From assembly GCA_003569365.1 (NCBI GenBank), contig BGOS01000017.1, forward strand, positions 838 to 64,837: a stretch of 64,000 nucleotides of DNA. Reading direction: 5' to 3'. The DNA comes from Anaerolineaceae bacterium. Its GTDB lineage: Bacteria > Chloroflexota > Anaerolineae > Anaerolineales > UBA11657. The notes beneath the pieces were generated by a model. The model saw only the letters and a list, made by a program, of their open reading frames with translations, searched no databases and was not told the DNA's origin. This document shows positions 1 to 64,000 of this stretch, in pieces (position 1 is the stretch's first letter; every line of letters begins with the position of its first letter). Both the position numbers and the translations under genes were made by a program.

Positions 1-182
1 GGTACTAACCGAGAGGCGGGCGGAGGTGTTGCCTTCACCTAAATTGCTAAGGTCCGATCCTCGCGACCTAGTTGGTGTGAGAGGTCGAGCAGTTGGCTGG
101 TCAAATCAGTGGCGCAGATTTTTTCACAGGGAATCAAGCGCGGAGATATTTAGTTGCCGGCAGCCGGATGCCCGCTGCAACA

Positions 183-493
183 CATGGTCCGTCGATGCAC
201 GCTGCGGCTTTGGGCGCTGAGCCGATCCCGGATCTGGAGTTCGGCCAGTCCCTGAATTGGTGACCCCGCACCGCTGAAGCAATAGTACTTGAGACGAAGC
301 GTGTAAGGGTGCCTGCCAGTGTCTGGCGGAGAGTAACTGTACTTGAAGCTGCGGGTGCTGGTGGAGTAGCGGCGATGGAGCGCGTGCAATTTTCTGTGAT
401 AATACTCTGCTATAGCTGAAGAAGCGGGATGATCTGTGTTGGGAAAGCGGGCGCAGTTATGAGAAAAATGTGTTCTGACTAGAGCGGTGTGGT
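183..493. repeat. R1, left copy of a ~310-nt inverted-repeat pair (partner at 4869-5186)
   Basis: The reverse complement aligns end to end with 4869-5186. GATCTGTGTTGGGAAAGCGGGCGC (431-454) is the exact rc of 4908-4931, and AGCGGTGTGGT (483-493) is the rc of 4869-4879. The outer end 183-202 matches the rc of 5167-5186 at 18/20. Overall identity is roughly three quarters by eye. Confidence 0.85.
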
Positions 494-708
494 GCCGCAT
501 TCTTTCAATGAAGTGGAGGGTAGCCTTGAATTTCCTATCCATCACTTTCTCGCACGAACATTGCCACATTCTTGGGTACCGTTTTGTCGGTGGACGACCG
601 ATCGTGGTTGGAGGTGAACCCGAGGCCACACAAAAAGAGATCTGCTGGTCAAACCCTAGACGCTCTACCTTCCAGTCGCCGGGCCAAGAGGCGTCCCAGA
701 AACGAGGG

Positions 709-1473
709 TCACAGGCAAGTAAAACCCCCGTCAACGACTACGTCCGAACCGGTAGTATAACTCGAGGCATCGCAAGCCAAATAGACCAAGGCTGGCATTA
801 GTTCGGTTGGCATTCCCATGCGCTTCATCGGTGTTGAAGCTTCCCAGGTGGGAATCCATTGCACCGCTGCCCGGGTCATTTCTGTTCCGATGTACCCCGG
901 GCTCAGAGAGTTCACCCGCACGCCAAAGGGTGCCCACTCGACCGCCAGAGACTTTGTGAGCTGCAGCACCCCCGCCTTTGAGGCGTTGTACGAAGATTGG
1001 GGTTGGGGAGCGTTGACAATGTGGCCCGACATCGAGGCCATGTTGATGACGGAACCCTTGCGATTCTTGAGCATCACCCGTCCAGCAGCCTGGGCCGTAA
1101 GAAACACGCCAGTCAAGTTGATGTCGATCACTCTTTTCCAATCCTCAAACGTGATCTTTTCAGCCGCCTCGTTGTGGCATATTCCGGCATTGTTAAACGC
1201 GATGTCGACCGTGCCAAACTCATCGAGAATCTGTTCAATCATCCGGTCTACCTCGCGCGGGTCGGTAACGTCGCAATTGATGCCTAAGGCCCGCCTGCCA
1301 ACGGCCTCGATGGCCCGAACGGTATCTTTCAGCCGCTCCTGGTTTCGATCGACAACAGCCACATCAGCCCCGGCCTCAGCGAGGGTCAGGGCCGCCATCT
1401 GACCGATTCCCTGAGCAGCCCCCGTTACAAAGGCCTTCTTCCCCGAGAGAGAGAACATTTCTACAATACGCAC
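709..1473 (-). CDS. Short-chain dehydrogenase/reductase (SDR)
   Basis: 254-aa ORF with the TGxxxGxG motif (FVTGAAQGIGQ) and catalytic YxxxK (YNASK). GGAGGAGG lies 7 nt upstream of the GTG start. Confidence 0.9.
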   Translation of the reverse strand: MRIVEMFSLSGKKAFVTGAAQGIGQMAALTLAEAGADVAVVDRNQERLKDTVRAIEAVGRRALGINCDVTDPREVDRMIEQILDEFGTVDIAFNNAGICHNEAAEKITFEDWKRVIDINLTGVFLTAQAAGRVMLKNRKGSVINMASMSGHIVNAPQPQSSYNASKAGVLQLTKSLAVEWAPFGVRVNSLSPGYIGTEMTRAAVQWIPTWEASTPMKRMGMPTELMPALVYLACDASSYTTGSDVVVDGGFTCL

Positions 1474-1513
1474 AACTTTACCTCCTCCAAAATTAGCGAC
1501 TGACTCGCCTGTA

Positions 1514-2311
1514 TCAGCCCTTTACGGCACCGAGTGTAAGGCCCTTCACTAAGGATTTCTGCGTAATCCAGCCCAAAACGATGGCCGGCAGAATTGCTAT
1601 TGTCGACGAGGCAGACAACTGGGCTATGAACATCCCCTGCTGCTCCCGGAAACGCGACATATAGACCGGAAGTGTAGCGGTATCATTTCCTGTAAGATTA
1701 AACCCCAAAAAAAACTCGTTCCAGATGAAAACCGCGACCAACAAACAGGCCGAAATGATTCCGGTGCGCACCAAGGGGACGGCAATGTGCATCATCTGCT
1801 GGAAGCGGGTGCAGCCATCTATTTCCGAGGCCTCCATGATTTCGGTGGGAATGTCGGCGAAAAACGAATAAAGCATCCACACCACGATGGGCACATGAAA
1901 ACCAACATAGGCCATCAAGAGGCCCAACGGGGTGGTGTTGAGCTGCCAGGCGTGGAACCAGGTGTAGAGAGGAATCAGGACCGCTACCGGAGGGAGCAGG
2001 ATTGTCGTTAGGAACCACATGTAGATCTTGTCGCGCGTTCCCTTCTTGCGAAAATTACCGAAGGCCAAGGCGAAGGCTGCTGGAAGGCCAAGCAGCAGGC
2101 AAAGCACGGAACTTGCCAGAACCTGGAAGATTGAGTTTCCAAGATAAGTGTAGAGACTCGCATCACTGAGAACTGACTTGTAGGTCTCCAGCGTGGGCGT
2201 GAACACAAAACTCGGGCTCACCGCCTGGTATTCCGTCTTGAAACCGGAAAGCAACATGTAAAGGATGGGCGAGAAATAGAGGATGGCAAGAGTATAGATC
2301 GTCACGGTCAC
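1514..2311 (-). CDS. Carbohydrate ABC transporter permease (MalG-like, CUT1)
   Basis: 265-aa multi-TM ORF with an EAA-loop motif (EASEIDGCTRFQQMMHIAVPLVRTG). An ATG at 2379 with a GGGAGA SD sits in another frame. The true start is probably 2379, with a 1-nt homopolymer indel between 2312 and 2376. Confidence 0.85.
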   Translation of the reverse strand: MTVTIYTLAILYFSPILYMLLSGFKTEYQAVSPSFVFTPTLETYKSVLSDASLYTYLGNSIFQVLASSVLCLLLGLPAAFALAFGNFRKKGTRDKIYMWFLTTILLPPVAVLIPLYTWFHAWQLNTTPLGLLMAYVGFHVPIVVWMLYSFFADIPTEIMEASEIDGCTRFQQMMHIAVPLVRTGIISACLLVAVFIWNEFFLGFNLTGNDTATLPVYMSRFREQQGMFIAQLSASSTIAILPAIVLGWITQKSLVKGLTLGAVKG

Positions 2312-2401
2312 ACGACGGTCTTGGTGGCTTTCCTGGCTCGGGCTGTAGGCTGAAGCAAAAGGGTCGGATTTAATCTCATGGTGGTTCTCCCTTGCCCTTC
2401 T

Positions 2402-3296
2402 TCAGAGATTGTTCTTTTTCATCGACTTGGAAACAAAGTTCACTGCGATCAAGGTCAGGACCACGGTCATTGTCGCTAGAGCTCCGGCCCTTCCCACATT
2501 GGAAGCGCTGAAAATCTGCATGTAAACTTGGTAGGGCAAGGTGTACGACCGGGTTCCCGGGCCGCCGGCCGTCGTGACAAGAATGAGTCCAAACTCCTTC
2601 ACGATGAAGACCAATCCCAGCATAACCGCTACCCGGATGTGGTTCATAATCAGCGGCAGCTTCACCCAAAAAGTGGATTGCCACCACTTGAGCCCGTCGA
2701 TGCGCATGCTGTCGACCAATTCCCCAGAAATCCCTTGGAGCCCCGCGAGCATGATGAGCACAAAAAAGGGAATCCACTGCCAGCAAAAAAGGAAAATGAT
2801 CACAGGCAAGGGGTAGTAACTCAGCAAATCGACGGGAGCCAGCCCCACCGCCTTCGCCAGAACACCATACCATCCAAAAGTCGTGTTGAGGATGGTTTTC
2901 TTCCAAATCACCCCGGTAACCGTCGACATTACGAAGAAAGGACCCATGATAAGGGTGCGAGCAATATTGACTCCAGGAATTGGGTGATCGAGCAAAATAG
3001 AAAAAAGAAAGCCGATCACGGTGCAAATCACGAGCGCCACGACCGTTACGGTGATCGTTTGCAAGACGATGCTGTAAAACTCGGGCACCGCAGTAAAGTC
3101 GGAAATTTTAAGAAAGAACAGATAATTGTCGATTCCTGAAAAACAATCGGTATATCGGGCCGGGCAAGGTTCCACCTTAAAGTGGATACAAGACGGTCAG
3201 CAAAAAAGGGATTTGCGTCATCACCGCAACCACAAAAATTGCGGGCAAGATGAACAGCCAGTCGTTCTTCTTTTTAGAGGTCTCGCTCCTTTCCAT
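2402..3296 (-). CDS. Carbohydrate ABC transporter permease (MalF-like, CUT1), with two frame breaks
   Basis: The main ORF is 2402-3175, with EAA loop DSMRIDGLKWWQSTFWVKLPLI. The N-terminus MERSETSKKKNDWLFILPAIFVV... starts at ATG 3296 in another frame. Adding one A to the runs at 3178-3180 and 3138-3142 restores ...LYPLLRWNLARPDIPIVFSGIDNYLFF..., which is typical of the family. Confidence 0.8.
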
Positions 3297-3307
3297 CTAG
3301 ACCCCAA

Positions 3308-3346
3308 AAGCCCAGAGTTTTCTGCAAGAGCAGAAACTCCGGGCTT
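3308..3346 (-). terminator. Intercistronic stem-loop between the SBP and permease genes (partial terminator or mRNA stabiliser)
   Basis: The arms 3308-3325 and 3330-3346 pair over 17 bp with one mismatch and one bulged T, around the loop AAGA. In the mRNA sense the stem is followed by UUUUGGGG. It lies between the SBP stop (3357) and the permease ATG (3296). Confidence 0.5.
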
Positions 3347-3356
3347 CGGAAACAGG

Positions 3357-4757
3357 CTACTTGCGGTAGCCTCCGTCGAGAGCTACCTGATTGAAGACAT
3401 CGTTTGTCTTCTTGATGGCCTCGTCGAGCGTGATCTTGTCGACAACGTAATCGGCAAGGTACTGGGTCATTTGTGTGCCGGCATCGGCAAACTCAGGAAT
3501 GGCTATGTACTGCAGACCAACATAGGGCACGGGGTCAATGGTCGGCTTGGTGAAGTCCATGGCCTTGAGCGCCTTGACGGTCATCGCCGCATAGGGAGTC
3601 TTGGAGTAAGCTGGCAAAGCATAGGTTGAGGTGCGCGCGGCAGGCGGCGTGCTCGAGGCCGGTGGGGTCAAGGTCTACCGACATCTTGGCGTATTCCTTC
3701 GAGGTGGCCCAAACCATGAAGTCGAAGGTGGCCTTCTTTTTGGCATCGCTGCTCTTGGGATTGATTCCCATAGCCCAGTTCCACAGCCAGGAAGTGTTGG
3801 TGGTCATCTTCTGGTGAGGAGCCATGGCATAGCCTACTTTGCCTGAACCTTGGACTCAGCGCCTTCCAGCGCGGGGGCAATGGAGGTGGCGTCATAGTAG
3901 ATTCCCGCTTTTCCGGACTGCATGAGGGCAATACACTCGTTGTAGGTGTAGGAAAGGATGTCTGGCTGGCCAGCATCGCGAAGAATATTTTTGTACATGG
4001 CCCAAGCGGCCCTTTGTTCGGGGGTATCAACCGTGGCGTTCCAATTCATGTCGTAGAACTTGCCGCCAAAGGCATTGACGATGGTTACGAAAGGAGCTCC
4101 GCTCATTCCCCAGCCGGGAGCGCCGCGCATGGTCATGCCTACGATGCCGTTGGCAGGATCATTGATCTTCTTGGCCAGTTCGTAGATCTGGTCCCATGTT
4201 GGTTCGTCGGGCATGGTGAGGCCCTTTGCAGCGAACAAATCCTTGTTGTACATGATGAACGAGCTCTCACCATAGAACGGGAGGGCAAACGACTGTCCAT
4301 CAACAGCCAGCGACCCCACCATTCCCTGAATCAAGTCAGGCCGATCATAGGCAGTCAGCTCGCCCGCGGGCATTGCCTTAAAGTAGGGTTCCAAGTTTTC
4401 CAGCCAGCCATTCTTGGCCCAGGAGGCAGCCTCATAGGGCCCGATGAAAAACATGTCGTAGCTCGTCCCGCCAGTCGACGCTTCAGTGGTCAACTTTTGG
4501 CGAAGGTCGTTTTCCGGTAGAACTGCAATGTTGACGGTTACTCCAGCTGCCTTGTACTTTTCCTTGGCAAGCTTGCTCAAAGCTTGGGAAATCGGGTTGT
4601 TCGCCAAAGCAATGTTGATGGTCTGGGCGGGCGCTTCGGCTGCAGGAACAGCCGCAGCCGGTTCAGCAGCAGGTGCTGGCGCGGGACTGGCACAGGCAGC
4701 CAGCACCAGCGCAGTAATGACTGCCCCCATCATTGTGGACCACAATTTCTTTTTCAT
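3357..4757 (-). CDS. Extracellular solute-binding lipoprotein (sugar ABC, family 1), with two frame breaks
   Basis: Three consecutive ORF pieces (3834-4757, 3535-3825, 3357-3671) read as one SBP. It has a signal peptide with lipobox (LVLAACAS) and an Ala/Pro linker. The breaks lie near 3850 (TT run) and 3664-3667 (G run). AAGGAGA SD lies upstream of ATG 4757. Confidence 0.8.
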
Positions 4758-4868
4758 TATTGTTATCTCCTTCGTATCAAAATCAACTCCAAAACAATCG
4801 ACACTGGGAACCGCTCAGGTGGCTATATCTGTGCTACTTTTCTCTTTTTCCCCTTCTACAATTACTAG

Positions 4869-5186
4869 ACCACACCGCTTTTTTCAAAGCCCGATTTTCT
4901 GGCAACCGCGCCCGCTTTCCCAACACAGATCGTCAGGCTCCTTCAGCTATGCCAAAACTTTACCACAGAAAATATCCCGCGCTCCGTCGCCTTCACTCCA
5001 CCAGCACCCCGCAGCCCCAAGCACTAGCTGCTCGCCGCCAGAACCTATCGCGCACTCTTACACGCGGCGGCGCAAGCACTATTACTTCTGCGATGCGATG
5101 CGGTGTCACCAACCCAAAGTTTGGCCGAACTCCAGGTCAGGGTTTGGCTCAGGGCCCACGTCCGCCGCGTGCATCAACGGATCATG
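4869..5186. repeat. R2, right copy of the inverted-repeat pair (partner at 183-493)
   Basis: See R1. The inner ends of both copies face the 4.4-kb cassette. Confidence 0.85.
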
Positions 5187-5236
5187 GTTTGATTCACAAT
5201 CCAAGTCTGCCGTCTGGTCAAACTCCAGCTCAGTAA

Positions 5237-5720
5237 TTGCCTCGAATTCGGTATCTGGTGACAAATGGCAATCCCTTAGCACCGCGCACGCCTGAGGAAT
5301 TCGAGCAGTTGCCCGATGTAGCGGATACAATTCAAAAGCTAAAAGATGCGGGGTATCTTGTAGTTGCGGTCTTGAACCAGCCGCCTATTGGAAATGACCG
5401 GGTCAGTAGAACGCTTGTAGATCAGATGCATGCGCAGTTGAATGCCTTGCTGCCTGTAGATAACATGTAAGTCTGTCCGCACAATTACCGACCATGAGTA
5501 TCCGCCAACTGTGTGGGCTGCCGGTGATGTTGTGCAGGAACATGTGCGGATTAGCGCTAAAAAACTGCAATCGGGCAGCTAGGCAGTGAGGCTGGCAATA
5601 TAGGCGCCGGTGCTCCAGATGCGCGCAGCCGTCGAAGCCACGCTTGGCTTTGTGGTTGACAACCGCGCGCTACTGGTTGGATTTCAACTGACGCCGTAGT
5701 GAAGCGCAGCCGGTATTTTG
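5237..5720 (+). pseudogene. HAD-IIIA phosphatase (GmhB/histidinol-phosphatase-like) pseudogene
   Basis: The 77-aa ORF ...EEFEQLPDVADTIQKLKDAGYLVVAVLNQPPIGNDRV...LLPVDNM resembles the GmhB core. An in-frame TAA sits where IYYCPH has Tyr (VDNM*VCPH). Downstream, the C-x-CRKP-PGML and GD...AG remnants are spread over different frames with further stops. Confidence 0.55.
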
Positions 5721-5823
5721 TGCACCGGCGCAGTGGGTAATGGCTGAAGGGTGCAACAGGCCCCGATAGCACTGTCAGCATAACTCGCTGCCCACATGCA
5801 GCCCATCACACGCGCCGCAGGTT

Positions 5824-7727
5824 TTATTCCACTAACACCCGCAGCGGCAGAATAAAGTGGTCCACCGCCGTCCCGCTGCCAACCTGCCCGGCCAACCGCA
5901 TCCCGGAATCGCGCTCGTACATGCCAATCTCTAAACGGTACACACCAACCGGCATGTCCGCCGGCAAAGCAATGCTGTGCGTGTCAATCAGCGTCTCGCC
6001 CGGCTGCCAGCTGTTTGTGGGGCAGCTGCCATTGCGCGGAATGCCATCGCCATCCAGTAAGTCAAACCATCTGGCGCAAGCAGATGCACAAACACAGTGT
6101 ACGAGTTGGCAATCGGCGCGCGCGCAAGCCAGAAGAGCGTGAGCTGCAGCTGGCCGCCGCGCTGCACAGCAGAACGCGCCAGCCGAAAACCCGTCAGCGA
6201 GATATCAGATCCGAAGTCCACGCGGTATGGTTGTTGCGCAGCCAGTGAGCCCGCCGGTGTGTCGAAGGTCTGCACGCGAAACCCGGCCACAAACTGGTCG
6301 TCTGTCTTTTCACAACATGCCTGCAGCCATTCGCCCGCAAAGCCTTGCGGGTCGTACAGCGCGCTGGGCGCAAAGAAGAACCGGACGTGCGCATAAGAAT
6401 CGCGCAGTTGTGCCAACTGCGCTGCGGCTGCGGCCCCGCCAATTTCTGCCAGCGGTGCCGCCGGCACGGCCTCCACCGGCATCGGCGCCCGGTAGTAATA
6501 ATAAAATGCCGGGTCCGGCAGGTTGAGCGCAACCACCTCATCCGCCCGCGCAGTCCGGACAAGATAGTCACTCACTGCGCGCCAATCCGGACTCTTGCTG
6601 TAGCGCGGGTTGAAGTAATAGTTGGAGAGTGACAATAATGAGATGGCGATGAAAGTTGTGTATGCAAAACTGCGGCCGGCTTTTCCCCACCAGCCCGCGG
6701 CCGCCAGCCCGCTCAGGCCGGCTGCCGCAAGCAGGCACACGCCGGGCAGGGCCACCAGCGCGTATTGCTCTGTAAACACCGGGCGGTAGAACGAAAGCAA
6801 CCACAACCACAGCGGCGTGCCCACGGCCAGCGCCAACACCCACGCCGCAGCCCGCAGCGCGCGCCGCAGCAAAAGCACACTGCCCCAAATGAGCAGCGCA
6901 GCCAGCACCAGCGCGCCAATGGCCTGATTCATCGGTGACGCACCGGCGCTCGCTTGCCCGGCACTGAAGACCGTCAGTAAGCGCCACAACACTTCCATGC
7001 TGCCTGCGGCACTGATCCAGCTTTTGGAGTGACCAACCAAGAGCGGCGCAACATATGCGAGCCACGGAAGTTGGGCAAGTGTGATGCCGGCACTCATCCC
7101 AAATGCAGCGCGCCAACGTGCGCGCGTGTGCGCCGCAACAATCAGTGCCAGCAAAATGGAGGCGAGCGCCAGCGCCGCAAAATAGTGCGCGAAAAGCGCC
7201 AGCCACCACAAGCAGCCCGCCCACACCCAAAGCTGCCAATCCCGCTTTTGCGCAGCGCGCCATGTAAGCCACGCCGCTCCCAACACCAGCGCCGCCAGCA
7301 GCGAGTAAACGCGTGCATCCTGTGCATACCAAACAAGAAATGGATTGAAAGCCGCCAGCACAGCCGCACCAGCTGCCGCCGGCTTGCCAAGCCACGCCCG
7401 GCCCAGGCGGTAGGTCAACGCCACCAGCACTGCACCAGCCAAAACCGATGGCCAGCGCAACGCCAGTTCACTGCTGCCGGCAATTGCAATCCAACCCTTC
7501 AGTGCCACAAAATATAGCGGCGGGTTGGGCTCGGATTGCAGCATGAGCGCCACCATCTCGCGTACGGGTTTGGCGGCCAGCGCCACGCTGAACCCCTCAT
7601 CGCCGCGCAACGCCGGGCGCCCCACCGCAAACGCCCGCAAACCAAAGGCCAGCGCCAGAATCCCAACCGGCAACAGCCCGGCAGCGTTGCCACGCTGCGT
7701 GCTGGAAGAATGTTTTGAGGCAGTCAT
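5824..7727 (-). CDS. Glycosyltransferase family 39 (PMT_2/ArnT-like) membrane protein, with one frame break
   Basis: Multi-TM N-terminal region (...RGDEGFSVALA...NPPLYF...FNPFLVWYAQDARVYSL...). The C-terminal part continues in another frame as ...GDGIPRNGSCPTNSWQPGETLIDTHSIALPADMPVGVYRLEIGMYE... down to the stop at 5824. The break is near the A run at 6064-6066. The start is taken as MTASKH at 7727. Confidence 0.75.
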
Positions 7728-7961
7728 TATTGGAGCAATTGAAGCCGCAGCATGTTGTCGTTGGAAATTCCGCTGCGCATGAGTTTCGTTAGGTGCTGGA
7801 AAAAGTCCACCGTGCTTTGGCTTTGGCCACCAAGCAATGCGCGTTGCAGCTTGCAAGCGCGGCCAGATTTTGGTGCCAGCAACTTGCGCTCCAGCCTAAG
7901 CCAGTTGGCATTGCGGACAGGGTATCCGCCGCTTTCAGCCACACCAGCCAGATTGCGCACT

Positions 7962-10000
7962 TTACATGCAGTCACGCGCAACGCTGAAGTTCCACTGCTT
8001 GCGAAACACGGATTGACCGCCCTCAAATGCCTGCAGCGTATTGCTGGCATGAAAGTGCGTCGCGTCACTGGTGAGCGAGCTTTGCGTTTCGATGCGCGTT
8101 TGCCACTCGCCGCGCGCAAACTCCATCTGCCACTCGGTGGTGCGGCGTGCCGAAAGCGGATCGCCCTCAGTGATTTCAAAGCGCTCGGTGCACACTTCAT
8201 CTGTCAACAAGGCGCTGCGCGTTTGCAGCACGCGGCCTTCGTCTGTGCAGTCCACCAGCAAATATGTGCCGGCTGCGGCATCGTGCTGCAGCGTGCGCGT
8301 GTGCAGTGCCGGGCGCAGCCAGCTTTGCGCCAGCGGCGGCGCACACTCCGCCGGTTCAAACGGCGCCAGCGCGGCATCGCGCGGGTGCGCGGCGCGCAGC
8401 GGCAGCCGCAGCCACGTGTCATCGCCAGTGAACACCGTCAGCGTAACGGGCACGGGCGACGGCCACGCCATCAGCGCGTAAGTGGGCGAGAGCGCCAGCC
8501 GCCAGTGGTGGCCGGCCGGCAGCGCGTGCGCACAGGCGCTCAGCTGCAGCCGCACGCTATAACGCTGCCCGGGCTGCAGTGCCTCCGGCTGCAAGTGGCT
8601 GCTGCGATGCGCCAAATTCAACTGGCCCGAACTCACCAGCAGCGACGCGCCATCCGGCGCCACCGCACACAAGCGCGCAGCCAGCAGCGCTTGCGGCTGG
8701 TCTGCGGCCAGCTCCACGCTGAGCTCCGGATACCCCAGTATTTCCGTGCGTTCGCGCACTGGTTCGCTGTTGAAGCACAAGCTTTGGCCGTCGGTGGCGC
8801 GCTGGTCGGCGGGCAGGTCGCCGGCGTTGCCCATGGGAAAGAACACACCCGCATCCAGCCCGGTGCTTTGCAGGCCACGAATGCGCAAAGCGGCCACAGC
8901 CACCGGGCTGGCAGCCAGCGTTGCAGCGGGCTGCGGGTGCAGCTGTAAACCGCTGTGCGCTGCGCCGGCCATTCATCCTCCGCCACCCAGCGCCCCAAAC
9001 GATTTTCCAGATGCGTGCACGGCTCGATGCTTTCTTGCATCCACACGCGCACCCGCGGCTCGGCCATGATGCCGGTGTCTTTGCCCTTCAACCAATGGTC
9101 CCACCAGCGCAGGCACTCTTGCATAAAGCCAATCTGCGGGCCGGGCACGGCGCGCATCGCATACTCATGCGGCCACGGGCCAATCAGCGCCTTGCTTGGT
9201 GCGCGCAGCGCCGCCAGCAGCCGCAGCACGGTGTTGCTGTAGCCGTCAGCCCAGCCGCCCACCAGATAAACCGGGCACTCGATGGCTGCGGGGTCCTCGC
9301 ACACGGAGCCGTGCTGCCAATACGCGTCGCGCCGTTGGTGCGTCAGCCACGCTTCAATGTATGGCGGTGTGTGCTCCAATCGATCCAGCCACATGCTGCG
9401 CCAGCGCTCACCCACCAGCCGCGGGTCCGGCGGGCGGGCGTTGTATGCCAGCATCGTGGCTGCCCAGCCCGGCATGTCGGCCGTCATCAGGCAGCCGCCA
9501 CGGTAGTGCACATCATCTGCGTAGCGGTCATCGGTGGAGGCAACGCTGATCACCGCGCGCAGTTGCGGCGGCCGGCGCGCAGCAATCTGCAGCCCGTTGA
9601 AGCCGCCCCATGATTTGCCAAAGATGCCAACCGCACCCGTGCACCAGGGCTGCGCCGCCAGCCACGCCAGCACCGCCAGCCCGTCATCCTGCTCCTGCAG
9701 CAAATACTCGTCCAGCATGATGCCATCCGAGTCGCCGCTGCCGCGCATGTCCACGCGCACGGCCGCATAGCCGTGCCCCGCAAAGTAGGGTTGGTAGAGC
9801 GCATCGCGCACCGCCGTGCCGTCATTCTTCCGGTACGGGATGTATTCCAAAATTGCGGGCACCGGATTGCTTTCCGCGTCCAGCGGCAGCCAGATGCGCG
9901 CAGCCAGCTGCGTGCCATCCGGCAGCGCAATAAAAATACTCTCAATCTCGCGCACCGCACGTGGAAACTCAGTGCGCACTTGCATCAAAGATTTCGCCAT
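7962..10000 (-). CDS. CocE/NonD family hydrolase (X-Pro dipeptidyl-peptidase S15-like), with one frame break
   Basis: ORFs 8633-10000 and 7962-8972 join into one protein of about 680 aa. It has an alpha/beta-hydrolase N-domain with nucleophile elbow GKSWGG and a C-terminal beta-sandwich part. The break is at the A run 8947-8949. Confidence 0.8.
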
Positions 10001-10063
10001 AATGCTGCGGCAATTCTAACCGCGCTGCAACAGCTGCAAACTTGCCTGCGGTAAAATGAGCGC

Positions 10064-10981
10064 GTGCCAATGAAAACGCTTGAGATAGAGATGATTGGCG
10101 TGCCCTGTGATTTTGGCGCCGGGCGGCGGGGTGTGGACATGGGCCCCAGCGCGCTGCGCTATGCCGGGCTGGCTGCCGGCTTGCAAGCATTGGGGCACAG
10201 TGTGCTGGATGCCGGCGACCTGCAGCTGGCGCACGTGCCCGCCGGGCGCGCTGAGCCAGAGCCGCGCCTGCGCCACTTGGCCGAGGTGCTGGCGATGAGC
10301 CGCCAGGTTGCGGAGCGCACTGCCGCCAGCGTGGCGCGCAGCCGCGTGCCGCTGGTGCTGGGTGGCGACCATAGTGTTGCGCTGGGCGCTGTGTGCGGCG
10401 CGGCGCACAGCCGCACGCTGGGTGTGTTGTGGGTAGATGCGCACGGGGACTTCAACACCGTGGAGAGTTCACCGTCTGGCAACATTCATGGCATGCCGCT
10501 GGCCGCCCTGTGCGGCCTCGGTGATAAGCGCCTTAGCGCACTCGGTGCGCGTGTGCCAGCCGTGCAGCCGCAGCATGTGGCGCTGCTGGGCGTGCGCAGC
10601 CTGGATGCGGGCGAACACGCGCTGTTAAAATCCGCGGGCGTGGCCGTTTATGACATGGCACACATCGACCGCTTTGGCATGGCAGCCAGCGTGGAGGCAG
10701 CGCTGGCGCACATGCTTGGCAACTGTGACGGCCTGTATTTCTCGCTGGACGTTGACGCGCTCGATCCGTTGTACGCGCCGGGCGTTGGCACGCCGGTGCC
10801 CGGCGGCCTGAGCTATCGCGAAGCGCATTTGGCCTGCGAGCTGGTGGCGGCCAGCGGGCGCCTGCTGGCAATGGACGTGGTGGAGGTGAACCCCGTGCTG
10901 GATGAACACAACCGCACCGCCCAAGTGGCGGTGGATCTGGTGCTGTCCGCCCTCGGAAAACGCGTATGGGAGCCCGCATGA
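10064..10981 (+). CDS. rocF: Arginase
   Basis: Strong resemblance to Bacillus RocF throughout (RRGVDMGPSALRYAGL, LVLGGDHSVA, VDAHGDFNT, SPSGNIHGMPLA, SLDVDALDP, VEVNPVLD). The ATG at 10070 is an alternative start. Confidence 0.9.
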   Translation: MPMKTLEIEMIGVPCDFGAGRRGVDMGPSALRYAGLAAGLQALGHSVLDAGDLQLAHVPAGRAEPEPRLRHLAEVLAMSRQVAERTAASVARSRVPLVLGGDHSVALGAVCGAAHSRTLGVLWVDAHGDFNTVESSPSGNIHGMPLAALCGLGDKRLSALGARVPAVQPQHVALLGVRSLDAGEHALLKSAGVAVYDMAHIDRFGMAASVEAALAHMLGNCDGLYFSLDVDALDPLYAPGVGTPVPGGLSYREAHLACELVAASGRLLAMDVVEVNPVLDEHNRTAQVAVDLVLSALGKRVWEPA

Positions 10982-12093
10982 GCCTCAAACTTGACCGCAT
11001 TGAATTGCACCACATCCGGCTGCAGTACCTCGCGCCGTTTGAAACCAGCTTTGGGCGCGAAACACACAAAGAGTGCGTAATGGTAGCGGCGTATGCCGGT
11101 GGCCTCACTGGCTGGGGCGAGTGCGTGGCGGAAAGCGGCCCGTGGTATTCCTATGAAACCGTGGAGACCAACTGGCACATGCTGCGCGATATTCTTGCGC
11201 CGGCGCTGCTGAATGTGGAAATTGAATCGCCCGCGGCCGCAGCGCAATGTTTTTCGCGCGTGCGCGGCCATTCCATGGCGCGCGCCGGCATCGAAGCCGC
11301 CATTTGGGATTTGTTCGGCCAGATGGATTCCAAGCCGCTGGCGCAAATGCTGGGCGCCACGCGCACGCGCGTATCCGTCGGCGTCAGTGTTGGCATTGAG
11401 CCCACCCTGAAAGAGCAGCTGGCACGCGTCGAAAAATTTGTGGCGCAGGGCTACAAGCGCGTAAAGCTCAAGATCAAACCCGGCTGGGATGTGGAACCAG
11501 CAACCGCTGTGCGCAAGCGGTTCCCGGACTTGCTGCTGCAAGTGGATGCCAACTCTGCCTACACGCTTGCGGATGTGGCGCGCTTTCAGGCGCTTGATGA
11601 TTTGCAGCTGCTGCTCATCGAGCAGCCCCTGCATCACGAGGACATTGTGGACCATGCGCGCCTGCAGGCGCAGCTGCGCACGCCCATCTGCCTGGACGAG
11701 AGCATCCATTCTTATGAGCACGCGCGCTGGGCGCTGGATCTCAACGCCTGCAAAATCATCAACATGAAGGTTGGGCGCGTGGGCGGCTTTACTGCGGCGC
11801 TGCGCATCCACCAGCTGTGCCAGGAGCGCGGCATCCCGCTCTGGTGCGGCGGCATGCTGGAAACAAACATTGGGCGCGCCGGCAATGTGGCGCTGGCTGC
11901 GCTTGCCAACTTCACCCTGCCCGGCGACATCTCCGCGTCAGCCCGCTACTACCACGAAGATGTGGCCACACCCGATTTTGTTTTGAACAGCGACTCGACG
12001 CTGACCGTGCCAAACTCACCCGGGCTTGGCGCAACCGTACTGCCCGCGCGGCTGGCGGCAGCGCGCCTGCGCCACCTGGAAATAAAAACGTAA
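10978..12093 (+). CDS. Enolase-superfamily enzyme of the N-succinylamino-acid racemase / o-succinylbenzoate synthase subfamily
   Basis: KxK motif (VKLKIKPGWD), then QVDANSAY, LIEQPL, ICLDES, GGMLET and FTLPGDISAS. The ATG overlaps the arginase stop (ATGA). Confidence 0.8.
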   Translation: MSLKLDRIELHHIRLQYLAPFETSFGRETHKECVMVAAYAGGLTGWGECVAESGPWYSYETVETNWHMLRDILAPALLNVEIESPAAAAQCFSRVRGHSMARAGIEAAIWDLFGQMDSKPLAQMLGATRTRVSVGVSVGIEPTLKEQLARVEKFVAQGYKRVKLKIKPGWDVEPATAVRKRFPDLLLQVDANSAYTLADVARFQALDDLQLLLIEQPLHHEDIVDHARLQAQLRTPICLDESIHSYEHARWALDLNACKIINMKVGRVGGFTAALRIHQLCQERGIPLWCGGMLETNIGRAGNVALAALANFTLPGDISASARYYHEDVATPDFVLNSDSTLTVPNSPGLGATVLPARLAAARLRHLEIKT

Positions 12094-12120
12094 CGGTGTG
12101 CCGGTTAGGAGCATCAATTT

Positions 12121-14559
12121 ATGAAACGCATTGACGCAGCGCCGAACATTCGCTCAGCTGCAGTTGTTGGCTCCGGCACCATGGGCGGCGGCATTGCTGC
12201 GCTGCTGGCGGGCGTGGGCATTCCCACGCTGCTGCTGGACATCGCCCCCGCCGAACTCACGGCAGCCGAGTCTGCACAGGGGCTGCCGCTCTCAGCACCG
12301 GCTGTGCGCAACCGGCTCGTCAACAACGGGCTCGCCGCCATCAAGGCCGCGCGGCCCGCAGCCCTTTTTACACCCGCCGCAGCTGCGCTGCTCACAGTTG
12401 GCAACCTGCAAGATGATTTTGCGCGCCTCGCGCAAGTGGATTGGGTGATTGAGGTGATCGTTGAAAACTTGGAAGCAAAGCGCAATTTTTATGAACGCCT
12501 GGAGCAGGTGCGCCCCGCGGGCCAGCTTGTAACCAGCAACACTTCCGGCCTGCCCATTCAGCAGTTGGCGCGCGGCCGCTCCATGGACTTCCGCCGCAAC
12601 TTTTGCGGCACGCATTTCTTTAACCCGCCGCGCTACCTGAAGCTGCTGGAGGTAATCCCGACTGCGGACACGCGCCCGGCGCTGGTGCAGTTTCTGCAAA
12701 CGTTTGGCGCACAGCGTTTGGGCAAGGGCGTGGTGTTGTGCAAAGACACGCCCAACTTTATCGGCAACCGCATTGGCGGCGCTGCCAATGGCTTTCGCAT
12801 GAGTTACGCGCTGGACAACGGCTACAGCGTGGAGGAAGCGGATGCAATCAGCGGCCCGCTGATGGGCTATCCACGCACGGCAGTTTTCCGGCTGATGGAT
12901 TTAGTAGGCATTGATGTGGCTGTGATGGTGAGCAACAACATTGCGCGCGCGCTGCCGGGCGATGCAGCCGGCGGGCGGGCTGACGGCCATGCCGGCATAC
13001 TGCTGCAAGAGATGCTGCAGCGCAAATGGCTCGGCAACAAAACGCGCATCGGCTTCTACAAAGAGGTGGCTGCGCCCGGTGGCGGCAAAGAGTTTTGGGC
13101 ACTGGACCCCGCCAGCATGACGCACGCAGCACCCGCAAAAGTGCGCTTCGAATCGATCGGCGCTGTGCGCAAGATTGCCGACCTTGGCGAACGCCTGCGG
13201 GCCTGGGTAAAACACACGGACCGCGCCGCGCAATACGTCTGGCACACGCTGGCGTTTGCGTGCAGCTACAGTGCTGCGCGCATTCCGGAAATCAGCGACG
13301 ACATTGCTTCGATTGACGCCGCCATGCGCTGGGGCTACATGCAGCAGGCCGGCCCGTTTGAATATTGGGACATGCTGGGCGTGGCCACAACCGTGCGGCG
13401 CATGCAACGCGATGGCTACGCGGTAGCTCCGTGGGTCAAGAAGATGCTGGCAGCCGGCCACAAAACTTTTTACCGCCAGGGTGTGCATGGGCGCGAGCAG
13501 TACCACCCCGCCAAGCGCAAGTATGTGCCGGTGGCGGGCGAGGCCGCACAAATTAGCGTGGCCACGCTGCGCGCTGCCAAGCGCAGCCTGCAAAGCAACC
13601 TTGAAGCCGGCCTGTTTGACATGGGTGACGGTGTGCTGCTGCTTGAGTTTCACGGCAAAGCCAACACGCTGGGCAGTGGCGTGCTGCAGCTGGCGGAAGC
13701 CGCACTGCAGCGCCTGGAGCATGGCAGCCAGTACACGGGCCTTGTCATCGGCAATCAGGGCGAGCTTTTTAGTGCCGGCGCCAACATTGACCCGCAAAGC
13801 CTGCTCTCCGGCAGCGAGCCGCCGGCTGTGATGGTGGAACGCCTCACGCGCGCGTTTCAAGATTTGATGCAGCGCCTGCGTTATTGCCCAAAGCCCGTCG
13901 TCGCTGCGCCCTTTGATCGCACACTCGGCGGCGGCACAGAAGTTTGCCTCGCTGCGACGCGCGTGGTGGCACACATGGAGCTGTACATGGGGCTGGTGGA
14001 GACCGGCGTGGGTTTGGTGCCCGCTGGCGGCGGCTGCAAGGAAATGCTGCGGCGCGTGCTCAATCCCCTGATGCGCCTGCCAAATGCCGACGCGCTGCCC
14101 GCGCTTGAGCAGCTGCTGCAGGTTATCGGCGGTGCGCGCGTAAGCAGCAGCGCGCGCGAGGCGCAAGACCTGGGCTTCCTGCAGCCCGGCGACCGCATTG
14201 TGATGGACCGCGCCGCACTTCTGGCCGAAGCCAAGCGTGAGGTGCTGCACCTTGCGCACTGCGGTTACAGCGCACCGGTGCCGGAATTAATTTATGCGGC
14301 AGGGCGTGACGCGCTGGCCGCGTTGCAAATGGGCCTGTACCAAATGGAACAGGGCGGCTTCATCTCTGCGCATGACGCGCTGGTGGGGGCGCAGCTGGCG
14401 CGCGTACTGTGCGGCGGCGAACTGGCAATGCCCGGCTGGGTGCCGGAACAGCACATCCTTGATCTCGAGCGCGCAGCGTTCGTGGAATTAATGCAGACCG
14501 CCAAAACATTGGAGCGCATTATGCATACGCTTGGCACTGGCAAGCCGCTGCGCAACTGA
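12121..14559 (+). CDS. Fused 3-hydroxyacyl-CoA dehydrogenase / enoyl-CoA hydratase family protein (FadN-like)
   Basis: 812 aa with an N-terminal NAD fold (VVGSGTMGGGIA), the HAD signature region (HFFNPPRYLKLLEV) and a C-terminal crotonase-like domain. Confidence 0.85.
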   Translation: MKRIDAAPNIRSAAVVGSGTMGGGIAALLAGVGIPTLLLDIAPAELTAAESAQGLPLSAPAVRNRLVNNGLAAIKAARPAALFTPAAAALLTVGNLQDDFARLAQVDWVIEVIVENLEAKRNFYERLEQVRPAGQLVTSNTSGLPIQQLARGRSMDFRRNFCGTHFFNPPRYLKLLEVIPTADTRPALVQFLQTFGAQRLGKGVVLCKDTPNFIGNRIGGAANGFRMSYALDNGYSVEEADAISGPLMGYPRTAVFRLMDLVGIDVAVMVSNNIARALPGDAAGGRADGHAGILLQEMLQRKWLGNKTRIGFYKEVAAPGGGKEFWALDPASMTHAAPAKVRFESIGAVRKIADLGERLRAWVKHTDRAAQYVWHTLAFACSYSAARIPEISDDIASIDAAMRWGYMQQAGPFEYWDMLGVATTVRRMQRDGYAVAPWVKKMLAAGHKTFYRQGVHGREQYHPAKRKYVPVAGEAAQISVATLRAAKRSLQSNLEAGLFDMGDGVLLLEFHGKANTLGSGVLQLAEAALQRLEHGSQYTGLVIGNQGELFSAGANIDPQSLLSGSEPPAVMVERLTRAFQDLMQRLRYCPKPVVAAPFDRTLGGGTEVCLAATRVVAHMELYMGLVETGVGLVPAGGGCKEMLRRVLNPLMRLPNADALPALEQLLQVIGGARVSSSAREAQDLGFLQPGDRIVMDRAALLAEAKREVLHLAHCGYSAPVPELIYAAGRDALAALQMGLYQMEQGGFISAHDALVGAQLARVLCGGELAMPGWVPEQHILDLERAAFVELMQTAKTLERIMHTLGTGKPLRN

Positions 14560-14577
14560 GTAACGGGAGAATTTGCA

Positions 14578-15726
14578 ATGCGAGAAGCTGTAATTGTGTC
14601 CGCTGTGCGCACCGCCGTCGGGCGTGCAGTTAAAGGCAGTACGCGCGGCCTGCGCCCCGAAGCCATGGGTGTTGCCGTCATTCAGGAGGTGCTGCGCCGC
14701 GCGGGCGGCAGCCTCCGGCCAGAGCAAGTGGACGATGTGATCATGGGCTGCGCCATGCCGGAAGGCGCGCAAGGCCTGAACATGGCACGCCTGCTGGCGC
14801 TGGCAGCCGGACTGCCGGACTCAGTGCCGGCCGTCACCGTCAACCGCTTCTGCTCCTCTGGTTTGCAAAGCATTGCGCAGGCCAGCGAGCGCATCATTGC
14901 CGGCGGCGCGGATGTGATCATTGCCGGCGGTGTGGAGAGCATGAGCGCTGTGCCAATGCGCGGCTTCCACATTGCGCCTGACCCCGCCCTCATGGCGCGC
15001 CTGCCGGAGGCGTACATGAACATGGGCCTGACGGCTGAGCGCGTGGCCGCGCAATATGGAGTCAGCCGCAGCGCGCAGGATGAGTTTGCTCTGGGCAGCC
15101 AGCAGCGCGCGGCAGCAGCCCAGGATGCCGGCAAGTTCCATGATGAAATAATTGCAGTTGAACTCGAGCAGGCCGGGCGGCTGGAAGCTGATGAGCATCC
15201 GCGCCGCGACACCACACTGGCCGGATTGGCGGCGCTGCGGCCCGCCTTCAAGCAGGGCGGCACTGTCACTGCCGGTAATTCATCGCCGCTTTCTGATGGC
15301 GCTGCCGCGGTGCTGGTAATGGAGCGCAGCGTGGCAGAGGCGCACGGCATGCGCCCGCTGCTGCGCTTTGTTACGTTCGCCGTTGCGGGCGTACCGCCGG
15401 AGCTGATGGGCATTGGGCCGGTGAAGGCCGTGCCCAAAGCGCTCGTGCGCGCTGGCCTCACACTTGCAGACATGGATCTGATCGAGCTGAACGAAGCTTT
15501 TGCGGCGCAAGCCATCGCAGTAACACAAGCGCTGCGCCTGCCCGCAGACAAGCTCAATGTAAATGGCGGTGCAATTGCACTGGGGCATCCGCTGGGCTGC
15601 ACCGGCGCAAAACTAACCGTACAGCTGTTGCACGAGCTGCAGCGCCGCCAGGCGCGCTATGGCTTGGTGACGATGTGCATCGGCGGCGGCCAAGGCGCTG
15701 CCGGCATCTTTGAGTGCTTGAACTAG
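14578..15726 (+). CDS. Acetyl-CoA C-acyltransferase (thiolase)
   Basis: 382 aa with the active-site Cys motif NRFCSSGLQ and the C-terminal [18 protein letters not shown]. It lies directly downstream of the FadN-like gene. Confidence 0.92.
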
Positions 15727-15882
15727 ACAACCGCCACCTCTACCCAATTGAATAATCTTGTTTCCAGCTCATACTATTAACGATGGACAATTTCAACAAC
15801 AGCAAATCCACTCGCACTTTTTATTCGGCAAATCCGCAAAAGTATATTTTTCAATCCTACGCTCAAAGAAGTTGAGACTCTC

Positions 15883-16818
15883 ATGACTAAAAGAATTGAA
15901 CCCGCCACTAGAGATGGGAGAAACCTGCGTTTTCTCAAGATTTGCCGCGAACTCTTAGAACTGCCGATCGTAAGTGTTGATGTTGGTGCTGATGGAGGAG
16001 TCCGAGAATGGGGGGAGTTGGCCACTCTTTGCGCTATCCACGCCTTTGAACCAAGACAGAATTCTTTTGAGGAGCTGCAAAGATCCTTAACAGAGATCAG
16101 TCAGCCGTATCTGACAATTCATAATACTGGACTCGCCCGCACAACAGGAAAGCACCGCCTTTACGTCACCCGCATTCCTCAGGCTAGTTCGCTTCGCAAA
16201 CCAAAACCCGCATCTTTTCTATTAAAACGCTGGCGTCAAGACAACGGATTTGATGTAACACAAGAACTTGAAATTGACTGCATCTCTCTAGCGCAATTCG
16301 TTCAGGAAGAAAAAATTTCGCATATAGATTTTCTTAAGCTTGACACACAGGGCAGCGAACTGGATATTCTGCTGGGGGGCGGAGACTTTCTGCACGAAAT
16401 TTCGGTAATCAAGTGTGAAGTGGAGTTTGTTCAGCTCTACGAAGGGCAGCCTCTATTTGATGAGGTTGTGGGAACGCTAGCAACTTACGGCTTCAGACTA
16501 TTTGCGTTTGAGGAAGGTGCTGAGGTTTACAGAAAAAGAATTTGGTCCGACTGTATGTTTATTCAGTCGAAGTTTACTGATCAAGCGCGCTTGATGAGAG
16601 CCGCGGCAATTCTCATTCACATCGGTTACTACGAAGAAGCGCTTTGGCTTCTTATAGATCACGGTGTCCCTGTGGAAATACATCAGCGGCTTGCGACAGC
16701 ACGGATGGAAGACATAACGCCGACTAGAACAAAGTTATGGCAAGGCTTTCGAGGCGGCGCGCGTAAGCTATTGAATACCCTCGGCGTCCTTCAAATTGCC
16801 AAAAAGATCTTTAAATAG
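15883..16818 (+). CDS. FkbM-family methyltransferase
   Basis: 311 aa with an FkbM-like core (...IHAFEPRQNSF..., IDFLKLDTQGSELDIL, VEFVQLYEGQPLF). The gene is markedly AT-richer than its flanks. Confidence 0.7.
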   Translation: MTKRIEPATRDGRNLRFLKICRELLELPIVSVDVGADGGVREWGELATLCAIHAFEPRQNSFEELQRSLTEISQPYLTIHNTGLARTTGKHRLYVTRIPQASSLRKPKPASFLLKRWRQDNGFDVTQELEIDCISLAQFVQEEKISHIDFLKLDTQGSELDILLGGGDFLHEISVIKCEVEFVQLYEGQPLFDEVVGTLATYGFRLFAFEEGAEVYRKRIWSDCMFIQSKFTDQARLMRAAAILIHIGYYEEALWLLIDHGVPVEIHQRLATARMEDITPTRTKLWQGFRGGARKLLNTLGVLQIAKKIFK

Positions 16819-16855
16819 CACTGGTTGACTTCAATAGCCCACCCAGCAAGCTACA

Positions 16856-17248
16856 GTGATGTCAATTAACAAGCCCCGACTAATCCCCCGCATGGCCAGC
16901 CATCCAGATAGCTTTGAGCTTTACGACCTGCGGGTGCAGGTGCTGGCCACTAGCCGGCCAATGGTATGCAGTCATCACGCCGGCGATTTCTTTGAACTGC
17001 ACGGCGAAAACCTTATTTTGCCGCCTGGCCAGTCCTTTTCAATTTATGCACTCGCTGCTTTGCTGCCGCTGCTGCCCGCCAAGCAGCGCGTAACACACCC
17101 CAACGACTGGATGACCACCGATGCCGAAGTAGCCTGCCCCGACCCCAACTGCGGCGCGCGCTTCCGCATTACGCGCACGGGCTTGCGCACATTTCGGCAC
17201 AGTGAAGTGACCACTGTGCCATTGCCCGATCCAAACGCGCCTGTATGA
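16856..17248 (+). CDS. TIGR04076-family small protein
   Basis: 130 aa. CSHHAGDFFEL...LPPGQSFSIYALAALLPLLP...CPDPNCGARFRI matches my recollection of the TIGR04076 pattern. The stop overlaps the next start (ATGA). Confidence 0.55.
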   Translation: MMSINKPRLIPRMASHPDSFELYDLRVQVLATSRPMVCSHHAGDFFELHGENLILPPGQSFSIYALAALLPLLPAKQRVTHPNDWMTTDAEVACPDPNCGARFRITRTGLRTFRHSEVTTVPLPDPNAPV

Positions 17249-18276
17249 GTGTAGAGCGCGCCGCGCTGGCCGGCGGCTATTCAATCTCCCGTTTGCTGAT
17301 GGGTGGCTGGCAGCTGGCGGGCGGCCACGGCAGCGTTAGCCCCGCAGCCGCACACGCCCAGATGCAGGCTTATGCGGATGCCGGCATCACCACCTTTGAC
17401 TGCGCGGACATCTACACGGGCGTCGAGGAGTTGATCGGGAGCTTCAAACGCCTGCGCGCTGTACCCGCGATCCAAGTGCACACAAAGTGCGTGCCTGACC
17501 GCCAAGCGCTGGCCACACTGCGCCGCACAGATGTTGAGCGCATGATAGACCGCTCACTTGAGCGCCTCGGCGTTGAGCAGCTTGACCTTGTGCAGTTTCA
17601 TTGGTGGGACTACGCGACGCCCGGCTGCGCTGCTGCCGCGCATTGGCTGGATGAGCTGCGCCGCGCCGGCAAGATCCGCCACGTGGGCGTCACCAACTTT
17701 GACACCCCGCAGCTGGCAGCACTGCTGGCGGCCGGTGTTCCCGTAGCCACACATCAGTTGCAATACTCAGTATTGGACCAGCGCCCCGTAAACGGAATGG
17801 CAGCGCTGTGCGCCGCCCACGGCGTGCAGCTGCTTTGCTACGGTGCGCTCGCCGGCGGCTTTCTCTCGGAAAAGTATTTGGGGCAGCCGGCGCCGGCTGA
17901 GCCGCTTGAAAACCGTTCACTGGTTAAGTACCGCCTGATCATTGAAGAGTTTGGCGGCTGGGGCATTTTTCAGAACATGCTGCAGGTACTGCAGCTGATT
18001 GCCGCCAAACACCACGCCACAATTGGCGCGGTGGCCATTCGCTATGTACTGGATCAGCCGCAGGTGGCCGGTGTGATAACTGGTGCGCGCAACGCGCAGC
18101 ACGTGCCCGCCACGCTGGCGGCCATGCGCATCAATCTGGACGCAGCGGACCGCACGGCAATTGCCGCCGTGCAGGCAGCAGCCAGCGGGCCCGGCGGCGA
18201 CACCTACACGCTGGAGCGCAACCACAGCGGGCCGCACGCAGCCATAATGCGCTACAACATCAACGCTGCAAACTGA
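17245..18276 (+). CDS. Aldo/keto reductase
   Basis: 343 aa with an AKR N-terminal pattern (GITTFDCADIYTGVEELIG) and (HVGVTNF). Confidence 0.85.
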   Translation: MSVERAALAGGYSISRLLMGGWQLAGGHGSVSPAAAHAQMQAYADAGITTFDCADIYTGVEELIGSFKRLRAVPAIQVHTKCVPDRQALATLRRTDVERMIDRSLERLGVEQLDLVQFHWWDYATPGCAAAAHWLDELRRAGKIRHVGVTNFDTPQLAALLAAGVPVATHQLQYSVLDQRPVNGMAALCAAHGVQLLCYGALAGGFLSEKYLGQPAPAEPLENRSLVKYRLIIEEFGGWGIFQNMLQVLQLIAAKHHATIGAVAIRYVLDQPQVAGVITGARNAQHVPATLAAMRINLDAADRTAIAAVQAAASGPGGDTYTLERNHSGPHAAIMRYNINAAN

Positions 18277-18312
18277 TACCTTTTAACTTTTATCTAGCTG
18301 CTTTATCTACAC

Positions 18313-19944
18313 ATGCTCAGCCACGACAGCACACCGGACCTCGTTATTTACAACGGCGCAATTCACACGCTGCATGCGGCGCTGCCGCACTGCACAGCGC
18401 TGGCCAGCAAGCACGGCCGCATCGTTGCAATTGGCGAAGACCACAGCGTGCGGGCGCTGGCTGGCGCCAACACGCGCCAGATTGATCTGTCGGGGCGCAC
18501 GGTGGTGCCTGGCTTCAATGACGCGCACAACCACATGCTTGAAGTTGGCATTAAGTTCACGCGCCTGCAAGTGGAAAACTGCGCGTCGATTGCGGCGCTG
18601 GTGGCACTGGTGCGCGCACAAGCGGCCATCACTGCACCCGGCGAGTGGATCATTGGCGAGGGCTGGAACGAATCATTGTTTGCCGAAGCGCGCCTGCCCA
18701 CGCGCCAGGATCTTGACGCCGCCACAGACCGGCATCCCGTACTGCTGAAACGTTTCTTCAACATGGATGTGGTGAACAGCCATGCGCTGCAACTGGCCGG
18801 TGTCACCGCCAACACTCCGGATCCAGCCGGCGGGCGTATTGAGCGCGCTGCGGATGGCGAGCCCACCGGCATCCTGCGCGCCAGCGCCAAGCTACTATGC
18901 CGCAGCCTGCTGCGCGATCCATTGCCGGAAGAATGTGTGTCTGCGCTGGACACAGCCGGGCAGGCGTATCTGGCCGCAGGCATCACCAGCGTGCTTGACC
19001 CCGGCCTGCGCCCATGGGAAATGCAAGCCTATCTGCTTGCAAGGCGCAGTGGCCGGCTGCGTGTCCGCGCAAACCTGATGCCGTCCTGGCACGGTTTTCG
19101 CGAAGACGAAACTGAAGCACAGCTGGATGCGCGCGCTGCAGAGCTGGGTATTTTTGGCGAACTGGGCGACGACTGGCTGCGCCTCGGCGGATTGAAAATG
19201 GCAGTGGATGGCGGCACCACCAGCCGCACCGCATGGATGTTTCAGCCTTTTGTGGGCGAGGACCACGTCGCGGACTACAACCGCATCGACCCGCTCGACC
19301 TGCAGCGCTTTATTGCGCGCGGCCACAGCCTGCACTGGGACATTGGCATTCACGCCATTGGCGACCGCGCCCATCATGAGTGTGCGCTGGCGTTCGCGCA
19401 CGTGCTCGAGCACAGCGAACATCACGATCATCGCCACAATCTGATTCACGCCTACTTCGCCAGCGAAGAGAGCCTGCAGATAATGGCGCGCCACCAGATT
19501 GCCGCCGTCATCCAACCCACTTTTATTTACTATGAAGGCGACGATTTGTTCCGCGATGTGGGCGCCGAGCTTGCGCACCGCTACAAGCCCATGCGCACCT
19601 ACCTGCAGCGCGGCATCCCGGTGGTTGCCACCAGCGACATCCCCAGCACGGTGCACTACAACCCCTTCGTTGGTTTATACAGCCTTGTCACCCGCAAAAC
19701 TTTTAAGGGCACGCAGATTGCACCAGATGAAGCCGTGTCGCGGGCGCAGGCGCTGCATGCCTACACACTGGCCGGCGCGTGGCTCACGCGCGAAGAGCAT
19801 CACAAAGGACCGCTTGCACCTGGCTGCCTCGCAGACCTTTGCGTGCTGGACCGCGATTATTTTACGTGCGCTACAGAAGAGATAAAAGACATCCGCGTGG
19901 ACTTGACGGTGTTACATGGAGCTGTGGCCTACGAGCGCAGTTGA
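18313..19944 (+). CDS. Amidohydrolase-family protein (Amidohydro_3 / YtcJ-like)
   Basis: 543 aa with a metal-binding start (VVPGFNDAHNHM) and the typical length and layout for the family. Confidence 0.8.
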   Translation: MLSHDSTPDLVIYNGAIHTLHAALPHCTALASKHGRIVAIGEDHSVRALAGANTRQIDLSGRTVVPGFNDAHNHMLEVGIKFTRLQVENCASIAALVALVRAQAAITAPGEWIIGEGWNESLFAEARLPTRQDLDAATDRHPVLLKRFFNMDVVNSHALQLAGVTANTPDPAGGRIERAADGEPTGILRASAKLLCRSLLRDPLPEECVSALDTAGQAYLAAGITSVLDPGLRPWEMQAYLLARRSGRLRVRANLMPSWHGFREDETEAQLDARAAELGIFGELGDDWLRLGGLKMAVDGGTTSRTAWMFQPFVGEDHVADYNRIDPLDLQRFIARGHSLHWDIGIHAIGDRAHHECALAFAHVLEHSEHHDHRHNLIHAYFASEESLQIMARHQIAAVIQPTFIYYEGDDLFRDVGAELAHRYKPMRTYLQRGIPVVATSDIPSTVHYNPFVGLYSLVTRKTFKGTQIAPDEAVSRAQALHAYTLAGAWLTREEHHKGPLAPGCLADLCVLDRDYFTCATEEIKDIRVDLTVLHGAVAYERS

Positions 19945-20076
19945 TACGCTGCCTGCAAGCTGACGCCTGAAGGCATGCAGGCGGCTGCCCGAGTGGCGGC
20001 TGAATTAATTTATTGTGATGCAGGGAACCCGCAATCAGCATAGCTGCCACTTCCCCCTCGGCTTGCTCAGCAGTCC

Positions 20077-20886
20077 TCACCCGGCCGGCTTGTCCATCCA
20101 TAACGAAAAGGTGTGTGGCAGGCGGTCTTGCAGCTCAGGCGGCATATTCGGAAAGATATCCCAGTAGCGGTCGGGGTGTTCCTCCAACCGCAACAGCCGC
20201 AAGCCGGCTGCCAGCAGCGCGTTTACAATGTCGCCGAGCGTCCACTGTCGCTCCCACTTTGCCTCCGGCTGTTTGGCCTGCTTTTCGACCGGAATGTAGC
20301 CAACAGCCCAGCCCAAACTCGAAACCGGTTCACGCTGAAAATAACTAACCGTGTCCGCCTCGAAGCGGTAGTGTGTGCTCGCTCCATCCCACAACCAGTC
20401 TAGCGGGTGCCCGTCGAATACATACAGCTTGCCGCCGGGTTTCAGCAGGCGCGCAATCACCTGCGCCCACGCATTCAAATCCATCAGCCAGCATAGCGCG
20501 CCGCGACCGGTGTACACAAGGTCCGCGGTGGCATCAAGGTCATGCGATGTGTTCAGAACGTCACTGCAATACCATTGCGCCGGTACGCCGAGAGCCTGCG
20601 CCTTGGCTGCGGCGCAGGCGAGCATGCGGGCGTTGATGTCCACGCCCACAACAGTCTGCGCGCCCAAATTCCACAACGACAGTGTGTCGCGGCCGCCGGC
20701 ACACTGCAGGTGAATGGCGCGCCCACACCACTGCGCGAGATCGCCAAGGTACGCCAGCTCAGGAGCACAAAAGTTTTTGCCGCCCGCCCGCAGGAATTCA
20801 ATGTCTGCTTGAGTCTCCGTCTCGTAATGCGCTGCCGCTTCGTCCCAGGCACGCGCGTTACTCGCATGCATTTCATGAGTATTCAT
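20077..20886 (-). CDS. Class I SAM-dependent methyltransferase
   Basis: 269 aa with a motif I-like LQCAGGRDTLSL, then VVGVDIN, and motif post-II region KPGGKLYVFDGHP. Confidence 0.75.
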   Translation of the reverse strand: MNTHEMHASNARAWDEAAAHYETETQADIEFLRAGGKNFCAPELAYLGDLAQWCGRAIHLQCAGGRDTLSLWNLGAQTVVGVDINARMLACAAAKAQALGVPAQWYCSDVLNTSHDLDATADLVYTGRGALCWLMDLNAWAQVIARLLKPGGKLYVFDGHPLDWLWDGASTHYRFEADTVSYFQREPVSSLGWAVGYIPVEKQAKQPEAKWERQWTLGDIVNALLAAGLRLLRLEEHPDRYWDIFPNMPPELQDRLPHTFSLWMDKPAG

Positions 20887-20989
20887 TGCCTATCCCTTGC
20901 CATTCTCACTTCGTCGTTCAGTCGCACAACCACACTAAATAAAACTGATCGACCACCAACTTAAGTTAGCCCGCGCACCCATGAGGCGC

Positions 20990-21766
20990 CTACGCTGCCA
21001 TTAAGGCGGTTGGCTGGTGCCGGTCGGAGACACTCACCACCAGTTTTGCCAGATCGCTGCGCGATGCCAGCTGTGCCTTCATGGTGCGCAGCGCGACTGC
21101 GCGGGAATTGTTGCTCTCGCTCAAATGGCTCAGCACCAAATGCTTCAGCTGCGGCGTGCCGTGTTCCTCCACCAGGCGGGCGGCAGCCAGGTTGGACAAA
21201 TGTCCGCGGTCAGATAAGATGCGCCCCTTGAGATATTCTGGATAGGGTCCCTGCTCCAGCATGGCAATATCGTGATTAGACTCAAGGTACACAATGCTCG
21301 CATCGCGCAGATGACTTACAACACTCGCAGTCACCGACCCGATATCGGTCATCACGCTCACTTTGCTGCCATTGGCAGTAATTGCGTAGCTGACGGGATC
21401 GCAGGCATCATGGTTCTTTGAGAACGGCAGAATTCGCACACCACCAAATTCAAATTCAGTGTCCTTCTCGATATGGCGCACCAGTGTCTCGTCCGTGCAT
21501 ATGTCACGGCAGCCCGCGTGGCATTTTGGGGTCAGAAAAACCGGCAGGGAAAATTTTCTGGCGAGTGCATCAACTCCCCGCACATGGTCAATGTGTTCAT
21601 GGGTGATAAAAATTCCACTGAGTGCTGCGGCCCGCCGGCCGATCAACTCCAGCCTTTGAATAATCTGGCGGCTGCTAATGCCGGCATCCACCAAAAAGCA
21701 GGTCTGGTCATGTTCAATATAAAAACAGTTTCCGGAACTGCCGGACGCAAGCGCACAAGTTTTCAT
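20990..21766 (-). CDS. MBL-fold metallo-hydrolase (YycJ-like)
   Basis: 258 aa with GSSGNCFYIE, FLVDAG and the HxHxDH motif (THEHIDHVRG). Confidence 0.85.
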   Translation of the reverse strand: MKTCALASGSSGNCFYIEHDQTCFLVDAGISSRQIIQRLELIGRRAAALSGIFITHEHIDHVRGVDALARKFSLPVFLTPKCHAGCRDICTDETLVRHIEKDTEFEFGGVRILPFSKNHDACDPVSYAITANGSKVSVMTDIGSVTASVVSHLRDASIVYLESNHDIAMLEQGPYPEYLKGRILSDRGHLSNLAAARLVEEHGTPQLKHLVLSHLSESNNSRAVALRTMKAQLASRSDLAKLVVSVSDRHQPTALMAA

Positions 21767-21937
21767 TCAGTACAGCGCTATTGTAATGTGGGTCTACGCA
21801 ACTGCCGCTGCGCGCAGCCATTTGGAATCGCAGAAATCACGGTGCACCAACTCGCCGGGTACCAAGACTTTAGGCGGTGCGCGGCCCGTGGAATTACCTT
21901 CGACAACTGCGCCTGAATACAAGCGCTTGATTACATT

Positions 21938-22813
21938 TCAACCGGAGCCCTCACCAGTAACTATGTATTGCTGGCCAGCTTCCATCGCAATCGCAAGCTT
22001 GTTTCCCGCAGGCGGCAGCGGGCAGGTGGCGAAGTGGGTGTAGGCACATGGCGGTGAAACGGCCCGGTTGAAGTCCATAACCACGATACCGTCCTCCCGC
22101 GCAGACGCTTCAAGAAATCTACCGCCAGGATAGGTTGTACGCCCGCTTGTGCCGTCTTGAAAATTGAAGAACAGTCCCGCACCGGAGGCAGCTGGTTCGG
22201 CCACGAGCTGGTGCTCACGGCCGCCGATGGTAAATTGCGCATACCCCGGACTCAGCACAGTATGAACATCGCCGATGACATTTGTAATTTGCACCGGCTG
22301 CGGCGCGGCATGCGCGATAAATGATGCAGGGATGCATTTAGCAGCATCAGGCGGATACCATCGCAGCCCGCTAAAGTTCACATATGCCGGATTACGCAGG
22401 TCAAACATGCGAATACCGAGGCGTTCGCTCCGGCGGATTACCACCAAGCGCACGCCATTGATTGAAACTACATCCGGCACGCCTTCAGCATCTGAGGCCA
22501 GCACCTGTTGCGTGGCGGGCATGCCATTCACCAGCACCGCTGCGCCCGGCGCAGCGCGCAGCAGCACCTGCGAGCCATCCAACACGAAACTGCCCGCATC
22601 TTTCAGTGCGGTGTGCTGCGGCAGCTCAATTTCGCAGTGAGCTCCAGCGCCAAATCGATTGGCGCCCGCCCGCAGCCAAAACAACCCGCTCACGCACAAC
22701 CAGCTGTCTGCCGCGCGCAGCCGGTCCTCCACCGCTTGGCGCCATTGCAGCAGATCGTCAAGCATTGCCGTTTGTTTGGGCATTATCAAAAGTTTGTTCA
22801 CAGGGGATCTCAC
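21938..22813 (-). CDS. DUF1684 domain protein
   Basis: 291 aa. The C-terminal PPCAYTHFATCPLPPAGNKLAIAMEAG is the characteristic DUF1684 motif. The start codon is uncertain (alternatives MPKQ and MLDD). Confidence 0.7.
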   Translation of the reverse strand: MRSPVNKLLIMPKQTAMLDDLLQWRQAVEDRLRAADSWLCVSGLFWLRAGANRFGAGAHCEIELPQHTALKDAGSFVLDGSQVLLRAAPGAAVLVNGMPATQQVLASDAEGVPDVVSINGVRLVVIRRSERLGIRMFDLRNPAYVNFSGLRWYPPDAAKCIPASFIAHAAPQPVQITNVIGDVHTVLSPGYAQFTIGGREHQLVAEPAASGAGLFFNFQDGTSGRTTYPGGRFLEASAREDGIVVMDFNRAVSPPCAYTHFATCPLPPAGNKLAIAMEAGQQYIVTGEGSG

Positions 22814-22978
22814 TACGCTTTTTGTAAACGCAACGATACTAAGTCCGTGTTCAAAAAACTACATGCCCTTAAACTTGCAGATGCCGAATATCATGTGGCT
22901 TTCAATCAGAACTTTGCAATCCGAAGCATCCCTGAGATTCTTCCAGTCAAGCCGCGGGCGAGCCAACCGCCACGCCGC

Positions 22979-24193
22979 TTACCGCATGGCCAACAGCAGT
23001 TTCTGCAATCGCAGGCCTAAAATATCGGCTTCGACTTCAGTAAGCCCTTGTGGATTGATAACAATAATATTTAGATCCGCATATGATTCGCCAACCGCAA
23101 TCGGCGGATCGCCTTCCAGTAGCATATTTACTAACTGATAACCACTGCATCCAAGCAAATTCTGGTCTAGGTGCACACTTAGGGTCGGGATGGGTTTCGA
23201 GGTAGATTGGGAACGTTCGATTCGCACGCCTGAGATCCCGTCAATCATGGGCTGAATGATGTCCAACACCGAACACCAGTAAACAGAATCAGAAATGTCG
23301 TTCCCAGACACATAACGGCGTAGTGCAGTAATAAGCCCAGCGACCTCTTCGCGACCAACCTTCATTGCCCTGCCAAATCCCTGATGTGGGATGCCATCCA
23401 GTTTTCCCTCCGCGAGAAGCGCGCGCTTGTTCCATGTTGCGGCAGTTACGTCCATGTCTTGATGTTGCAGCGCGACTGAAGCGATCAGATCAGCGCGCCC
23501 CGCCAGAATTCCACTCGCTTGCGGGCCTCCGATTGACTTTCCACCAGAAAACACGACAAGATCAGCGCCTTCTGCGATGAACCGGCGAAGATTTGACCGC
23601 GGCGGAAGTTGGGCAGCCGCATCAACAATGACAGGAATTCTTTTGGCATGCGCAATCACGCACACCTCTGGAAGGCTTACTGTGCCTGTTGTAGAAAGAA
23701 TGGGGCACGCAATAGCGGCCGTGTGAGCATTTATTGCTTCCGCAATTTGCCATGGTTGGGTCGACCCAGCTCCCGGATGCCCAAGATATCCCACCTCAAC
23801 CATGCGCACTCCAACTGCGCGAATCGCGTGATCGTAGCTATTTCTATGTCCACGCTGAACGACCACCTCATTTTTCATACCGGCGGTGTCTGGCAATCGA
23901 TCCATTTTGCCGACGTCAAGTCCTGCCACACACGCGGCGGTTGCCAGACTAAGACCCGCGGCAGCACCATTCACAATGTATCCAGCCTCTGCGCCAGTTA
24001 TCTGTGCAATGACCTTGCCTGCTTCTGCCTGCAACTCATCTATGTGCACGAAAGAAGCGCTGGCCTCGGCCATTGCATTAAGCACCTCCGCATCCAGGCG
24101 ACTACCACCGAGGCGCGTCAGGGGACCCGCCGCATTAATTATTGGCTTGACCCCAATAGACTTGTAAAACTCCATTACCTCTTTTGTGTGCAT
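22979..24193 (-). CDS. SelA-like PLP-dependent enzyme (DgaE/D-glucosaminate-6-phosphate ammonia-lyase-like)
   Basis: 404 aa. The N-terminus INAAGPLTRLGGSRL...GAEAGYIVNGAAAGL and the PLP-lysine context VFSGGKSIGGPQASGIL match the family. It lacks the N-terminal domain of true SelA and sits in a sugar-acid operon. Confidence 0.65.
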   Translation of the reverse strand: MHTKEVMEFYKSIGVKPIINAAGPLTRLGGSRLDAEVLNAMAEASASFVHIDELQAEAGKVIAQITGAEAGYIVNGAAAGLSLATAACVAGLDVGKMDRLPDTAGMKNEVVVQRGHRNSYDHAIRAVGVRMVEVGYLGHPGAGSTQPWQIAEAINAHTAAIACPILSTTGTVSLPEVCVIAHAKRIPVIVDAAAQLPPRSNLRRFIAEGADLVVFSGGKSIGGPQASGILAGRADLIASVALQHQDMDVTAATWNKRALLAEGKLDGIPHQGFGRAMKVGREEVAGLITALRRYVSGNDISDSVYWCSVLDIIQPMIDGISGVRIERSQSTSKPIPTLSVHLDQNLLGCSGYQLVNMLLEGDPPIAVGESYADLNIIVINPQGLTEVEADILGLRLQKLLLAMR

Positions 24194-24271
24194 AATTTGT
24201 GTTACTGCTGGCGCAATGCAGCGTCATAAGAAATGCAGACACCAACGCAGGTGTCTTTGGCTCTTAAGCTG

Positions 24272-25054
24272 CTAGCCAGGGGTAATCCGAAAGTCCTTGC
24301 CCTCAGGAAGCGTCTGTCCACCATCAACAATAATTGTGGTGCCGGTGATATAAGCGGCCTCATCTGACGCGAGAAACAGAACAGCGTTGGCTACCTCCCG
24401 CGGTGTGCCAAGACGGCCAAGGGGGATCGATTCCTGCATGGATTGAATATATGCGGGGCCGCGTTCGGTCTTGATTGCCTCAGTTAAGATGTTCCCCGGT
24501 TCCACTCCATTCACGGTGACTCCGTACCCCGAGAATTCAAGAGCCGCCGCCTTGATAAAACCATTAATTCCCGCTTTGGATGCAGAGTAGTGTCCATGCC
24601 CAGGGCTCGTCACGCGCGGACCCGTGATAGAGGATGTAAAAACCATTCGCCCATAATTCTTTTTCTTCATCACCGCAATGGCGGCGCGCGCAGCAAGATA
24701 AGTTCCCTTTAGGTTCACCCCCATTACCTTGTCCCATTCCTCAGGTTCAATATTCTCGATCAGGGTCCACGGATATATGCCAGCATTCTGCACGAGAATA
24801 TCCAGCCCACCATAGCGGTTTACCGCATCAGTCACAGCCCGTTCGGCGTCGCTTTTCCGGGAAATATCACATGCCACAAAGCAGCACCTGTCAGGCGCTC
24901 CAAGGCGCACTGCAGTGGCTGTACCCACTGATGCTTCCGTGTCTGCAATCAGGACCCGTGCACCCTGCTCAATAAATGATTCGGCTATTGCCTCGCCAAT
25001 GCCCCGGGCTGCTCCAACCACCAGCGCCACACGGTTTGTGAATCGGCCACTCAC
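24272..25054 (-). CDS. SDR oxidoreductase (FabG-like)
   Basis: 260 aa with ALVVGAARGIGEA and YSASKAG. It overlaps the upstream permease gene by 4 nt. Confidence 0.9.
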   Translation of the reverse strand: MSGRFTNRVALVVGAARGIGEAIAESFIEQGARVLIADTEASVGTATAVRLGAPDRCCFVACDISRKSDAERAVTDAVNRYGGLDILVQNAGIYPWTLIENIEPEEWDKVMGVNLKGTYLAARAAIAVMKKKNYGRMVFTSSITGPRVTSPGHGHYSASKAGINGFIKAAALEFSGYGVTVNGVEPGNILTEAIKTERGPAYIQSMQESIPLGRLGTPREVANAVLFLASDEAAYITGTTIIVDGGQTLPEGKDFRITPG

Positions 25055-26043
25055 GCGAGTCGCCTTCGTACCGAAATCTTCAACGCATCAAGAAGCATGG
25101 CTGCAAGCACGAGAAGCCCGAGAATAACTTGCGTGTAGTGCGCAGGTAAGCCCATTAAATTAATGGCAGTCTGAATTGATGATAGCAACAGAACGCCCGC
25201 GTAAACACCGGGCAGCCGCCCAACACCACCCTTTAAACTCACTCCACCAATCACAACAGCAGCAAAAGCCTGAAACAACATTCCTGTTCCAAGATTAGCA
25301 GTGGCTCCCGATGTGCGAATCGCAAGCATCCAACCCGCAAGTCCGGAGACAATTCCAGCAATTACGAAGGTAGTAACTGTAATGCGCCCAACATTAATAC
25401 CCGCACGATAGGTGGCAACCGGATTGCCCCCAATCATAGTTACATGCCGCCCAAACGGTGTCTTTGACATAACAAAGGAAAACACCACAAAACAGGTGAT
25501 TGCAATCCATGCAATGAGAGGAATCGCAAGAAAAGTCTCAATTCCAATAAAACGCAGCGGTGGAGGAAGATCCTGCGCCGATCGGCCCCCGGAAACAGCC
25601 ACCACGAGTCCACGCACCCAAATATACGAGGCCAGCGTAACAATAAAAGCATTCATCTGCATAACTACAACAAGAAAGCCATTGAAAGCACCAATGACAC
25701 CACCAACTGTAAGCGCAATCAATAGTGATACCGGAAGTACCAGCCATTCCGGCGTAAATGCAATGCCAAGCCCTACACCATGTGATGCAAACAAAATCCC
25801 CGTAATCATTGCCGCTAAGGCGGCGACCGATTCCACAGATAGGTCCATATTTCCGGCAATTATTATGATGGCAAGCCCGATCGCCATTACACCAACAAAA
25901 GTCGAGTGCTCAACAATATTCGCAAAAATTTCGATCTGAAAAAATCGGGGTACTGTAGCTGAAAATATACATAACATTGTGGCCAACAAAAACCAGACAA
26001 GATGCTCTAGAAACAATTCGAAGAAGACGCGTGGAGTGAACAC
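25051..26043 (-). CDS. Sugar ABC transporter permease (RbsC/CUT2-type)
   Basis: 330-aa polytopic membrane protein with the typical CUT2 permease pattern (GNMDLSVESV..., TPFGRHVTMIGGNPVATYRAGINV). Confidence 0.85.
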   Translation of the reverse strand: MFTPRVFFELFLEHLVWFLLATMLCIFSATVPRFFQIEIFANIVEHSTFVGVMAIGLAIIIIAGNMDLSVESVAALAAMITGILFASHGVGLGIAFTPEWLVLPVSLLIALTVGGVIGAFNGFLVVVMQMNAFIVTLASYIWVRGLVVAVSGGRSAQDLPPPLRFIGIETFLAIPLIAWIAITCFVVFSFVMSKTPFGRHVTMIGGNPVATYRAGINVGRITVTTFVIAGIVSGLAGWMLAIRTSGATANLGTGMLFQAFAAVVIGGVSLKGGVGRLPGVYAGVLLLSSIQTAINLMGLPAHYTQVILGLLVLAAMLLDALKISVRRRLA

Positions 26044-26075
26044 TGAGGCCGGCCGATCTGAATACTGGCGCAGAA

Positions 26076-26112
26076 CGCTACCCTGGACGCGAGATCAGCG
26101 TCCAGGGTAGCG
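26076..26112 (-). terminator. Perfect 15-bp stem-loop between the SBP and permease genes
   Basis: CGCTACCCTGGACGC (26076-26090), loop GAGATCA, then GCGTCCAGGGTAGCG (26098-26112). It lies between the SBP stop (26123) and the permease start (26043). There is no clear U tract. Confidence 0.5.
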
Positions 26113-26122
26113 CTGGGGCGAT

Positions 26123-27187
26123 CTATTTAACAGATTGAATCGCGTCAGTGGGAGCTTTGAGGTTGCCCCAGAACCGCGCTTCGTTGATATTGTCTTTAGT
26201 AATTGCCGCACCCGGAATTTTTATATTGGGACCCCAAGACTCTAGAGTAACTGTTGATTCTAGCCCGAGCACCTGATACTTACCGGCCTTGATTTCCTTT
26301 TTGTTTACGACAAGATCAGCAAACATCGCAAGTGCAGCAGCTTGGGCATATAGTGGCTGCTCAACTTCAACTTGCTCCCATCCCTTTCGGATAAGGTCCA
26401 GTCCGACGGGCGCGCCGTTTGAAGAAACAAGCATTACCTCGCCAGGCTTCTTACCTTTGGCCTCAAGTGAGGCCACCGCTGCAACCGCCAGATGGGCTGC
26501 ATGAACAAAAATTAGATCAATATCTGGATTTGCAACCATCTGATCCGCTACTATTGTTCCCGCATTTGATGCCTCCCATAACATTGCCGGCAGCGAAATA
26601 ATCTCAACCCCCGCAAAGGCCTTCATTTTTTCTTCAAAGCCAGCCTGAATGTCAAGTGTATATGGGTCAGCAGGATCACCCAATACCTGGAGAACTTTGC
26701 CCTTAACGTCTCCGTTCTTTTCCTTCAGCAACCGCTGGATCTCACCCGCAGCTACATATCCAATGTCCACAGTACCCGCAACCGAAGTGAAATCTGACTT
26801 AGTGGCCGTAATTTGGCGGTCAAAAATCATTACCGGAATTCCAGCAGCGCGCGCCTTCTCAATGCTGGGCTTGAGCGCATTAAAATCCACCGCAGCCAAA
26901 ATAATTGCTGCTGGTTTCAAGTTCATAACGTCATTCATTTGACTTTGCTGTACGTCTGTTTTGTTATCGGCGTTCAGGGTGACGGTTTCATAACCAACAT
27001 CTTTCATAAATTTTTCGATCGCCTTAACCGATTCTGTCTGAAACTCATCCAGCAGCGTAGGTACGAGATAATACATCTTGCGTTTCTCGGCCGTTCCAGC
27101 ACCAGAAGCACAGGCAGCGACCACCGCGCCTACTCCGAGTAGGCCCACGCTCTCTAATAACCGCCGACGACTCATTGTGGATTTCAT
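26123..27187 (-). CDS. Sugar ABC substrate-binding protein (RbsB-like periplasmic binding fold)
   Basis: 354 aa with a twin-Arg/lipoprotein-type signal ([23 protein letters not shown]) and a type I PBP pattern. AGGAGA SD lies upstream. Confidence 0.85.
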
Positions 27188-27282
27188 AAACTAGTTTCTC
27201 CTGTAATCTAATAGATAGCTCTTCGCTTTCCGCTTCACACAACTCAACTACACTTACACAAGTGAGGTACCCCTAGCCTCTT

Positions 27283-28032
27283 TTATACTGCATCACCTGT
27301 AATCAGACGAACGACCTCATCAGGACTAGTGTCAGTGCACCTGACCATGCCGGCGATTTTACCCTGTCGCATCACCACCATACGGTCGGCCACTTGAAAC
27401 GCCTGAGACATAATGTGGGTGATCACGACAATTCCAATTCCTTGCGCCGCTATCCGTCTGATCATGGCAAGCCCACGGCGGGTCTGCTCAACCCCCAGCG
27501 CAGCAAACGGCTCGTCAAGTAAAACTAGCTTGCCGCCCCAATGAACAAAGCGGTTCAACTCAATGGCTTGCCGCTGTCCACCCGATAGATGCTCGACATT
27601 TGTCCTTAGCGATGGAATTGCCGTTCCAGCACTTTGCAATGCCTGTTCCACAACTGAATACATCTCACGCTCATTGAGAACCGGGATTCCACACACACGC
27701 TTTACAAGTTCGCGGCCCATAAAGAAATTCGCAACAACGTCAACGTTGGTGCAGAGAGAGAGATCTTGATAAACAGTTTCAATGCCGGTGCTTTTTGCCT
27801 CGGCGGGAGAATTAAAATTAACTTGCCTGCCCTCAAAAAATATTTGCCCGTGTGTTGCTGCCATACCCCCTGCAATGATCTTTACAAGCGTTGATTTTCC
27901 TGCGCCGTTGTCACCAAGTAAGGCCACTACCTCGCCACGAAAAATATCGAAGCTCACATCCTCCAAAGCACAGATCGCCCCAAAATTCTTGGAAATATTT
28001 TTTAAGCTCAAGAGTGGCGAATTATTATTCAT
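27283..28032 (-). CDS. ABC transporter ATP-binding protein (single NBD)
   Basis: The start is taken at MNNNSPLLSLKNI (28032). It has Walker A GDNGAGKST, signature LSGGQRQ and Walker B LVLLDEP. The longer ORF to 28221 would overlap the dehydratase gene. Confidence 0.88.
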   Translation of the reverse strand: MNNNSPLLSLKNISKNFGAICALEDVSFDIFRGEVVALLGDNGAGKSTLVKIIAGGMAATHGQIFFEGRQVNFNSPAEAKSTGIETVYQDLSLCTNVDVVANFFMGRELVKRVCGIPVLNEREMYSVVEQALQSAGTAIPSLRTNVEHLSGGQRQAIELNRFVHWGGKLVLLDEPFAALGVEQTRRGLAMIRRIAAQGIGIVVITHIMSQAFQVADRMVVMRQGKIAGMVRCTDTSPDEVVRLITGDAV

Positions 28033-28063
28033 TGCTCGAAGCCTACGCCTCCATCCGCCAGCA

Positions 28064-29887
28064 TTAGTGGTTATCCCGCGGCACTGAGGTCTGAGCGATG
28101 CACTGGTACTTGACTGCGGGCTTGAGTACCATGCCATCCGCCAGCTGATCCACAATACCGCGTTGAATTTCCTGCCACGGTGTCTGGTGCGGCGGAAATT
28201 TATAGCCGCCTGCCTTCTCAAGTTTCTTTCTCCGGATTTCCAGTTCCGCCTTGGAGATCAAAACATTTGCGGTGCCCTTATTCAGGTCGATGCGCACCCG
28301 GTCACCGGTCTTGAGCAGCGCCAAGCCGCCGTTCGCTGCGGCCTCTGGCGACGCATTGAGAATGGACGCTGAACCAGAAGTGCCGGACTGCCGGCCGTCG
28401 CCAATGCAAGGCAGTGAGGTAATGCCCGCTTTGATCAAATTGGCGGGCGGCTGCATATTTACCACTTCCGCCGAGCCCGGATAACCAATGGGACCCGTGC
28501 CACGCATGAGCAGAATTGTCTGGTCGTCGATTTTCAGCGCGGGGTCGTCGATTCGGGAATGATAGTCCTCCGGGCCGTCGAAGACAACTACTCGACCCTC
28601 GAATGCATTCCTGTCTTTGGGATTTGACAGGAACCGCGCGCGGAAGTCGTCTGATATCACACTGGTTTTCATAATTGCTGAATTGAAGAGATTGCCTTTG
28701 AGTACCTTGAAGCCAGCCTGCTTCTGCATTGGCTGGCCGTATGATTTGATCACATCAGGGTCGGTAATCTTGGCCCGCTTGACGTTCTCTCCCATCGTCT
28801 TGCCGTTGATGGTCAAGGCATTTGGATGGATTCGCCCGGCTTTGAGCAGCTCGTTCATCACCGCTGGCAATCCGCCCGCCCGAAAGTATTCTTCTCCAAG
28901 GTAGAAACCAGCGGGCTGCATATTTACTAGCAGCGGCACATCGTACCCAACGGTCTCCCAATCCTCGATGGTAAGGCTCACGCCGATGTGGCGGGCAATG
29001 GCATTGATGTGGATTGGCGCGTTGGTCGATCCGCCGATGGCGGAGTTAGCCACGATGGTATTTTCGAACGCCTCACGCGTAAGAATATCGGTCGGCCGCA
29101 AATCCTCGTGCACAATCTCAACCGCGCGCACACCAGTGGCATAGGCTATCTGCCCGCGCTCCCGATATGGCGCAGGGATTGCCGCGCACCCCGGCAGCGA
29201 CATGCCAAGCGCTTCGGCGAGCGCGTTCATAGTTGATGCGGTGCCCATCGTATTGCAGTGGCCAATTGAAGGCGCCGATGCGGTCGCCAAATTGATGAAC
29301 TGTTGGTTGTCGATCACACCGGCCGCCAGCTCCTCTCGCGCCTTCCAGATGGCAGTGCCGGATCCGGCGCGCATGCCCTTCCACCAGCCGTTAAGCATCG
29401 GCCCGCCCGAAAGCACAATGGCCGGAATATTCACCGTCGCTGCCGCCATCAGGAGCGCCGGCATTGTCTTGTCGCATCCGGTCAGCAGCACAACGCCGTC
29501 CAGCGGATATCCGTAAAGCACTTCGACAAGGCTGAGATAGGCAAGATTTCTGTCGAGCGCAGCGGTTGGGCGTTTGCCGGTCTCCTGAATTGGGTGGCAG
29601 GGAAACTCAAAGGCGATGCCGCCGGAATCGCGGATGCCGTCGCGGACCCGCTTGGCTAGTTCCAGATGATGGCGGTTGCAGGGCGCCAAGTCCGAGCCGG
29701 TTTGCGCGATGCCAATGATTGGCTTGCCGGAACGAAGTTCCCCTGTAGTGAGGCCGTAGTTCAAATAGCGCTCGAGGTAGAGCGCAGTCATACCGGGGTT
29801 TTCTGGATTGTCGAACCAGAGTTGGGAGCGCAGAGTTTTTTGGCGCGGAGCCAGCGTTTTCGGTTTTGCCTTGAGGTTTTTGGCCAT
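28064..29887 (-). CDS. IlvD/Edd-family sugar-acid dehydratase (arabinonate/xylonate/galactonate-dehydratase-like)
   Basis: 607 aa with [29 protein letters not shown] and other patterns typical of the IlvD/Edd family. AAGGAGA lies 7 nt upstream of the ATG. Confidence 0.85.
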
Positions 29888-29980
29888 GATGAGTCTCCTT
29901 GCTTACATGATAGTTACCGGGGTCAATTGCGAGCCTCTAGTATATTCGAGCAGTAAGTGGCTCTGGCAAGCACTATGTGC

Positions 29981-29998
29981 CAAGCCAACATTGGCTTG
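29981..29998. promoter_or_regulatory. 18-bp perfect palindrome, a candidate operator upstream of the dehydratase operon
   Basis: CAAGCCAA-CA-TTGGCTTG, about 95 nt upstream of the dehydratase ATG, inside a 300-bp AT-richer intergenic region. Confidence 0.3.
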
Positions 29999-30193
29999 CC
30001 TCTGCTCCACACTCTGGATGTGGCTCAAGTAAATCTGTGGCTTAAGCAAATCTGTCGCGCACAAACGATATTGCATCGCGTGGCGCCGCAGATTCAAATC
30101 TTCAAGCATTGCGATTGCTTCTTGCAAGAGCAGGCTGCAAAGCTTGAACAGCATTTCAATGCGCTCGTAGCTGACCGCAGCGTGCGGCGGATG

Positions 30194-32605
30194 TCAGAGG
30201 GAAAGGCAGGCGGCGGCGCAGGCGTCGAGAATTGAAGCAGTATCGATGCCATGCGCGCGGTAGAGATCCGGCAAGCTGCCGCACTGGCCAAAGTGATCGA
30301 CACCCAGCGGGTACACGCGGTGGCGCGCAACGGAACCGAGCCACGAGAGCGTTGCAGGATGCGCATCCAACACTGTAACCAGCGTGGCCTGTGCCGCCAG
30401 TGGTGCCAGTAGCGTCTCAATATGCGCCGCTGGCGGAGTGGCGCCGCGCGCGCGCGCTTGCATAGTTGCACTCCAGTTGCCAAACAAGCGGTCGGGCGAT
30501 GTCACTGCCAGCAGCCCGGCGCCGGGCATGTCCTCCAGCAGCTGCTGGTGTGCGGCCGTCGCTTCCGGTGCAACCACGCCGCAGTAAACGATCACAAGCG
30601 GGCAGCCCGCTTCCGGCCGGCGCTGCCAGTAGGCCCCGCGCAAAATTCCATCCCGCAGAGCCGCATCCATTTCACGCACCGGCTGCTGCAGTGCGCGCGT
30701 GGAGAGGCGCAGGTAGAGCGAGCCACCATCTTCTGCCTGCATATACCCAAAGCCCCATTGCATGATCACCGCCAGCTCATCCACAAAAGCCGGGTCAAAT
30801 GACGCGAGCTTGTCCTGGCCCATTCCAATTAACGGCGTGGAGATGGATTGATGCGCGCCGCCCTCAGCCGCCAGCGAGATGCCGGACGGCGTAGCAACCA
30901 GCATGAAGCGCGCATCCTGGTATGCGGCGTAGTTCAGCGCGTCCAGCCCGCGCATGATGAACGGATCGTAAAGCGTGCCCACCGGCAGCAGCCGGCAGCC
31001 AAACAGCGGGCCGGCAAGCCCAAACGCGGCCAGCGCCAGAAACAAATTGTTCTCCGCGATGCCAAGCTCAATATGCTGGCCAGCTGGCGAAACCTGCCAG
31101 CGCTGCGCCGAAATAATTTGTTCAGCTTTGAATGTGTCAGTGCGCTCGCGCCGGTCAAAAATTCCGCGCCGGTTTACCCATGGCCCCAGATTGGTGGACA
31201 CCGTAACATCCGGCGATACGGTCACAACGCGCGCCGCAAACTCACCATCCGTGCGGCCCAGCTCGTTGAGGATGCGGCCAAACCCATCTTGGGTAGAGAG
31301 GCTGGGAGCGGATTGGTACGCCAGGGTTGGCGGCACTGCGACGGTTGGCGCTGCCGGCCGTTGGCTGCTGCCCAAAAAGTAAGGCACCTGCCGCAGATAG
31401 CTTTGCACGCGCTCCGCGGGCAGGCGCACTCCCGCCAGCGGCTCCCACTCCGCGCCGTCGGCAATACCCTGCGCCTGCTTGAACGCCGCCATTTGTGCCA
31501 CGCTCATCAGGCCGGAGTGATTGTCTTTGTGGCCGGCAAACGGCAGCCCCCAGCCTTTGATTGTGTAGGCAATGAAGCAGTGCGGCTGATCGCTATTCGC
31601 CGCGCCAAAGCCTTCAAGGATTGCCTCCAAATCATGCCCGGCAAGATTCGTCATCAGCGCATGCAGCGCAGCATCCGAATGCGCTGCCAGCAGCGCCTTG
31701 ATGCCCGGCTTACTGCCAAGGTCCTGCTGCAAGTGTTCGCGCCAGCTGGCACCGCCCTTGTACACCAGCGCGGAGTAAAGCGAGTTGGGGCAGTCATCAA
31801 TCCACTGGCGCAGGGCCGCGCCACCGGGCTGCGCAAACGCAGCCTGCAGCTTCTTGCCGTACTTGAGCACGGTCACCTGCCAGCCGGTGCTGCGAAAAAT
31901 ATCATCCACCCGGCCGAACAGGCGGTCGGTTACCACAGCATCCAAACTCTGGCGGTTGTAATCAATCACCCACCACAGGTTGCGCACATCGTGCTTCCAG
32001 CCCTCCAGCATGGCTTCAAACACATTGCCCTCGTCGAACTCGGCGTCACCCAACAGCGCCACCATGCGGCCGGGCGGCGTGCCCGTTGGCACCAGTTGCT
32101 TTAGCCGCAAGTAGTCCTGCGCCAACGCTGCAAACGTGGTCAGGCCAACAGGCAATCCCATTGAACCGCCGGAGAAATCCACAACCACTGTGTCTTTGGT
32201 GCGCGAGGGATAGGACTGCGCCCCACCCAGTGCGCGAAACTGCTCCAGCTTCTCGCGCGTCTGGCGGCCCATCAAATATTGGATGGCGTGGTAGGCCGGA
32301 CTGGAATGTGGCTTGACCGCGATGCGGTCGGCCGGGTTGAGGATGTGGAAGTAAAGCGCGGTCAGCAGGGTTACAGATGAAGCACTGGAAGCCTGATGGC
32401 CGCCAACCTTGAGGCCGTCAATGTTGGGGCGAATGTGGTTGGCGTTGTGCACCATCCACGTGGACAGCCACAGCACCTTGCGCTCCAGCTCTGCCAGCAC
32501 CTCAAGCTCCGCAGCCGACACAGCAGCGGTATGGGCGGCAACGGCTGGCTTACCGGTCGCGCGGCGCGGCGCTGCAGGTTTGGCGCGCGGAGCGCGGGTG
32601 CCCAT
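30194..32605 (-). CDS. Homodimeric-type 2-oxoacid dehydrogenase E1 / transketolase-like thiamine-diphosphate enzyme
   Basis: 803 aa with an AceE-like N-terminal pattern (ELERKVLWLSTWMVHNANH...GGHQASSASS), a ThDP motif (LLGDAEFDEGN) and a transketolase-like C-terminal part. No E2 or E3 gene is nearby. Confidence 0.65.
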   Translation of the reverse strand: MGTRAPRAKPAAPRRATGKPAVAAHTAAVSAAELEVLAELERKVLWLSTWMVHNANHIRPNIDGLKVGGHQASSASSVTLLTALYFHILNPADRIAVKPHSSPAYHAIQYLMGRQTREKLEQFRALGGAQSYPSRTKDTVVVDFSGGSMGLPVGLTTFAALAQDYLRLKQLVPTGTPPGRMVALLGDAEFDEGNVFEAMLEGWKHDVRNLWWVIDYNRQSLDAVVTDRLFGRVDDIFRSTGWQVTVLKYGKKLQAAFAQPGGAALRQWIDDCPNSLYSALVYKGGASWREHLQQDLGSKPGIKALLAAHSDAALHALMTNLAGHDLEAILEGFGAANSDQPHCFIAYTIKGWGLPFAGHKDNHSGLMSVAQMAAFKQAQGIADGAEWEPLAGVRLPAERVQSYLRQVPYFLGSSQRPAAPTVAVPPTLAYQSAPSLSTQDGFGRILNELGRTDGEFAARVVTVSPDVTVSTNLGPWVNRRGIFDRRERTDTFKAEQIISAQRWQVSPAGQHIELGIAENNLFLALAAFGLAGPLFGCRLLPVGTLYDPFIMRGLDALNYAAYQDARFMLVATPSGISLAAEGGAHQSISTPLIGMGQDKLASFDPAFVDELAVIMQWGFGYMQAEDGGSLYLRLSTRALQQPVREMDAALRDGILRGAYWQRRPEAGCPLVIVYCGVVAPEATAAHQQLLEDMPGAGLLAVTSPDRLFGNWSATMQARARGATPPAAHIETLLAPLAAQATLVTVLDAHPATLSWLGSVARHRVYPLGVDHFGQCGSLPDLYRAHGIDTASILDACAAACLSL

Positions 32606-32611
32606 CAGGAA

Positions 32612-32617
32612 ATTTTA
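32612..32617 (-). promoter_or_regulatory. Candidate -10 box (TAAAAT), 6 nt upstream of the E1 ATG
   Basis: In the minus sense the sequence reads GCTAAAATTTCCTGATG. The spacing predicts a leaderless or near-leaderless mRNA. Confidence 0.3.
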
Positions 32618-32694
32618 GCAGCTGGCGTTGAACTATATGAGTTGCGCAAACATGGCATGCTGCGGTGGAGCGAGCCCCGCTGACTGCCACCGCT

Positions 32695-35600
32695 TCAGCG
32701 CTGGTGGTAATCCTGCAGCGCACACACCGTCGGCACACCACCGGCCTGCTCCGCCATGCCCTGCGCCACCGCCAGCGCAGCCGCAATTGTCGTCACCAAC
32801 GGCACATGCTTCGTATTTGCGGCCCGCCGAATTGCCTGCCCGTCCGAGCGCGGTCCGCTGCCGCGCGGTGTATTCACAACGAAGTTGATTTCGCCGCACT
32901 CAATTAGTTCAACCGCATTGCGGCCCGCGCCGGGGCCGGAAGCGGCAAGTCTGGGGATCACGCGATCCACCGCCTCGCCGAAGCGCGCCAGATATTCGGC
33001 AGTGCCGCTTGTGGCCATGAGCGCCAGCCCAAGTTGGCGCAAGCGGCGCGCCACCACCAAACCGGCCGGCTTGTCACGATCGGCCAACGACAGGAACACC
33101 GTTCCGCTTGCAGGCAGCACTGTGCCGGCAGCAGTCTGTGCCTTGAGGAAGGCGCGGCCGAACGTCGTGTCAATACCCATCACCTCGCCGGTCGAGCGCA
33201 TCTCGGGGCCAAGCACCGCGTCCACATCTGGAAAGCGCTTGAGCGGCAGCACGGCTTCCTTTACCGAAACATGCCGCCCGCTTACCGGCGCTGTGAGCAC
33301 TCCCGCTGCGCGCAATTCTTGCAGCGAAGCACCCAGCATCACCCGGCTGGCAATTTTGGCAAGCGGCACGCCGGTGGCCTTGGCCACAAATGGCACTGTA
33401 CGGCTGGCACGCGGGTTGGCTTCAATGACATATACCGTGGTGCCGGCCACGGCAAACTGGACATTCACCAGCCCGCGCACATCCAGCGCTGCCGCAATGG
33501 CGCGCGTGTATGCGCTGATCACCTCAATCACCCAGGGCTGCAGCGTTTGCGGCGGAATGGCGCAGGCCGAGTCGCCGGAATGCACGCCAGCTTCCTCCAC
33601 GTGTTCCATCACGCCCCCAATCAGCACTGCGCCCGTGTGGTCGCGGATTGCATCCACATCCACCTCAATCGCATCCTCCAGAAAACGGTCCACCAATACC
33701 GGCCGCTCCGCCGTCAGCCCGCCCTCGGCGCGCAAGCTGCCACGCGGCCCCAGCTCTTCCATGGCGCGCGAGAGCTGCGCGCCATCATGCACAATGCGCA
33801 TGGCGCGGCCACCCAGCACATAGCTGGGGCGCAGCAGCACCGGGTAGCCCACGCGCTCCGCCACCGCCAGCGCCTCGCGTTCTGTGAGCGCCGTGCCACC
33901 GGGGGGCTGCGGAATGGCCAGCTGGCTGCACAGCGCATTCCAGCGCTCGCGGTCTTCAGCCAGATCGATGGCAGCGGGTGCGGTGCCGGCAACCAGCCCG
34001 GGCGGCAGCAGCCCGGCCAGTTTCAACGGCGTCTGTCCGCCCAGGCTCACGATCACCTTGGGAGCCACGCCGCCCGCGGCTGCCGTTTCCACCGCAATCA
34101 CATTCAGCACATCCTCCAGCGTCAACGGCTCAAAGTACAAGCGGTCCGCTGTATCGTAATCCGTAGAGACCGTCTCAGGATTGCAATTGATCATCACGGT
34201 TTCATAGCCGGCTGCGCGCAGCGCAAAACTGGCATGCACGCAGCAATAATCAAACTCAATGCCCTGCCCGATGCGGTTGGGGCCGCTGCCCAAAATTACA
34301 ACTGCCGGTCGATGCGTGGCGCGCACTTCATTCTCATCTTCATATGCGGAATAGTGGTACGGCGTATCTGCAGCAAATTCCGCAGCGCATGTGTCCACCG
34401 TTTTAAACACCGCGCACACGCCTGCTTCCAGGCGCGCCGCGCGCACCAGCGCCTCTGGCTGCTGCCACAAGTAGCCCAACTGGGCATCGGAAAACCCCAG
34501 CCGCTTGGCGCGCCGCCAACCGGCAGCGCTAATGGCCGGCAGGCTTGTAGCCGCCAGCGCTGCGCGCTCATCAATAATCATTTGCATCTGGTCTAAAAAC
34601 CACGGATCAATAGCCGAGGCTGCATGCACCTGCTGCAATGAGATGCCACGCCGCAAACATTCGCCAACTTCAAAGATGCGCTCCGGCGTGGCCTGCGCCA
34701 CGGCAGCCAGCAGCGCTGCATCGCTAAGCGCAGCCAGTGCCAGCTCGCCAGCATCGCAGTTCAAGCCCATGCGCCCCTGCTCCAGTGCGCGCAAAGCTTT
34801 TTGCAAACTCTCCGGAAATGTGCGCCCGATCGCCATCACCTCGCCCACACTTTGCATCTGCGTGCCAAGGCGCCGGCTGATGCCGGGCAGTTTCTCGAAC
34901 GCCCAGCGCGGAATCTTCGTCACCACATAATCCAGCACCGGCTCAAAACTGGCGGGCGTCTTAAGTGTGATGTCATTGGGAATTTCATCCAGCGTGTAGC
35001 CCACCGCCAGCTTCGCAGCAATCTTTGCAATCGGGAATCCAGTTGCCTTGGATGCCAGCGCGGACGAGCGCGACACGCGCGGGTTCATCTCAATGATCAC
35101 CTGCTCGCCCGTGGCAGGGTTCACCGCAAACTGCACGTTGGAGCCGCCTGTCTCAACGCCCACGCGCCGGATGCACGCAAACGCCGCGTTGCGCATTTGC
35201 TGGTACTCAACATCGGACAGCGTTTGCTGCGGCGCCACCGTGATCGAGTCGCCGGTATGCACGCCCATCGGGTCCAGATTTTCAATGGAGCACACGATGA
35301 CGCAGTTGTCCGCGCTGTCCCGCATCACCTCCAGCTCGTACTCCTTCCAGCCCGCGATGCTGCGCTCAACTAATATTTCGCCAATCGGGCTGGCTGCCAG
35401 CCCGGTGGCGGCAGCCGCCAGCAGCTCCGCCTCGGTTGCTGCCAGCGCCGTGCCTTGTCCGCCCAAAATGTACGCCGGGCGCAAAATCACCGGCAGCCCG
35501 ATCTCACGCACCACCGCCAAGGCTTCCGCCACCGTGCGCGCAATCCCACTTGGCGGCACCTGCAGCCCAATCTCCAGCATCGCGCGCCGGAACTGGTCGC

Positions 35601-35988
35601 GGTCTTCGGCCGTGGCAATTGCCGCTGCGTTTGCGCCAATTAATTCCGGCGTGCCGGGGACGCCGGCCAGCCCGCGCGCATGCAGCTCCATCGCAAGGTT
35701 GAGGCCGGTTTGTCCGCCCAGTGTGGGCAGGATCGCGTCGGGCCGTTCGCGTTCGATGATGCGCGCCAGCACATCCACTGTGAGCGGCTCAATATATGTG
35801 CGGTCTGCAAACTCCGGGTCGGTCATGATGGTGGCGGGGTTGGAGTTGACGAGCACAACGCGGAAGCCCTCGCTGCGCAGTGCGCGGCAGGCCTGCACCC
35901 CGGAGTAATCAAACTCGCACGCCTGCCCGATCACAATCGGGCCGGAGCCAATGATCAGGATGGATTCAATATCAGTGCGGCGCGGCAT
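32695..35988 (-). CDS. carB: Carbamoyl-phosphate synthase large subunit
   Basis: 1097 aa with duplicated ATP-grasp halves and a characteristic N-terminus ([21 protein letters not shown]). Confidence 0.97.
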
Positions 35989-37079
35989 CAGCGCTCCCGC
36001 AGCATGTTAAAAAATTCTGCAAAGAGGTAACGCGCATCATGCGGTCCCGGGCCGGCCTCCGGGTGATATTGCACACTGAAGGCGCGCCGGCCGCGCAAGC
36101 GCAGGCCTTCGTTGGTTTGGTCGTTGAGGTTGATGTGCGTTGCATCGGCCACCGCTGCAAGCGACTCGGTTTGCACGCAGAAGTTGTGGTTTTGACTGGT
36201 GATCTCCACACGCCCGGTGCGCAGATTGCGCACCGGATGGTTGGCGCCATGATGGCCAAATGGCAGCTTGAAGACGCGCGCACCGTGCGCCAGCGCCAGC
36301 AGCTGATGCCCAAGGCAGATGCCAAACACCGGCACACCCGCTGCCACAATTTCGCGGATTGTTTGCGGCGCGCCGGCTACCAGCTCCGGATCCCCGGGCC
36401 CGTTTGACAGGAAAACGCCATCCGGGCGCAGCTGCAAAATCTCAGCCGCCGTTGCGTACGCCGGCAGCACTTGCACGGTGGCATCCGCAGCCATGCAGCG
36501 CAAGATGCTTTGCTTGATGCCGTAGTCAATTGCCACCACATTGAGCGCACCACTGCCGGCGGTGTAGCGCTGCGCGGTGGTCACCTGCGCCACCAGATTC
36601 ACACCAGCCGTGCCGGGCTCGGCGCTGGCGGCTGCGCGCAGCACTCCCACTGCAGCCGTGCCAAAGGCGCCGGGCATTGCGCCCGCTGCGCGCAGCACAC
36701 GCGTCAGGCGGCGCGTGTCAATGCCCGCAATGCCGGGCACGTTGTGATGCCGCAGCAGCGCATCGAGGTCGCCTGTGCTGCGCCAGCTGCTGCGCCGGCG
36801 TGCCAGATCCCGCACCACAATCCCGCGTGCAAACGGGCGGCGCGCCTCGTCATCAGCGGCCACCACACCATAGTTGCCAATATGCGGGCTGGTAAACGAG
36901 ATGATCTGCCCGGCATAAGATGGGTCGGTGAGAATTTCCTGGTAGCCGGTGCTCGCGGTATTGAACACCACTTCGCCAGACACCACGCCACCGGGCGCGT
37001 CTGCGCCAATGGCTTCGCCCTCGAATAGCGTTCCATCTGCCAGCACCAGCAACGCGGGGCGCACTTCATTCATCGGCAT
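35988..37079 (-). CDS. carA: Carbamoyl-phosphate synthase small (glutaminase) subunit
   Basis: 363 aa with the GATase catalytic GICLGHQ and HGANHPV. It overlaps the carB start by 1 nt. Confidence 0.95.
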
Positions 37080-37266
37080 GCCGCGCGGGCCGTCGTTGGT
37101 GGCTTTATATTAATTTTTAACTTCACGGGCGGGTTTTGCGGGCGCGCTGAATTATATGTAACCCGCAGGTTTTGTGGGGCGCAAGTTAGAATGTGAGCGG
37201 GGAAATCTGGCGGGCGGGCGCGGCGCGCACAGCCTCAGAAACATTTCGGGCGCAAGGAGCAGCACA

Positions 37267-38255
37267 ATGCAAAAGGTTCGCTGGGGAATTTTGAGCACGG
37301 CAAAAATTGGCACGCTGAAGGTGATACCAGCGATGCAACTTGGGCAGCACAGCGAAGTGGTGGCAATTGGCTCGCGCTCGGCAGCCGCCGCCGGGCAGGC
37401 AGCTGCCGAGCTTGGGATTGCACGCAGCCACGGCAGCTACGAAGCACTGCTCGCCGACCCGCAAGTGGAGGCCGTCTACAACCCGCTGCCCAATCATCTG
37501 CATGTGCCGTGGTCCATCAAGGCGCTGGAGGCGGGCAAGCATGTGCTGTGCGAGAAGCCGATTGCGTTGACCGCCGCCGAAGGCCAGCTGCTGGTGGACG
37601 CCGGGCGCCGCCACCCGCACTTGAAGCTGATGGAGGCCTTCATGTACCGCCACCACCCGCAGTGGCTGCGCGCGCAGGCGCTGGTGCGCGCGGGCGCAAT
37701 TGGCACGCTGCGCACAATTCATTCGTTCTTCTCATATCACAACGATGACGCGCACAACATCCGCAACATGGCAGACATCGGCGGCGGCGGCCTCATGGAC
37801 ATCGGCTGCTACAACATCTCGCTGGCGCGCTTTATTTTTGGCGCCGAGCCGAGCCGCGCGTGCGGCCTGGTGGAATACGACCCGCAGTTTAAAACCGACC
37901 GGCTGGCTTCCGGCATGCTGGACTTTGGCGCCGGCAGCGCCACCTTCACCTGCTCCACGCAGCTCGCGCCGTTTCAGCGCGCCAGCATGTACGGCACAAC
38001 CGGCAGCGTCACAATCGAGATCCCTTCAACGCGCCGCCCGACCGCCCGTGCAAACTGTGGCACCAGCACGCCGGCGGCACCGACGAGATTGTGTTTGAAA
38101 CCTGCGACCAATACACGCTGCAGGGCGACTTGTTCTCGCTGGCAGTGCGCAACAACACGCCGGTGCCCACGCCCATCGAAGATGCAGTGGCCAACATGCG
38201 CGTGATCGAGGCAGTGGTGCACAGCGCAAAGACCGGCCGCTGGATCGACCTGTAG
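37267..38255 (+). CDS. Gfo/Idh/MocA-family oxidoreductase, with one frame break
   Basis: MQKVRWGILSTAKIG...CEKP NAD-binding fold, with AAGGAG SD upstream. After ...VTIEI the family-like C-terminus (PFNAPPDRPCKLWHQH...VANMRVIEAVVHSAKTGRWIDL) continues in the +1 frame. The break is at the C run 38022-38024. Confidence 0.8.
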
Positions 38256-38306
38256 CAATGGGTGCAATGCTGCCGGTTCCACAAGCTGTTGCCCGCCGCG
38301 CTTAAT

Positions 38307-39266
38307 ATGCAAGCGCCAACTTTTACCGACGTGCTCGCTGCGCAGAAAAATATTGCGCCGCATCTGCCGCGCACACCGCTCTTCAATTACCCGGCGCTTG
38401 ACCGCGCCACGGGATTGGAGCTGTACGTAAAGCATGAGAACTACCATCCCATTGGCGCCTTCAAAGTGCGCGGCGGCATCAACCTGATTTCGCAGCTGCC
38501 GGCGGACGAGCGCCGGCGCGGCGTGATTGCTGCCTCCACCGGAAATCATGGCCAGTCGATTGCCTATGCGGCGCGGCTGTTTGGCGTGCCGGCCACGATT
38601 GTGGTGCCGGAAGGCGCGAACGAAGTCAAAGTGCAAGCCATGGACGCACTCGGTGCCACGATTGTGCACCACGGTGCGGACTTTGATGCTGCCCGCGAAC
38701 ATTGCGAAATCCTGGCGCAAGAACGACAGCTGCGCTACGTGCACAGCGGCGATGAACCGCATCTGATTGCCGGCGTGGGCACGCACACGCTGGAGATCCT
38801 GCAGGTGGAACCGCACACCCAGACGGTGATTGTGCCAATTGGCGGCGGCAGCGGCGCTGCGGGCGCTTGCATTGCAGCCAAGGCCATCAACCCGCAGGTT
38901 CGCGTCATCGGCGTGCAAGCCGAGACGGCGCCCGCTGCCTACAAATCATGGCGGCAGCGCGCGCTGCTGGCAGACACCACCGCCACCTTTGCAGAAGGGC
39001 TGGCAACGCGCAGCGCTTTTGCACTGCCGCAGCAAATATTGTGGGAGCTGCTGGATGACTTTATGCTGGTGAGCGACGCCGAGATGCGCGCTGCAATTGT
39101 GCTGCTGCTGCAAACTGCAAAAACGCTGGCAGAGCCGGCTGGCGCTGCACCGCTGGCAGCAGCCCTCAAACTAGCGCCCGCAATGCGCACTGGAAAAATT
39201 GCGGTGATCCTGAGCGGTGGCAACATCACACCCGCGCAGCTGGCGCAGGTACTGGCAGGCGCATAA
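38307..39266 (+). CDS. PLP-dependent threonine/serine dehydratase
   Basis: The start is taken at MQAPTF. The PLP-lysine motif is HPIGAFKVRGG, and the glycine loop is GGGSGAAG. Confidence 0.85.
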   Translation: MQAPTFTDVLAAQKNIAPHLPRTPLFNYPALDRATGLELYVKHENYHPIGAFKVRGGINLISQLPADERRRGVIAASTGNHGQSIAYAARLFGVPATIVVPEGANEVKVQAMDALGATIVHHGADFDAAREHCEILAQERQLRYVHSGDEPHLIAGVGTHTLEILQVEPHTQTVIVPIGGGSGAAGACIAAKAINPQVRVIGVQAETAPAAYKSWRQRALLADTTATFAEGLATRSAFALPQQILWELLDDFMLVSDAEMRAAIVLLLQTAKTLAEPAGAAPLAAALKLAPAMRTGKIAVILSGGNITPAQLAQVLAGA

Positions 39267-39339
39267 ATCAACCAACAGTGCCGGCCAGTCCGCACAGCCG
39301 GGCAGATTACAATTCTCTTCTTTTCACAGGAGCACAAAC

Positions 39340-39687
39340 ATGGAAATCAAACGCCACAAGATGGGACCGCGCCTCAGCCAGGCGGTTGTGCACAACAACA
39401 CCGCGTGGCTGGCGGGCATGGTAGCCAGTGATGCCAGCGCCGGCGTTCAGGCACAAACCGAGCAGATCCTCAAACAGATTGATGAGACACTGGCGGCTGT
39501 GGGCAGCGACAAATCAAAACTGTTGTCGGCCACTATTTATCTTTCGAACATTGCCGGGTTCAACGAGATGAATGTGGCATGGGAGGCATGGGTGGACAAG
39601 CGCAATCCGCCAGCCCGCGCCACGGTTGAGGCGCGTCTGGCCGCGCCGCAATACCTGGTGGAGATCATGTGCACCGCTGCTGTTTGA
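39340..39687 (+). CDS. RidA/YjgF-family reactive-intermediate deaminase
   Basis: 115 aa from ATG 39340, preceded by AGGAG. The pattern is typical of the family (...ATIYLSNIAGFNEMNVAW..., PARATVEA). Confidence 0.8.
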   Translation: MEIKRHKMGPRLSQAVVHNNTAWLAGMVASDASAGVQAQTEQILKQIDETLAAVGSDKSKLLSATIYLSNIAGFNEMNVAWEAWVDKRNPPARATVEARLAAPQYLVEIMCTAAV

Positions 39688-39754
39688 AGCAGCCAAACAT
39701 TTAGCGCATCATTTTTCGGGCCCGCGCCATGGCGCGCGGAATTTGAATCAAGTG

Positions 39755-39793
39755 GCTGCTGGCCGGGCACAACAATCGCGCGCGGCCAGCAGC
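39755..39793. terminator. 11-bp GC stem-loop between convergent genes
   Basis: GCTGCTGGCCG (39755-39765) pairs with CGGCCAGCAGC (39783-39793) around a 17-nt loop. It lies between the RidA stop and the M20 stop. There is no U tract. Confidence 0.3.
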
Positions 39794-39821
39794 TCAATGC
39801 GAAAGGTTGCGTTCTTGCGCG

Positions 39822-40946
39822 CTACGCGCAGACTGCGCTGATAAATTTCTCGTAGATGGGCACGGCGCGCTGCAACTGCTCGATCTCCACCCATTCGCCA
39901 ATGGTATGCGCCTGCGCAATATTTCCCGGCCCCAATATTAACAGCGGCACATGCGCTTGAAACACCAGCGCGTCCGTCCCGTATGGCACCGTTGCGGCAT
40001 CCAAACCGGTTAGCTGCTCGCCCAAACGAATTACCGGCGCACTGCGCGGCGTATCCACCGCTTCCCATCCGCCGGTCTCCACCTCAAAGCCATGCGCCTG
40101 CGCGCGCGCGCAAATATGATCCTGCACCTCAGCCGTTGCCACGGCTGGCATCGTGCGAAAATTAAATTGCGCCACCGTCTTGGCAGCCGTCACATTCGCG
40201 GGGCACCCGCCGTCATCAATGGTAATGTTGAAGCCGTTGGTTGGCGGCTGAAAGTCCGCATCCATAAAGCGCCGATCCGTTTTGAATTGCCGGGCATACT
40301 CTGTAATTTCCGCCAGCAGCGGCGCAAGCAGAATGGTGGCGGAAATGCCGGTATCCATGCTGGTGTGCGCTGCCACGCCGCGCGCTGTTACGGTAATCTG
40401 GCAGGCGCCTTTGTGGGCGCGCACTGGTATCAGGCGCGTCGGCTCCGCAATCACGCCCATGTCCGGCCAATTACCTTTCAGCAACTGCGATTCGGCAGCG
40501 ACTTGTTTGGCGCCGCCAAAACCCACCTCCTCATCGGCCGTGATCACAATCACAACCGGCTTGGCCAGCGGCTTGGCGCGCATCGCAGCCACGATCGTTG
40601 CGGCCAGCGGGCCTTTCATGTCGCAGCTCGCGCGCCCGTAAATTTTTCCATCCTTGACTACCGGATTCCATGGCTCCCACTCGCCCGGTTGCCCGGGCAC
40701 AGTGTCTATGTGAGAAAAGAAACCCGCACCCCCGCGGCCGCGGCCCTTGCGCGCAACAATGCTCACTTTGGACTGGCCGGCAGCATCCAGATATTGCAGC
40801 CATTCCACCTCAAAGCCGCCCTGCCGCAGCAGCGCCTGCAAATGCTCACAAATCACGGCGTTGCTGCTGCCGCTCTCGGATGGAATGGCAACCAGCTCCC
40901 GGGTGAGCGCCACAACCGCCGCGTCCGCATCGGTCCATGTATGCAT
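39822..40946 (-). CDS. M20-family metallopeptidase (ArgE/DapE/dipeptidase-like)
   Basis: 374 aa with LVAIPSESG and FFSHIDTVP metal-ligand regions. It starts 24 nt after the upstream permease gene. Confidence 0.8.
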   Translation of the reverse strand: MHTWTDADAAVVALTRELVAIPSESGSSNAVICEHLQALLRQGGFEVEWLQYLDAAGQSKVSIVARKGRGRGGAGFFSHIDTVPGQPGEWEPWNPVVKDGKIYGRASCDMKGPLAATIVAAMRAKPLAKPVVIVITADEEVGFGGAKQVAAESQLLKGNWPDMGVIAEPTRLIPVRAHKGACQITVTARGVAAHTSMDTGISATILLAPLLAEITEYARQFKTDRRFMDADFQPPTNGFNITIDDGGCPANVTAAKTVAQFNFRTMPAVATAEVQDHICARAQAHGFEVETGGWEAVDTPRSAPVIRLGEQLTGLDAATVPYGTDALVFQAHVPLLILGPGNIAQAHTIGEWVEIEQLQRAVPIYEKFISAVCA

Positions 40947-40969
40947 AATGCCCCCCGTTTACTGCACGC

Positions 40970-41959
40970 TCAGGCTGCTTGCTGCGCTTCAAGCGCATCC
41001 CGCAGGCCGTCGCCCAAAAAGTTTATGCTGAGCACGGTCAGAAAAATAAGCGTGCCGGGCACGATTGCCAGCCAGGATGCAACTTGTAGATACTGGCTGC
41101 CGTCTGTTACCAGCCGGCCCCAAGTGGGTGTGTCCGGCGGAAAGCCCACGCCCAAAAATGAAAGCACGGACTCGGTAATGATGGCGTTGCCCACGCCAAG
41201 CGTAGCCGCCACAATAATCGGCCCAAGCGCGTTTGGAAAGATGTGCCGAAACATGACGGCACTGTCATCGGCGCCAAGCGCCAGCGCCGCCTCTACAAAT
41301 TCTTTCTCGCGCAAAGATAGAAATGCGGCGCGCACAATGCGTGCGGTCTCCATCCATGAGAGGCCGCCAATCAACGAAACAAGAATAAGAAAAATGCCGG
41401 TTTCCGGCGAGCCCACCGCCTGGATAACGGAGTCGCGAAACAGGTAGACGATAAGCAGAATTAAGGGCACGCCCGGCAATGAAAGAAACAAGTCCGTGAT
41501 GCGCATCAGAATATTGTCCAGCAATCCGCCGAAATAGCCGGACAGAGCACCAATGAATGCGCCGAGGCTGGTGGCAATCAACATGGCCACCAACCCGACC
41601 GTTAGCGAAACCCGCCCGCCGTAGATGGCCCGCGCCAGCAAGTCCCGGCCGAGATCGTCCGCACCCAATGGATGCACCCTTGATGGCGGCGAAAGAATGC
41701 CCACGTAATCCAGATGGTCAACGAGGGATGTCAGCGTCGGGCTGGTTTCAGTAACCGGAATGCCAGAATCTGCGAGCTGGCGCACCAAATAAAATGGGTA
41801 GAGAAAAGTGCCGGCCACCACACTCACCACCAGCAGCAGCAAGATCAGCGCGCCACTTAACGCGAGCCGATGGCGCCGAAAGCGGCGCCACGTGTCACCC
41901 CAAAGCGTGCGCGCCGGCAGCGCGCCCCCCGCACCCCGGCTGCCGCCAGCACTGCTCAT
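40970..41959 (-). CDS. Peptide ABC transporter permease (DppC/OppC-like)
   Basis: 329 aa with an N-terminal WRRFRRHRLA pattern and EAA region AALALGADDSAVMFRHIFPNALGPI. Confidence 0.88.
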   Translation of the reverse strand: MSSAGGSRGAGGALPARTLWGDTWRRFRRHRLALSGALILLLLVVSVVAGTFLYPFYLVRQLADSGIPVTETSPTLTSLVDHLDYVGILSPPSRVHPLGADDLGRDLLARAIYGGRVSLTVGLVAMLIATSLGAFIGALSGYFGGLLDNILMRITDLFLSLPGVPLILLIVYLFRDSVIQAVGSPETGIFLILVSLIGGLSWMETARIVRAAFLSLREKEFVEAALALGADDSAVMFRHIFPNALGPIIVAATLGVGNAIITESVLSFLGVGFPPDTPTWGRLVTDGSQYLQVASWLAIVPGTLIFLTVLSINFLGDGLRDALEAQQAA

Positions 41960-42919
41960 TTAGTTGTAGCGAACCCGTGGATCCAGCACGCCATACATCA
42001 CGTCCGCAACCAGATTGCTAAATACCATCAAAACTGCAAACACAAAGCTGAGCGCCATCACCACCGGCGTATCAGAGTTGTTGATGGAGGTAATGAGCAG
42101 TGCACCCAGCCCGTTCACGCGGAACAAGTTTTCCGTGATGATTGCGCCGCCGAAAATGGTGGGGATGCTAAGTGCCACCAGCGTAACAATTGGAATGAGG
42201 CTGTTGGAAAACACGTGGCGCAGCACCACGCGCCGGTATGGCAAACCTTTGGCGCGCGCGGTGCGCACATAGTTCTGGCCCAAATTGTCCAACATGGCGG
42301 AACGCGTAAAGCGCGTGAGGGCGGCGGTTTGCTGCACCACAAGCACTGTGACGGGCATTGCCATCTGGCGCAGCTGCGCCAGCACTTCGGTGGCGCTGCC
42401 AAACCCCAGCAATGAGTCATAGACAATCGGAAACCATTTGAGCCGCACCGCAAACACCAGCATCAGCAGCAGCCCGGTAAAGAACGAGGGCACAGAAAAA
42501 CCAACAAAAGAAAACACCGTGGCAAGCTGGTCAAACCACGAGTACTGGCGCACCGCTGCGAGAATTCCGATCGGAATCGCCAGCACCACGGCCAGCAGAT
42601 AAGCAAAGCCCACCACCTGCAGCGTCTGCGGCACGCGCTGCATCACAATATCAATTACCGGGCTGCGCGAACTAAATGAGAAGCCCCAGTCACCGCGCAG
42701 CAGTGAGGTGAGCCATTTCCAATAGCGCACTGGCCACGGATCGTCCAGGCCAAACTGGGTGCGAATAAGCTGGCGCGTGGATTCGGGTATGCCGGGGTTG
42801 AGCGCCAGCTGCGAAAGCGGGTCGCCGGGTGCCAGCGCCAAAATGGCAAAGATGATGATGCTGATTGCCAGCAGCGTTGGCACACTCAGAAGTACGCGGC
42901 GAAAAATATAGTTGGACAT
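41960..42919 (-). CDS. Peptide ABC transporter permease (DppB/OppB-like)
   Basis: 319 aa with N-terminus MSNYIFRRVLLSVPTLL and YVRTARAKGLPYRRVVLRHVFSNSLIPIV. Its stop abuts the next start. Confidence 0.9.
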   Translation of the reverse strand: MSNYIFRRVLLSVPTLLAISIIIFAILALAPGDPLSQLALNPGIPESTRQLIRTQFGLDDPWPVRYWKWLTSLLRGDWGFSFSSRSPVIDIVMQRVPQTLQVVGFAYLLAVVLAIPIGILAAVRQYSWFDQLATVFSFVGFSVPSFFTGLLLMLVFAVRLKWFPIVYDSLLGFGSATEVLAQLRQMAMPVTVLVVQQTAALTRFTRSAMLDNLGQNYVRTARAKGLPYRRVVLRHVFSNSLIPIVTLVALSIPTIFGGAIITENLFRVNGLGALLITSINNSDTPVVMALSFVFAVLMVFSNLVADVMYGVLDPRVRYN

Positions 42920-43004
42920 GTTCCAGCCCGCGTGTACGCTCCGGAGTCAAAGCCGGCCGGCACGTTTGAGTACCGGCCGGCTTTGCATTAATCAGCCAGC
43001 TGGT

Positions 43005-44825
43005 TTATCGGCTCCAGACTGCAATGTTCCAGATGGAGGAGTCAAAAGTATTGTACGTGGGGCCCATCAGCGTCTTCAGCTTGCCATTGGGCGTGCGGCG
43101 ATTGATCAACGGAATGAGCGCCACATCATTGGAAAGCACATCATTCATTTGAATGGCAATCTCAGCCCGCTTGACCGGATCCATCTCCGCCTTGAGCTTG
43201 GCATACAGCGCATCGTAGTCCTTGCTGCAATAGCGCCCGTCATTGCCTTTATTCCATTGGTTGGCAGAAGAGTTTACTTCCGCGCATGTCCACCCTTGCA
43301 AGTACGCCTGCGGGTCTGTGCCGTCCGGGCCATTGGTGTACATCTGTAGATCCGAGTAGAACTTGTTAAGCGTGTCCGGGTTGGCTGGATCACCGCTAAA
43401 GTAAACGCCGGCATCGATTGCCTTGAGGGTCACCTGCACGCCAATCTCTGCCAGGTTGGATTTGATGATGGCCTGCTCGCCCTGGCGCAATGTGTTGATG
43501 GTTGTCACCAGGCTGGTTATCAGCTTCACACCGCCTTTTTCGCGCACGGAGCCATTCATCTCCCAGCCGGCAGCATCCAAAAGTTTATTGGCTGCGTCCA
43601 CGTCACGGGCGCACTTGGTGTTGGGGGAATTAACCGCTGCCGGCACCACAAGGACATTGCAGGTCGGTTCGCCGGTGGGGCCGTACATCTGGTCTGCAAT
43701 TGCCTGGCGGTCTATTGCCAGATTGATGGCTTTCCGCACTGCCAAATCCACAAGGAATGGGTGCTTCTGGTCCGGCTCGGAGCGTTTGGCACCCAAAGCG
43801 GGGTCGGGGTTGGCAAAGTTCACCACAACCCGCTCAACACCAAACGAGCCGCCGGCAACCGAGTCGCATTTGCCAGCCGCCAGAATGGGCTCAAGCACTG
43901 CCTTGGGAATTTGCAGGTTCCACGAGAAGTCCACCTCGCCGGTTTCGCACACGGCCCGCGCCGCAGAAGTTGCGTCCCCGCCGCCCTTGATTTCTACTTC
44001 ATCAAAGAACACTTTATCCGCATCGCGGAAATTCGGGTTGCGGTCGTAGAGCACCACATCACCGGGCTTGAAGTCCTTCAGTTTGTAGGCATTGGTGCCA
44101 ATGGGGGCAATATTGGCTGCCTGGCAAGCCGCATCCGTTAGTGCAGCGCCGCCGATGCATGCGCCATACTGCTTCTTCTGCAGCACCATACCCTGTGAGC
44201 CCACGAAACTGATGAACGGATCAGCGCGCGGCTCAGTCCAGGTAATTTTTACAGTTGTGGCGTCTACCGCATCAATTGCCTTGATCGGTTGGAAGTTGGA
44301 AAGCGTGGTGCAGGCAGTTGCTTCGTCTTTGCAGTAATCCCACGTGAAAATGATGTCGTCGATTGTGAAGTCGCTGCCGTCCGACCACTTCAGGCCGGGG
44401 CGCAGCTTCCAAGTGACGCTCGTGCCATCTGCGGCAATGCCGCCATTGGCCACCGAGGGGATCTCAGCGGCAAGATACGGCACCAGTTCATCGAGCTCGT
44501 TGCGGCGCGCAAGCGGCTCAAGGATTACGGTTGCGCCGTCAAAATCTTTTGTGCCCGTGCCCAAGTGCGGGTTGAGTGTGGTAACCGCCTGCCAATACAA
44601 AATCTTCAACTTGCCACCCGCAGCAGGCGCTTCGGTTGCGGCCGGTGCCTCTGTAGCAGCGGGCACTGCAGTGGGAGCCGGCGCTTCTGTAGCAGCCGGT
44701 GCCGCAGTTGCTTCCGGCGCAGCGGCGGCGGGTGCCGCTGCTGGTGCGGGCGCAGCGCATGCGCCCAGTACCAGTGCAAATAGCACTAGCACTGCGATAC
44801 TAGTCGGTAATACTTTTGTTTTCAT
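43005..44825 (-). CDS. Peptide/nickel ABC substrate-binding lipoprotein (family 5)
   Basis: The start is taken at MKTKVL (44825), preceded by GGAGGAAGAA. It has lipobox LVLGACAA, an Ala/Pro/Thr/Glu linker, and an SBP_bac_5-like body. Confidence 0.85.
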   Translation of the reverse strand: MKTKVLPTSIAVLVLFALVLGACAAPAPAAAPAAAAPEATAAPAATEAPAPTAVPAATEAPAATEAPAAGGKLKILYWQAVTTLNPHLGTGTKDFDGATVILEPLARRNELDELVPYLAAEIPSVANGGIAADGTSVTWKLRPGLKWSDGSDFTIDDIIFTWDYCKDEATACTTLSNFQPIKAIDAVDATTVKITWTEPRADPFISFVGSQGMVLQKKQYGACIGGAALTDAACQAANIAPIGTNAYKLKDFKPGDVVLYDRNPNFRDADKVFFDEVEIKGGGDATSAARAVCETGEVDFSWNLQIPKAVLEPILAAGKCDSVAGGSFGVERVVVNFANPDPALGAKRSEPDQKHPFLVDLAVRKAINLAIDRQAIADQMYGPTGEPTCNVLVVPAAVNSPNTKCARDVDAANKLLDAAGWEMNGSVREKGGVKLITSLVTTINTLRQGEQAIIKSNLAEIGVQVTLKAIDAGVYFSGDPANPDTLNKFYSDLQMYTNGPDGTDPQAYLQGWTCAEVNSSANQWNKGNDGRYCSKDYDALYAKLKAEMDPVKRAEIAIQMNDVLSNDVALIPLINRRTPNGKLKTLMGPTYNTFDSSIWNIAVWSR

Positions 44826-45097
44826 TTCTTCCTCCGTATGCGCGGAAGTGTACCAGATTTCCATTTTCCGCCACTGACAATCGCACCGCGACACTGCGCC
44901 GCAGGTGCCGGCTGCAGTAAACGGCATTCACCGCACTGTTGGTTTACACTTGGCGGAGCGTCGCAACAGCCGGGGCAACCGCGGGCATGTTCGGCGCAGC
45001 GCAAACCAGCTGCAATTCAAAACATGTTCCTAAACCCGCAGCTGTCTGGGCTGCCCAGCAATTCTGTGCCACGGCCGCCAAACCGGAGTAACTGTCC

Positions 45098-45985
45098 GTG
45101 CGCGTGTTGATAACCGGATCGACCGGACTATTGGGGTGCGCATTGCAAAACCAAGCGGGCGCAGACAAACAACTGTACGGAATTTATTATCCGGCACGCG
45201 TGCTAACCAAGGCGCTGCGCGCAGCCCAGCGGCCGGCAGACGTTACAAATACTGAAGATATGCGCGCAGTATTTGCGTGGGCAAAACCGGATGTTGTGAT
45301 TCATGCGGCCGCAATTGGCAGCGTGGATTTTGCGGAGAAGAACCGGGCGCAAACACACGCCGTGAATGTTGGCGGCACAACCGTAGTAGCTGCGTGCTGC
45401 AAAGACTTCGGGGCCCGCCTGGTTTACATCTCGTCCAATGCAGTTTTTGATGGAACACGGCCGCTGTATTCAGAAAATGACCCAGTCAGCCCCATCAATT
45501 ATTACGGCCAGCTGAAAGTTGAGGCGGAGCAAATTTCCGCCACCTGCGGCGTGCCGTGCGCAATTGTGCGGCCAATTTTATTGTACGGCTGGCCGTACCC
45601 GGACGAGCGTGGAAATTTGGTGACTACGTGGGTCAAAGCATTGCGTGGGCAGCAGCTCCAATCCGTAGTGGACAACGTCTACAGCAAGCCGCTGCCGGCA
45701 CTGGCTTGCGCCGCTGCAGTCTGGGAAATTGTGAATCGCAATTGCAGTGGAATTTATCACATTGCCGGTGCGGACCATGTTTCGCTGCATCAATTTGCGC
45801 TTGCAGTTGCAGCTGCGTTTGAGCTTGACCACGCGCTGATACAAGCGGTACCCGACTCATTTTTTCCGCAACTGGCCCCCAGACCGCGCGACACCTCATT
45901 TGACACGCGGAAGATGGAACGCGAACTGGGGCTGCAGCCGGTTCCGCTCGCCAGCGGCTTGCGCCAGATGAAAGCGGACGCCTGA
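45098..45985 (+). CDS. RmlD-like NAD(P)-dependent sugar reductase/epimerase (dTDP-4-dehydrorhamnose reductase family)
   Basis: 295 aa with MRVLITGSTGLLG and YISSNAVFDG...YGQLKVEAE (YxxxK). Confidence 0.75.
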   Translation: MRVLITGSTGLLGCALQNQAGADKQLYGIYYPARVLTKALRAAQRPADVTNTEDMRAVFAWAKPDVVIHAAAIGSVDFAEKNRAQTHAVNVGGTTVVAACCKDFGARLVYISSNAVFDGTRPLYSENDPVSPINYYGQLKVEAEQISATCGVPCAIVRPILLYGWPYPDERGNLVTTWVKALRGQQLQSVVDNVYSKPLPALACAAAVWEIVNRNCSGIYHIAGADHVSLHQFALAVAAAFELDHALIQAVPDSFFPQLAPRPRDTSFDTRKMERELGLQPVPLASGLRQMKADA

Positions 45986-47061
45986 TGCGGGTACTGCTGA
46001 TTGGCCCGCATTGGCGCGCCGGATGGACAGAATCAACCCGCGATGCACTGCTGGCATTGGGCTGTGAAGTTCAGGTCTTCTACTACAACCAAACCGCCGG
46101 CCGGCAGGCGGCAGCGCGCACCCGCACCCGCCTTCTGCAAAAATTATCGGGCGTGGCGCTGCAGACGCCAAACCCGGTGCGGCAGTTGCTGTGGATACTT
46201 AACGGCCGGCAGCTGCATACCCAATTGATGACTGCCGTGCGGGCAGCCCGGCCGGAACTGGTGCTGGTGCTAAAAGGCGAAACCATTCTTCCGGCCACCT
46301 TGCGCGCAATCAAGCGCCCCGCGAATGCGCCGCTGCTTGCGGCGTGGTACTCGGACAATCCCTTTGTCTTCAATGAGCGCGACCCGTATTGGCTGGTTCC
46401 TTACGGCCTGCCTGCATACGATCACAGCTTTGTTTTTGACCACGGTTATTTCCCGCAATTGGAGGCGCGCGGCGCACGCAAGATTTCATTCCTGCCCTGC
46501 GCCTGTGACCCGGCCTTGTATCACCCGGAACCGGCCGAGCTGGTGCGCCGCAGCAGTCTGGAGAGCAGCATCTGCTTGATTGGCACGTTCTCGCCAGCTC
46601 GCGGAGTAATGCTTGAGAGCCTGGCCGGAATTGACAACATTGCCATCTGGGGACCGGGCTGGCAGCCAACCTTGAAGCAGCTGCGTGGCAAGCTCGCCCA
46701 CAATATTTTTCGCGGCGAGGGACTGCCACCCGGGCAGGTAAGCCACGCCTATCAATCAGCGCCAATCGTGGTGAACACGCACGGGCCGCAAACAAAACTG
46801 GGCGGCCTGAATACGCGCGCGTTTGAAGTGCCGGCTTGCGGCGCGTTTCAGTTGATGGATTACGTGCCGGAAATGGAGGCGCTGTTGCAGCCCGGGCATG
46901 ATGTTGCGGTTTACCGAACGCCGCAGGAAGCCGGCACGCTGGCGCGCGAGTACCTGGCTGATCCGGAAGCGCGCCAGCGCATTGCACGCCAAGGGCATGC
47001 GCGCGTGCTGGCCGAGCACACGTACCGGCATCGCATGCAAACGCTGCTGGCAGCGCTCTAG
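45985..47061 (+). CDS. CgeB-like glycosyltransferase-family protein (DUF3880/Glyco_trans_1_2)
   Basis: 358 aa with the C-terminal RAFEVPACGAFQLMDYVPEMEALL...ARQGHARVLAEHTYRHRMQTLL. The start overlaps the upstream stop (TGATG). Confidence 0.65.
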   Translation: MRVLLIGPHWRAGWTESTRDALLALGCEVQVFYYNQTAGRQAAARTRTRLLQKLSGVALQTPNPVRQLLWILNGRQLHTQLMTAVRAARPELVLVLKGETILPATLRAIKRPANAPLLAAWYSDNPFVFNERDPYWLVPYGLPAYDHSFVFDHGYFPQLEARGARKISFLPCACDPALYHPEPAELVRRSSLESSICLIGTFSPARGVMLESLAGIDNIAIWGPGWQPTLKQLRGKLAHNIFRGEGLPPGQVSHAYQSAPIVVNTHGPQTKLGGLNTRAFEVPACGAFQLMDYVPEMEALLQPGHDVAVYRTPQEAGTLAREYLADPEARQRIARQGHARVLAEHTYRHRMQTLLAAL

Positions 47062-47089
47062 CGCGCTGCCCATTGCTGCGCAGTACCAA

Positions 47090-47497
47090 CTACTTTACAA
47101 GCACCACAACCGAAAACGTGGCAACCGGCGGCGTGTCTGTCTCCCATGGCCGGTGATACACCAGCTCCAACCGGGCAGAACCTGACGCGGCTAAGTAACG
47201 CAGTGTGATGCGGCCCGGCGCGCCGGGCAGATTTTTGGCGGGGGCAAACTCCGGCTCTCCCAGCGGTTGCAGCGCACCCGCCAGCGGCTCTACCCGCTCC
47301 CAGGTGTAGCCTGTGCTGGGGTTGCCATCCAGCTGAACAAGCAGCACGTCACCCGCGTTGAGCTGCACCGTGCTGTTGGCGTTGGCAGCGGTAACGATTA
47401 CGCTGCGCGGCCCAGGACTCGAGCAGCCAGCCAGTATTCCGGCAGCAGCCGTCAGGCAGGCAGCTGCCAGCCAACCACAAAAGCAACGGGCGCGCAT
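47090..47497 (-). CDS. Chagasin-family (I42) peptidase-inhibitor lipoprotein
   Basis: 135 aa with lipobox ILAGCSS and the signature GNPSTGYTWE ... RPWE. Confidence 0.75.
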   Translation of the reverse strand: MRARCFCGWLAAACLTAAAGILAGCSSPGPRSVIVTAANANSTVQLNAGDVLLVQLDGNPSTGYTWERVEPLAGALQPLGEPEFAPAKNLPGAPGRITLRYLAASGSARLELVYHRPWETDTPPVATFSVVVLVK

Positions 47498-47530
47498 TGA
47501 AAAAGTATCGCATGCCCCACATAGTTGTAG

Positions 47531-47536
47531 GATAAT
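47531..47536 (+). promoter_or_regulatory. Candidate -10 box (GATAAT), 6 nt upstream of the rmuC ATG
   Basis: The sequence reads GTAGGATAATGGAGCGATG. The spacing predicts a leaderless mRNA. I saw no convincing -35 box. Confidence 0.3.
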
Positions 47537-47542
47537 GGAGCG

Positions 47543-48892
47543 ATGCCCAACCTGATTGGCTGGCTATTACTGGCTGCAACCGGCACGGTAGTGGTGTTGC
47601 AACTTTGGGCGCTGCGCCAGCGCAGTGGCGCGCCCGCCGGCGATATGCTGCGCGAACTGGAACTGGCCGCGCGGGAACAGGAAAAATTTGAGGCGCGCCT
47701 GCGCGATGAACTGTTGCGCAACCGCGACGAGGCCGGCAAAAGCACAGCCCAGCTGCGCGCCGAGCTGGCGCGCGTACTGCAGGAACAGCAAAAAAGCGTA
47801 ACGGACAATCTGGACCGCATCCGGCAGCAAGGCACAGACAGCTCGAAAGTACAGCGCGAAGAACTGGCGGCGCAGCTGGCGCAGCTGGCGCACAGCAACG
47901 AGGAAAAACTGGAAGCCGTGCGCCAGACGGTGGAAACCAAACTGACGCAGTTGCAAACGGACAACGCGGGCAAGCTGGAGCAGATGCGCATGACGGTGGA
48001 TGAAAAACTTCAGAGCACACTGGAGACGCGCCTCAGCGAAAGCTTCAAGCTGGTGAGTGAGCGGCTGGAGCGTGTGCATCAAGGCCTCGGCGAAATGCAG
48101 GCGCTGGCCAGCGGCGTGGGTGATTTGAAGCGCATGCTCTCCAATGTAAAGACGCGCGGCACCTGGGGAGAAATGCAGCTCAGCGCGCTGCTGGAGCAAG
48201 TGCTAACGGCTGAGCAATACGCCAAAAACGTGGCCACCAAACCGGGCTCTGCAGACCGCGTGGAGTTTGCCATCCGGCTGCCCGGCCAGTCCGCCGATGC
48301 GCAGCAAGTGGTGTGGCTGCCCGTCGACGCCAAGTTTCCCAAAGAGGATTACGAACGCCTGAACAGCGCGCTGGAAGACGGCGACAAGCCCGCAGCTGAT
48401 TCCGCGCGCAAAGCACTGGAGCAGCGCGTGCGCGATGAAGCGCGCACCATCAAGGAAAAGTACATCGAGCCGCCGCACACAACCGACTTTGCCATATTGT
48501 TTTTGCCGCTGGAGGGTTTGTATGCGGAAGTGCTGCGCGTGCCGGACATTGTGGAGAGCCTGCAGCGCGACCACCGCGTGGTACTGGCCGGGCCCACCAC
48601 GCTGGCTGCGCTGCTCAACGCGCTGCAAATGGGTTTTCGCACGCTGGCAATTGAAAAGCGCACCAGCGAGATCTGGCAGGTGCTGGGCGCGGTGAAAACC
48701 GAGTTTGCAAAGTACAACGATGTGCTGCAGAAGGTGCGCGAGAAGCTGCAGCAGGCAACCAACGCCGTGGAAAAAGCGGAAGTGCGCACACGCGCCATCG
48801 CCAAACAGCTGCGCAACGTGGAAGAGTTGCCTGAGCCGCAGGCGATTGCCCTGCTTGGCGACGGCGACGAGCCCGCCGCCGACGACGACTAA
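47543..48892 (+). CDS. rmuC: DNA recombination protein RmuC
   Basis: 449 aa with an N-terminal TM, a long coiled coil rich in E/Q/R/L, and a C-terminal RmuC nuclease-like domain (VEFAIRLPG...VWLPVDAKFPKEDYERL...FAILFLPLEGLYAEV). Confidence 0.9.
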   Translation: MPNLIGWLLLAATGTVVVLQLWALRQRSGAPAGDMLRELELAAREQEKFEARLRDELLRNRDEAGKSTAQLRAELARVLQEQQKSVTDNLDRIRQQGTDSSKVQREELAAQLAQLAHSNEEKLEAVRQTVETKLTQLQTDNAGKLEQMRMTVDEKLQSTLETRLSESFKLVSERLERVHQGLGEMQALASGVGDLKRMLSNVKTRGTWGEMQLSALLEQVLTAEQYAKNVATKPGSADRVEFAIRLPGQSADAQQVVWLPVDAKFPKEDYERLNSALEDGDKPAADSARKALEQRVRDEARTIKEKYIEPPHTTDFAILFLPLEGLYAEVLRVPDIVESLQRDHRVVLAGPTTLAALLNALQMGFRTLAIEKRTSEIWQVLGAVKTEFAKYNDVLQKVREKLQQATNAVEKAEVRTRAIAKQLRNVEELPEPQAIALLGDGDEPAADDD

Positions 48893-48925
48893 GCGCGCAG
48901 CGGGTGGCTGCCCGCGGGCTGGCTC

Positions 48926-50773
48926 TTATGCGCCGGCTGTTACAAATGCCACAACAACAATGTAAAGCGTGAGCACCACCGCCATCGTGGCGAGCAGCGG
49001 ACTGAAGGCCCGCACGTATTGCAGCGGGCCAAAGCGCGGGTCCAGGTCGCGCCGGATGAATGCGTACGCCACCACCGATTGCGCCGAGCCGATGTGCGTC
49101 CAGCAGCCGCCCAGCGCGTAGCCCGCAATCTGGCTCATGGAGAACAACAGGATCAGCACCGGCGGCAGCCCCTGAATAGCGCGCGCAGCAAAGTCTGCCA
49201 CCACATTGTTGTCCAATAGTGCCGACAGCACGCTGCTGCCAAAAAATTGCACCAGCGCCATGCTGGCTGGACTCATTGCGCGGCTGCCGCTTTGGATCAG
49301 TTGCTGAAACTGCCCGAAGAATTCGGAACGGGTAAGCAGTGAGATTGAAAAAAATAATGGAAGCAAAAAGAGATACTCGCTGAACTCCACCCAGGCAGCA
49401 CGCAGCGCAGCGCCGCGCATTTTGGGCAGGCTCCAAATTGCAGCCAGTGCCACGGCAAAGCCGGCAAAGGATGCGAGAAAGATTGGCACCTGATGGTTTA
49501 AGGCATGGGCCACCAGCAGCCCGCCAAAGGGCAGCGCCGCCAGCAGGCCGGTGCGGCGCGCCACAATCCGGCGCTTATCCAGCTTGGCCAGCGCACGCGC
49601 AATTACCACCTCGCCTTCATCCAGACCGGGGCTCAGGTTCTGGCTCTCCAGCACATAGTGGCGGTCAAGCGCATCTGCCAGCGATTCGTCAAGAAAGCGC
49701 CCGAGCAGCAGCTTGCGCAGCGGCTGCGCCACGCCCGCGTGCACCAGCGCAAGCCCTAGGGCTTCGCCCGTGCGCGTGCGCTCCACAACCGCGGCTGCGT
49801 GGGCGCCCAGCTCGGCGGCGTGCGCCTCCGCAAATTCCACCGGCAGCAGCACCTCGCCGTGCCGCAGCGCCTGCAAAAAGCGCACTGCAGCGGCATTAGC
49901 GTCGAGCACATCCAGCTTGGCAAGGTCCACCCGCAAGCCGCCGATTTCCTGCCGCAAGCTCCATGCCACGCACGCATACGTTAGCACGGCGGCCGGCAGA
50001 CAGTACAGCAAAAAGAAACCATCCGTCAGGTACGGTGTGCCGCTGGCAGGATTAATCAGATTGGCTTTCATGATGAGGTTGGGCGGCTCGCCATAAGCCA
50101 GCCACATGCCGCACACGGTGGTGACCGCAGTGCACACGATGACCACGTAGCGCAATATTTGGGGCGGCGCCTGCGCCAGCAGCAATATGATGACCAGCGT
50201 GCGGATGGCCAGCCCGATCATGGAGACGCCACTGAAGATGCCGGAGGCCACTGCCACCACGGCTGTGATGGCGATGACAGTGGGCAGCACTGCGCCCGCA
50301 TTGCGGCGCAGCAAAAAAAACGCGGCCTCTTCCAGCACGCGCGTGTGCGCAATGCACGCCACAAAAAATGTAAGCCCAAGAATGAACAGCATCGTGTCCA
50401 GATGAATCAGCTCATCCAAAGCCAGAAAGAGCGCGGCGGGGGTGGCAGTGGCTGCCTGCAGCACATTCAGCCAGCCGCGCAGCTCGGCGGAACTGAATGC
50501 ACCCTGCACGCCCTGCTGCGTCCACGCGCTGCCGGCATAACTTGCGAACATCACAAGGCTCATGCCGTAGGTAAGCGCGTCCTTCTCCAACTGGTAGGTG
50601 AAGGAGCCGAGCAGAAAGAGGCTGAGGATGGTGGCACCGACCTCAACCGGCAGCAGCCAGGCCGGAATGGCAGCACCGCTGCGCGCAGCCACGGCAATCA
50701 CCAACGCCGCAGCCAAACATGCACCCATAAACAGGCGTGGCGGCAAATGCACAACGGCGGATGATGAATTCAC
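48926..50773 (-). CDS. Polytopic membrane transporter, probably ion-transporter superfamily (ArsB/NhaD/CitMHS-like), with a central soluble insert
   Basis: 615 aa with two hydrophobic multi-TM halves, separated by a hydrophilic segment of about 130-150 aa (...VDLAKLDVLDANAAAVRFLQ...KLDKRRIVARR). The family call comes from general architecture only. Confidence 0.45.
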   Translation of the reverse strand: MNSSSAVVHLPPRLFMGACLAAALVIAVAARSGAAIPAWLLPVEVGATILSLFLLGSFTYQLEKDALTYGMSLVMFASYAGSAWTQQGVQGAFSSAELRGWLNVLQAATATPAALFLALDELIHLDTMLFILGLTFFVACIAHTRVLEEAAFFLLRRNAGAVLPTVIAITAVVAVASGIFSGVSMIGLAIRTLVIILLLAQAPPQILRYVVIVCTAVTTVCGMWLAYGEPPNLIMKANLINPASGTPYLTDGFFLLYCLPAAVLTYACVAWSLRQEIGGLRVDLAKLDVLDANAAAVRFLQALRHGEVLLPVEFAEAHAAELGAHAAAVVERTRTGEALGLALVHAGVAQPLRKLLLGRFLDESLADALDRHYVLESQNLSPGLDEGEVVIARALAKLDKRRIVARRTGLLAALPFGGLLVAHALNHQVPIFLASFAGFAVALAAIWSLPKMRGAALRAAWVEFSEYLFLLPLFFSISLLTRSEFFGQFQQLIQSGSRAMSPASMALVQFFGSSVLSALLDNNVVADFAARAIQGLPPVLILLFSMSQIAGYALGGCWTHIGSAQSVVAYAFIRRDLDPRFGPLQYVRAFSPLLATMAVVLTLYIVVVAFVTAGA

Positions 50774-50940
50774 TAGCTACCGAATCTCAAACTAAGTTTA
50801 ACTGCTAGCGCAGCTGTTCACTCGGCAAGATTGGATGTGAACATCCGCACTTAATCAACGCCGCTGGCTTAGGCCCAATCCAACATCTCCCCGCTGACAG
50901 CGCCTGACAGGCGCTGCCGGATAAGTCGTCCGACAATCAA

Positions 50941-51783
50941 TTATTCAAAGTGCGCAATCAGATCCCCAGGGGCAGCAACGCCGGCGTAGACTTTTTGAGC
51001 CGGGCCCTCAAGCGTAACGCTGTAGTCCGGAGCCACCTCTACTTGCAGCAGCCCGCCGGGCATGCGCACTTGCAGCGGGGACTGGCACAACCCCAGGCGC
51101 ACGCAGGCTGCAGCGGCGGCGCAACTGCTGCTGCCTGATGCCAGCGTATAGCCGGCACCGCGCTCCCAAATCTCAATCTGAATTTGGTGTGCATCCAGAA
51201 CACGCACCAACTGCACGTTGGTGCGCTGCGGGAAAAGCGCATGGCGCTCCAATAGCGGGCCCACGCGCCGCGCCAGCGCGGGCGAGATGCGCGCCAGCGG
51301 CACCACACAGTGCGGATTGCCAATAGAAACCGCCGTGATGTGCAGCAGCCGGCCAGCAATGTGCAGCGGCTCGTTTACAACCGCGCGCGCTGCGCCCGCC
51401 ACGGGAATGGCGCTGCTTTCAAAGCGCGCCCGCCCCAGCTGCACGCGCACGGCTGCGCCACCCGCCAGCACCTGGCACTGCACCACGCCCGCCAATGTTG
51501 TCACTGCAAATGGCTCGGCGGCCACCAGCCCGCAATCCCACAGGTAGCGCGCAAAAATGCGCAGGCCGTTGCCGCTGGTCTCAGCCTCGGAGCCATCCGG
51601 GTTGAAGATGCGCACCGCAAATTCGCCAGCCTTGGCGGCTGGGTGGGGCCACAGCACGCCATCCGCGCCGGCGCCAAGCTGGCGGTGGCATAGCTGCCGC
51701 ACCATGCCGGGCTGCGGGGGCGTTGCCTCGTCTTGCAACACAAGGTAATCATTACCCAGCGCCTGATACTTTTGAAATTTCAT
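50941..51783 (-). CDS. Diaminopimelate-epimerase-fold (DapF-like) protein lacking both catalytic cysteines
   Basis: The start is taken at MKFQKYQALGNDYLVL. The protein is collinear with DapF (IFNPDGSEAETSGNGLR, SIGNPHCV, WERGAGYTLASGSS). Ser70 (AGC, 51574-51576) and Ser216 (TCA, 51136-51138) occupy the positions of the two catalytic Cys. Confidence 0.75.
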   Translation of the reverse strand: MKFQKYQALGNDYLVLQDEATPPQPGMVRQLCHRQLGAGADGVLWPHPAAKAGEFAVRIFNPDGSEAETSGNGLRIFARYLWDCGLVAAEPFAVTTLAGVVQCQVLAGGAAVRVQLGRARFESSAIPVAGAARAVVNEPLHIAGRLLHITAVSIGNPHCVVPLARISPALARRVGPLLERHALFPQRTNVQLVRVLDAHQIQIEIWERGAGYTLASGSSSCAAAAACVRLGLCQSPLQVRMPGGLLQVEVAPDYSVTLEGPAQKVYAGVAAPGDLIAHFE

Positions 51784-51983
51784 CTTGCTGCCAACCGAAG
51801 CGTGCCCGCAGCATTGTACCGGAGCGCAGCGCGCAGCATAGTTCTCCAATTGCACGAAGGCAATTTGCGCAGTTCAATGCATAATACAAGCGTGATCAAG
51901 CAACGGCCCCGGAGCCGCCACAGTTCGCTGCCGGCGTGTGCGCGCTTGCCCGCCCGGGCGCCGGTTTAAACTAACGAGCTGTC

Positions 51984-53690
51984 ATGACAAAATCCTCCAG
52001 CACCCAACCGCCGGCCAGCGGCCCGCGCCCCGTGCGCGCGCCGCGCGGCACCACGCTCACCTGCAAAAACTGGCTGATTGAAGCGGCGTACCGCATGCTG
52101 CAAAACAACCTGGATCCGGATGTGGCCGAGTACCCGCAGGATCTGGTGGTGTACGGCGGCTTGGGCAAGGCAGCGCGCAACTGGGAAAGTTACGATGCAA
52201 TTCTGGCTGCCCTGCGCAACCTGAACGCAGACGAAACGCTGCTGGTGCAGAGCGGCAAGCCGGTGGCGGTGCTGCGCACGCACGCAGATGCGCCGCGCGT
52301 CCTGCTGGCCAACTCCAACCTGGTGCCCAAGTGGGCCACATGGGAACACTTTCATGAGCTGGACCGCAAGGGCCTGATGATGTACGGCCAGATGACGGCG
52401 GGCTCGTGGATTTACATTGGCACGCAAGGCATTGTGCAGGGCACGTACGAAACTTTTGTGGAGCTGGGGCGCCAGCATTACGGCGGCGATTGGGCGGGCA
52501 AGTGGATCCTCACGGCCGGGCTGGGCGGCATGGGCGGCGCGCAGCCGCTGGCAGCCGTGATGGCCGGCGCGCATTGCATTGTGGTGGAGTGCCAGGCGGC
52601 GAAGATTGAAGCGCGCCTGCGCACACGCTACGTGGACCACCGCGCGCGCAACATGGAAGAGGCGCTTGAAATTCTGGGAGATGCCACGCGGCCCACATCG
52701 GTTGCAGTTTTGGGAAACGCTGCCGAACTGCTGCCACAGCTGGCAGCTGCGGCGCAAAGCGGCGGCCCGCGCCCGCACGCCGTCACCGACCAAACCTCAG
52801 CGCACGATTTAATCAACGGCTATCTGCCAAGCGGTTGGACGGTGGAACAGTGGGAGGCAGCGCGCAAGGGCAGCGCTTCCGAGCGGGCAGCGCTTTCCCA
52901 AGCTGCAGCTGCATCTTGTGCGGCACACGTGCGCGCATTGCTGAGCTTTCAAGCCCTGGGCGTGCCCGTTATCGACTATGGCAACAACATCCGCCAGGTT
53001 GCCAAAGATAATGGCGTGCACAATGCGTTCGATATTCCGGGCTTTGTGCCGGCGTGCATCCGGCCGCTCTTCTGCGAGGGCAAAGGGCCATTTCGCTGGG
53101 TGGCGCTCTCCGGTGATGCGGAGGATATTTACAAGACTGATGCGAAGGTGAAGCAGCTGTTTCCGGACAACGCGCATCTGCATCATTGGCTGGATCAGGC
53201 GCGCGAACGGATTGCATTCCAAGGCTTGCCGGCGCGCATTTGCTGGCTGGGGCTGGGCGAACGGCATGCGGCCGCGCTGGCTTTCAATGCGATGGTGCGC
53301 TCCGGCGAACTTAAAGCGCCGTTGGTGATCGGCCGCGACCATTTAGATTGCGGATCGGTGGCCAGCCCCAACCGCGAAACCGAAGCCATGCTGGATGGCT
53401 CGGATGCGGTAAGCGACTGGCCGCTGCTAAACGCCATGATCGCTGTGGCGGGCGGCGCCACATGGGTAAGCCTGCATCATGGCGGCGGCGTGGGCATGGG
53501 TTATTCGCAGCATTCGGGCGTGGTAATTGTGTGCGATGGCAGCGCGGCAGCGGACGAGCGCCTGCTGCGCGTACTGTGGAACGACCCGGCGCTGGGCGTG
53601 GTGCGCCATGCTGATGCCGGCTACAAGCTGGCCGCGCAAACCGCGCATGCGCGCGGCTTGAAGCTGCCCATGCTGCCTGCAGATGGCTGA
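51984..53690 (+). CDS. hutU: Urocanate hydratase
   Basis: 568 aa with the characteristic [19 protein letters not shown]...VVYGG...[10 protein letters not shown]. Confidence 0.95.
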
Positions 53691-55242
53691 CCACAAAATG
53701 CTGACGCTAGATCCGGGGCAGCTCACCCTCGCCGACCTGCGCGCCCTGGCAGCGGCCTACCAGCCGCTTGCGCTGCAAGCGGGCTGCCGCGCCGCCATTG
53801 CAGCCAGTGCCCGCGCGGTGCAGGCCATCGTTGCCAAAGGCGAGCCGGCTTACGGCATCAACACCGGCTTTGGCAAGCTCGCAAAAATAAAAATTGCCGA
53901 CGCACAACTGGAGCAGCTGCAGGCCAATCTGGTGCGCTCGCATGCGGTTGGCGTTGGCGCGCTGCTGGATGACGACACCGTGCGGTTGATCCTCGCGCTA
54001 AAGATTGCGTCGCTTGCGCGCGGCCACTCCGGGATTCGCGAAGTTGTGATCGACACGCTGCTCGCGATGTACAACGCGCAAATTTGGGCGTGCATTCCGT
54101 GCCAGGGCTCCGTGGGCGCATCCGGCGACCTGGCACCGCTGGCCCACTTGACGCTGCCGCTGATGGGCGAGGGAACCGTGCGCGTGGGCGGCATTGCGAT
54201 GGATGCAGCGCCGGCATTGCATGCAGCCGGCATCCAGCCCGTAAAACTTGCTGCCAAAGAAGGCCTTGCGCTGCTGAACGGCACGCAAGTGTCCACGGGC
54301 ATTGCACTCAAGGGTTTGCTGCGCGCCGAGCAGGTGTTTGCCGCCGCCGTGGTGGCCGGCGCGCTCAGCGTGGATGCCGCCAAGGGTTCGGATGCGCCGT
54401 TTGATGCACGCATCCAAGCCGTGCGCGGGCACGCAGCCCAAATTGATGTGGCGCGCCTGTACCGCGCGCTGCTGGCGGGCAGCGCCATTCGCGCGTCGCA
54501 TCGCGAGGGCGATGACCGCGTGCAGGACCCATACTCGCTGCGCTGCCAGCCGCAAGTGATGGGCGCGTGCCTGGAGCTGATGCGCAATGCGGCGCGCACA
54601 CTGCTGGTGGAAGCCAATGCGGTGTCGGACAATCCGCTGATCTTTGTGGACCCCGCCAGCGGTGCGGGCGAGGTGCTGTCCGGCGGAAATTTTCACGCCG
54701 AGCCCGTTGCATTTGCCGCGGACACGCTGGCGCTGGCAATTGCCGAGGTTGGCGCGCTTTCAGAGCGGCGCATTGCGCTGCTGATTGATGCGTCCATCTC
54801 CGGCCTGCCGCCATTCCTTGTAAGTGCGGCCGGCTTGAACTCCGGCTTCATGATTGCGCATGTAACCGCAGCCGCTCTCGCCAGCGAGAACAAAACACTC
54901 GCGCATCCCGCCAGCGTGGACTCGCTGCCCACAAGCGCCAACCAGGAAGACCATGTATCCATGGCCACCTTTGCAGCGCGCAAGTTGGCGGACATGGCGC
55001 TGAATGTGCGCCACATTATTGCCATCGAACTGCTCGCCGCAGCCCAAGGCATTGAGTTTCACCGCCCGCTGCGCAGCTCGGCTGCGCTGGAGGAAGTGCA
55101 TGCAGCCATCCGGCAGCGCGTGCATGCCTACGATCAGGACCGCTTTTTTGCACCGGACATTGCAGCGGTGGAGGCGCTGATTGACGCAGACACCTTCACG
55201 CGTTTTGCGGGTGGCGTGCTGCCATCATGGGCGCAGCCCTGA
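53683..55242 (+). CDS. hutH: Histidine ammonia-lyase
   Basis: 519 aa with the MIO-forming motif [14 protein letters not shown]. It overlaps the hutU end by 8 nt. Confidence 0.95.
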
Positions 55243-55268
55243 TCCGAGCGCAGCAGGAATCATTCCGC

Positions 55269-56486
55269 ATGCAAGCCGACATCCTGATTCGCAATGTGCA
55301 CCTGGCAACGCTGGCCGATGCTGCCGGCTACGGCGAAGTGCACGCGGGCGCACTGGCCGTGCATGCCGGCCGCATTGCCTGGCTGGGCCGTGAAAGCGAA
55401 CTGCCAGCAACGCTGCAGGCTGCACAAGAGGTTGACGCCCAGGGCGGCTGGCTGACGCCGGGGCTGATTGATTGCCACACGCATCTGGTATATGCCGGCA
55501 GCCGCGCCAACGAAATTGAAATGCGCTGGGCAGGCGCTGCTTATGAAGACATCGCCCGCGCCGGCGGCGGCATACTTTCCAGCGTGCGCGCCACGCGCGC
55601 AGCCAGCGCCACAGCGCTGCAAGCTGCAGCCACGCCGCGCTTGCGCGCGCTCATGCGCGACGGCGTCACCACAATTGAAATTAAATCCGGCTACGGGCTG
55701 GAGACGGCAACCGAGATCCGGCAGCTGCAGGTGGCGCGGGCGCTGGGCCTCGCCTGCGGCGTACGCGTGCGCACAACATTTTTGGGCGCGCATGCGCTGC
55801 CCCCCGAGTACGCCGGCCGCGCCGATGATTACATCACACTGCTATGCGAAGAAATGCTGCCGGCCGTGCATGCCGCCGGCTTGGCGGATGCCGTCGATGG
55901 ATTTTGTGAGGGCATCGGCTTTTCACCCGCGCAAACGCTGCGCTTGTTTGCGGCCGCGCAGGCGCTGGGCCTGCCGGTAAAGCTGCACGCCGACCAGCTC
56001 AGCGACCTCTCCGGCGCAGCGCTGGTGGCCGGGTGCGGCGGATTGTCTGCCGACCATATGGAGTACACAAGCACCGCCTCCGTGGCGGCCATGGCAAAAG
56101 CGGGCACAGTGGCCGTGCTGCTGCCCGGCGCCTTTTATTGCCTGAAGGAAACGCGCCTGCCGCCCGTTGCCGCCCTGCGCGCAGCCGGCGTGCCCATGGC
56201 AGTAAGCAGCGACTGCAACCCCGGCACCAGCCCCGGCACTTCACTGCTGTTGATGCTGCACATGGCGTGCACGCTGTTTGGACTGCGCGCAGAGGAAGCA
56301 CTGGCAGGCGCCACGCGGCACGCCGCCCGTGCGCTTGGCCTGCAATCGGAGACGGGCTGCCTGCGGGCTGGCTTAAGCGCCGACCTCGCGCTGTGGGCCA
56401 TCAACCATCCGCGCGATTTGGTGTGCGAGTTTGGGCACGCGCCGCGCGTGGCTTCGTGGTGCTGCGGCCGTGCGCTTGATGCCTGA
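55269..56486 (+). CDS. hutI: Imidazolonepropionase
   Basis: The start is taken at [10 protein letters not shown] (the alternative at 55227 overlaps hutH). Metal ligands are CHTHLVYAG and KLHADQLS. Confidence 0.9.
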
Positions 56487-56512
56487 GCGCAGCCACGCGC
56501 CAGCCCAACCGC

Positions 56513-57643
56513 CTAAAACAATCCGCCGCGCAGCACACCCAGCAGCGCCCCGCCCAGCAGCAGCCAGCTGGCAGAGATGCGCGTGCGCACAAGCAGCAGC
56601 AGCGCTGCCAAACCCAGCAGCGCGCCAGCCGGATCAGCCGCCAAGCCCCACGCCAGCTGCCCGGCCACCGCTGCCAGCAGCCCAAGCGAGGCAGCGTTCA
56701 CCCCGGCCAGCAAACCGGTGGCACCTTGCATGCTGCGCAAGCGCGCCAGCAGCGGCTGGGTAAGCGGCACAAAAATAAACGCCGGCAAAAAAATTCCCAG
56801 CGTCGCCAGCATTGCGCCCGGGAATCCGCCCAGCAGGTAGCCAATGAAGGTGGCGCTTGTGAAGAGCGGGCCGGGGGTCAACTGGCCGGCAGCCACTGCA
56901 TCCAGCAGCTGGCGCTCCGTTAACCAGCCCAGCCGCGCCACCAGATCTGCGCGCAAAAAAGCCAGCAGCACATAGCCACTGCCATAAAGCACTGCGCCAA
57001 TTTTCAGGAAGACCAGAAACAACAGCGGCAGCGCAAAGGGCAGCGCAGTGGCAGCGGCAACTGCCGGCAGCAGCAACACAGCCGCCGGCGGCACGCGCAG
57101 CTGCGGGCTGCCCAGCAGCCACCAGCCGGCAGCCGCGCCCGCCACCAGCAGCCCAACCTCGTTCACGCCAGCCAGCGCCAGCATCATCCCGCAAACTGCA
57201 ATCAGCAGGGTTTGCCAGCGCCGCAGCGCTGCGCGCCCCAAACCCAGCAGCGCGTGCGCCACCACGGCCACCACCACCGGCTGCACACCGGCCAGCAGCG
57301 CCAGCGCAGCCGGCAAGCTGCCAAACCGCACATAGGCGGCAGCCAGCATCAGCACGGAAAACATTGCGGGCGCAATAAAACACAACCCGGCCACCAGCAT
57401 GCCCGCATAGCCGGCGCGCTGCAATCCAATATGGATCACCAGCTCGGTGGAGTTGGGGCCGGGGATCAGGTTGGCCGCGCTCACCAGATCCAGAAACTGA
57501 TCCTCGCTGAGCCATTGGCGCCGCACCACCAGCTCTTGATGCAGCAGCGCGGTGTGTGCTGCGGGCCCGCCAAACGCGGTGCTGCCCAGGCGCAGAAATA
57601 CGCGCGCCAGTTCGGGCAGGGCTGCGCGCTGCCGCGCCGTCAT
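56513..57643 (-). CDS. chrA: Chromate transporter (CHR family)
   Basis: 376 aa with a duplicated CHR domain and LRLGSTAFGGPAAHTALLHQELV. Confidence 0.88.
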   Translation of the reverse strand: MTARQRAALPELARVFLRLGSTAFGGPAAHTALLHQELVVRRQWLSEDQFLDLVSAANLIPGPNSTELVIHIGLQRAGYAGMLVAGLCFIAPAMFSVLMLAAAYVRFGSLPAALALLAGVQPVVVAVVAHALLGLGRAALRRWQTLLIAVCGMMLALAGVNEVGLLVAGAAAGWWLLGSPQLRVPPAAVLLLPAVAAATALPFALPLLFLVFLKIGAVLYGSGYVLLAFLRADLVARLGWLTERQLLDAVAAGQLTPGPLFTSATFIGYLLGGFPGAMLATLGIFLPAFIFVPLTQPLLARLRSMQGATGLLAGVNAASLGLLAAVAGQLAWGLAADPAGALLGLAALLLLVRTRISASWLLLGGALLGVLRGGLF

Positions 57644-58086
57644 GGGCGGCGGGCGCTGTAGTCCGGCAGCCGGCGCTCATAACCAGAATGCAGCAGCGGC
57701 GAAGAAATCAAAAAGTCCGCGGTGGCCCGGTTGCAAGCCATGGGCACATTCCAAACCACGGCCATGCGCAGCAGTGCTTTCACATCCGGGTCATGCGGCT
57801 GCGGCTCAAGCGGGTCCCAAAAGAAAACCAGCATGTCCACAGCCCCGTCGGCAATGCGCGCGCCAATTTGCATGTCCCCGCCCAATGGGCCGCTGCGCAG
57901 GCAGGTGACGGTCAGCTGCAGCTCGCGCTGCAGCATGTGCCCGGTGGTGCCGGTGGCAATCAGGATATTTTTCTGCAGCCCGGCAAGGTTGAAGGCAGCC
58001 CACTCCAGCAAGTCGGCTTTCTTGTTGTCATGGGCCACGAGGGCAATGCATTTTTGCGCGGCAATGACAGGGGTTGGTTCAGGCAT
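57640..58086 (-). CDS. mgsA: Methylglyoxal synthase
   Basis: IALVAHDNKK, ATGTTG, SGPLGGD and DPLEPQPHDPDV. The start is set at the second ATG (58086), 6 nt after GGAGGA. It overlaps the chrA start by 4 nt. Confidence 0.92.
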   Translation of the reverse strand: MPEPTPVIAAQKCIALVAHDNKKADLLEWAAFNLAGLQKNILIATGTTGHMLQRELQLTVTCLRSGPLGGDMQIGARIADGAVDMLVFFWDPLEPQPHDPDVKALLRMAVVWNVPMACNRATADFLISSPLLHSGYERRLPDYSARRP

Positions 58087-58152
58087 TTGCATTCCTCCGG
58101 TTGGCGGGCAGCGTTACTTGCAGCCCGTGGCGAGATTGTCTTATTAATGAAG

Positions 58153-58171
58153 GCCGGCCAAACTGGCAGGC
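58153..58171 (-). promoter_or_regulatory. Candidate bacterial SECIS stem-loop
   Basis: In the mRNA sense: GCC-U-GCC [AGUUU] GGC-C-GGC. That is two 3-bp GC helices around a U/C mismatch, with GU in the apical loop. The loop starts 24 nt after the U of the in-frame UGA. Confidence 0.4.
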
Positions 58172-59607
58172 TAAAGCGGCTCTGCTCAGCAGAACCAGCT
58201 TTCCGTAAGGCCGGGCGGCGGCGGCCGCAAGCGCGGGCCGGGGGCCGGCGCAATCCGGCCGGCAGCGGCGTATGCCAGCTGCTCAACTGCAGCGAAGGTT
58301 GTACGCGCATCTTCTTCAGAGCGCGCAGCAGCTGCGGTGCAAGCGGAAACTTGCGCCCACAGCGCGTCCATGCGCGCGTCCGGATGCGTCCACGGGTGGC
58401 AGTAGTTCTCCGCGTCCAGCGCGCCCAGCCAGGCCGCATTGCCAAATTCACGCAAGAGCAGCGAACCCGGCGGGATCAGCAGGCGAATGCCCAGCTGCAC
58501 TGCATCAATGTGCTCCACCAAATCATTCGCGCGCAGCCACGCCAGCTGCTCCAGATAATCCGCCAGGGTTGTCCACGGCGTGAAGGCCACAAGTGAAATG
58601 CGCAGGGCAATGCCGGCAGCGTCCAATGTGCGCAGCGCAAGCTCCAGCTCCGCGCGCGTATGGCCCTTGTGCAGCGCCTGCAACACCGGCGCGGCCAGTG
58701 ATTCGACCGCCGACACCACAAACAAGCAGCCCAGCGCCGCAAACTCCGCAAACAACGCAGCGTTGGCCGCAATGTGCGAAACCTTCGCGGTGAAATCAAA
58801 AGTGACGTGGGGCAGCTGCTGGTGCAGGGCGCGCGCAATGCGCAGTGCATGCGCCGGCCCGTTCAAAAAGTCCGGGTCGCCAAAAGTAATGTGGCGCGCA
58901 CCGGCCGCCACTTGCGCGTGCACATCCGCCAGCACCGCCTCCACCGGCACTGCCACAAAGCGCCCCGCGTACACGGGCGGAATCGGGCAGTGCGCGCACA
59001 AGTGCTTGCAGCCGCGGGTGGCTTCGGTGTAGCCGGCCAGCTGCAGCTGGCCGTTGCTGCGCAGCTGCGCGTAGCACTGCAGCGGCTGCAAACCAGTGCG
59101 CTGCGGCTGCAACTCTGCGGCGGTGTTGCGGGTTGGCATGGCAGCGTCCGGGCAGTGCGCGGTGCGCACACCGGGCGGCGGCGCTTGGGCATCCCACGTG
59201 CCCTGCAGCACAGCTTGCGCCAGCTGCGGCAGCACGGTTTGCAGCTCGCCCGCCAGCACGCTGTCTGCATCTGCGTGAAACAGCTGCGCCGCATTCAGCG
59301 CAGCGTAATGCCCGTAAAAGCTGATGTGCGCTGCCGGGTTAAGCGCGCGCACAGCGCGTGCCGCCTGCACGCCCACGCGCAGTGCGGTGTGCATCGGTGT
59401 GGAGATGCCCACCCAGCGCGCACTGCGCACCGCTTGCGCATGCTGCGCCAGCGGCTCTTGCGCCAGGTCCACGGCGTGCGCTGCGATGCCGGCAGCCGCC
59501 AGCCACGCCAGCGGGGCGGCAACACCCAACGGCTGGTGTCCAAGCTCATAGCCGGACAGCAGCAGCACCGGCGCTGCGCTGCTGCCAGCGCGCTGCGCTG
59601 CGCTCAC
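58171..59607 (-). CDS. CUAEP-tail radical SAM selenoprotein (UGA at 58186-58188 read as Sec)
   Basis: It has a Rossmann/B12-binding-like N-domain and the radical SAM cluster motif GCKHLCAHCP. The ORF ends ...ESWFC-TGA, and read-through gives TGC TGA GCA GAG CCG CTT TAG = C-U-A-E-P-L-stop. The GTG start overlaps the upstream stop (GTGA). Confidence 0.75.
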
Positions 59608-61226
59608 GGTGCCACCTCCACCCGCAACAGCTCACTCGCTGCGCCGTTCACCAGCGTGCCGGCACAGGCGCTGCGATCTGCAGCGCACCCGAAGATTGCA
59701 AACAATGGCGCATCTGAAAGTAAATCGGTACCGTTGCTGGCAGCAATCAGAGTTTGCCAAATGGCGTACAACACGCGCAGTGCGCCGCCGGCCCGCGCCT
59801 GCTGCGGCGTGATATCGCCAATGCCAACCATCGGCTCAAAGTGCGACCACACATAGCCCTGCTTTGCGCCAGCAGCCACCGAGTCCTGATTGGCCAGCAG
59901 CACCACCAGCTGATCTAGATGAATGAAGGCAACGCTCTCCAGCCACTCGCTTGTACACAGCGCCAGCTCTGCGCAAGTGCGGTACGGAATGCCGGCTTGC
60001 TGCAAATAAGCACTTGCAGTTGCCAGCTCCGGGCGCGTGGCCTGCACCAGCCGCAGCGCGCGGATCTCCTGCAGCGCACCAGCCGGCTCCGCAGCGCTGC
60101 CCGCTTCCGCCCGCGCGCGCTTGAAGCGGTCATCAAAGAAGAACGGCTCCCCGCGCCCGAGGCGCGCTGTGGCTGCCTTCAACACCAGCGGCCATTGCGC
60201 CGGCTGCGGCGTGTGCAGCAGCACTACAGGGTTTGCGCCAAAATCCTGCGCATACAGCGGCGCATAATGTGCCACGTCGCCCCACTCCGGCACAAGCTGC
60301 TGCGCAGCCAGCAAGCCCAAAAGCAATGTGCCCGTTTGCTGCAGCGCACGCTGCGACAAGCGCACGCGCATGATGCCGGTGGGCTTCATCAGCGCAGCGC
60401 TAAACTGCAGCTTGAAGCGCAGCGCCACCTTGCCACCGGAGCCCAGTACTTGCGTTTCGTTCATAAGCTGCTTGGGCAGTTCGATGCCCAGCGTGTCTGC
60501 CCAAAATGCGTCAAAGGCCGCGCCGGCGTTCAGCGCCGCTGCCACATCCAGCCACAAATCTTCCGTGGCGCGCGGATCAATTTGGAACTGCGGTGCTTTG
60601 CCGTCCGGTGAAATTTGCAGCACCAGGCAGCCGCCGTGCAACGCTGCGTAGGCCGGCGCTTCGCCCGCCGGGAACGGCAGTACTTGCAGCGGGCCGGCAT
60701 ACTCCGGGCGCAGTTGAAAGTGGCGCGCGGCCGCATCCCACGCCCACAGAATTTGCCCGGCTGCATCTTGCGGAATGATGGCCCACTGCCGGCCGCTGCG
60801 CAGCACCGCCAGCGAGCCGCCCGCCGGCAGGCGCGCCTGCAGCGCTTGCTGAATTTCTGCAAACCCGGGCATGGCTTGTTGCGCCTGCCACTCCACGCCG
60901 CCGGCCGGCAGTTCCGTTGCCATCGGCAGCATGCTCTCCATTACCCGGTCAAACACACTTCCGTCGCACCCCAGCGGATTGGCAGCCGAGGGCTCAAGCG
61001 TGGGCACCGGCACGGGCGTGGGCAGCACCGGCAGCGTTGGCACAACTGGCAGCGCACCGGCAGCGGCCGTGCTTCCCGGGCGCACAACCAGCCGCGGAAC
61101 AGCTGCCGCACGCGCCCTTAACTCGGCGGTGCCGCAGCCCGCCAGCACTGCAGCCGCAAACATCAACGCTCGCGGCAGCTTGCTGGCGCAAAAAGTGCGC
61201 TCGATTTGGATGGAATTGGGGGGCAT
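59604..61226 (-). CDS. Hypothetical lipoprotein of about 540 aa with no recognisable domain
   Basis: It has a signal peptide with lipobox (KLPRALMFAAAVLAGCGT) and then a Pro/Val-rich linker. The ORF track starts at TTG 61262, but I prefer ATG 61226. TATAAT lies at 61271-61276 (minus strand). Confidence 0.6.
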   Translation of the reverse strand: MPPNSIQIERTFCASKLPRALMFAAAVLAGCGTAELRARAAAVPRLVVRPGSTAAAGALPVVPTLPVLPTPVPVPTLEPSAANPLGCDGSVFDRVMESMLPMATELPAGGVEWQAQQAMPGFAEIQQALQARLPAGGSLAVLRSGRQWAIIPQDAAGQILWAWDAAARHFQLRPEYAGPLQVLPFPAGEAPAYAALHGGCLVLQISPDGKAPQFQIDPRATEDLWLDVAAALNAGAAFDAFWADTLGIELPKQLMNETQVLGSGGKVALRFKLQFSAALMKPTGIMRVRLSQRALQQTGTLLLGLLAAQQLVPEWGDVAHYAPLYAQDFGANPVVLLHTPQPAQWPLVLKAATARLGRGEPFFFDDRFKRARAEAGSAAEPAGALQEIRALRLVQATRPELATASAYLQQAGIPYRTCAELALCTSEWLESVAFIHLDQLVVLLANQDSVAAGAKQGYVWSHFEPMVGIGDITPQQARAGGALRVLYAIWQTLIAASNGTDLLSDAPLFAIFGCAADRSACAGTLVNGAASELLRVEVAP

Positions 61227-61424
61227 GCAGCCAAATTGCAGGGGCTCTCGCCGTTTCGGCAACTGCTGCGATTATAGCCAGCTGGTGCACGCTTGGTGAT
61301 GCATTAATTTTCGCCTGTGCGCCATCCGGGACTTACCCGTGGCGGCTACACCAATCGCACGGGCTTGGACTGCAGCGGATAAACTTGTCTGCGCCCGCAG
61401 GCTGCAGACATGCACCGTGCCAAA

Positions 61425-61443
61425 GCAGTGCAATTTGCACTGC
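61425..61443. promoter_or_regulatory. 19-bp palindrome abutting the candidate -10 box (TATAAT, 61446-61451) of the first CNNM gene
   Basis: GCAGTGCA-ATT-TGCACTGC, followed by ACTATAAT, 29 nt upstream of ATG 61480. Confidence 0.3.
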
Positions 61444-61479
61444 ACTATAATAAGGCGGTAGGGGGATCATCCGGGCAGC

Positions 61480-62840
61480 ATGCGCAACACAGCGTGCCTG
61501 CCGCAATCTTGCTTGTTATCTAGCTTCATAATCATTGCGCTGCTAACGGGGTTGACCGCGCTGTATGTGGGCGCGGAGTTTGCTGTTGTAAAGTCACGGC
61601 GCACACGCATCAGCCAGCTGGCGGCTTCCGGCAACCGCTTTGCGCGCCAGCTGCTGCCCATCCTTGAGGACTCGCGCAAGCTCGACCAGTTTGTGGCAGC
61701 CTGCCAAGTGGGCATCTCCCTCACCGGCCTGCTGCTGGGCGCCTACGGCGAGGCCGTGCTGGCGCCGCGCCTGGCGCCGCTGCTCGGCGGCACACAATCG
61801 CATTCACTGGCTGCCACCATTGTGCTGTTGCTGCTCACCATCCTGCTGGTGCTGCTGGGCGAGCTGATTCCCAAGTCACTTGCACTGCAATATCCGCACC
61901 GCACGGCGCTGGCCAGCATGCTGCCAATGCGCGCTTCACAAATAATTTTTGCGCCGCTAATTTGGCTGCTGAACGGCAGCGCGCTTGTGTTGCTGCGCCT
62001 GCTGGGCCGCAGCGCTGCGCCGGTGCGTGGCAGCCTGCACTCCGCCGAAGAAATTGAGCAGCTGGTGGAAGACAGCCACGCCGGCGGCGTGCTGGATGCG
62101 GACGAGCGCCAAATGCTGCGCAACACGCTGCGCCTGCGCGACCGCGTGGCGCGCCAGGTGATGACCCCGCGCACCCGCCTGTACGCAGCACCGGCGGACA
62201 GCAGTGTGCATGCGCTGCTGCAAGGTGCGTGCGAAGCCGGCCACAGCCGCATCCCGCTCTACCGCAACACCATCGACCAAATCATCGGCTTTGTGCACAT
62301 CAAGGATGTGCTGCGCCTGCAGGTGCAGGGGCGCGAAAACCTGGCTGAGATTTGCGCGAGGCGGTGTTTGTGCCAGAGACGCTGCCGCTCGCCGCGGTCT
62401 GGGCCGCACTTGAAACCAAGCACCAATATATGGCCACTGTCTTCGATGAATACGGCGGCACCGCCGGCATCATCACCATGGAAGACTTGCTCGAAGAAAT
62501 TTTCGGCGAACTGCAGGACGAGTTTGACACCAAAGAAAACGCGCTCGTCTCGGCGGACAAAACCGGACGCCTCTTCCTGCGCGGCGAACTTTTGGTGGAG
62601 GATGTGAACGAGTACCTCGCGCTCAGCTTGCCCGAGCAAGAGATGGACACGCTCGGCGGCCTGGTGTTTGAGGCGCTTGGGCGGCGCCCCAGCGTGGGCG
62701 ACGAAGTGACGCTTGGCGTGCCGGGCATCTCGGTGCGCGTGGAAAGCATTGACGAGCTTGCCGTGCTGGAAGTTTCGCTGCTGCTGGGGCCAAAGGTGCA
62801 AACGCAAGTGGGCGAGTGGGCGGTGGCAGCGCGTGAATAG
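61480..62840 (+). CDS. CNNM/TlyC-family protein (DUF21 + CBS pair + CorC_HlyC), with one frame break
   Basis: ORFs 61480-62607 and 62352-62840 join into one protein. It has a DUF21 TM region (AEFAVVKSRRTRI), a CBS pair and a C-terminal transporter-associated domain. Adding one T to the run at 62351-62353 gives ...ENLAEILREAVFVPE... Confidence 0.85.
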
Positions 62841-64000
62841 CCTGCCAGCAGCGGCCCTGCTGCAAGCGCTGCCCGCTGCGCCACAACTGCTGCTGGCCTT
62901 GCTGGTGGTAGCCGGGCTGGTGGCGCTCAATGGGTTGCTGGTTGCTGCCGAGTTTGCCATCATCGGCGTGCGCCCCACCCAAATGGAAGAACTTGCCGGC
63001 CAGGGCAACCCTGTGGCGCGCTCGGTGCTGGCCGTGCTGGAGCACCCGCAAGCACAAGACGAATACATCGCCGCTGCGCAATTAGGCATTACGATTGCGT
63101 CCTTGGGGCTGGGCGTGTACTGCGAGCCACAGCTTGCAAACTTTGCCGCGGCCTACCTGCAACTGCTGCCGGTTGTGTCTGGGGCGGCAGCCCAAAGTGC
63201 CGGGCATGTGCTGAGCCTGGGGCTGCTCACCTATCTGCACATTGTGCTGGGGGAGATGGTGCCCAAAGCGCTGGCACTGGAAAACCCGCGCACCATGGCG
63301 CTGAATGTGGCGCGCCCGATGCAGGCCCTGCGCGTGCTGCTGCTCTGGCCCACGCGCACCCTCAACGCCATCGGCTCGCGCCTGCTGCGCGCATTTGGCG
63401 TGCCGCCGGCTTCGGGGCATGCCAGCCTGCACTCCACCGAAGAGCTGGAGCAGATTGTGGCCGAGAGCAAACAGGGCGGGCTGCTGCGCGAGTCAGAGGA
63501 AGAGATTCTGCTCAACATATTTAACTTCAGCGAGCGTCAGGTAGACCAGGTTATGACCCCGCGCATAAAAATCCAGGGCATCCCTTCCACCATGCCGCTG
63601 CCGGAAATTCTGAACCTGGTGACCACCAGCCGCTTCAGCCGCTTCCCGGTTTACGAAGCGGACATTGACAGCGTGATTGGCGTGCTGCATGTGCGGGACC
63701 TGGCGCATCACCGCCTGCGCGCGCGCGGCGATGCGTTTGATATCCGGCTGCTGATGCGCGCAGCCCCGATCGTGCCCGAGTCTTACTCGGTGGGCGAACT
63801 GATGGCGGCCTTCAAGCGCCAGCGCCTGCACATGGCGTTGGTGGTGGATGAGTTTGGTGGCACCGCCGGGCTTGTCACGCTTGAGGATCTGGTGGAGCAG
63901 GTGGTCGGTGAGGTGCGCGACGAGTTTGACCAGGAGCACGAGCCACTGACGGAGCTGGCGCCGGGTGTGCTGGAACTGAACGGCAACTGCCTGGTGCAGG
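62833..64000 (+). CDS. Second CNNM/TlyC-family protein (partial, runs off the window)
   Basis: The frame is open from GTG 62833 to the window end, so it is absent from the ORF track for lack of a stop. It reads AAEFAIIGVRPTQMEEL..., MVPKALALENP, QVMTPRIKI, VVDEFGGTAGLVTLEDLVEQVVGEVRDEFD. It overlaps the previous gene by 8 nt. Confidence 0.85.
   Translation, partial: MNSLPAAALLQALPAAPQLLLALLVVAGLVALNGLLVAAEFAIIGVRPTQMEELAGQGNPVARSVLAVLEHPQAQDEYIAAAQLGITIASLGLGVYCEPQLANFAAAYLQLLPVVSGAAAQSAGHVLSLGLLTYLHIVLGEMVPKALALENPRTMALNVARPMQALRVLLLWPTRTLNAIGSRLLRAFGVPPASGHASLHSTEELEQIVAESKQGGLLRESEEEILLNIFNFSERQVDQVMTPRIKIQGIPSTMPLPEILNLVTTSRFSRFPVYEADIDSVIGVLHVRDLAHHRLRARGDAFDIRLLMRAAPIVPESYSVGELMAAFKRQRLHMALVVDEFGGTAGLVTLEDLVEQVVGEVRDEFDQEHEPLTELAPGVLELNGNCLVQ

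Follow-up and report, generated by a model that had tools for sequence, protein, structure and literature searches.

Two opposite-facing remnants of an ISCR-like IS91-family element as the probable source of an inverted repeat around a polyol-type uptake cassette in a freshwater Anaerolineaceae bacterium

Results

A polyol-type cassette within a segregating low-GC island

We analyzed a window of 64,000 nt from a metagenome-assembled genome (MAG) of an uncultured freshwater Anaerolineaceae bacterium. Near its left end the window carries a polyol-type uptake cassette on the minus strand (709-4757), made up of genes for an SBP (3357-4757), two permeases (2402-3296 and 1514-2379) and an SDR (709-1473); these identities were taken from identical contigs with gene calls and Pfam assignments. 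Homologues of the SBP include 83% identical 'sorbitol/mannitol' SBPs in Spirochaetia MAGs, while the SDR carries the name 'sorbose reductase SOU1'. The cassette is bracketed by two related sequences in inverted orientation, hereafter the arms. An earlier, sequence-only reading had placed just the SDR gene and CUT1 ABC genes, all minus-strand and lower in GC than their surroundings, between the arms. This content was confirmed, with three CUT1 ABC genes and 53.6% GC, but the low-GC tract does not stop there and continues beyond the left arm and the window start. The arrangement was the same in 15 of 15 SDR-carrying contigs.

Whether the whole block from 183 to 5186 is present or absent as a unit in relatives had been suggested as a check. 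Comparison of a filled site (L001) with an empty site in a co-occurring strain (L048) revealed a larger unit with other edges, since 83 nt of the empty site were replaced by 8,783 nt with a GC content of 53.2%. The right edge of this island lies at 5816|5817 and its left edge ~2.96 kb before the window start, past aldolase_II and ALO genes, so that the in-window part spans 1-5816 and both arms are internal to it. The island is present in some strains of the population and absent in others, and no target-site duplication was found in the L048/L001 comparison. Close to the right edge a PMT_2-like glycosyltransferase gene has left its 3' end as a pseudogene fragment (5484-5660, plus strand), which matched L036 1419-1573 (72%) and L016 2116-1971 (83%) by blastn and whose translation contains stops; a like fragment adjoins IS91-like copies at other loci. 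We also searched by tblastn and blastn for remnants of the neighbors of the Spirochaete-type cassette (ADH and HisKA_3/GerE) and found nothing credible.

Alignment and extent of the two arms

By blastn, positions 183-493 aligned with the reverse complement of 4869-5186 as one HSP (76.1% identity over 318 columns, E 5e-61), and the inverted-repeat pair is therefore real. No third copy was detected anywhere in the 64-kb window, a count that applies to the window, the host genome not being closed. A repeat search resolved the pair into three colinear inverted segments of 75-79% identity (178-274/5095-5191, 267-338/5026-5097 and 353-493/4869-5009), and the MAFFT alignment of the arms had 69 mismatches and 7 gap columns (5+1+1). 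The conserved blocks described earlier were all recovered, namely a 24-mer (431-454/4908-4931), an 11-mer at the inner tips (483-493/4869-4879) and 18 of 20 positions at the outer tips. On the other hand, the divergent segments between them are not strictly equal in length as had been thought; the arms differ by three indels, and that near 338-340 probably reflects a homopolymer length that is wrong by 1 nt in the window record. A perfect run of at least 24 has a ~9.5% chance of occurring in a 318-nt alignment at 76% identity, so the 24-mer alone is not significant. Alignments with copies at other loci showed that it is conserved within the arms' own subfamily only, which ruled it out as a clade-wide signal. 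While the core of the repeat aligned as first delimited, homology extends further, to 177 and 540 on the left and to ~4816 and 5261 or beyond on the right.

We rejected a coding paralogue because mismatches were spread evenly over the three codon positions, indels were not multiples of three and amino-acid identity was lower than nucleotide identity. The view that the arms are not a decaying gene duplicate holds for a cellular gene, but each arm does have a decaying gene fragment, a transposase tail, as its outer 80-150 nt (see below).

Each arm carries the 3' end of an IS91-family transposase gene

In the left arm the transposase gene remnant (177-263, plus strand) consists of the last 28 codons, ...HAAALGAEPIPDLEFGQSLNW, with a TGA stop at 261-263. 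In the right remnant (5106-5330, minus strand) 51 or more codons from the end of the gene survive (5261 down to 5109), closed by a TGA stop at 5108-5106; in related contigs this stretch had been annotated as a gene of 58 aa. Both tails end ...PDLEFGQ(S/T)L(N/G)W-stop and are followed by ~280 nt of element end. Pfam returned no match for the two window tail ORFs. However, tblastn matched the arms to the transposase tails of relatives at E values of 9e-15 to 8e-25: the left tail matched P0142 residues 32-68 (76%, E 2e-14) as well as P0256 residues 196-223 and P0134 residues 93-141, and the right tail matched P0142 (75%, E 8e-25) and P0256 residues 173-223 (59%, E 9e-15). P0256 carries a Y2_Tnp domain, and P0156 matched plasmid genes annotated 'IS91 family transposase' (tblastn, E 1e-12), so that the window tails connect through a chain of matches to annotated IS91-family genes and to ISCR_clade_Ia. 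A search with a profile of the small ORFs on the G-rich strand identified more than 240 ORFs. The longer tail ORFs read ...CGGRVRLVGFITEPATVRQILEHVGEP..APARSPP...PELEFDQTANL..AEPIPELEFDQTLGW-stop and matched both NCBIfam ISCR_clade_Ia (E 1.8e-7 to 1e-17) and Pfam Y2_Tnp; the transposase of ISPps1 ends in the comparable ...PDYEVDQRVNW-stop.

More complete relatives were found elsewhere. An intact 510-aa ORF with Y2_Tnp (1e-26) and Zn_Tnp_IS91 (2e-15) domains occurs at L036, a locus of an Anaerolineales MAG, and at L027 a near-full-length pseudo-tnpA is contiguous with a 3' end (1946-2159) sharing 80% DNA identity with the right arm. Neither the window nor the 20-kb locus holds an intact transposase or a terIS; the 5' regions of L036, L027, L022 and L019 matched nothing in the island or at its edges, and tblastn with ISPps1 and partial relatives as queries found no other IS91 transposase sequence in the 64-kb window. 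Our assignment is accordingly made from the tail and the element end, and the window copies are remnants rather than elements, whereas intact or near-intact relatives exist at L036 and L027. The earlier statement that no transposase is present therefore needs qualification: intact genes are absent, but each arm contains a transposase-gene 3' end in its outer part.

Further copies of the arms, as a mobile origin would imply, are present at unrelated loci, two at L016 and one each at L017 and L027 (L027b), and tail ORFs occur by the hundreds in metagenomes. The first of these copies came from an exact 20-mer scan of JGI metagenomes; the same kind of scan over one genome per species gave no extra arm copies, and no plasmid DNA similar to an arm was found. 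Nor does the identity between the two arms exceed what they share with copies at other loci.

The oriIS motif and a predicted outward promoter

Downstream of the left stop codon lies a non-coding 3' end (264-540, plus strand), delimited by alignments with copies at other loci, which contains the 24-mer and terminates at ~540. Positions 526-540 carry the oriIS motif TTGAATTTCCTATCC with zero mismatches, its single occurrence in the window, starting 263 nt past the stop codon (277 nt to its last base). The identical 15-mer lies behind tnpA in ISPps1, at 172 nt from the stop codon, and likewise in 9 other independent loci; the distances from the stop span 150-280 nt. The oriIS sequences published for ISCR27 (GCGGTTGAACTTCCTATACC, 236 bp past the stop codon; bioRxiv 10.1101/2021.01.14.426698) and ISCR1 resemble the window motif and are similarly placed, at 232-236 bp (10.1101/2021.01.14.426698; PMC13023784), and 13 of 15 core positions of the left motif match that of ISCR27. 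In the relatives the motif is followed by GTCC, GTCT, GTTT, GTTA or GTAA; the ATCA after the left motif keeps the T at position 2 and has A in place of G. The non-coding end of the right copy (4816-5105, minus strand) has the 24-mer at 4931-4908 and, at 4837-4816, a degenerate terminal motif in which about 11 of 23 positions match; alignments gave no exact terminus or target for this decayed end. The idea that the arms are protein-binding ends of a mobile element was partly borne out, in that each combines a transposase tail with an oriIS, the predicted site of transposase binding and cutting.

Consensus scoring predicted an outward promoter in the relatives, matching 9-11 of 12 consensus positions at a fixed distance from oriIS; the POUT promoter of ISCR1 is a precedent for a promoter in this region (PMC6218425). 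Both window counterparts are decayed to 7/12, and neither was called by a promoter scan. The left one reads CTGACT (475-480), a 17-nt spacer and CATTCT (498-503). The right one reads TTGAAA (4887-4882), a 17-nt spacer and TAATTG (4864-4859), and points at the SBP gene, whose ATG sits 58 nt beyond the end of the right remnant.

Discussion

Origin of the inverted pair

We conclude, with a probability of roughly 0.9, that the arms are relics of two separate, opposite-facing copies of a single ISCR-like rolling-circle insertion sequence of the IS91 family. Judged from their sequence, both arms appear to be the same end, that is the tnpA 3' end and oriIS side, of 5'-truncated copies, and the apparent inverted repeat results from their opposite orientation. 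They are ordinary transposon debris, neither a new RNA nor a new mobile cassette, and the cassette between them is passenger DNA outside the insertion sequence. Each relic would retain only the 3' end: 28 or 51 codons of an HUH-Y2 transposase, ~280 nt of non-coding DNA, a sigma70-type promoter and the oriIS terminus. Transposition of IS91-family elements starts at oriIS and proceeds towards tnpA (PMC13181058). In active relatives the transposase would nick oriIS, replication would run back through tnpA to terIS, and the promoter would read across oriIS into the neighboring gene, as ISCR1 POUT promoters do. The window copies are probably inert, because they have no tnpA or terIS, both promoters score 7/12 and the right oriIS is decayed. 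The relics lie in what appears to be a foreign, horizontally acquired 8.8-kb island of lower GC with a polyol ABC transporter, an SDR, an aldolase, an ALO-type oxidase and gene fragments.

We weighed this reading against others. A single IS91-like remnant, or plain non-coding DNA, might have been duplicated locally, inverted around the cassette and left to drift to 76% as a functionless pair. Such a history would fit the count of only two copies in the 64-kb window, the decay of the promoters in both arms, and the 11-mer AGCGGTGTGGT in the promoter spacer, which the arms alone share and which is missing in L016a, L017 and L027a/b. But the identity between left and right arms (76.1%) is not above that between the right arm and L027a (79.3%) or L027b (78.4%), or between the left arm and L016b (75.4%); the 5' truncation points differ (28 versus at least 51 codons), and oriIS is perfect in the left arm yet decayed in the right. 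We therefore regard a local duplication as distinctly unlikely, and two independent insertions as the probable source of the pair.

The geometry had also suggested terminal repeats of one non-autonomous element, so that the pair would be the working terminal inverted repeat of a composite that moves the 4.4-kb sugar-uptake cassette. The inverted arrangement around lower-GC DNA, the derivation of the arms from a mobile element and the intact left oriIS all agree with this. IS91-family elements, however, are without terminal inverted repeats and have two functionally different ends (PMC13181058); the arms represent the same end of two copies, and in both of them the direction from oriIS to tnpA leads away from the cassette. 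Moreover, the arms are internal to the unit that is present or absent, the arrangement does not vary among the 15 SDR contigs, target-site duplications are lacking, and homologous cassettes of the Spirochaete type are without arm-like sequence. A composite element is thus very improbable. We give least credence to the proposal of a structured non-coding RNA encoded by each arm, one per strand, with the blocks as paired or protein-bound segments. Conserved blocks do alternate with variable segments and the arms are strand-biased and G+T-rich, but Rfam searches gave no match, whether the gathering threshold or E<=1 was applied, minimum free energies were no better than those of shuffled sequences on either strand (z-scores of -0.49 and -0.34), and RNAalifold over six copies gave -5.55 kcal/mol with a covariation term of +0.97, where positive is unfavorable. 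The tnpA tail, the promoter hexamers and oriIS account for the blocks.

Relation to known elements

The relics resemble ISCR elements in several respects. The transposase tail fits NCBIfam ISCR_clade_Ia better than transpos_IS91 (248 versus 86 bits for the intact relative), although 248 bits is far under the curated ISCR_clade_Ia cut-off of 925, which places the relative in a different clade. Placement of oriIS 150-280 nt downstream of the stop is similar to the 232-236 bp in ISCR1 and ISCR27, and the core TTGAAyTTCCTAT is held in common with the ISCR27 motif. As in ISCR1 (PMC6218425), the predicted outward promoter in the oriIS region faces co-oriented downstream genes, and passenger genes directly follow oriIS. 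Differences from ISCRs lie in the hosts, which here are uncultured bacteria of fresh water (Anaerolineaceae and others) and not clinical Gammaproteobacteria, in the neighbors, which are transport and catabolic rather than resistance genes, and in the state of the window copies, of which only truncated, decayed ends are left. ISPps1, annotated as an IS91-family element (plasmid pOS401, AP026971.1; Pseudomonas/Comamonas plasmids), has the identical 15-nt motif, followed by GTCC, and the same C-terminal PxxExDQxxxW-stop, with 35-39% identity to the tail ORFs. It differs in being intact (518 aa), in its shorter 3' non-coding region (172 nt), which is otherwise unalignable with the arms, and in having no clear outward promoter (7/12).

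With IS91, IS801 and IS1294 the family shares a rolling-circle HUH-Y2 transposase with Zn_Tnp_IS91 and Y2_Tnp domains, both seen in the intact relative. IS91 proper has distinct oriIS and terIS ends, no inverted repeats or target duplication, and a tetranucleotide with T at position 2 beside oriIS (PMC13181058); the GTCC, GTCT or GTTT of the relatives agrees with the last of these. In contrast, the 86 bits of the intact relative are below the NCBIfam IS91 equivalog cut-off of 125, its C-terminus carries a long extension in which the PELEFDQT motif is duplicated, and the non-coding region on its oriIS side is longer. Likeness to composite transposons bounded by terminal inverted repeats and to MITEs is confined to superficial geometry, related sequences inverted around passenger genes; here target duplication is lacking, both arms represent one and the same end of a family free of inverted repeats, and the polymorphic unit is larger and has other edges.

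Implications

A candidate new RNA or new mobile cassette is thus replaced by a concrete annotation, a pair of solo oriIS-side ends from an ISCR-like element of the IS91 family. The analysis also documents a little-described ISCR-like clade in uncultured freshwater bacterioplankton, with a sharply conserved oriIS 15-mer identical to that of ISPps1 and a conserved predicted outward promoter, whose ends adjoin transport and catabolic genes much as ISCR1 adjoins resistance genes. In addition, it provides a clean filled/empty-site pair for an 8.8-kb polyol-utilization island segregating within one lake population.

It is conceivable, though we consider it unlikely, that the truncated ends with oriIS and outward promoter are not mere debris but proliferating short modules mobilized in trans, and that two opposed, one-ended events, which terminated at the two island edges, gave rise to the island. 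Prematurely terminated rolling-circle transposition is an example of a source for such modules. The intact left oriIS, the genes flanked by two such ends at L027 and the many short copies in metagenomes are compatible with this idea. If it were true, short modules would deliver promoters and help to assemble gene islands in freshwater Chloroflexi. Among the short copies, an identical 95-aa ORF (P0126) was found on short contigs that mostly represent one locus, with only L059 differing downstream, which hints weakly at recent mobility of the short form.

Identification of the arms as IS91/ISCR-like element ends

We found that the two arms of the inverted repeat are two old, 5'-truncated, opposed oriIS-side ends of an ISCR-like element of the IS91 family. 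A single blastn match of 318 columns (183-493 vs 5186-4869; 76.1% identity, E 5e-61) joined the left arm (183-493, plus strand) to the right arm (4869-5186, minus strand), and the repeat search of the window resolved three colinear inverted segments at 75-79% identity (178-274/5095-5191, 267-338/5026-5097 and 353-493/4869-5009). The inverted repeat claimed by the sequence-only reading is therefore real, and the 24-mer, the inner 11-mer and the 18/20 matches at the outer tips were present as it stated. Blastn detected no third copy within the 64-kb window.

We aligned small ORFs that several copies carry on the G-rich strand, and a search with the resulting profile recovered more than 240 unannotated small ORFs. 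The longer ones start within a protein end of the form ...CGGRVRLVGFITEPATVRQILEHVGEP..APARSPP...EAIPELEFDQTANL.AEAGHDRL.H.AGVDAEPIPELEFDQTLGW-stop and matched the C-terminus of NCBIfam ISCR_clade_Ia (E 1.8e-7 for the ORF P0156 and ~1e-17 for P0253 and P0256) as well as the end of Pfam Y2_Tnp. When P0156 was compared to plasmids by tblastn, it matched genes annotated "IS91 family transposase" at 35-39% identity (E 1e-12); the transposase of the annotated IS91-family element ISPps1 ends in ...PDYEVDQRVNW-stop. An intact 510-aa relative was present on an Anaerolineales MAG contig (L036), with matches to Y2_Tnp (1e-26) and Zn_Tnp_IS91 (2e-15) and scores of 248 bits for ISCR_clade_Ia and 86 bits for transpos_IS91, both of which lie under the curated cut-offs. 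On contig L027 a near-full-length pseudo-tnpA runs directly into a 3' end sharing 80% identity with the right arm. By tblastn, the right copy retained the last 51 transposase codons (5261-5109, stop 5108-5106, minus strand) and the left copy the last 28 (177-260, stop 261-263, plus strand), while no other part of the gene was found anywhere in the 64 kb.

Two further fragments were noted. At 1708-2083 of contig L019, ISPps1-equivalent residues 9-41 abut 443-518 in an internally deleted tnpA whose promoter and oriIS downstream are intact; this may be a non-autonomous deletion derivative. At 5484-5660 (plus strand) the window carries a pseudogene fragment of a PMT_2-like glycosyltransferase (its 3' end), which also adjoins an IS91-like copy in L016 (1971-2116) and lies just upstream of the intact tnpA in L036. 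It may be flanking DNA brought along by one-ended transposition.

The oriIS motif and the outward promoter

About 280 nt 3' of the stop codon were common to the copies. The arm limits 183-493/4869-5186 do align as the sequence-only reading had drawn them, but their inner limits were too short, since the alignment of independent copies extended the homology to a sharply conserved terminal motif. The 15-mer TTGAATTTCCTATCC occurred once in the window with zero mismatches (526-540), 172 nt past the ISPps1 stop codon, and 150-280 nt past the tail in eight other copies (L019, L027b, L030, L034, L035, L040, L041 and L046). Immediately past it the flanks differ, the next four bases being GTCC, GTCT, GTTT, GTTA or GTAA in relatives and ATCA at the left copy. 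The IS91-family insertion site adjoins a tetranucleotide whose second base is T, and target duplication and inverted repeats are absent (PMC13181058). The published oriIS of ISCR27 is GCGGTTGAACTTCCTATACC, 236 bp past the stop (bioRxiv 10.1101/2021.01.14.426698), and that of ISCR1 is GTGGTTTATACTTCCTATACCC (PMC13023784). Because of its conserved position past tnpA, the divergence of the flanks and these published sequences, we assign TTGAATTTCCTATCC as the oriIS of this IS91/ISCR-like clade. The motif is intact in the left copy and degenerate in the right copy (4837-4816).

The relatives carry a predicted outward-reading promoter, TTGAC(A/G/T)-N16/17-TAtnaT, with a consensus score of 9-11/12 and a -10 hexamer ending 16-18 nt ahead of the oriIS motif. 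It lies ~40-60 nt before the motif in L019, L030, L034, L035, L040 and L041, and at ~1640-1670 of L016, ~6170-6200 of L017 and ~2240-2270 of L027. This near-consensus sigma70-type promoter was kept at a fixed distance from oriIS across a clade of IS91/ISCR-like elements of freshwater MAGs; the plasmid element ISPps1 was without it. In ISCR1, POUT promoters have been shown experimentally within the 232-bp oriIS region, a parallel to this arrangement (PMC6218425). Most copies with readable surroundings have a co-oriented gene downstream: the SBP gene for the right arm, a peptide-SBP gene for L017, a 225-aa ORF for L016a, ADH for L027a and a nucleoside hydrolase for L027b. The left arm instead points at the SDR gene's 3' end. 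In the window the predicted promoters CTGACT-17-CATTCT (left arm, 475-503) and TTGAAA-17-TAATTG (right arm, 4887-4859) both score 7/12 and appear to have decayed; a promoter scan of the window called neither. The conserved oriIS and promoter architecture in a freshwater clade is of modest interest. A terminator-like hairpin, GCGGTGTGGTGCCGC, with a T-rich run behind it arises from the left remnant's promoter spacer at 484-498 (plus strand); the right copy and the other copies are without it.

Dispersed copies and alternative readings

A scan of JGI metagenomes with the central 20-mer returned three contigs. L018 is an orthologous locus, L016 bears two further, directly oriented copies, and L017 has a copy lying 74 nt ahead of a peptide-SBP gene. 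L027 holds a second solo copy. The sequence-only reading had proposed a count of arm copies in the complete genome and related genomes; copies at other loci were present in L016 (two), L017 and L027. L027 is a second case of passenger genes bracketed in this way: an ADH_zinc_N gene and small ORFs lie between a pair of directly oriented ends of this IS family (1946-2312 and 4714-5041), one of which is still joined to the frameshifted near-full-length tnpA.

The arms differ at 69 mismatches and 7 gap columns (5+1+1), with a transition:transversion ratio of 38:31. The conserved blocks had been read as signs of a structured RNA or of protein-binding terminal repeats of a non-autonomous element; since a perfect run of at least 24 nt is expected by chance in ~9.5% of alignments with the same length and identity, the block pattern in the arm pair alone is uninformative. 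Rfam gave nothing at the gathering threshold over the whole window and nothing at E<=1 within 1-6000, folding on both strands did not surpass that of shuffled sequences (z -0.49 and -0.34), and the consensus structure over six copies reached only -5.55 kcal/mol, its covariation term being unfavourable, which leaves the RNA reading very unlikely. A pair of coding paralogues under selection was rejected, as within each indel-free segment the mismatches were spread evenly across codon positions 1 to 3. At 76.1% identity, the left and right arms resemble one another no more than they resemble copies from unrelated loci: the right arm is 79.3% and 78.4% identical to L027a and L027b, and the left arm 75.4% and 75.7% identical to L016b and L027a. 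The two remnants are best read as independent insertions; much less probably, a single remnant was duplicated locally in inverted orientation long ago.

Relative to independent short-read contigs (L001-L010), the window showed 13 single-base indels (8950, 7848, 6067, 4854, 3844, 3658, 3187, 3144, 2311, 641, 340, 115 and 44), 11 of them 1-nt deletions in short homopolymers. As a result the SBP, the two permeases, PMT_2 and the aldolase gene start look frameshifted; these indels are most likely consensus errors of the window assembly, not signs of pseudogenes. The indel at 340 accounts for one 1-nt "indel" between the arms.

The island and its cassette

We read the gene order from Japanese lake metagenome contigs 98.9-99.7% identical to the window. 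In the operon direction (window minus strand) it runs (1) PMT_2 glycosyltransferase, (2) a 1,068-nt spacer with the right arm, (3) the cassette of a CUT1 SBP (466 aa), two permeases and an SDR (254 aa), (4) a 584-nt spacer with the left arm, (5) class II aldolase, (6) ALO-type FAD oxidase, (7) ~770 nt and (8) a 653-aa protein whose family is not known. The low-GC tract spans items 2 to 7 inclusive.

An empty site was found on a 39-kb scaffold (L048), located via the nearby 3-hydroxyacyl-CoA dehydrogenase (window 12121-14559). Between the convergent host genes for PMT_2 and the 653/668-aa protein it has 83 nt (3613-3695), replaced in the filled contig L001 by 8,783 nt (5654-14436), with flanks 98.1% and 98.8% identical. 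The source sample of L048 also yields an island-bearing contig, so that filled and empty forms coexist in one lake sample; this clean pair is of modest interest. One island edge lies at 5816|5817 and the other ~2.96 kb past the window's left end. The sequence-only reading had considered 183-5186 as a block present or absent as a unit. That block is not the unit of gain or loss, because the 8,783-nt island has other edges and contains both remnants. The island (53.2% GC; host flanks 64.0% and 62.5%) was probably acquired horizontally. Comparison of L048 and L001 showed no target duplication at its edges, where no sequence like terIS, the other end of IS91-family elements, was found either. Starting at oriIS, rolling-circle transposition would move towards the former tnpA, which in both remnants lay on the side of the island edge and not of the cassette; such a geometry is compatible with island assembly by one-ended events but is no proof of it. 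The island is a mosaic. At its far end, past the window's left end, L002 carries a fragment of a GH51 alpha-L-arabinofuranosidase (ASD1_dom; 11135-11437) adjoined by a 39%-GC stretch.

The window proteins are recorded under "Anaerolineaceae bacterium" (GBL37603.1 and others). The closest SBP homologues were "sorbitol/mannitol" SBPs of Spirochaetia MAGs (83% identity), which have the identical SBP-permease-permease-SDR order; no arm-like DNA was found near these cassettes. Stem-loops often follow SBP genes in ABC operons, and a 38-nt palindrome occupies that position in the gap separating the SBP gene from the first permease gene (L001 8125-8162, window ~3310-3350).

Follow-up and report, generated by a model that had tools for sequence, protein, structure and literature searches.

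Gene content of the locus

The window, by which we mean the whole 64,000-nucleotide stretch of Anaerolineaceae bacterium DNA that was analysed, includes a string of four tightly spaced, co-directional genes on the minus strand, which encode a lipoprotein, a radical SAM selenoprotein with a CUAEP tail, a methylglyoxal synthase and a chromate-type transporter (Table 1). Every sequence feature named in the original prediction of this string is present, including the GTGA sequence (59604-59607) in which the lipoprotein stop overlaps the radical SAM start, the 4-nt overlap between the mgsA stop and the chrA start (ATGA, 57640-57643), and the TATAAT box ahead of the first gene. The predicted 84-nt gap between the radical SAM gene and mgsA holds if mgsA starts at its second ATG (58086), the better placed of the two relative to a Shine-Dalgarno sequence, and becomes 78 nt if counted from the first ATG (58092). 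On the other side of the promoter region lies a divergent pair of CNNM/CorC-type genes, which in the window's family consistently flank the radical SAM gene on its upstream side; tblastn revealed a frameshift near 62352 in the first of the two.

Table 1 Features of the four-gene string and its surroundings, in window coordinates.
Feature	Position	Strand	Basis
Four-gene string (lipoprotein, radical SAM, mgsA, chrA)	56513-61276	minus	gene order
chrA-family chromate ion transporter gene	56513-57643	minus	TIGR00937, 295.9 bits; two Pfam Chromate_transp repeats
mgsA, methylglyoxal synthase gene	57640-58092	minus	NF003559, 208.8 bits; start at 58092 or 58086
SECIS-like hairpin, GCCUGCCA-GUU-UGGCCGGC	58153-58171	minus	predicted fold; starts 14 nt after UGA
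CUAEP-tail radical SAM selenoprotein gene	58171-59607	minus	NF040546, 609.3 bits (cut-off 500)
Lipoprotein/radical SAM junction	59604-59619	minus	sequence
Genus-restricted orphan lipoprotein gene, 540 aa	59604-61226 (stop included)	minus	ORF and translation
Signal peptide and lipobox LAGC of the lipoprotein	61134-61226	minus	ends at Cys31
TATAAT -10 box, probable promoter of the string	61271-61276	minus	read from sequence, upstream of the lipoprotein gene
Divergent CNNM/CorC-type transporter gene pair	61480-64000	plus	synteny map; Pfam CNNM/CBS/CorC_HlyC on orthologue

Conservation across orthologues supports the TATAAT box as part of a promoter. The box and about 15 nt on each side are invariant across five orthologous sequences, as is the stretch GCTGG(C/A)TATAATCGCAGCAGTTGCCG, and the flanking intergenic DNA diverges. 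A strict sigma-70 two-hexamer scan did not call the box because its -35 element is weak, and terminator and promoter scans returned counts no higher than in shuffled sequence. The four genes are probably co-transcribed, with the promoter of the lipoprotein gene probably now driving the whole string.

A full-length CUAEP-tail radical SAM protein with a predicted selenocysteine

The radical SAM protein belongs to the CUAEP/CCAEP-tail (seleno)protein family NF040546, which it matches over its full length (residues 14-478 aligned to profile positions 1-462 of 468), and nothing in it differs from the family. The cluster motif CX3CX2C (C200/C204/C207, in the context G-C-K-H-L-C-A-H-C) is invariant in a 10-sequence alignment, and the only Pfam matches were Radical_SAM (33.9 bits) and a weak B12-binding match. 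The protein ends in ...SWFC-U-AEPL, with selenocysteine (Sec) at TGA 58186-58188 and a TAG stop at 58171-58173. The same C-U-A-E-P tail is found in 21 loci of the order, and the Sec and Cys forms are interchangeable among 80 loci of many phyla (56 and 19 loci, respectively). This family has been described as uncharacterised (bioRxiv 10.1101/2022.07.06.499078), and NF040546 is absent from a 2026 review of prokaryotic selenoproteomes.

Each of the 21 loci of the order has a SECIS-like hairpin 14-17 nt past the UGA, with compensatory changes in its stem and a loop rich in G and U, and such a hairpin is found at that distance in 38 of the 53 loci of other phyla that have the Sec form. An Rfam search of the region matched no family, and no bacterial SECIS family fits this 3' hairpin. 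The genome encodes selB (310 bits), selD (364 bits), which itself contains a UGA, and a selA split into two frames. Neither ARAGORN (default and relaxed) nor Rfam RF01852 detected a tRNA-Sec in the assembly, which is 95.5% complete; a relaxed ARAGORN match beside selB was unconfirmed by Rfam and was rejected. Because the tRNA-Sec was not found and selA is split, Sec decoding in this organism rests on comparative evidence, from which it is likely that the C-terminal Cys-Sec pair is decoded from UGA with the help of the hairpin in the 3' spacer.

The nearest characterised relative is ArsL (NF040542), the second-best profile at 255 bits (cut-off 450), with homology over the full length (residues 14-421 on profile positions 1-408). 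Both proteins carry a Cys-rich C-terminal tail after the radical SAM core, although this tail reads RCCLKC in ArsL and WFCUAEPL in the window protein, and the ArsL neighbours arsM and arsQ have no counterpart at the window locus. In arsinothricin biosynthesis, As(III) bound by the ArsL tail is attacked by a 3-amino-3-carboxypropyl radical derived from SAM (bioRxiv 10.1101/2024.02.01.577332). Together with the companion genes described below, this nearest studied relative directs experiments to a small product resembling an amino acid rather than to a substrate that is a protein or peptide. The original prediction had likewise found no support for a RiPP-type role, and this assessment stands: no precursor-sized ORF adjoins the radical SAM gene, whose downstream spacer of 78-84 nt is occupied by the SECIS-like hairpin, and no SPASM or RRE domain was detected in the protein with Pfam. 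It had left either a small molecule or the lipoprotein as partner or substrate, and here the two options part: a small-molecule substrate is plausible, but the lipoprotein is disfavoured by its restriction to one genus and by the variable slot in which its gene lies.

The enzyme has a widely conserved set of companion genes

Across the 80 loci, several gene families recur beside the radical SAM gene, namely ATP-grasp (32 loci), Nfu (26), YggX (20), DUF169 (17) and formyltransferase-like genes (15), and at least one such companion is found in 32 of 39 well-flanked loci. The usual cassette, in Chloroflexota as in other phyla, consists of formyltransferase-like, YggX-like, radical SAM, and ATP-grasp L-amino-acid-ligase-like genes, the YggX-like stop overlapping the radical SAM start (median overlap of 4 nt in the 80-locus set). 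The context of the window gene differs from this usual one: it lies away from YggX, ATP-grasp and formyltransferase neighbours and follows the orphan lipoprotein gene.

All three families of the radical SAM/ATP-grasp/YggX module, along with the formyltransferase-like gene, are nevertheless encoded in the window genome, with the cassette at 147464-149971 of contig C3, apart from the radical SAM gene on contig C17. Cassettes lacking the radical SAM gene were found in four genomes (the window genome G000, G008, G003 and G025), and the gene is unlinked from the cassette across the window's family (f1) and in G025. The families still co-occur across the order: in 61 genomes, the radical SAM and ATP-grasp genes were both present in 21, one only in 5, and neither in 35, counts whose independence is overstated since the genomes are kin. 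This Anaerolineales family thus represents a natural case of an enzyme gene that is unlinked from its cassette yet still co-occurs with it, and co-occurrence despite unlinking therefore supports a functional tie that is independent of adjacency. The useful outcome of the analysis is this widely conserved companion set, in which the conserved partners of the enzyme are the ATP-grasp amino-acid ligase, the YggX-like protein and the formyltransferase-like protein, with Nfu and DUF169 elsewhere.

An orphan lipoprotein with invariant cysteines

The lipoprotein frame opens with an ATG at 61226 and ends with a TGA stop at 59604-59606, its last codon ending at 59607. Its signal peptide comprises a basic n-region, a hydrophobic core and the lipobox L-A-G-C31, and is followed by a Pro/Val/Thr-rich tether. 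The lipobox is invariant in all five available sequences, as are seven cysteines (C31, C87, C200, C418, C424, C514, and C521); the six in the mature lipoprotein include CX5C and CX6C pairs, which would suit the binding of a metal or metalloid. The genome also encodes lgt (150 bits) and lspA (116 bits). The protein resembles bacterial lipoproteins processed by Lgt and LspA in its signal peptide, lipobox and Pro-rich tether, whereas for its mature domain no match was obtained to any known family or to a solved structure.

The original prediction had assigned no motif to this protein, and our searches agree: there was no family match in Pfam or NCBIfam, and a PDB profile search with the lipoprotein alignment returned nothing at E up to 1. 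A sub-threshold Pfam match to GGDEF_2 (17.8 bits, cut-off 24.5) was rejected. Two weak HMMER matches to residues 211-265 (E 2e-6 and 2e-5) fell on repeats within two large proteins, one of 3,760 aa and one of 898 aa that looks cadherin-like by eye, and were judged compositional or too short. An AlphaFold2 model built from the five-sequence alignment reached a mean pLDDT of 33 and a pTM of 0.23, a confidence so low that fold matches to it are meaningless. Among the proteins encoded beside the radical SAM gene in other genomes, none resembled the lipoprotein, neither an 825-aa GH113-like lipoprotein nor, in a second genome, a lipoprotein of the glucose/sorbosone-dehydrogenase type.

The lipoprotein is confined to one genus and its gene lies in a variable slot

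The overlap between the two genes had been taken to imply co-translation and, probably, that the lipoprotein and the radical SAM protein form a functional pair, which would then co-occur across genomes. Their distributions do not bear this out. The lipoprotein was detected in 3 of 61 related genomes, all from the window's genus (g1), compared to 23 of 61 for the CUAEP radical SAM protein, which also occurs in many phyla. The two sister genera carry the radical SAM gene without the lipoprotein in 10 of 10 genomes (4/4 and 6/6), and of the 22 other relatives that have the radical SAM gene, 20 yielded no lipoprotein. Only three close matches were obtained among 5.8 billion clusters, and beyond its own cluster the lipoprotein had no relatives among 1.84 billion representative proteins. 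Likewise, tblastn found a homologue at none of the 80 radical SAM loci from many phyla, where none of the same-strand neighbours, 38 upstream and 40 downstream, has a lipobox. Within the family, the slot that precedes the relocated radical SAM gene is variable: it is empty (~278 nt) in genus g3, holds an alpha/beta hydrolase gene, intact or decayed, in g2, and holds the lipoprotein gene in g1.

At the junction itself, a GGAGG Shine-Dalgarno sequence (59615-59619) precedes the GTG start of the radical SAM gene with a 7-nt spacer, and both this sequence and the overlap are kept in four other sequences of the genus (G002, L130 and L131 among them). Because all five known instances belong to one genus, with at least 79% amino-acid identity, this conservation carries little weight, although it may leave room for a young functional link between the two genes. 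Overlaps of 4 nt are possible for about 125 of the 1082 close same-strand ORF pairs of the genome (~12%). Given the restriction of the lipoprotein to one genus and the variability of the slot, the overlap points to shared expression and is not evidence of a working partnership.

We accordingly consider it improbable that the lipoprotein is the partner or substrate of the radical SAM enzyme, with the overlap ensuring matched synthesis. Such a pre-lipoprotein could be modified in the cytoplasm before export, by analogy with the action of anaerobic sulfatase-maturing enzymes, and the GTGA overlap in all five instances, the invariant cysteines and the lack of a precursor peptide gene are all consistent with this possibility. 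Besides the distribution and the slot, however, it is opposed by the strong Shine-Dalgarno sequence of the radical SAM gene itself, by the frequency of four-base overlaps in the genome (the unrelated mgsA/chrA pair overlaps likewise), by the other, widely conserved partners of the enzyme, and by the predicted extracytoplasmic location of the lipoprotein, as opposed to a cytoplasmic enzyme.

Origin of the four-gene string

The best explanation for the locus as a whole, to which we assign a probability of about 80%, is that the string is an operon-like gene arrangement peculiar to this lineage rather than a conserved functional system. According to this scenario, the radical SAM gene would have moved, in the window's family within the Anaerolineales, from the cassette to a site beside two CorC/CNNM genes, leaving on contig C3 a cassette that stays intact without it. 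In the window's genus, the orphan lipoprotein gene would then occupy the variable slot upstream of the relocated gene, which would be translated from its own Shine-Dalgarno sequence within the 3' end of the lipoprotein gene. The enzyme itself may work with the unlinked cassette on a small molecule, as the analogy with ArsL suggests. As originally posed, the case is thus an ordinary one, in which a lineage-specific orphan landed upstream of a known, uncharacterised selenoprotein gene.

Slightly less probable still than a partnership of the first two gene products is a stress operon, peculiar to this genus and directed against soft metal(loid)s or oxyanions, in which the Cys-rich lipoprotein would capture the compound outside the cell, the Cys-Sec enzyme would process it inside, and ChrA would move an oxyanion. 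The string does include a ChrA-family transporter, and its four genes are also adjacent in a second metagenome contig; moreover, heavy-metal binding has been proposed for the CU motif of other selenoproteins (bioRxiv 10.1101/2022.07.06.499078), and the As(III) bound by the ArsL tail offers a related precedent. Yet the string is found in one genus only, mgsA has no link to such a role, in the other genera neither chrA nor mgsA adjoins the radical SAM gene on the synteny map, and no regulator or further resistance gene is found in the string. We regard as equally doubtful a young genus-specific recruitment into a new operon, in which the selenoenzyme, detached from its ancestral cassette, would have been joined by an exported, Cys-rich lipoprotein capturing a metal(loid) substrate or product at the cell surface, again with ChrA moving an oxyanion. 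If true, this would constitute a young lineage-specific extension of an uncharacterised organo-element pathway.

Least probable by far is that the 540-aa frame is not a gene but stayed open by chance in the GC-rich DNA that separates the CorC genes from the radical SAM gene, as might be suggested by the lack of homologues outside the genus, the very low confidence of the AlphaFold model, and the many long spurious frames on both strands of the region, but which is contradicted by signs of selection. Compared to a same-genus orthologue, the frame has a dN/dS of 0.25, with 74, 58 and 154 differences at the first, second and third codon positions; the ratio is similar to those of mgsA (0.20) and of the radical SAM gene (0.14). 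Based on this ratio, the third-position bias and the conserved lipobox, the lipoprotein gene is a real, selected gene, whose product is predicted to be exported and lipid-anchored. The frame is also intact in all five sequences, its GC content by codon position is gene-like and matches that of the neighbouring genes, and it was called as a gene in metagenome contigs by independent gene callers.

The four-gene string and its products

Re-reading of the sequence bore out the features reported in the original prediction, namely four tightly packed minus-strand genes at 56513-61276 (lipoprotein, radical SAM, mgsA and chrA), their two 4-nt overlaps, and a TATAAT box; the 84-nt gap it gave for mgsA corresponds to the second of two possible start codons (see table). 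NCBIfam and Pfam searches identified the mgsA product as a methylglyoxal synthase (208.8 bits) and the chrA product as a chromate-transporter family protein (295.9 bits). The radical SAM protein belongs to NF040546, the CUAEP/CCAEP-tail radical SAM (seleno)proteins (609 bits, cut-off 500), a family described as uncharacterised by Haft and Gwadz (bioRxiv 10.1101/2022.07.06.499078). The lipoprotein matched nothing in either library, in agreement with the earlier remark that it carries no assignable motif.

Features of the four-gene string
Feature	Position	Strand	Remarks
TATAAT box	61271-61276	-	
Lipoprotein ORF, 540 aa	ATG 61226 to TGA 59604-59606	-	Signal peptide, lipobox L-A-G-C31, then Pro/Val/Thr-rich tether
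Lipoprotein stop/radical SAM GTG start overlap	GTGA 59604-59607	-	
Radical SAM gene	TGA 58186-58188 read through, TAG 58171-58173	-	Protein tail SWFC-U-AEPL
Hairpin after the radical SAM UGA	58153-58171	-	
mgsA	First ATG 58092 or second ATG 58086	-	Gap 78 nt (first) or 84 nt (second); second has better Shine-Dalgarno spacing
mgsA/chrA overlap	ATGA 57640-57643	-	

Judged from its sequence, the lipoprotein ORF is a real gene, because several lines of evidence agree. Compared with its orthologue from another genome of the genus, with which it shares 80% amino-acid identity, the ORF has 74/58/154 differences at codon positions 1/2/3, and its dN/dS of 0.25 is comparable to the values of 0.20 for mgsA and 0.14 for the radical SAM gene. 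GC at the three codon positions (0.72/0.52/0.73) resembles that of adjacent genes; five sequences show no variation in the reading frame, the lipobox or seven cysteines; and the genome encodes lgt and lspA. The predicted structure was unusable (pLDDT 33).

A lipoprotein restricted to one genus, in a variable slot

The original prediction had taken the overlap to imply co-translation and probably a functional pair. Together with a strong GGAGG Shine-Dalgarno sequence 7 nt upstream of the radical SAM GTG, within the last codons of the lipoprotein gene, the overlap does point, at the sequence level, to probable co-transcription and close translation. The pairing is not supported, since the lipoprotein is confined to one genus, the slot it occupies varies in content, and such overlaps are common.

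In a word-seeded search through 5.8 billion clusters the lipoprotein had three close relatives, and an exhaustive HMMER search over 1.84 billion representatives returned only its own cluster, one fragment and two weak partial matches; all known instances are close kin. Among 61 related genomes the lipoprotein occurs in 3, all from the window's genus, versus 23 for the radical SAM family, which carries one UGA every time and is present in all genomes of both sister genera (4/4 and 6/6). Scanning one genome per species yielded at least 595 radical SAM relatives, and we examined the best 80 loci, from Chloroflexota, Acidobacteriota, Nitrospirota, Gemmatimonadota, Planctomycetota, Methylomirabilota, Poribacteria and others. 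Across these 80, tblastn with the lipoprotein (E up to 1) gave no match, and no lipobox was found among same-strand neighbours upstream (0/38) or downstream (0/40). In the genomes and loci covered, the lipoprotein is thus not conserved beside CUAEP-tail radical SAM genes outside its own genus, an outcome that the original prediction had itself named as refuting the pair; its predicted location outside the cytoplasm also argues against a direct partnership.

Other lipoproteins lie beside the radical SAM gene in two genomes, an 825-aa GH113-like protein upstream (locus L039:377-2854) and a glucose/sorbosone-dehydrogenase-like protein downstream (locus L027:8482-9663). Neither is similar to the window's lipoprotein, so their placement is probably coincidental.

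The gene order conserved in the window's family runs from dnaE through two divergent CorC/CNNM genes to the radical SAM gene, which is followed by a convergent winged-helix regulator, prmA, dnaJ, dnaK and grpE. The interval separating the CorC/CNNM and radical SAM genes is about 278 nt long and empty in one sister genus (g3), the other (g2) has an alpha/beta hydrolase there (L032:4460-5302, L035:5582-6429, L034:8554-8817), and the window's genus has the lipoprotein gene, which identifies this position as a variable slot. Among the g2 genomes the hydrolase is counted as intact in two, decayed in one and absent from another; at the three loci given, one copy is intact, one is split and one is reduced to an 87-aa remnant. 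In both sister genera the radical SAM ATG follows a TAGAAT box by 6 nt (L040:6934-6976, L041, L032), which suggests a leaderless mRNA, unlike the internal Shine-Dalgarno and GTG start used in the window's genus. There, GCTATAAT, similar to the TAGAAT box, lies upstream of the lipoprotein gene instead; the placement of this short motif would fit an origin in which the lipoprotein gene was inserted just after the old promoter.

Downstream, mgsA and chrA are likewise peculiar to the window's genus. Past the same four genes, a metagenome contig from this genus (L130:9604-9890) carries other genes and an ISL3 transposase in place of hutI, so that this flank is variable within the genus as well. The first divergent CNNM/CorC gene of the window (61480-62840) is split by a frameshift near 62352, which may be either an assembly error or the mark of a pseudogene; an intact 429-aa orthologue on a metagenome contig aligns with it in frame 1 through residue 267 and switches to frame 3 at residue 268.

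The 4-nt overlap is by itself no sign of shared function. In a rough genome-wide count it is possible in 125 of 1082 close same-strand ORF pairs, and mgsA and chrA, which have no functional relationship, overlap in the same way. The string amounts to an ordinary gene arrangement, specific to its lineage, around a selenoprotein family that is known but uncharacterised.

Predicted selenocysteine in the radical SAM tail

Each of the 21 orthologous loci in the order has a hairpin 14-17 nt after the UGA, with compensated stem changes (e.g., GATCAG...GATC, GAGTCAG...GACTC, GCCA...TGGC) and a G/U-rich loop. Sec/Cys interchange is the customary mark of a genuine selenoprotein, and the 80 loci, from many phyla, include 56 with a C-TGA-(A/S/T)EP tail and 19 with CC(A/S)EP. 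The genome encodes selB, a UGA-containing selD and selA, while tRNA-Sec was found nowhere in the 30-contig, 95.5%-complete assembly, a caveat on the selenocysteine reading. Its selA (contig C11:46096-47417) is split between neighbouring frames, one matching profile positions 2-253 and the other 252-449, which points to a frameshift or sequencing error in this selenocysteine synthase gene.

Conserved companions of the radical SAM enzyme

Neighbour clustering across the best 80 of at least 595 loci revealed five recurrent companions: an ATP-grasp protein with an L-amino-acid-ligase C-terminal domain (32 loci), an Nfu/NifU-type protein (26), a YggX-type Fe(2+)-trafficking protein (20), DUF169 (17) and a formyltransferase-like protein (15). 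At least one occurs in 32 of the 39 loci having at least 3 kb on both sides. YggX is nearly always directly upstream, with 4 nt shared between its stop and the radical SAM start.

The nearest characterised relative of the enzyme is ArsL, matched over the full length at 255 bits but below the ArsL cut-off of 450. ArsL cleaves SAM reductively to a 3-amino-3-carboxypropyl radical and binds its substrate, As(III), through a C-terminal RCCLKC tail; without this tail the enzyme still cleaves SAM but forms no product (bioRxiv 10.1101/2024.02.01.577332). The rare CU motif also recurs in heavy-metal-handling proteins (bioRxiv 10.1101/2022.07.06.499078). By analogy with ArsL, the C-U tail may offer the radical SAM site a soft element or a reactive intermediate, and the ATP-grasp ligase would then act on an amino-acid-like product.

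Other families of the order have the radical SAM gene between YggX and a convergent ATP-grasp gene, with a divergent formyltransferase-like gene ahead of YggX. The window's genome retains an intact formyltransferase-like/YggX-like/ATP-grasp cassette without the radical SAM gene on another contig (C3:147464-149971; L129:1464-3971), with just 48 nt between the YggX and ligase stops at that gene's usual place; the same form occurs in G008, G003 and G025, from sister genera and one other family. Of the 61 genomes, 21 have both the radical SAM and the ATP-grasp gene, 5 have just one of them and 35 have neither, a pattern rather than a statistic among related genomes. The five exceptions include two genomes below 90% completeness, a third at 90% (6% contamination), and a fourth, at 97%, whose match lies at a contig end. 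Even so, the distribution is patchy across seven families.

Follow-up and report, generated by a model that had tools for sequence, protein, structure and literature searches.

Does the TGA codon at the end of a radical SAM gene in this 64-kb window (the whole stretch of DNA that was analysed) stop the protein, or is it read as selenocysteine (Sec)? The open reading frame (ORF) 58186-59607, on the minus strand, ends in ...L-T-E-S-W-F-C and a TGA at 58188-58186, after which the same frame reads Ala-Glu-Pro-Leu (AEPL) and closes with a TAG stop at 58173-58171. A first, sequence-only reading of this DNA had described the ORF with its CxxxCxxC motif in GCKHLCAHCP, and the ...ESWFC-TGA end followed by AEPL and TAG, and our reading of the sequence confirmed both. 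Translation starts from a GTG at 59607-59605 that forms a GTGA overlap with the TGA ending the upstream ORF; a GGAGG lies 9 nt upstream of this start. The features of the gene are these:

58171..59607, minus strand: full coding sequence of the putative CUAEP-tail radical SAM selenoprotein, from GTG through UGA (Sec474) and AEPL to TAG, 478 residues
59220..59568, minus strand: N-terminal Rossmann-like domain of the B12-binding type, approximately residues 14-129 (PF02310, 22.8 bits, below the cut-off of 32.1)
58987..59010, minus strand: CxxxCxxC, ligands of the radical SAM [4Fe-4S] cluster, C200-x3-C204-x2-C207 in GCKHLCAHCP (from the translation)
58186..58188, minus strand: in-frame UGA, proposed Sec codon, residue 474 (TGA/Cys alternation; kept in 7 of 7 clade assemblies)
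58174..58185, minus strand: post-Sec codons GCA GAG CCG CTT, Ala-Glu-Pro-Leu (from reading the sequence)
58153..58171, minus strand: SECIS-type hairpin GCCUGCC-AGUUU-GGCCGGC in the 3' untranslated region, apical loop at 58164-58160 (RNA fold)

The gene is a member of an already known and already named family, NF040546, the CUAEP/CCAEP-tail proteins, as the sequence-only reading had proposed. Membership in NF040546 is set by a curated whole-protein HMM cut-off of 500 bits, and the read-through protein scored 609.3 bits (E 4e-183), its residues 14-478 aligning with profile positions 1-462 of 468, tail included. The next-best family, ArsL (NF040542), reached 255 bits against a cut-off of 450, in an alignment that ends at residue 421, before the tail. 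A Pfam profile search also returned the radical SAM domain PF04055, at 33.9 bits against a cut-off of 29.5. Window protein and family have in common the CxxxCxxC motif, the YELGHQP, PMHTA, FTPWTT and HPD blocks and the ...TE-x-WFC-U-AEP tail. The window protein retains every residue that is invariant in the family, and the C200, C204 and C207 columns of the family alignment do not vary. The family is very large: at E <= 1e-20 it counts about 8,000 clusters, whose members come from Chloroflexota, Acidobacteriota, Nitrospirota, Poribacteria and further phyla. The Haft preprint (bioRxiv 10.1101/2022.07.06.499078) treats it as uncharacterised.

In the databases the end of the protein is missing. 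The window's own record, 'hypothetical protein EMGBS3_03370', ends at the TGA, and the database entries of the clade are all at most 473 aa, none of them reaching beyond this codon, just as the sequence-only reading had expected of standard gene callers. Thus the records most likely lose five C-terminal residues of the protein, and copies stopped at the TGA lose the residue that defines the family. One cluster mate at >=90% identity, MDA1217451.1, is already named CUAEP/CCAEP-tail in NCBI. The host, labelled 'Anaerolineaceae bacterium EMGBS3', is a planktonic freshwater Chloroflexi which we take to be of the CL500-11 type; literature searches for CL500-11 together with selenocysteine found nothing.

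The sequence-only reading had pointed to the codon used by orthologues as informative. Of 78 homologous genomic loci, 60 have TGA and 18 have TGC or TGT at the aligned codon, and AEP follows it in frame throughout, save for SEP in three loci and VEP in one; T-x-x-Q-F/L usually comes next. No homologue examined has anything but Cys or Sec at residue 474, and among the 120 protein homologues listed some end in ...WFC and others run on as WFCCAEPT.... At the sequence level, this TGA/Cys split with a peptide conserved past the codon is the classic signature of Sec/Cys exchange. Both the profile alignment through the tail and its recurrence in 78 loci indicate that the tail is no chance match, a point that had earlier been argued from the letters of this one gene.

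A hairpin after the UGA accompanies this tail across the family. In the 59 TGA loci that were long enough to align, the alignment runs ungapped from the UGA and the hairpin apex, CAGUU, lies 20 nt past it; family stem cells are paired in 85.7% of cases, against at most 50.5% in slid controls, and six of the seven family stem pairs show changes on both sides, a strong covariation. In the window, the stem consists of 3+3 base pairs around one U.C mismatch, with a G-U in the apical loop. The GC-rich hairpin with apical GU noticed earlier is therefore present, but the spacer from the UGA is 14 nt, not 13, and the hairpin opens with the G of TAG. The element matches the covarying CAGUU-apex consensus of the family and is conserved in the clade, which supports the proposal that it is a bacterial SECIS; it departs from the 59 aligned members in having 2 nt more between UGA and loop and an internal mismatch in the stem.

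To score the window hairpin we used a model, R1, built from 48 homologue hairpins with the window left out. R1 matched 58151-58173(-) at 12.3 bits, with the loop aligned without insertion, and this match ranked third in 128 kb. The two better matches sit within continuous ORFs with no UGA upstream, and the window hairpin is the only top match preceded by an in-frame UGA. Taken alone the R1 match is not significant window-wide (E = 0.61); the chance of such a match falling no more than about 11 positions from a given UGA is about 2.6e-4 (3 matches in 128,000 positions). The region's fold energy does not stand out (z = -0.71), and Rfam returned no SECIS or other RNA family, either over the whole window at gathering thresholds or over 58080-58260 at permissive E-values. 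An intrinsic terminator was considered for this hairpin and rejected, there being no U-run after it and no call from the terminator scan. A SECIS of the E. coli fdhF type is likewise a GC-rich stem-loop close behind the UGA, and its apical loop, about 20 nt downstream, carries a G-U. The window element has these features in common with it; on the other hand, the window loop reads A-G-U-U-N, there is no evident bulged U, and the element lies outside the reading frame.

Within the window's own lineage, the sequence TGA-GCA-GAG-CCG-CTY-TAG and the hairpin are kept in seven independent assemblies, drawn from NCBI, ENA, JGI and Logan, in which the relatives' proteins are 91-94% identical. A synonymous CTT/CTC difference in one relative (L082) is the sole substitution among the four tail codons, and the hairpin varies only where the internal mismatch touches the 5' arm (two positions) and at base five of the loop, which is the variable loop position family-wide too. 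From the TGA to the end of the hairpin, 3 of 36 columns are variable, compared with 31 of 68 in the remaining spacer (Fisher p = 7e-5), a pattern indicating that the hairpin is under purifying selection in this lineage. Near-identical genes recur across numerous metagenome assemblies from ENA, JGI and Logan, and the lineage looks abundant and widespread.

We then searched for the machinery that would serve this codon. Neither the 64 kb of the window nor the 10-kb flank reachable at each end yielded selA, selB, selD or tRNA-Sec. ARAGORN called no tRNA of any kind in the window, and in 55 related loci it found none for Sec. A tblastn of E. coli SelA, SelB and SelD against the window and all loci gave, in the window, only a weak SelA-like match at 23474-24019. 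ORF 22979-24193 was rejected as SelA, since it is a DgaE-type paralogue (217 bits for DgaE against 54 bits for selA). A selD gene adjoins the radical SAM gene in two Blastocatellia loci only (L002 and L050). TGA is also the commonest ordinary stop in the window, ending 12 of the 22 genes with full-length family matches, so a Sec reading at 58188-58186 must be site-specific.

We regard it as likely that the gene is an NF040546 member with Sec at UGA 58188-58186 and the hairpin 58171-58153 as its SECIS, and we infer that Sec is actually inserted in this organism. In such a scheme, with the ribosome positioned on the UGA, SelB carrying Sec-tRNA(Sec) would bind the hairpin; insertion of Sec and translation of AEPL would follow, and the TAG at the hairpin foot would terminate. 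Against this stands the reading that the TGA has become a real stop, the protein ending in ...ESWFC and both AEPL and the hairpin being left over from an ancestor that made a selenoprotein, for instance where the Sec machinery has since been lost. The absence of Sec genes from the DNA available (window and 10-kb flanks) would fit it, as would the use of TGA as the usual stop in this genome and the uniquely short tail with its loop shifted by 2 nt, as after an indel in a decaying tail. A relic should drift, however, and the 36 nt from the TGA to the end of the hairpin are far better conserved than the nearby spacer; such substitutions as there are affect positions that the family SECIS leaves unconstrained, the sole tail-codon change is synonymous, and the homologues hold residue 474 to Cys or Sec. 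We therefore consider a relic improbable.

The other ways of dispensing with Sec fare worse, and the evidence effectively excludes them. Several other window genes look truncated or split relative to their counterparts, so the assembly or the genome does carry frameshifts, and the in-frame TGA might on that account be a sequencing or assembly error, or the gene a pseudogene. Yet the same TGA and tail appear in the seven independent assemblies, TGA stands at this codon in 60 species-level genomes, and the invariant family residues are intact, which makes an error or a pseudogene very improbable. A genome-wide reassignment of UGA, for example to Trp or Gly, with no Sec at all, is less probable still: nothing was found in its favour, it is contradicted by the window genes that end at TGA, and the homologues place at the UGA position a Cys, the usual counterpart of Sec.

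With Sec insertion taken as the preferred reading, the architecture of the tail becomes informative. The window tail is the shortest post-Sec tail in the family, with 4 codons compared with at least 10 in 60 of 60 other Sec-form loci (10-25 residues after Sec in 58 of these 60, namely those with a stop inside the 30 codons read). Because only 4 codons follow Sec, the hairpin falls behind the stop codon in the window lineage, outside the reading frame, whereas in the other Sec-form members the SECIS is embedded in the 10 or more further codons. The window clade thus provides a natural truncation experiment, from which it would appear that nothing past C-U-A-E-P-x needs translation. If so, the Gln-Phe/Leu of the longer tails is probably an imprint of the SECIS RNA and not a requirement of the protein; that is, the SECIS probably shapes this conserved motif in the longer-tailed Sec-form members.

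What might such an enzyme do? The AlphaFold2 model of residues 1-473 has a mean pLDDT of 92, and its closest folds are AprD4 (6fd2), TsrM (6wte/6wtf) and OxsB (5ul3), with Foldseek E-values of 1e-15 to 1e-16 and TM scores of 0.57-0.67. These three are only 16-19% identical to the window protein, and none has a Cys-Sec tail. The model resembles AprD4, which is not known to use cobalamin, as much as it does TsrM and OxsB. A sequence search of the PDB gave one marginal match (9ccb, E 0.008), and neither the PDB sequence search nor the fold search returned an ArsL structure.

By sequence, the closest characterised relative is ArsL of arsinothricin biosynthesis, an RCCLKC-tail protein (NF040542) with which the window protein shares its two-domain architecture. 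A Bacillus cereus RCCLKC-tail protein is 34% identical over the core, and its tail Cys-Cys aligns with the Cys-Sec. The ArsL tail binds As(III) and is required for C-As bond formation, and the enzyme has no auxiliary cluster (bioRxiv 10.1101/2024.02.01.577332; 10.64898/2026.04.29.721666). Unlike ArsL, CUAEP-family proteins reach the tail through a linker some 46 residues longer, and the tail offers two, not three, chalcogen ligands, with Sec present. The RCCLKC motif, with its three As(III)-binding cysteines, is absent: the window tail reads C-U-A-E-P-L, and only the vicinal pair aligns. The loci differ as well, that of B. cereus containing arsR, ACR3, arsC, arsD and arsA, while the window lacks any arsenic-resistance or arsM context, with no ars genes in it. 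C294 was considered as a third ligand of a tail-bound atom; it is specific to this family, the ArsL-type protein of B. cereus having Val there, but it starts a barrel strand in the model, and we make no claim for it.

The genes around the window copy are the following:

59604..61262, minus strand: upstream ORF of 552 aa if counted from the first possible start (519-540 aa as called in relatives), with a lipoprotein-like LAGC signal
57640-58092, minus strand: mgsA (NCBIfam/Pfam match), starting 78 nt after the TAG
56513-57643, minus strand: chrA (NCBIfam/Pfam match), in an ATGA overlap with mgsA

The upstream ORF matches no Pfam or NCBIfam family, is syntenic in the related loci L081-L087, and has only three clusters, at >=83% identity, among 5.8 billion proteins. 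It thus appears to be a lineage-restricted orphan and, being without a family and known from three near-identical clusters, gives no pointer to function. Downstream, the mgsA-chrA synteny recurs in relatives, and both genes are probably on the same transcript as the radical SAM gene. Further neighbours in the window are hut genes and CNNM. In other phyla the surroundings are different: Nfu-type scaffold genes lie directly downstream in 32 of 68 family loci, YggX iron-trafficking genes directly upstream, often overlapping, in 24 of 70, and one or the other is present in 46 of the 59 loci with both flanks. In the window clade the orphan lipoprotein, mgsA and chrA replace these usual neighbours as well as the ATP-grasp and formyltransferase genes usual elsewhere. 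ATP-grasp ligase genes occur near both the CUAEP-tail and the ArsL-type families.

Two concrete, testable hypotheses on the function of the family follow, one from its relationship to ArsL and one from the Nfu and YggX genes that recur beside it. As ArsL is the nearest characterised relative and its tail cysteines bind arsenite, ArsL-like chemistry on a Cys-Sec-bound substrate is our best guess, although a tentative one drawn by analogy. By homology, the enzyme would combine the Rossmann-like domain with a radical SAM barrel, and the C200/C204/C207 cluster with a strand ending in Cys473-Sec474. A soft substrate atom, such as a metalloid or chalcogen, would be held at the SAM site by the tail chalcogenolates, and a radical derived from SAM (in ArsL, 3-amino-3-carboxypropyl) would form the carbon-heteroatom bond. 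Against ArsL-like chemistry, the Fe-S and iron-handling neighbours Nfu and YggX would point just as much to cluster chemistry. The competing possibility is that the Cys-Sec pair is not a substrate site and serves as a redox-active selenenylsulfide arm, or as ligand or acceptor for an Nfu-delivered Fe-S cluster, in an enzyme with canonical 5'-deoxyadenosyl radical chemistry.

Vicinal Cys-Sec is a known redox motif. Redox tails include the GCUG (Gly-Cys-Sec-Gly) of mammalian thioredoxin reductase and the C-terminal cysteine pair of ribonucleotide reductase; the former has a vicinal Cys-Sec near its C-terminus in common with the CUAEP tail, in an unrelated fold and family. Moreover, the nearest solved folds, AprD4, TsrM, OxsB and MiaB, are mechanistically mixed and hold no pointer to ArsL-type chemistry. 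We hold a redox or cluster role to be about as probable as the ArsL-like mechanism, each at less than even odds. Several points speak against it. In ArsL the equivalent tail binds the substrate atom and does so with no auxiliary cluster; the window tail offers only C473 and U474, with C294 nearly invariant elsewhere, which are few ligands for such a cluster; and the window's own clade is without Nfu and YggX neighbours.

Returning to ArsL-like chemistry, a bolder version of it would be that CUAEP-tail enzymes are non-canonical and make a C-Se, C-As or C-Sb type of bond on the atom held by Cys-Sec, yielding an amino-acid-type organo-metalloid or organo-chalcogen metabolite which neighbouring ATP-grasp ligases and formyltransferases elaborate, with C-U-A-E-P-x as the whole functional tail and the SECIS working from the 3' untranslated region. 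We think this unlikely as a whole and put it forward as speculation.

Two minor observations concern the RNA immediately around the UGA. An Ala codon with a purine in third position occurs in 56 of the 60 Sec-form loci, versus 10 of the 18 Cys-form loci (p = 5e-4). The minimum-free-energy fold also picks out a palindrome, which could place the UGA in a triloop and which arises because of the codons for W-F-C-U-A-E-P:

58175..58200, minus strand: palindrome AGC-GGUUCUGC-UGA-GCAGAGCC-GCU

Reading the minus strand of 58000-59700, we found that the GTG start of the ORF at 58186-59607 lies 9 nt downstream of a GGAGG and shares the sequence GTGA with the TGA stop of the upstream ORF. The ORF carries the radical SAM motif GCKHLCAHCP (C200-x3-C204-x2-C207) and ends in ...LTESWFC, followed by a TGA (58188-58186), by GCA GAG CCG CTT, encoding Ala-Glu-Pro-Leu, and by a TAG (58173-58171). 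These features bear out a sequence-only reading that had proposed a C-U-A-E-P selenocysteine tail, and we conclude that the finding is real and its interpretation correct. That reading also placed a hairpin 13 nt after the UGA; the hairpin is present, but the measured spacer is 14 nt. Around the UGA, the W-F-C-U-A-E-P codons read as a perfect palindrome, GGUUCUGC UGA GCAGAGCC (58175-58200, minus strand), in which the UGA can sit in a triloop; the same position was examined in 59 homologous loci.

The read-through protein, with U entered as C, matched the NCBIfam profile NF040546 ('CUAEP/CCAEP-tail radical SAM (seleno)protein', cut-off 500) at 609.3 bits, with an alignment reaching the last residue, confirming the proposed family identity. 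The runner-up, ArsL (NF040542), scored 255 bits, under its cut-off of 450, and Pfam recognised Radical_SAM and, weakly, a B12-binding domain. A preprint lists the family as uncharacterised and counts it among the rare selenoproteins in which Cys and Sec are adjacent (bioRxiv 10.1101/2022.07.06.499078). It has already been modelled and named by NCBI, and that name is already on a cluster mate of the window protein at at least 90% identity. The new details are modest: a family-wide SECIS consensus, a four-residue minimal tail with a post-stop SECIS in the clade formed by the window gene and its close relatives, and an association with Nfu and YggX.

The family comprises about 8,000 protein clusters at E <= 1e-20, and the sequences of the best 120 of these either end at ...WFC or go on WFCCAEPT... 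Scanning species-representative genomes gave 80 loci, in 78 of which the motif could be located. As expected if Sec and Cys alternate at this codon, which the earlier reading had suggested checking in orthologues, WFC is followed by TGA in 60 of the 78 loci and by TGC/TGT in 18, with AEP next in frame (SEP in three, VEP in one) and usually T-x-x-Q-F/L beyond it. The wobble base of the Ala codon is the pairing partner of the Cys-codon U, and 56/60 Sec forms have a purine there versus 10/18 Cys forms (p = 5e-4); the palindrome and purine bias around the UGA may reflect an RNA-level constraint. In cultured Thermomicrobium roseum the codon is TGA and the tail begins AEPL...; RefSeq labels the protein as a family member, yet the annotated CDS stops at the TGA. 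This gene lies on megaplasmid NC_011961.1 (locus L088, 8935-10443), reads through as U-AEPLEDPSGPVASQVRMVDQPLR, and has a PLP aminotransferase, an MFS transporter and a large GNAT acetyltransferase among its neighbours.

In the 59 TGA loci of alignable length there is no gap between the UGA and a CAGUU apex, and the A of the loop falls at +20. Among the 48 sequences sharing a 5-nt loop register, used for covariation statistics, the 7-bp stem is 85.7% paired, compared to at most 50.5% with the partner columns slid; six of the seven pairs show changes on both sides, and none of 500 shuffles matched the observed covariation score. The Gln-Phe/Leu conserved in the peptide tail is the CAG-UUN of the SECIS loop. 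Outside the clade, each of the 60 Sec-form loci continues for 10 codons or more past Sec, a length that just accommodates the hairpin; the clade has four, which puts its stop codon ahead of the hairpin loop and overlapping the stem base. The translated tail past AEP-x is therefore dispensable for the protein, and if Sec is inserted, the SECIS acts from the 3' untranslated region.

The window hairpin, GCCUGCC-AGUUU-GGCCGGC (19 nt, 58171-58153), begins at the G of the TAG; compared with the family, its loop is displaced 2 nt away from the UGA, and its stem has one U.C mismatch. It was searched for with R1, a covariance model of the family hairpin alone built without the window and run on all 64 kb with filters off. 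R1 placed it third (58151-58173, minus strand; 12.3 bits), a match not significant by itself (E 0.61, 64 kb) and the only one of the top three without a loop insertion. The two better matches, 56864-56892 and 6280-6304, fall within chrA and a 622-aa ORF, both of them continuous reading frames, so they have no UGA ahead of them. With three such hits in 128,000 positions, the chance that one lies no more than about 11 positions from a UGA fixed in advance is roughly 2.6e-4. No Rfam family was found in the window.

Could the TGA instead be read differently? Genome-wide UGA reassignment is excluded, since 12 of the 22 family-supported window genes use TGA as their normal stop. Alternatively, the TGA might now be the true end of the protein, the AEPL codons and hairpin being left over from a selenoprotein ancestor. 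We consider this improbable because the TGA/hairpin element is under purifying selection. Contigs from NCBI (GCA_003569105.1, 'Anaerolineaceae bacterium' EMGBS3), ENA and Logan encode an identical protein, a Chloroflexi MAG at NCBI and a metagenome from JGI contribute relatives at 94% and 91% identity, and TGA-GCA-GAG-CCG-CTY-TAG and the hairpin are kept in 7/7 assemblies. From the TGA to the hairpin end 3/36 alignment columns vary, versus 31/68 in the remaining spacer before mgsA (Fisher p = 7e-5). Hairpin variation is limited to two 5'-arm mismatch positions (U, A, or G with a shifted mismatch) and the fifth loop base, which is U or A in the clade and free family-wide.

The window contains no tRNA genes, and the 10-kb flanks past each of its ends contain no sel genes. 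E. coli SelA, SelB and SelD gave no match in the window beyond one weak SelA-like protein, rejected as Sec synthase because it is a paralogue of the DgaE (D-glucosaminate-6-phosphate ammonia-lyase) family: this 404-aa PLP enzyme of the SelA superfamily (22979-24193, minus strand) scores 217 bits for DgaE and 54 for selA, under both cut-offs. Its surroundings are a sugar-acid utilisation cluster of lower GC (49-57% vs ~62-65%) that also encodes a sugar ABC transporter, an SDR and an IlvD-like dehydratase. In two Blastocatellia genomes a selD homologue lies 1.4-1.8 kb upstream of the family gene, which is a Cys form in L002 and leaves the contig end in L050, its form unreadable.

selD homologues (36-37% identity to E. 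coli SelD)
L002, 3995-4912, minus strand
L050, 1966-2991, minus strand

Three contexts recur among the 80 genome loci.

Recurring gene contexts (L001-L080)
(a) rSAM then Nfu gene, ATP-grasp on either side, sometimes an ATG22/MFS transporter: Acidobacteriota, Rokubacteria/Methylomirabilota, Gemmatimonadales, others
(b) ArsB-like permease(s), divergent formyltransferase, YggX-rSAM: Ktedonobacteria, other Chloroflexota
(c) rSAM-DUF169: Poribacteria, Nitrospirota

An Nfu-type scaffold gene lies directly downstream in 32/68 loci and a YggX iron-trafficking gene directly upstream in 24/70; one or the other is present in 46 of the 59 loci having both flanks, and both together are rare (6 loci). Gene context elsewhere suggests two directions: the Nfu/YggX neighbours an unusual reliance on Fe-S supply, and the ATP-grasp (L-amino-acid-ligase type) and formyltransferase genes a small molecule that is processed further. 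None of these neighbours occurs in the window, where translation of the gene is coupled to that of the upstream ORF, an orphan confined to the lineage, with mgsA and chrA downstream.

59604-61262, minus strand: orphan ORF of 519-552 aa according to the start chosen, lipoprotein-like signal ..LAGC..

The orphan ORF matches no domain family and has only three protein clusters, all at at least 83% identity, among 5.8 billion.

No solved structure is close by sequence. The AlphaFold2 model has a pLDDT of 92, Pro-rich linker 449-470 included, falling to 60 for the last three residues, and its predicted fold resembles the radical SAM enzymes with a B12-binding-type domain AprD4, TsrM, OxsB and MgmA. 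The closest characterised sequence relative is ArsL, which makes a 3-amino-3-carboxypropyl radical from SAM and joins it to As(III) on its tail cysteines; when the tail is deleted or mutated, no product forms but SAM is still cleaved (bioRxiv 10.1101/2024.02.01.577332; 10.64898/2026.04.29.721666). A Bacillus cereus RCCLKC-tail protein is 34% identical, its tail Cys-Cys aligning with Cys-Sec past a 46-residue gap. By analogy with ArsL, we tentatively suggest that Cys473 and Sec474 might hold a soft atom at the SAM site.

Several window genes look truncated or split relative to close relatives, through either assembly frameshift errors or real pseudogenes.

61480-62607, plus strand: CNNM gene
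8633-10000 and 3357-4757, minus strand: CocE/NonD hydrolase and sugar-binding protein

The CNNM gene encodes 375 aa with an aberrant C-terminus (442-453 aa in relatives), the hydrolase 455 aa (674 aa in relatives), and the sugar-binding protein comes in two pieces of 104 + 307 aa (466 aa in relatives).
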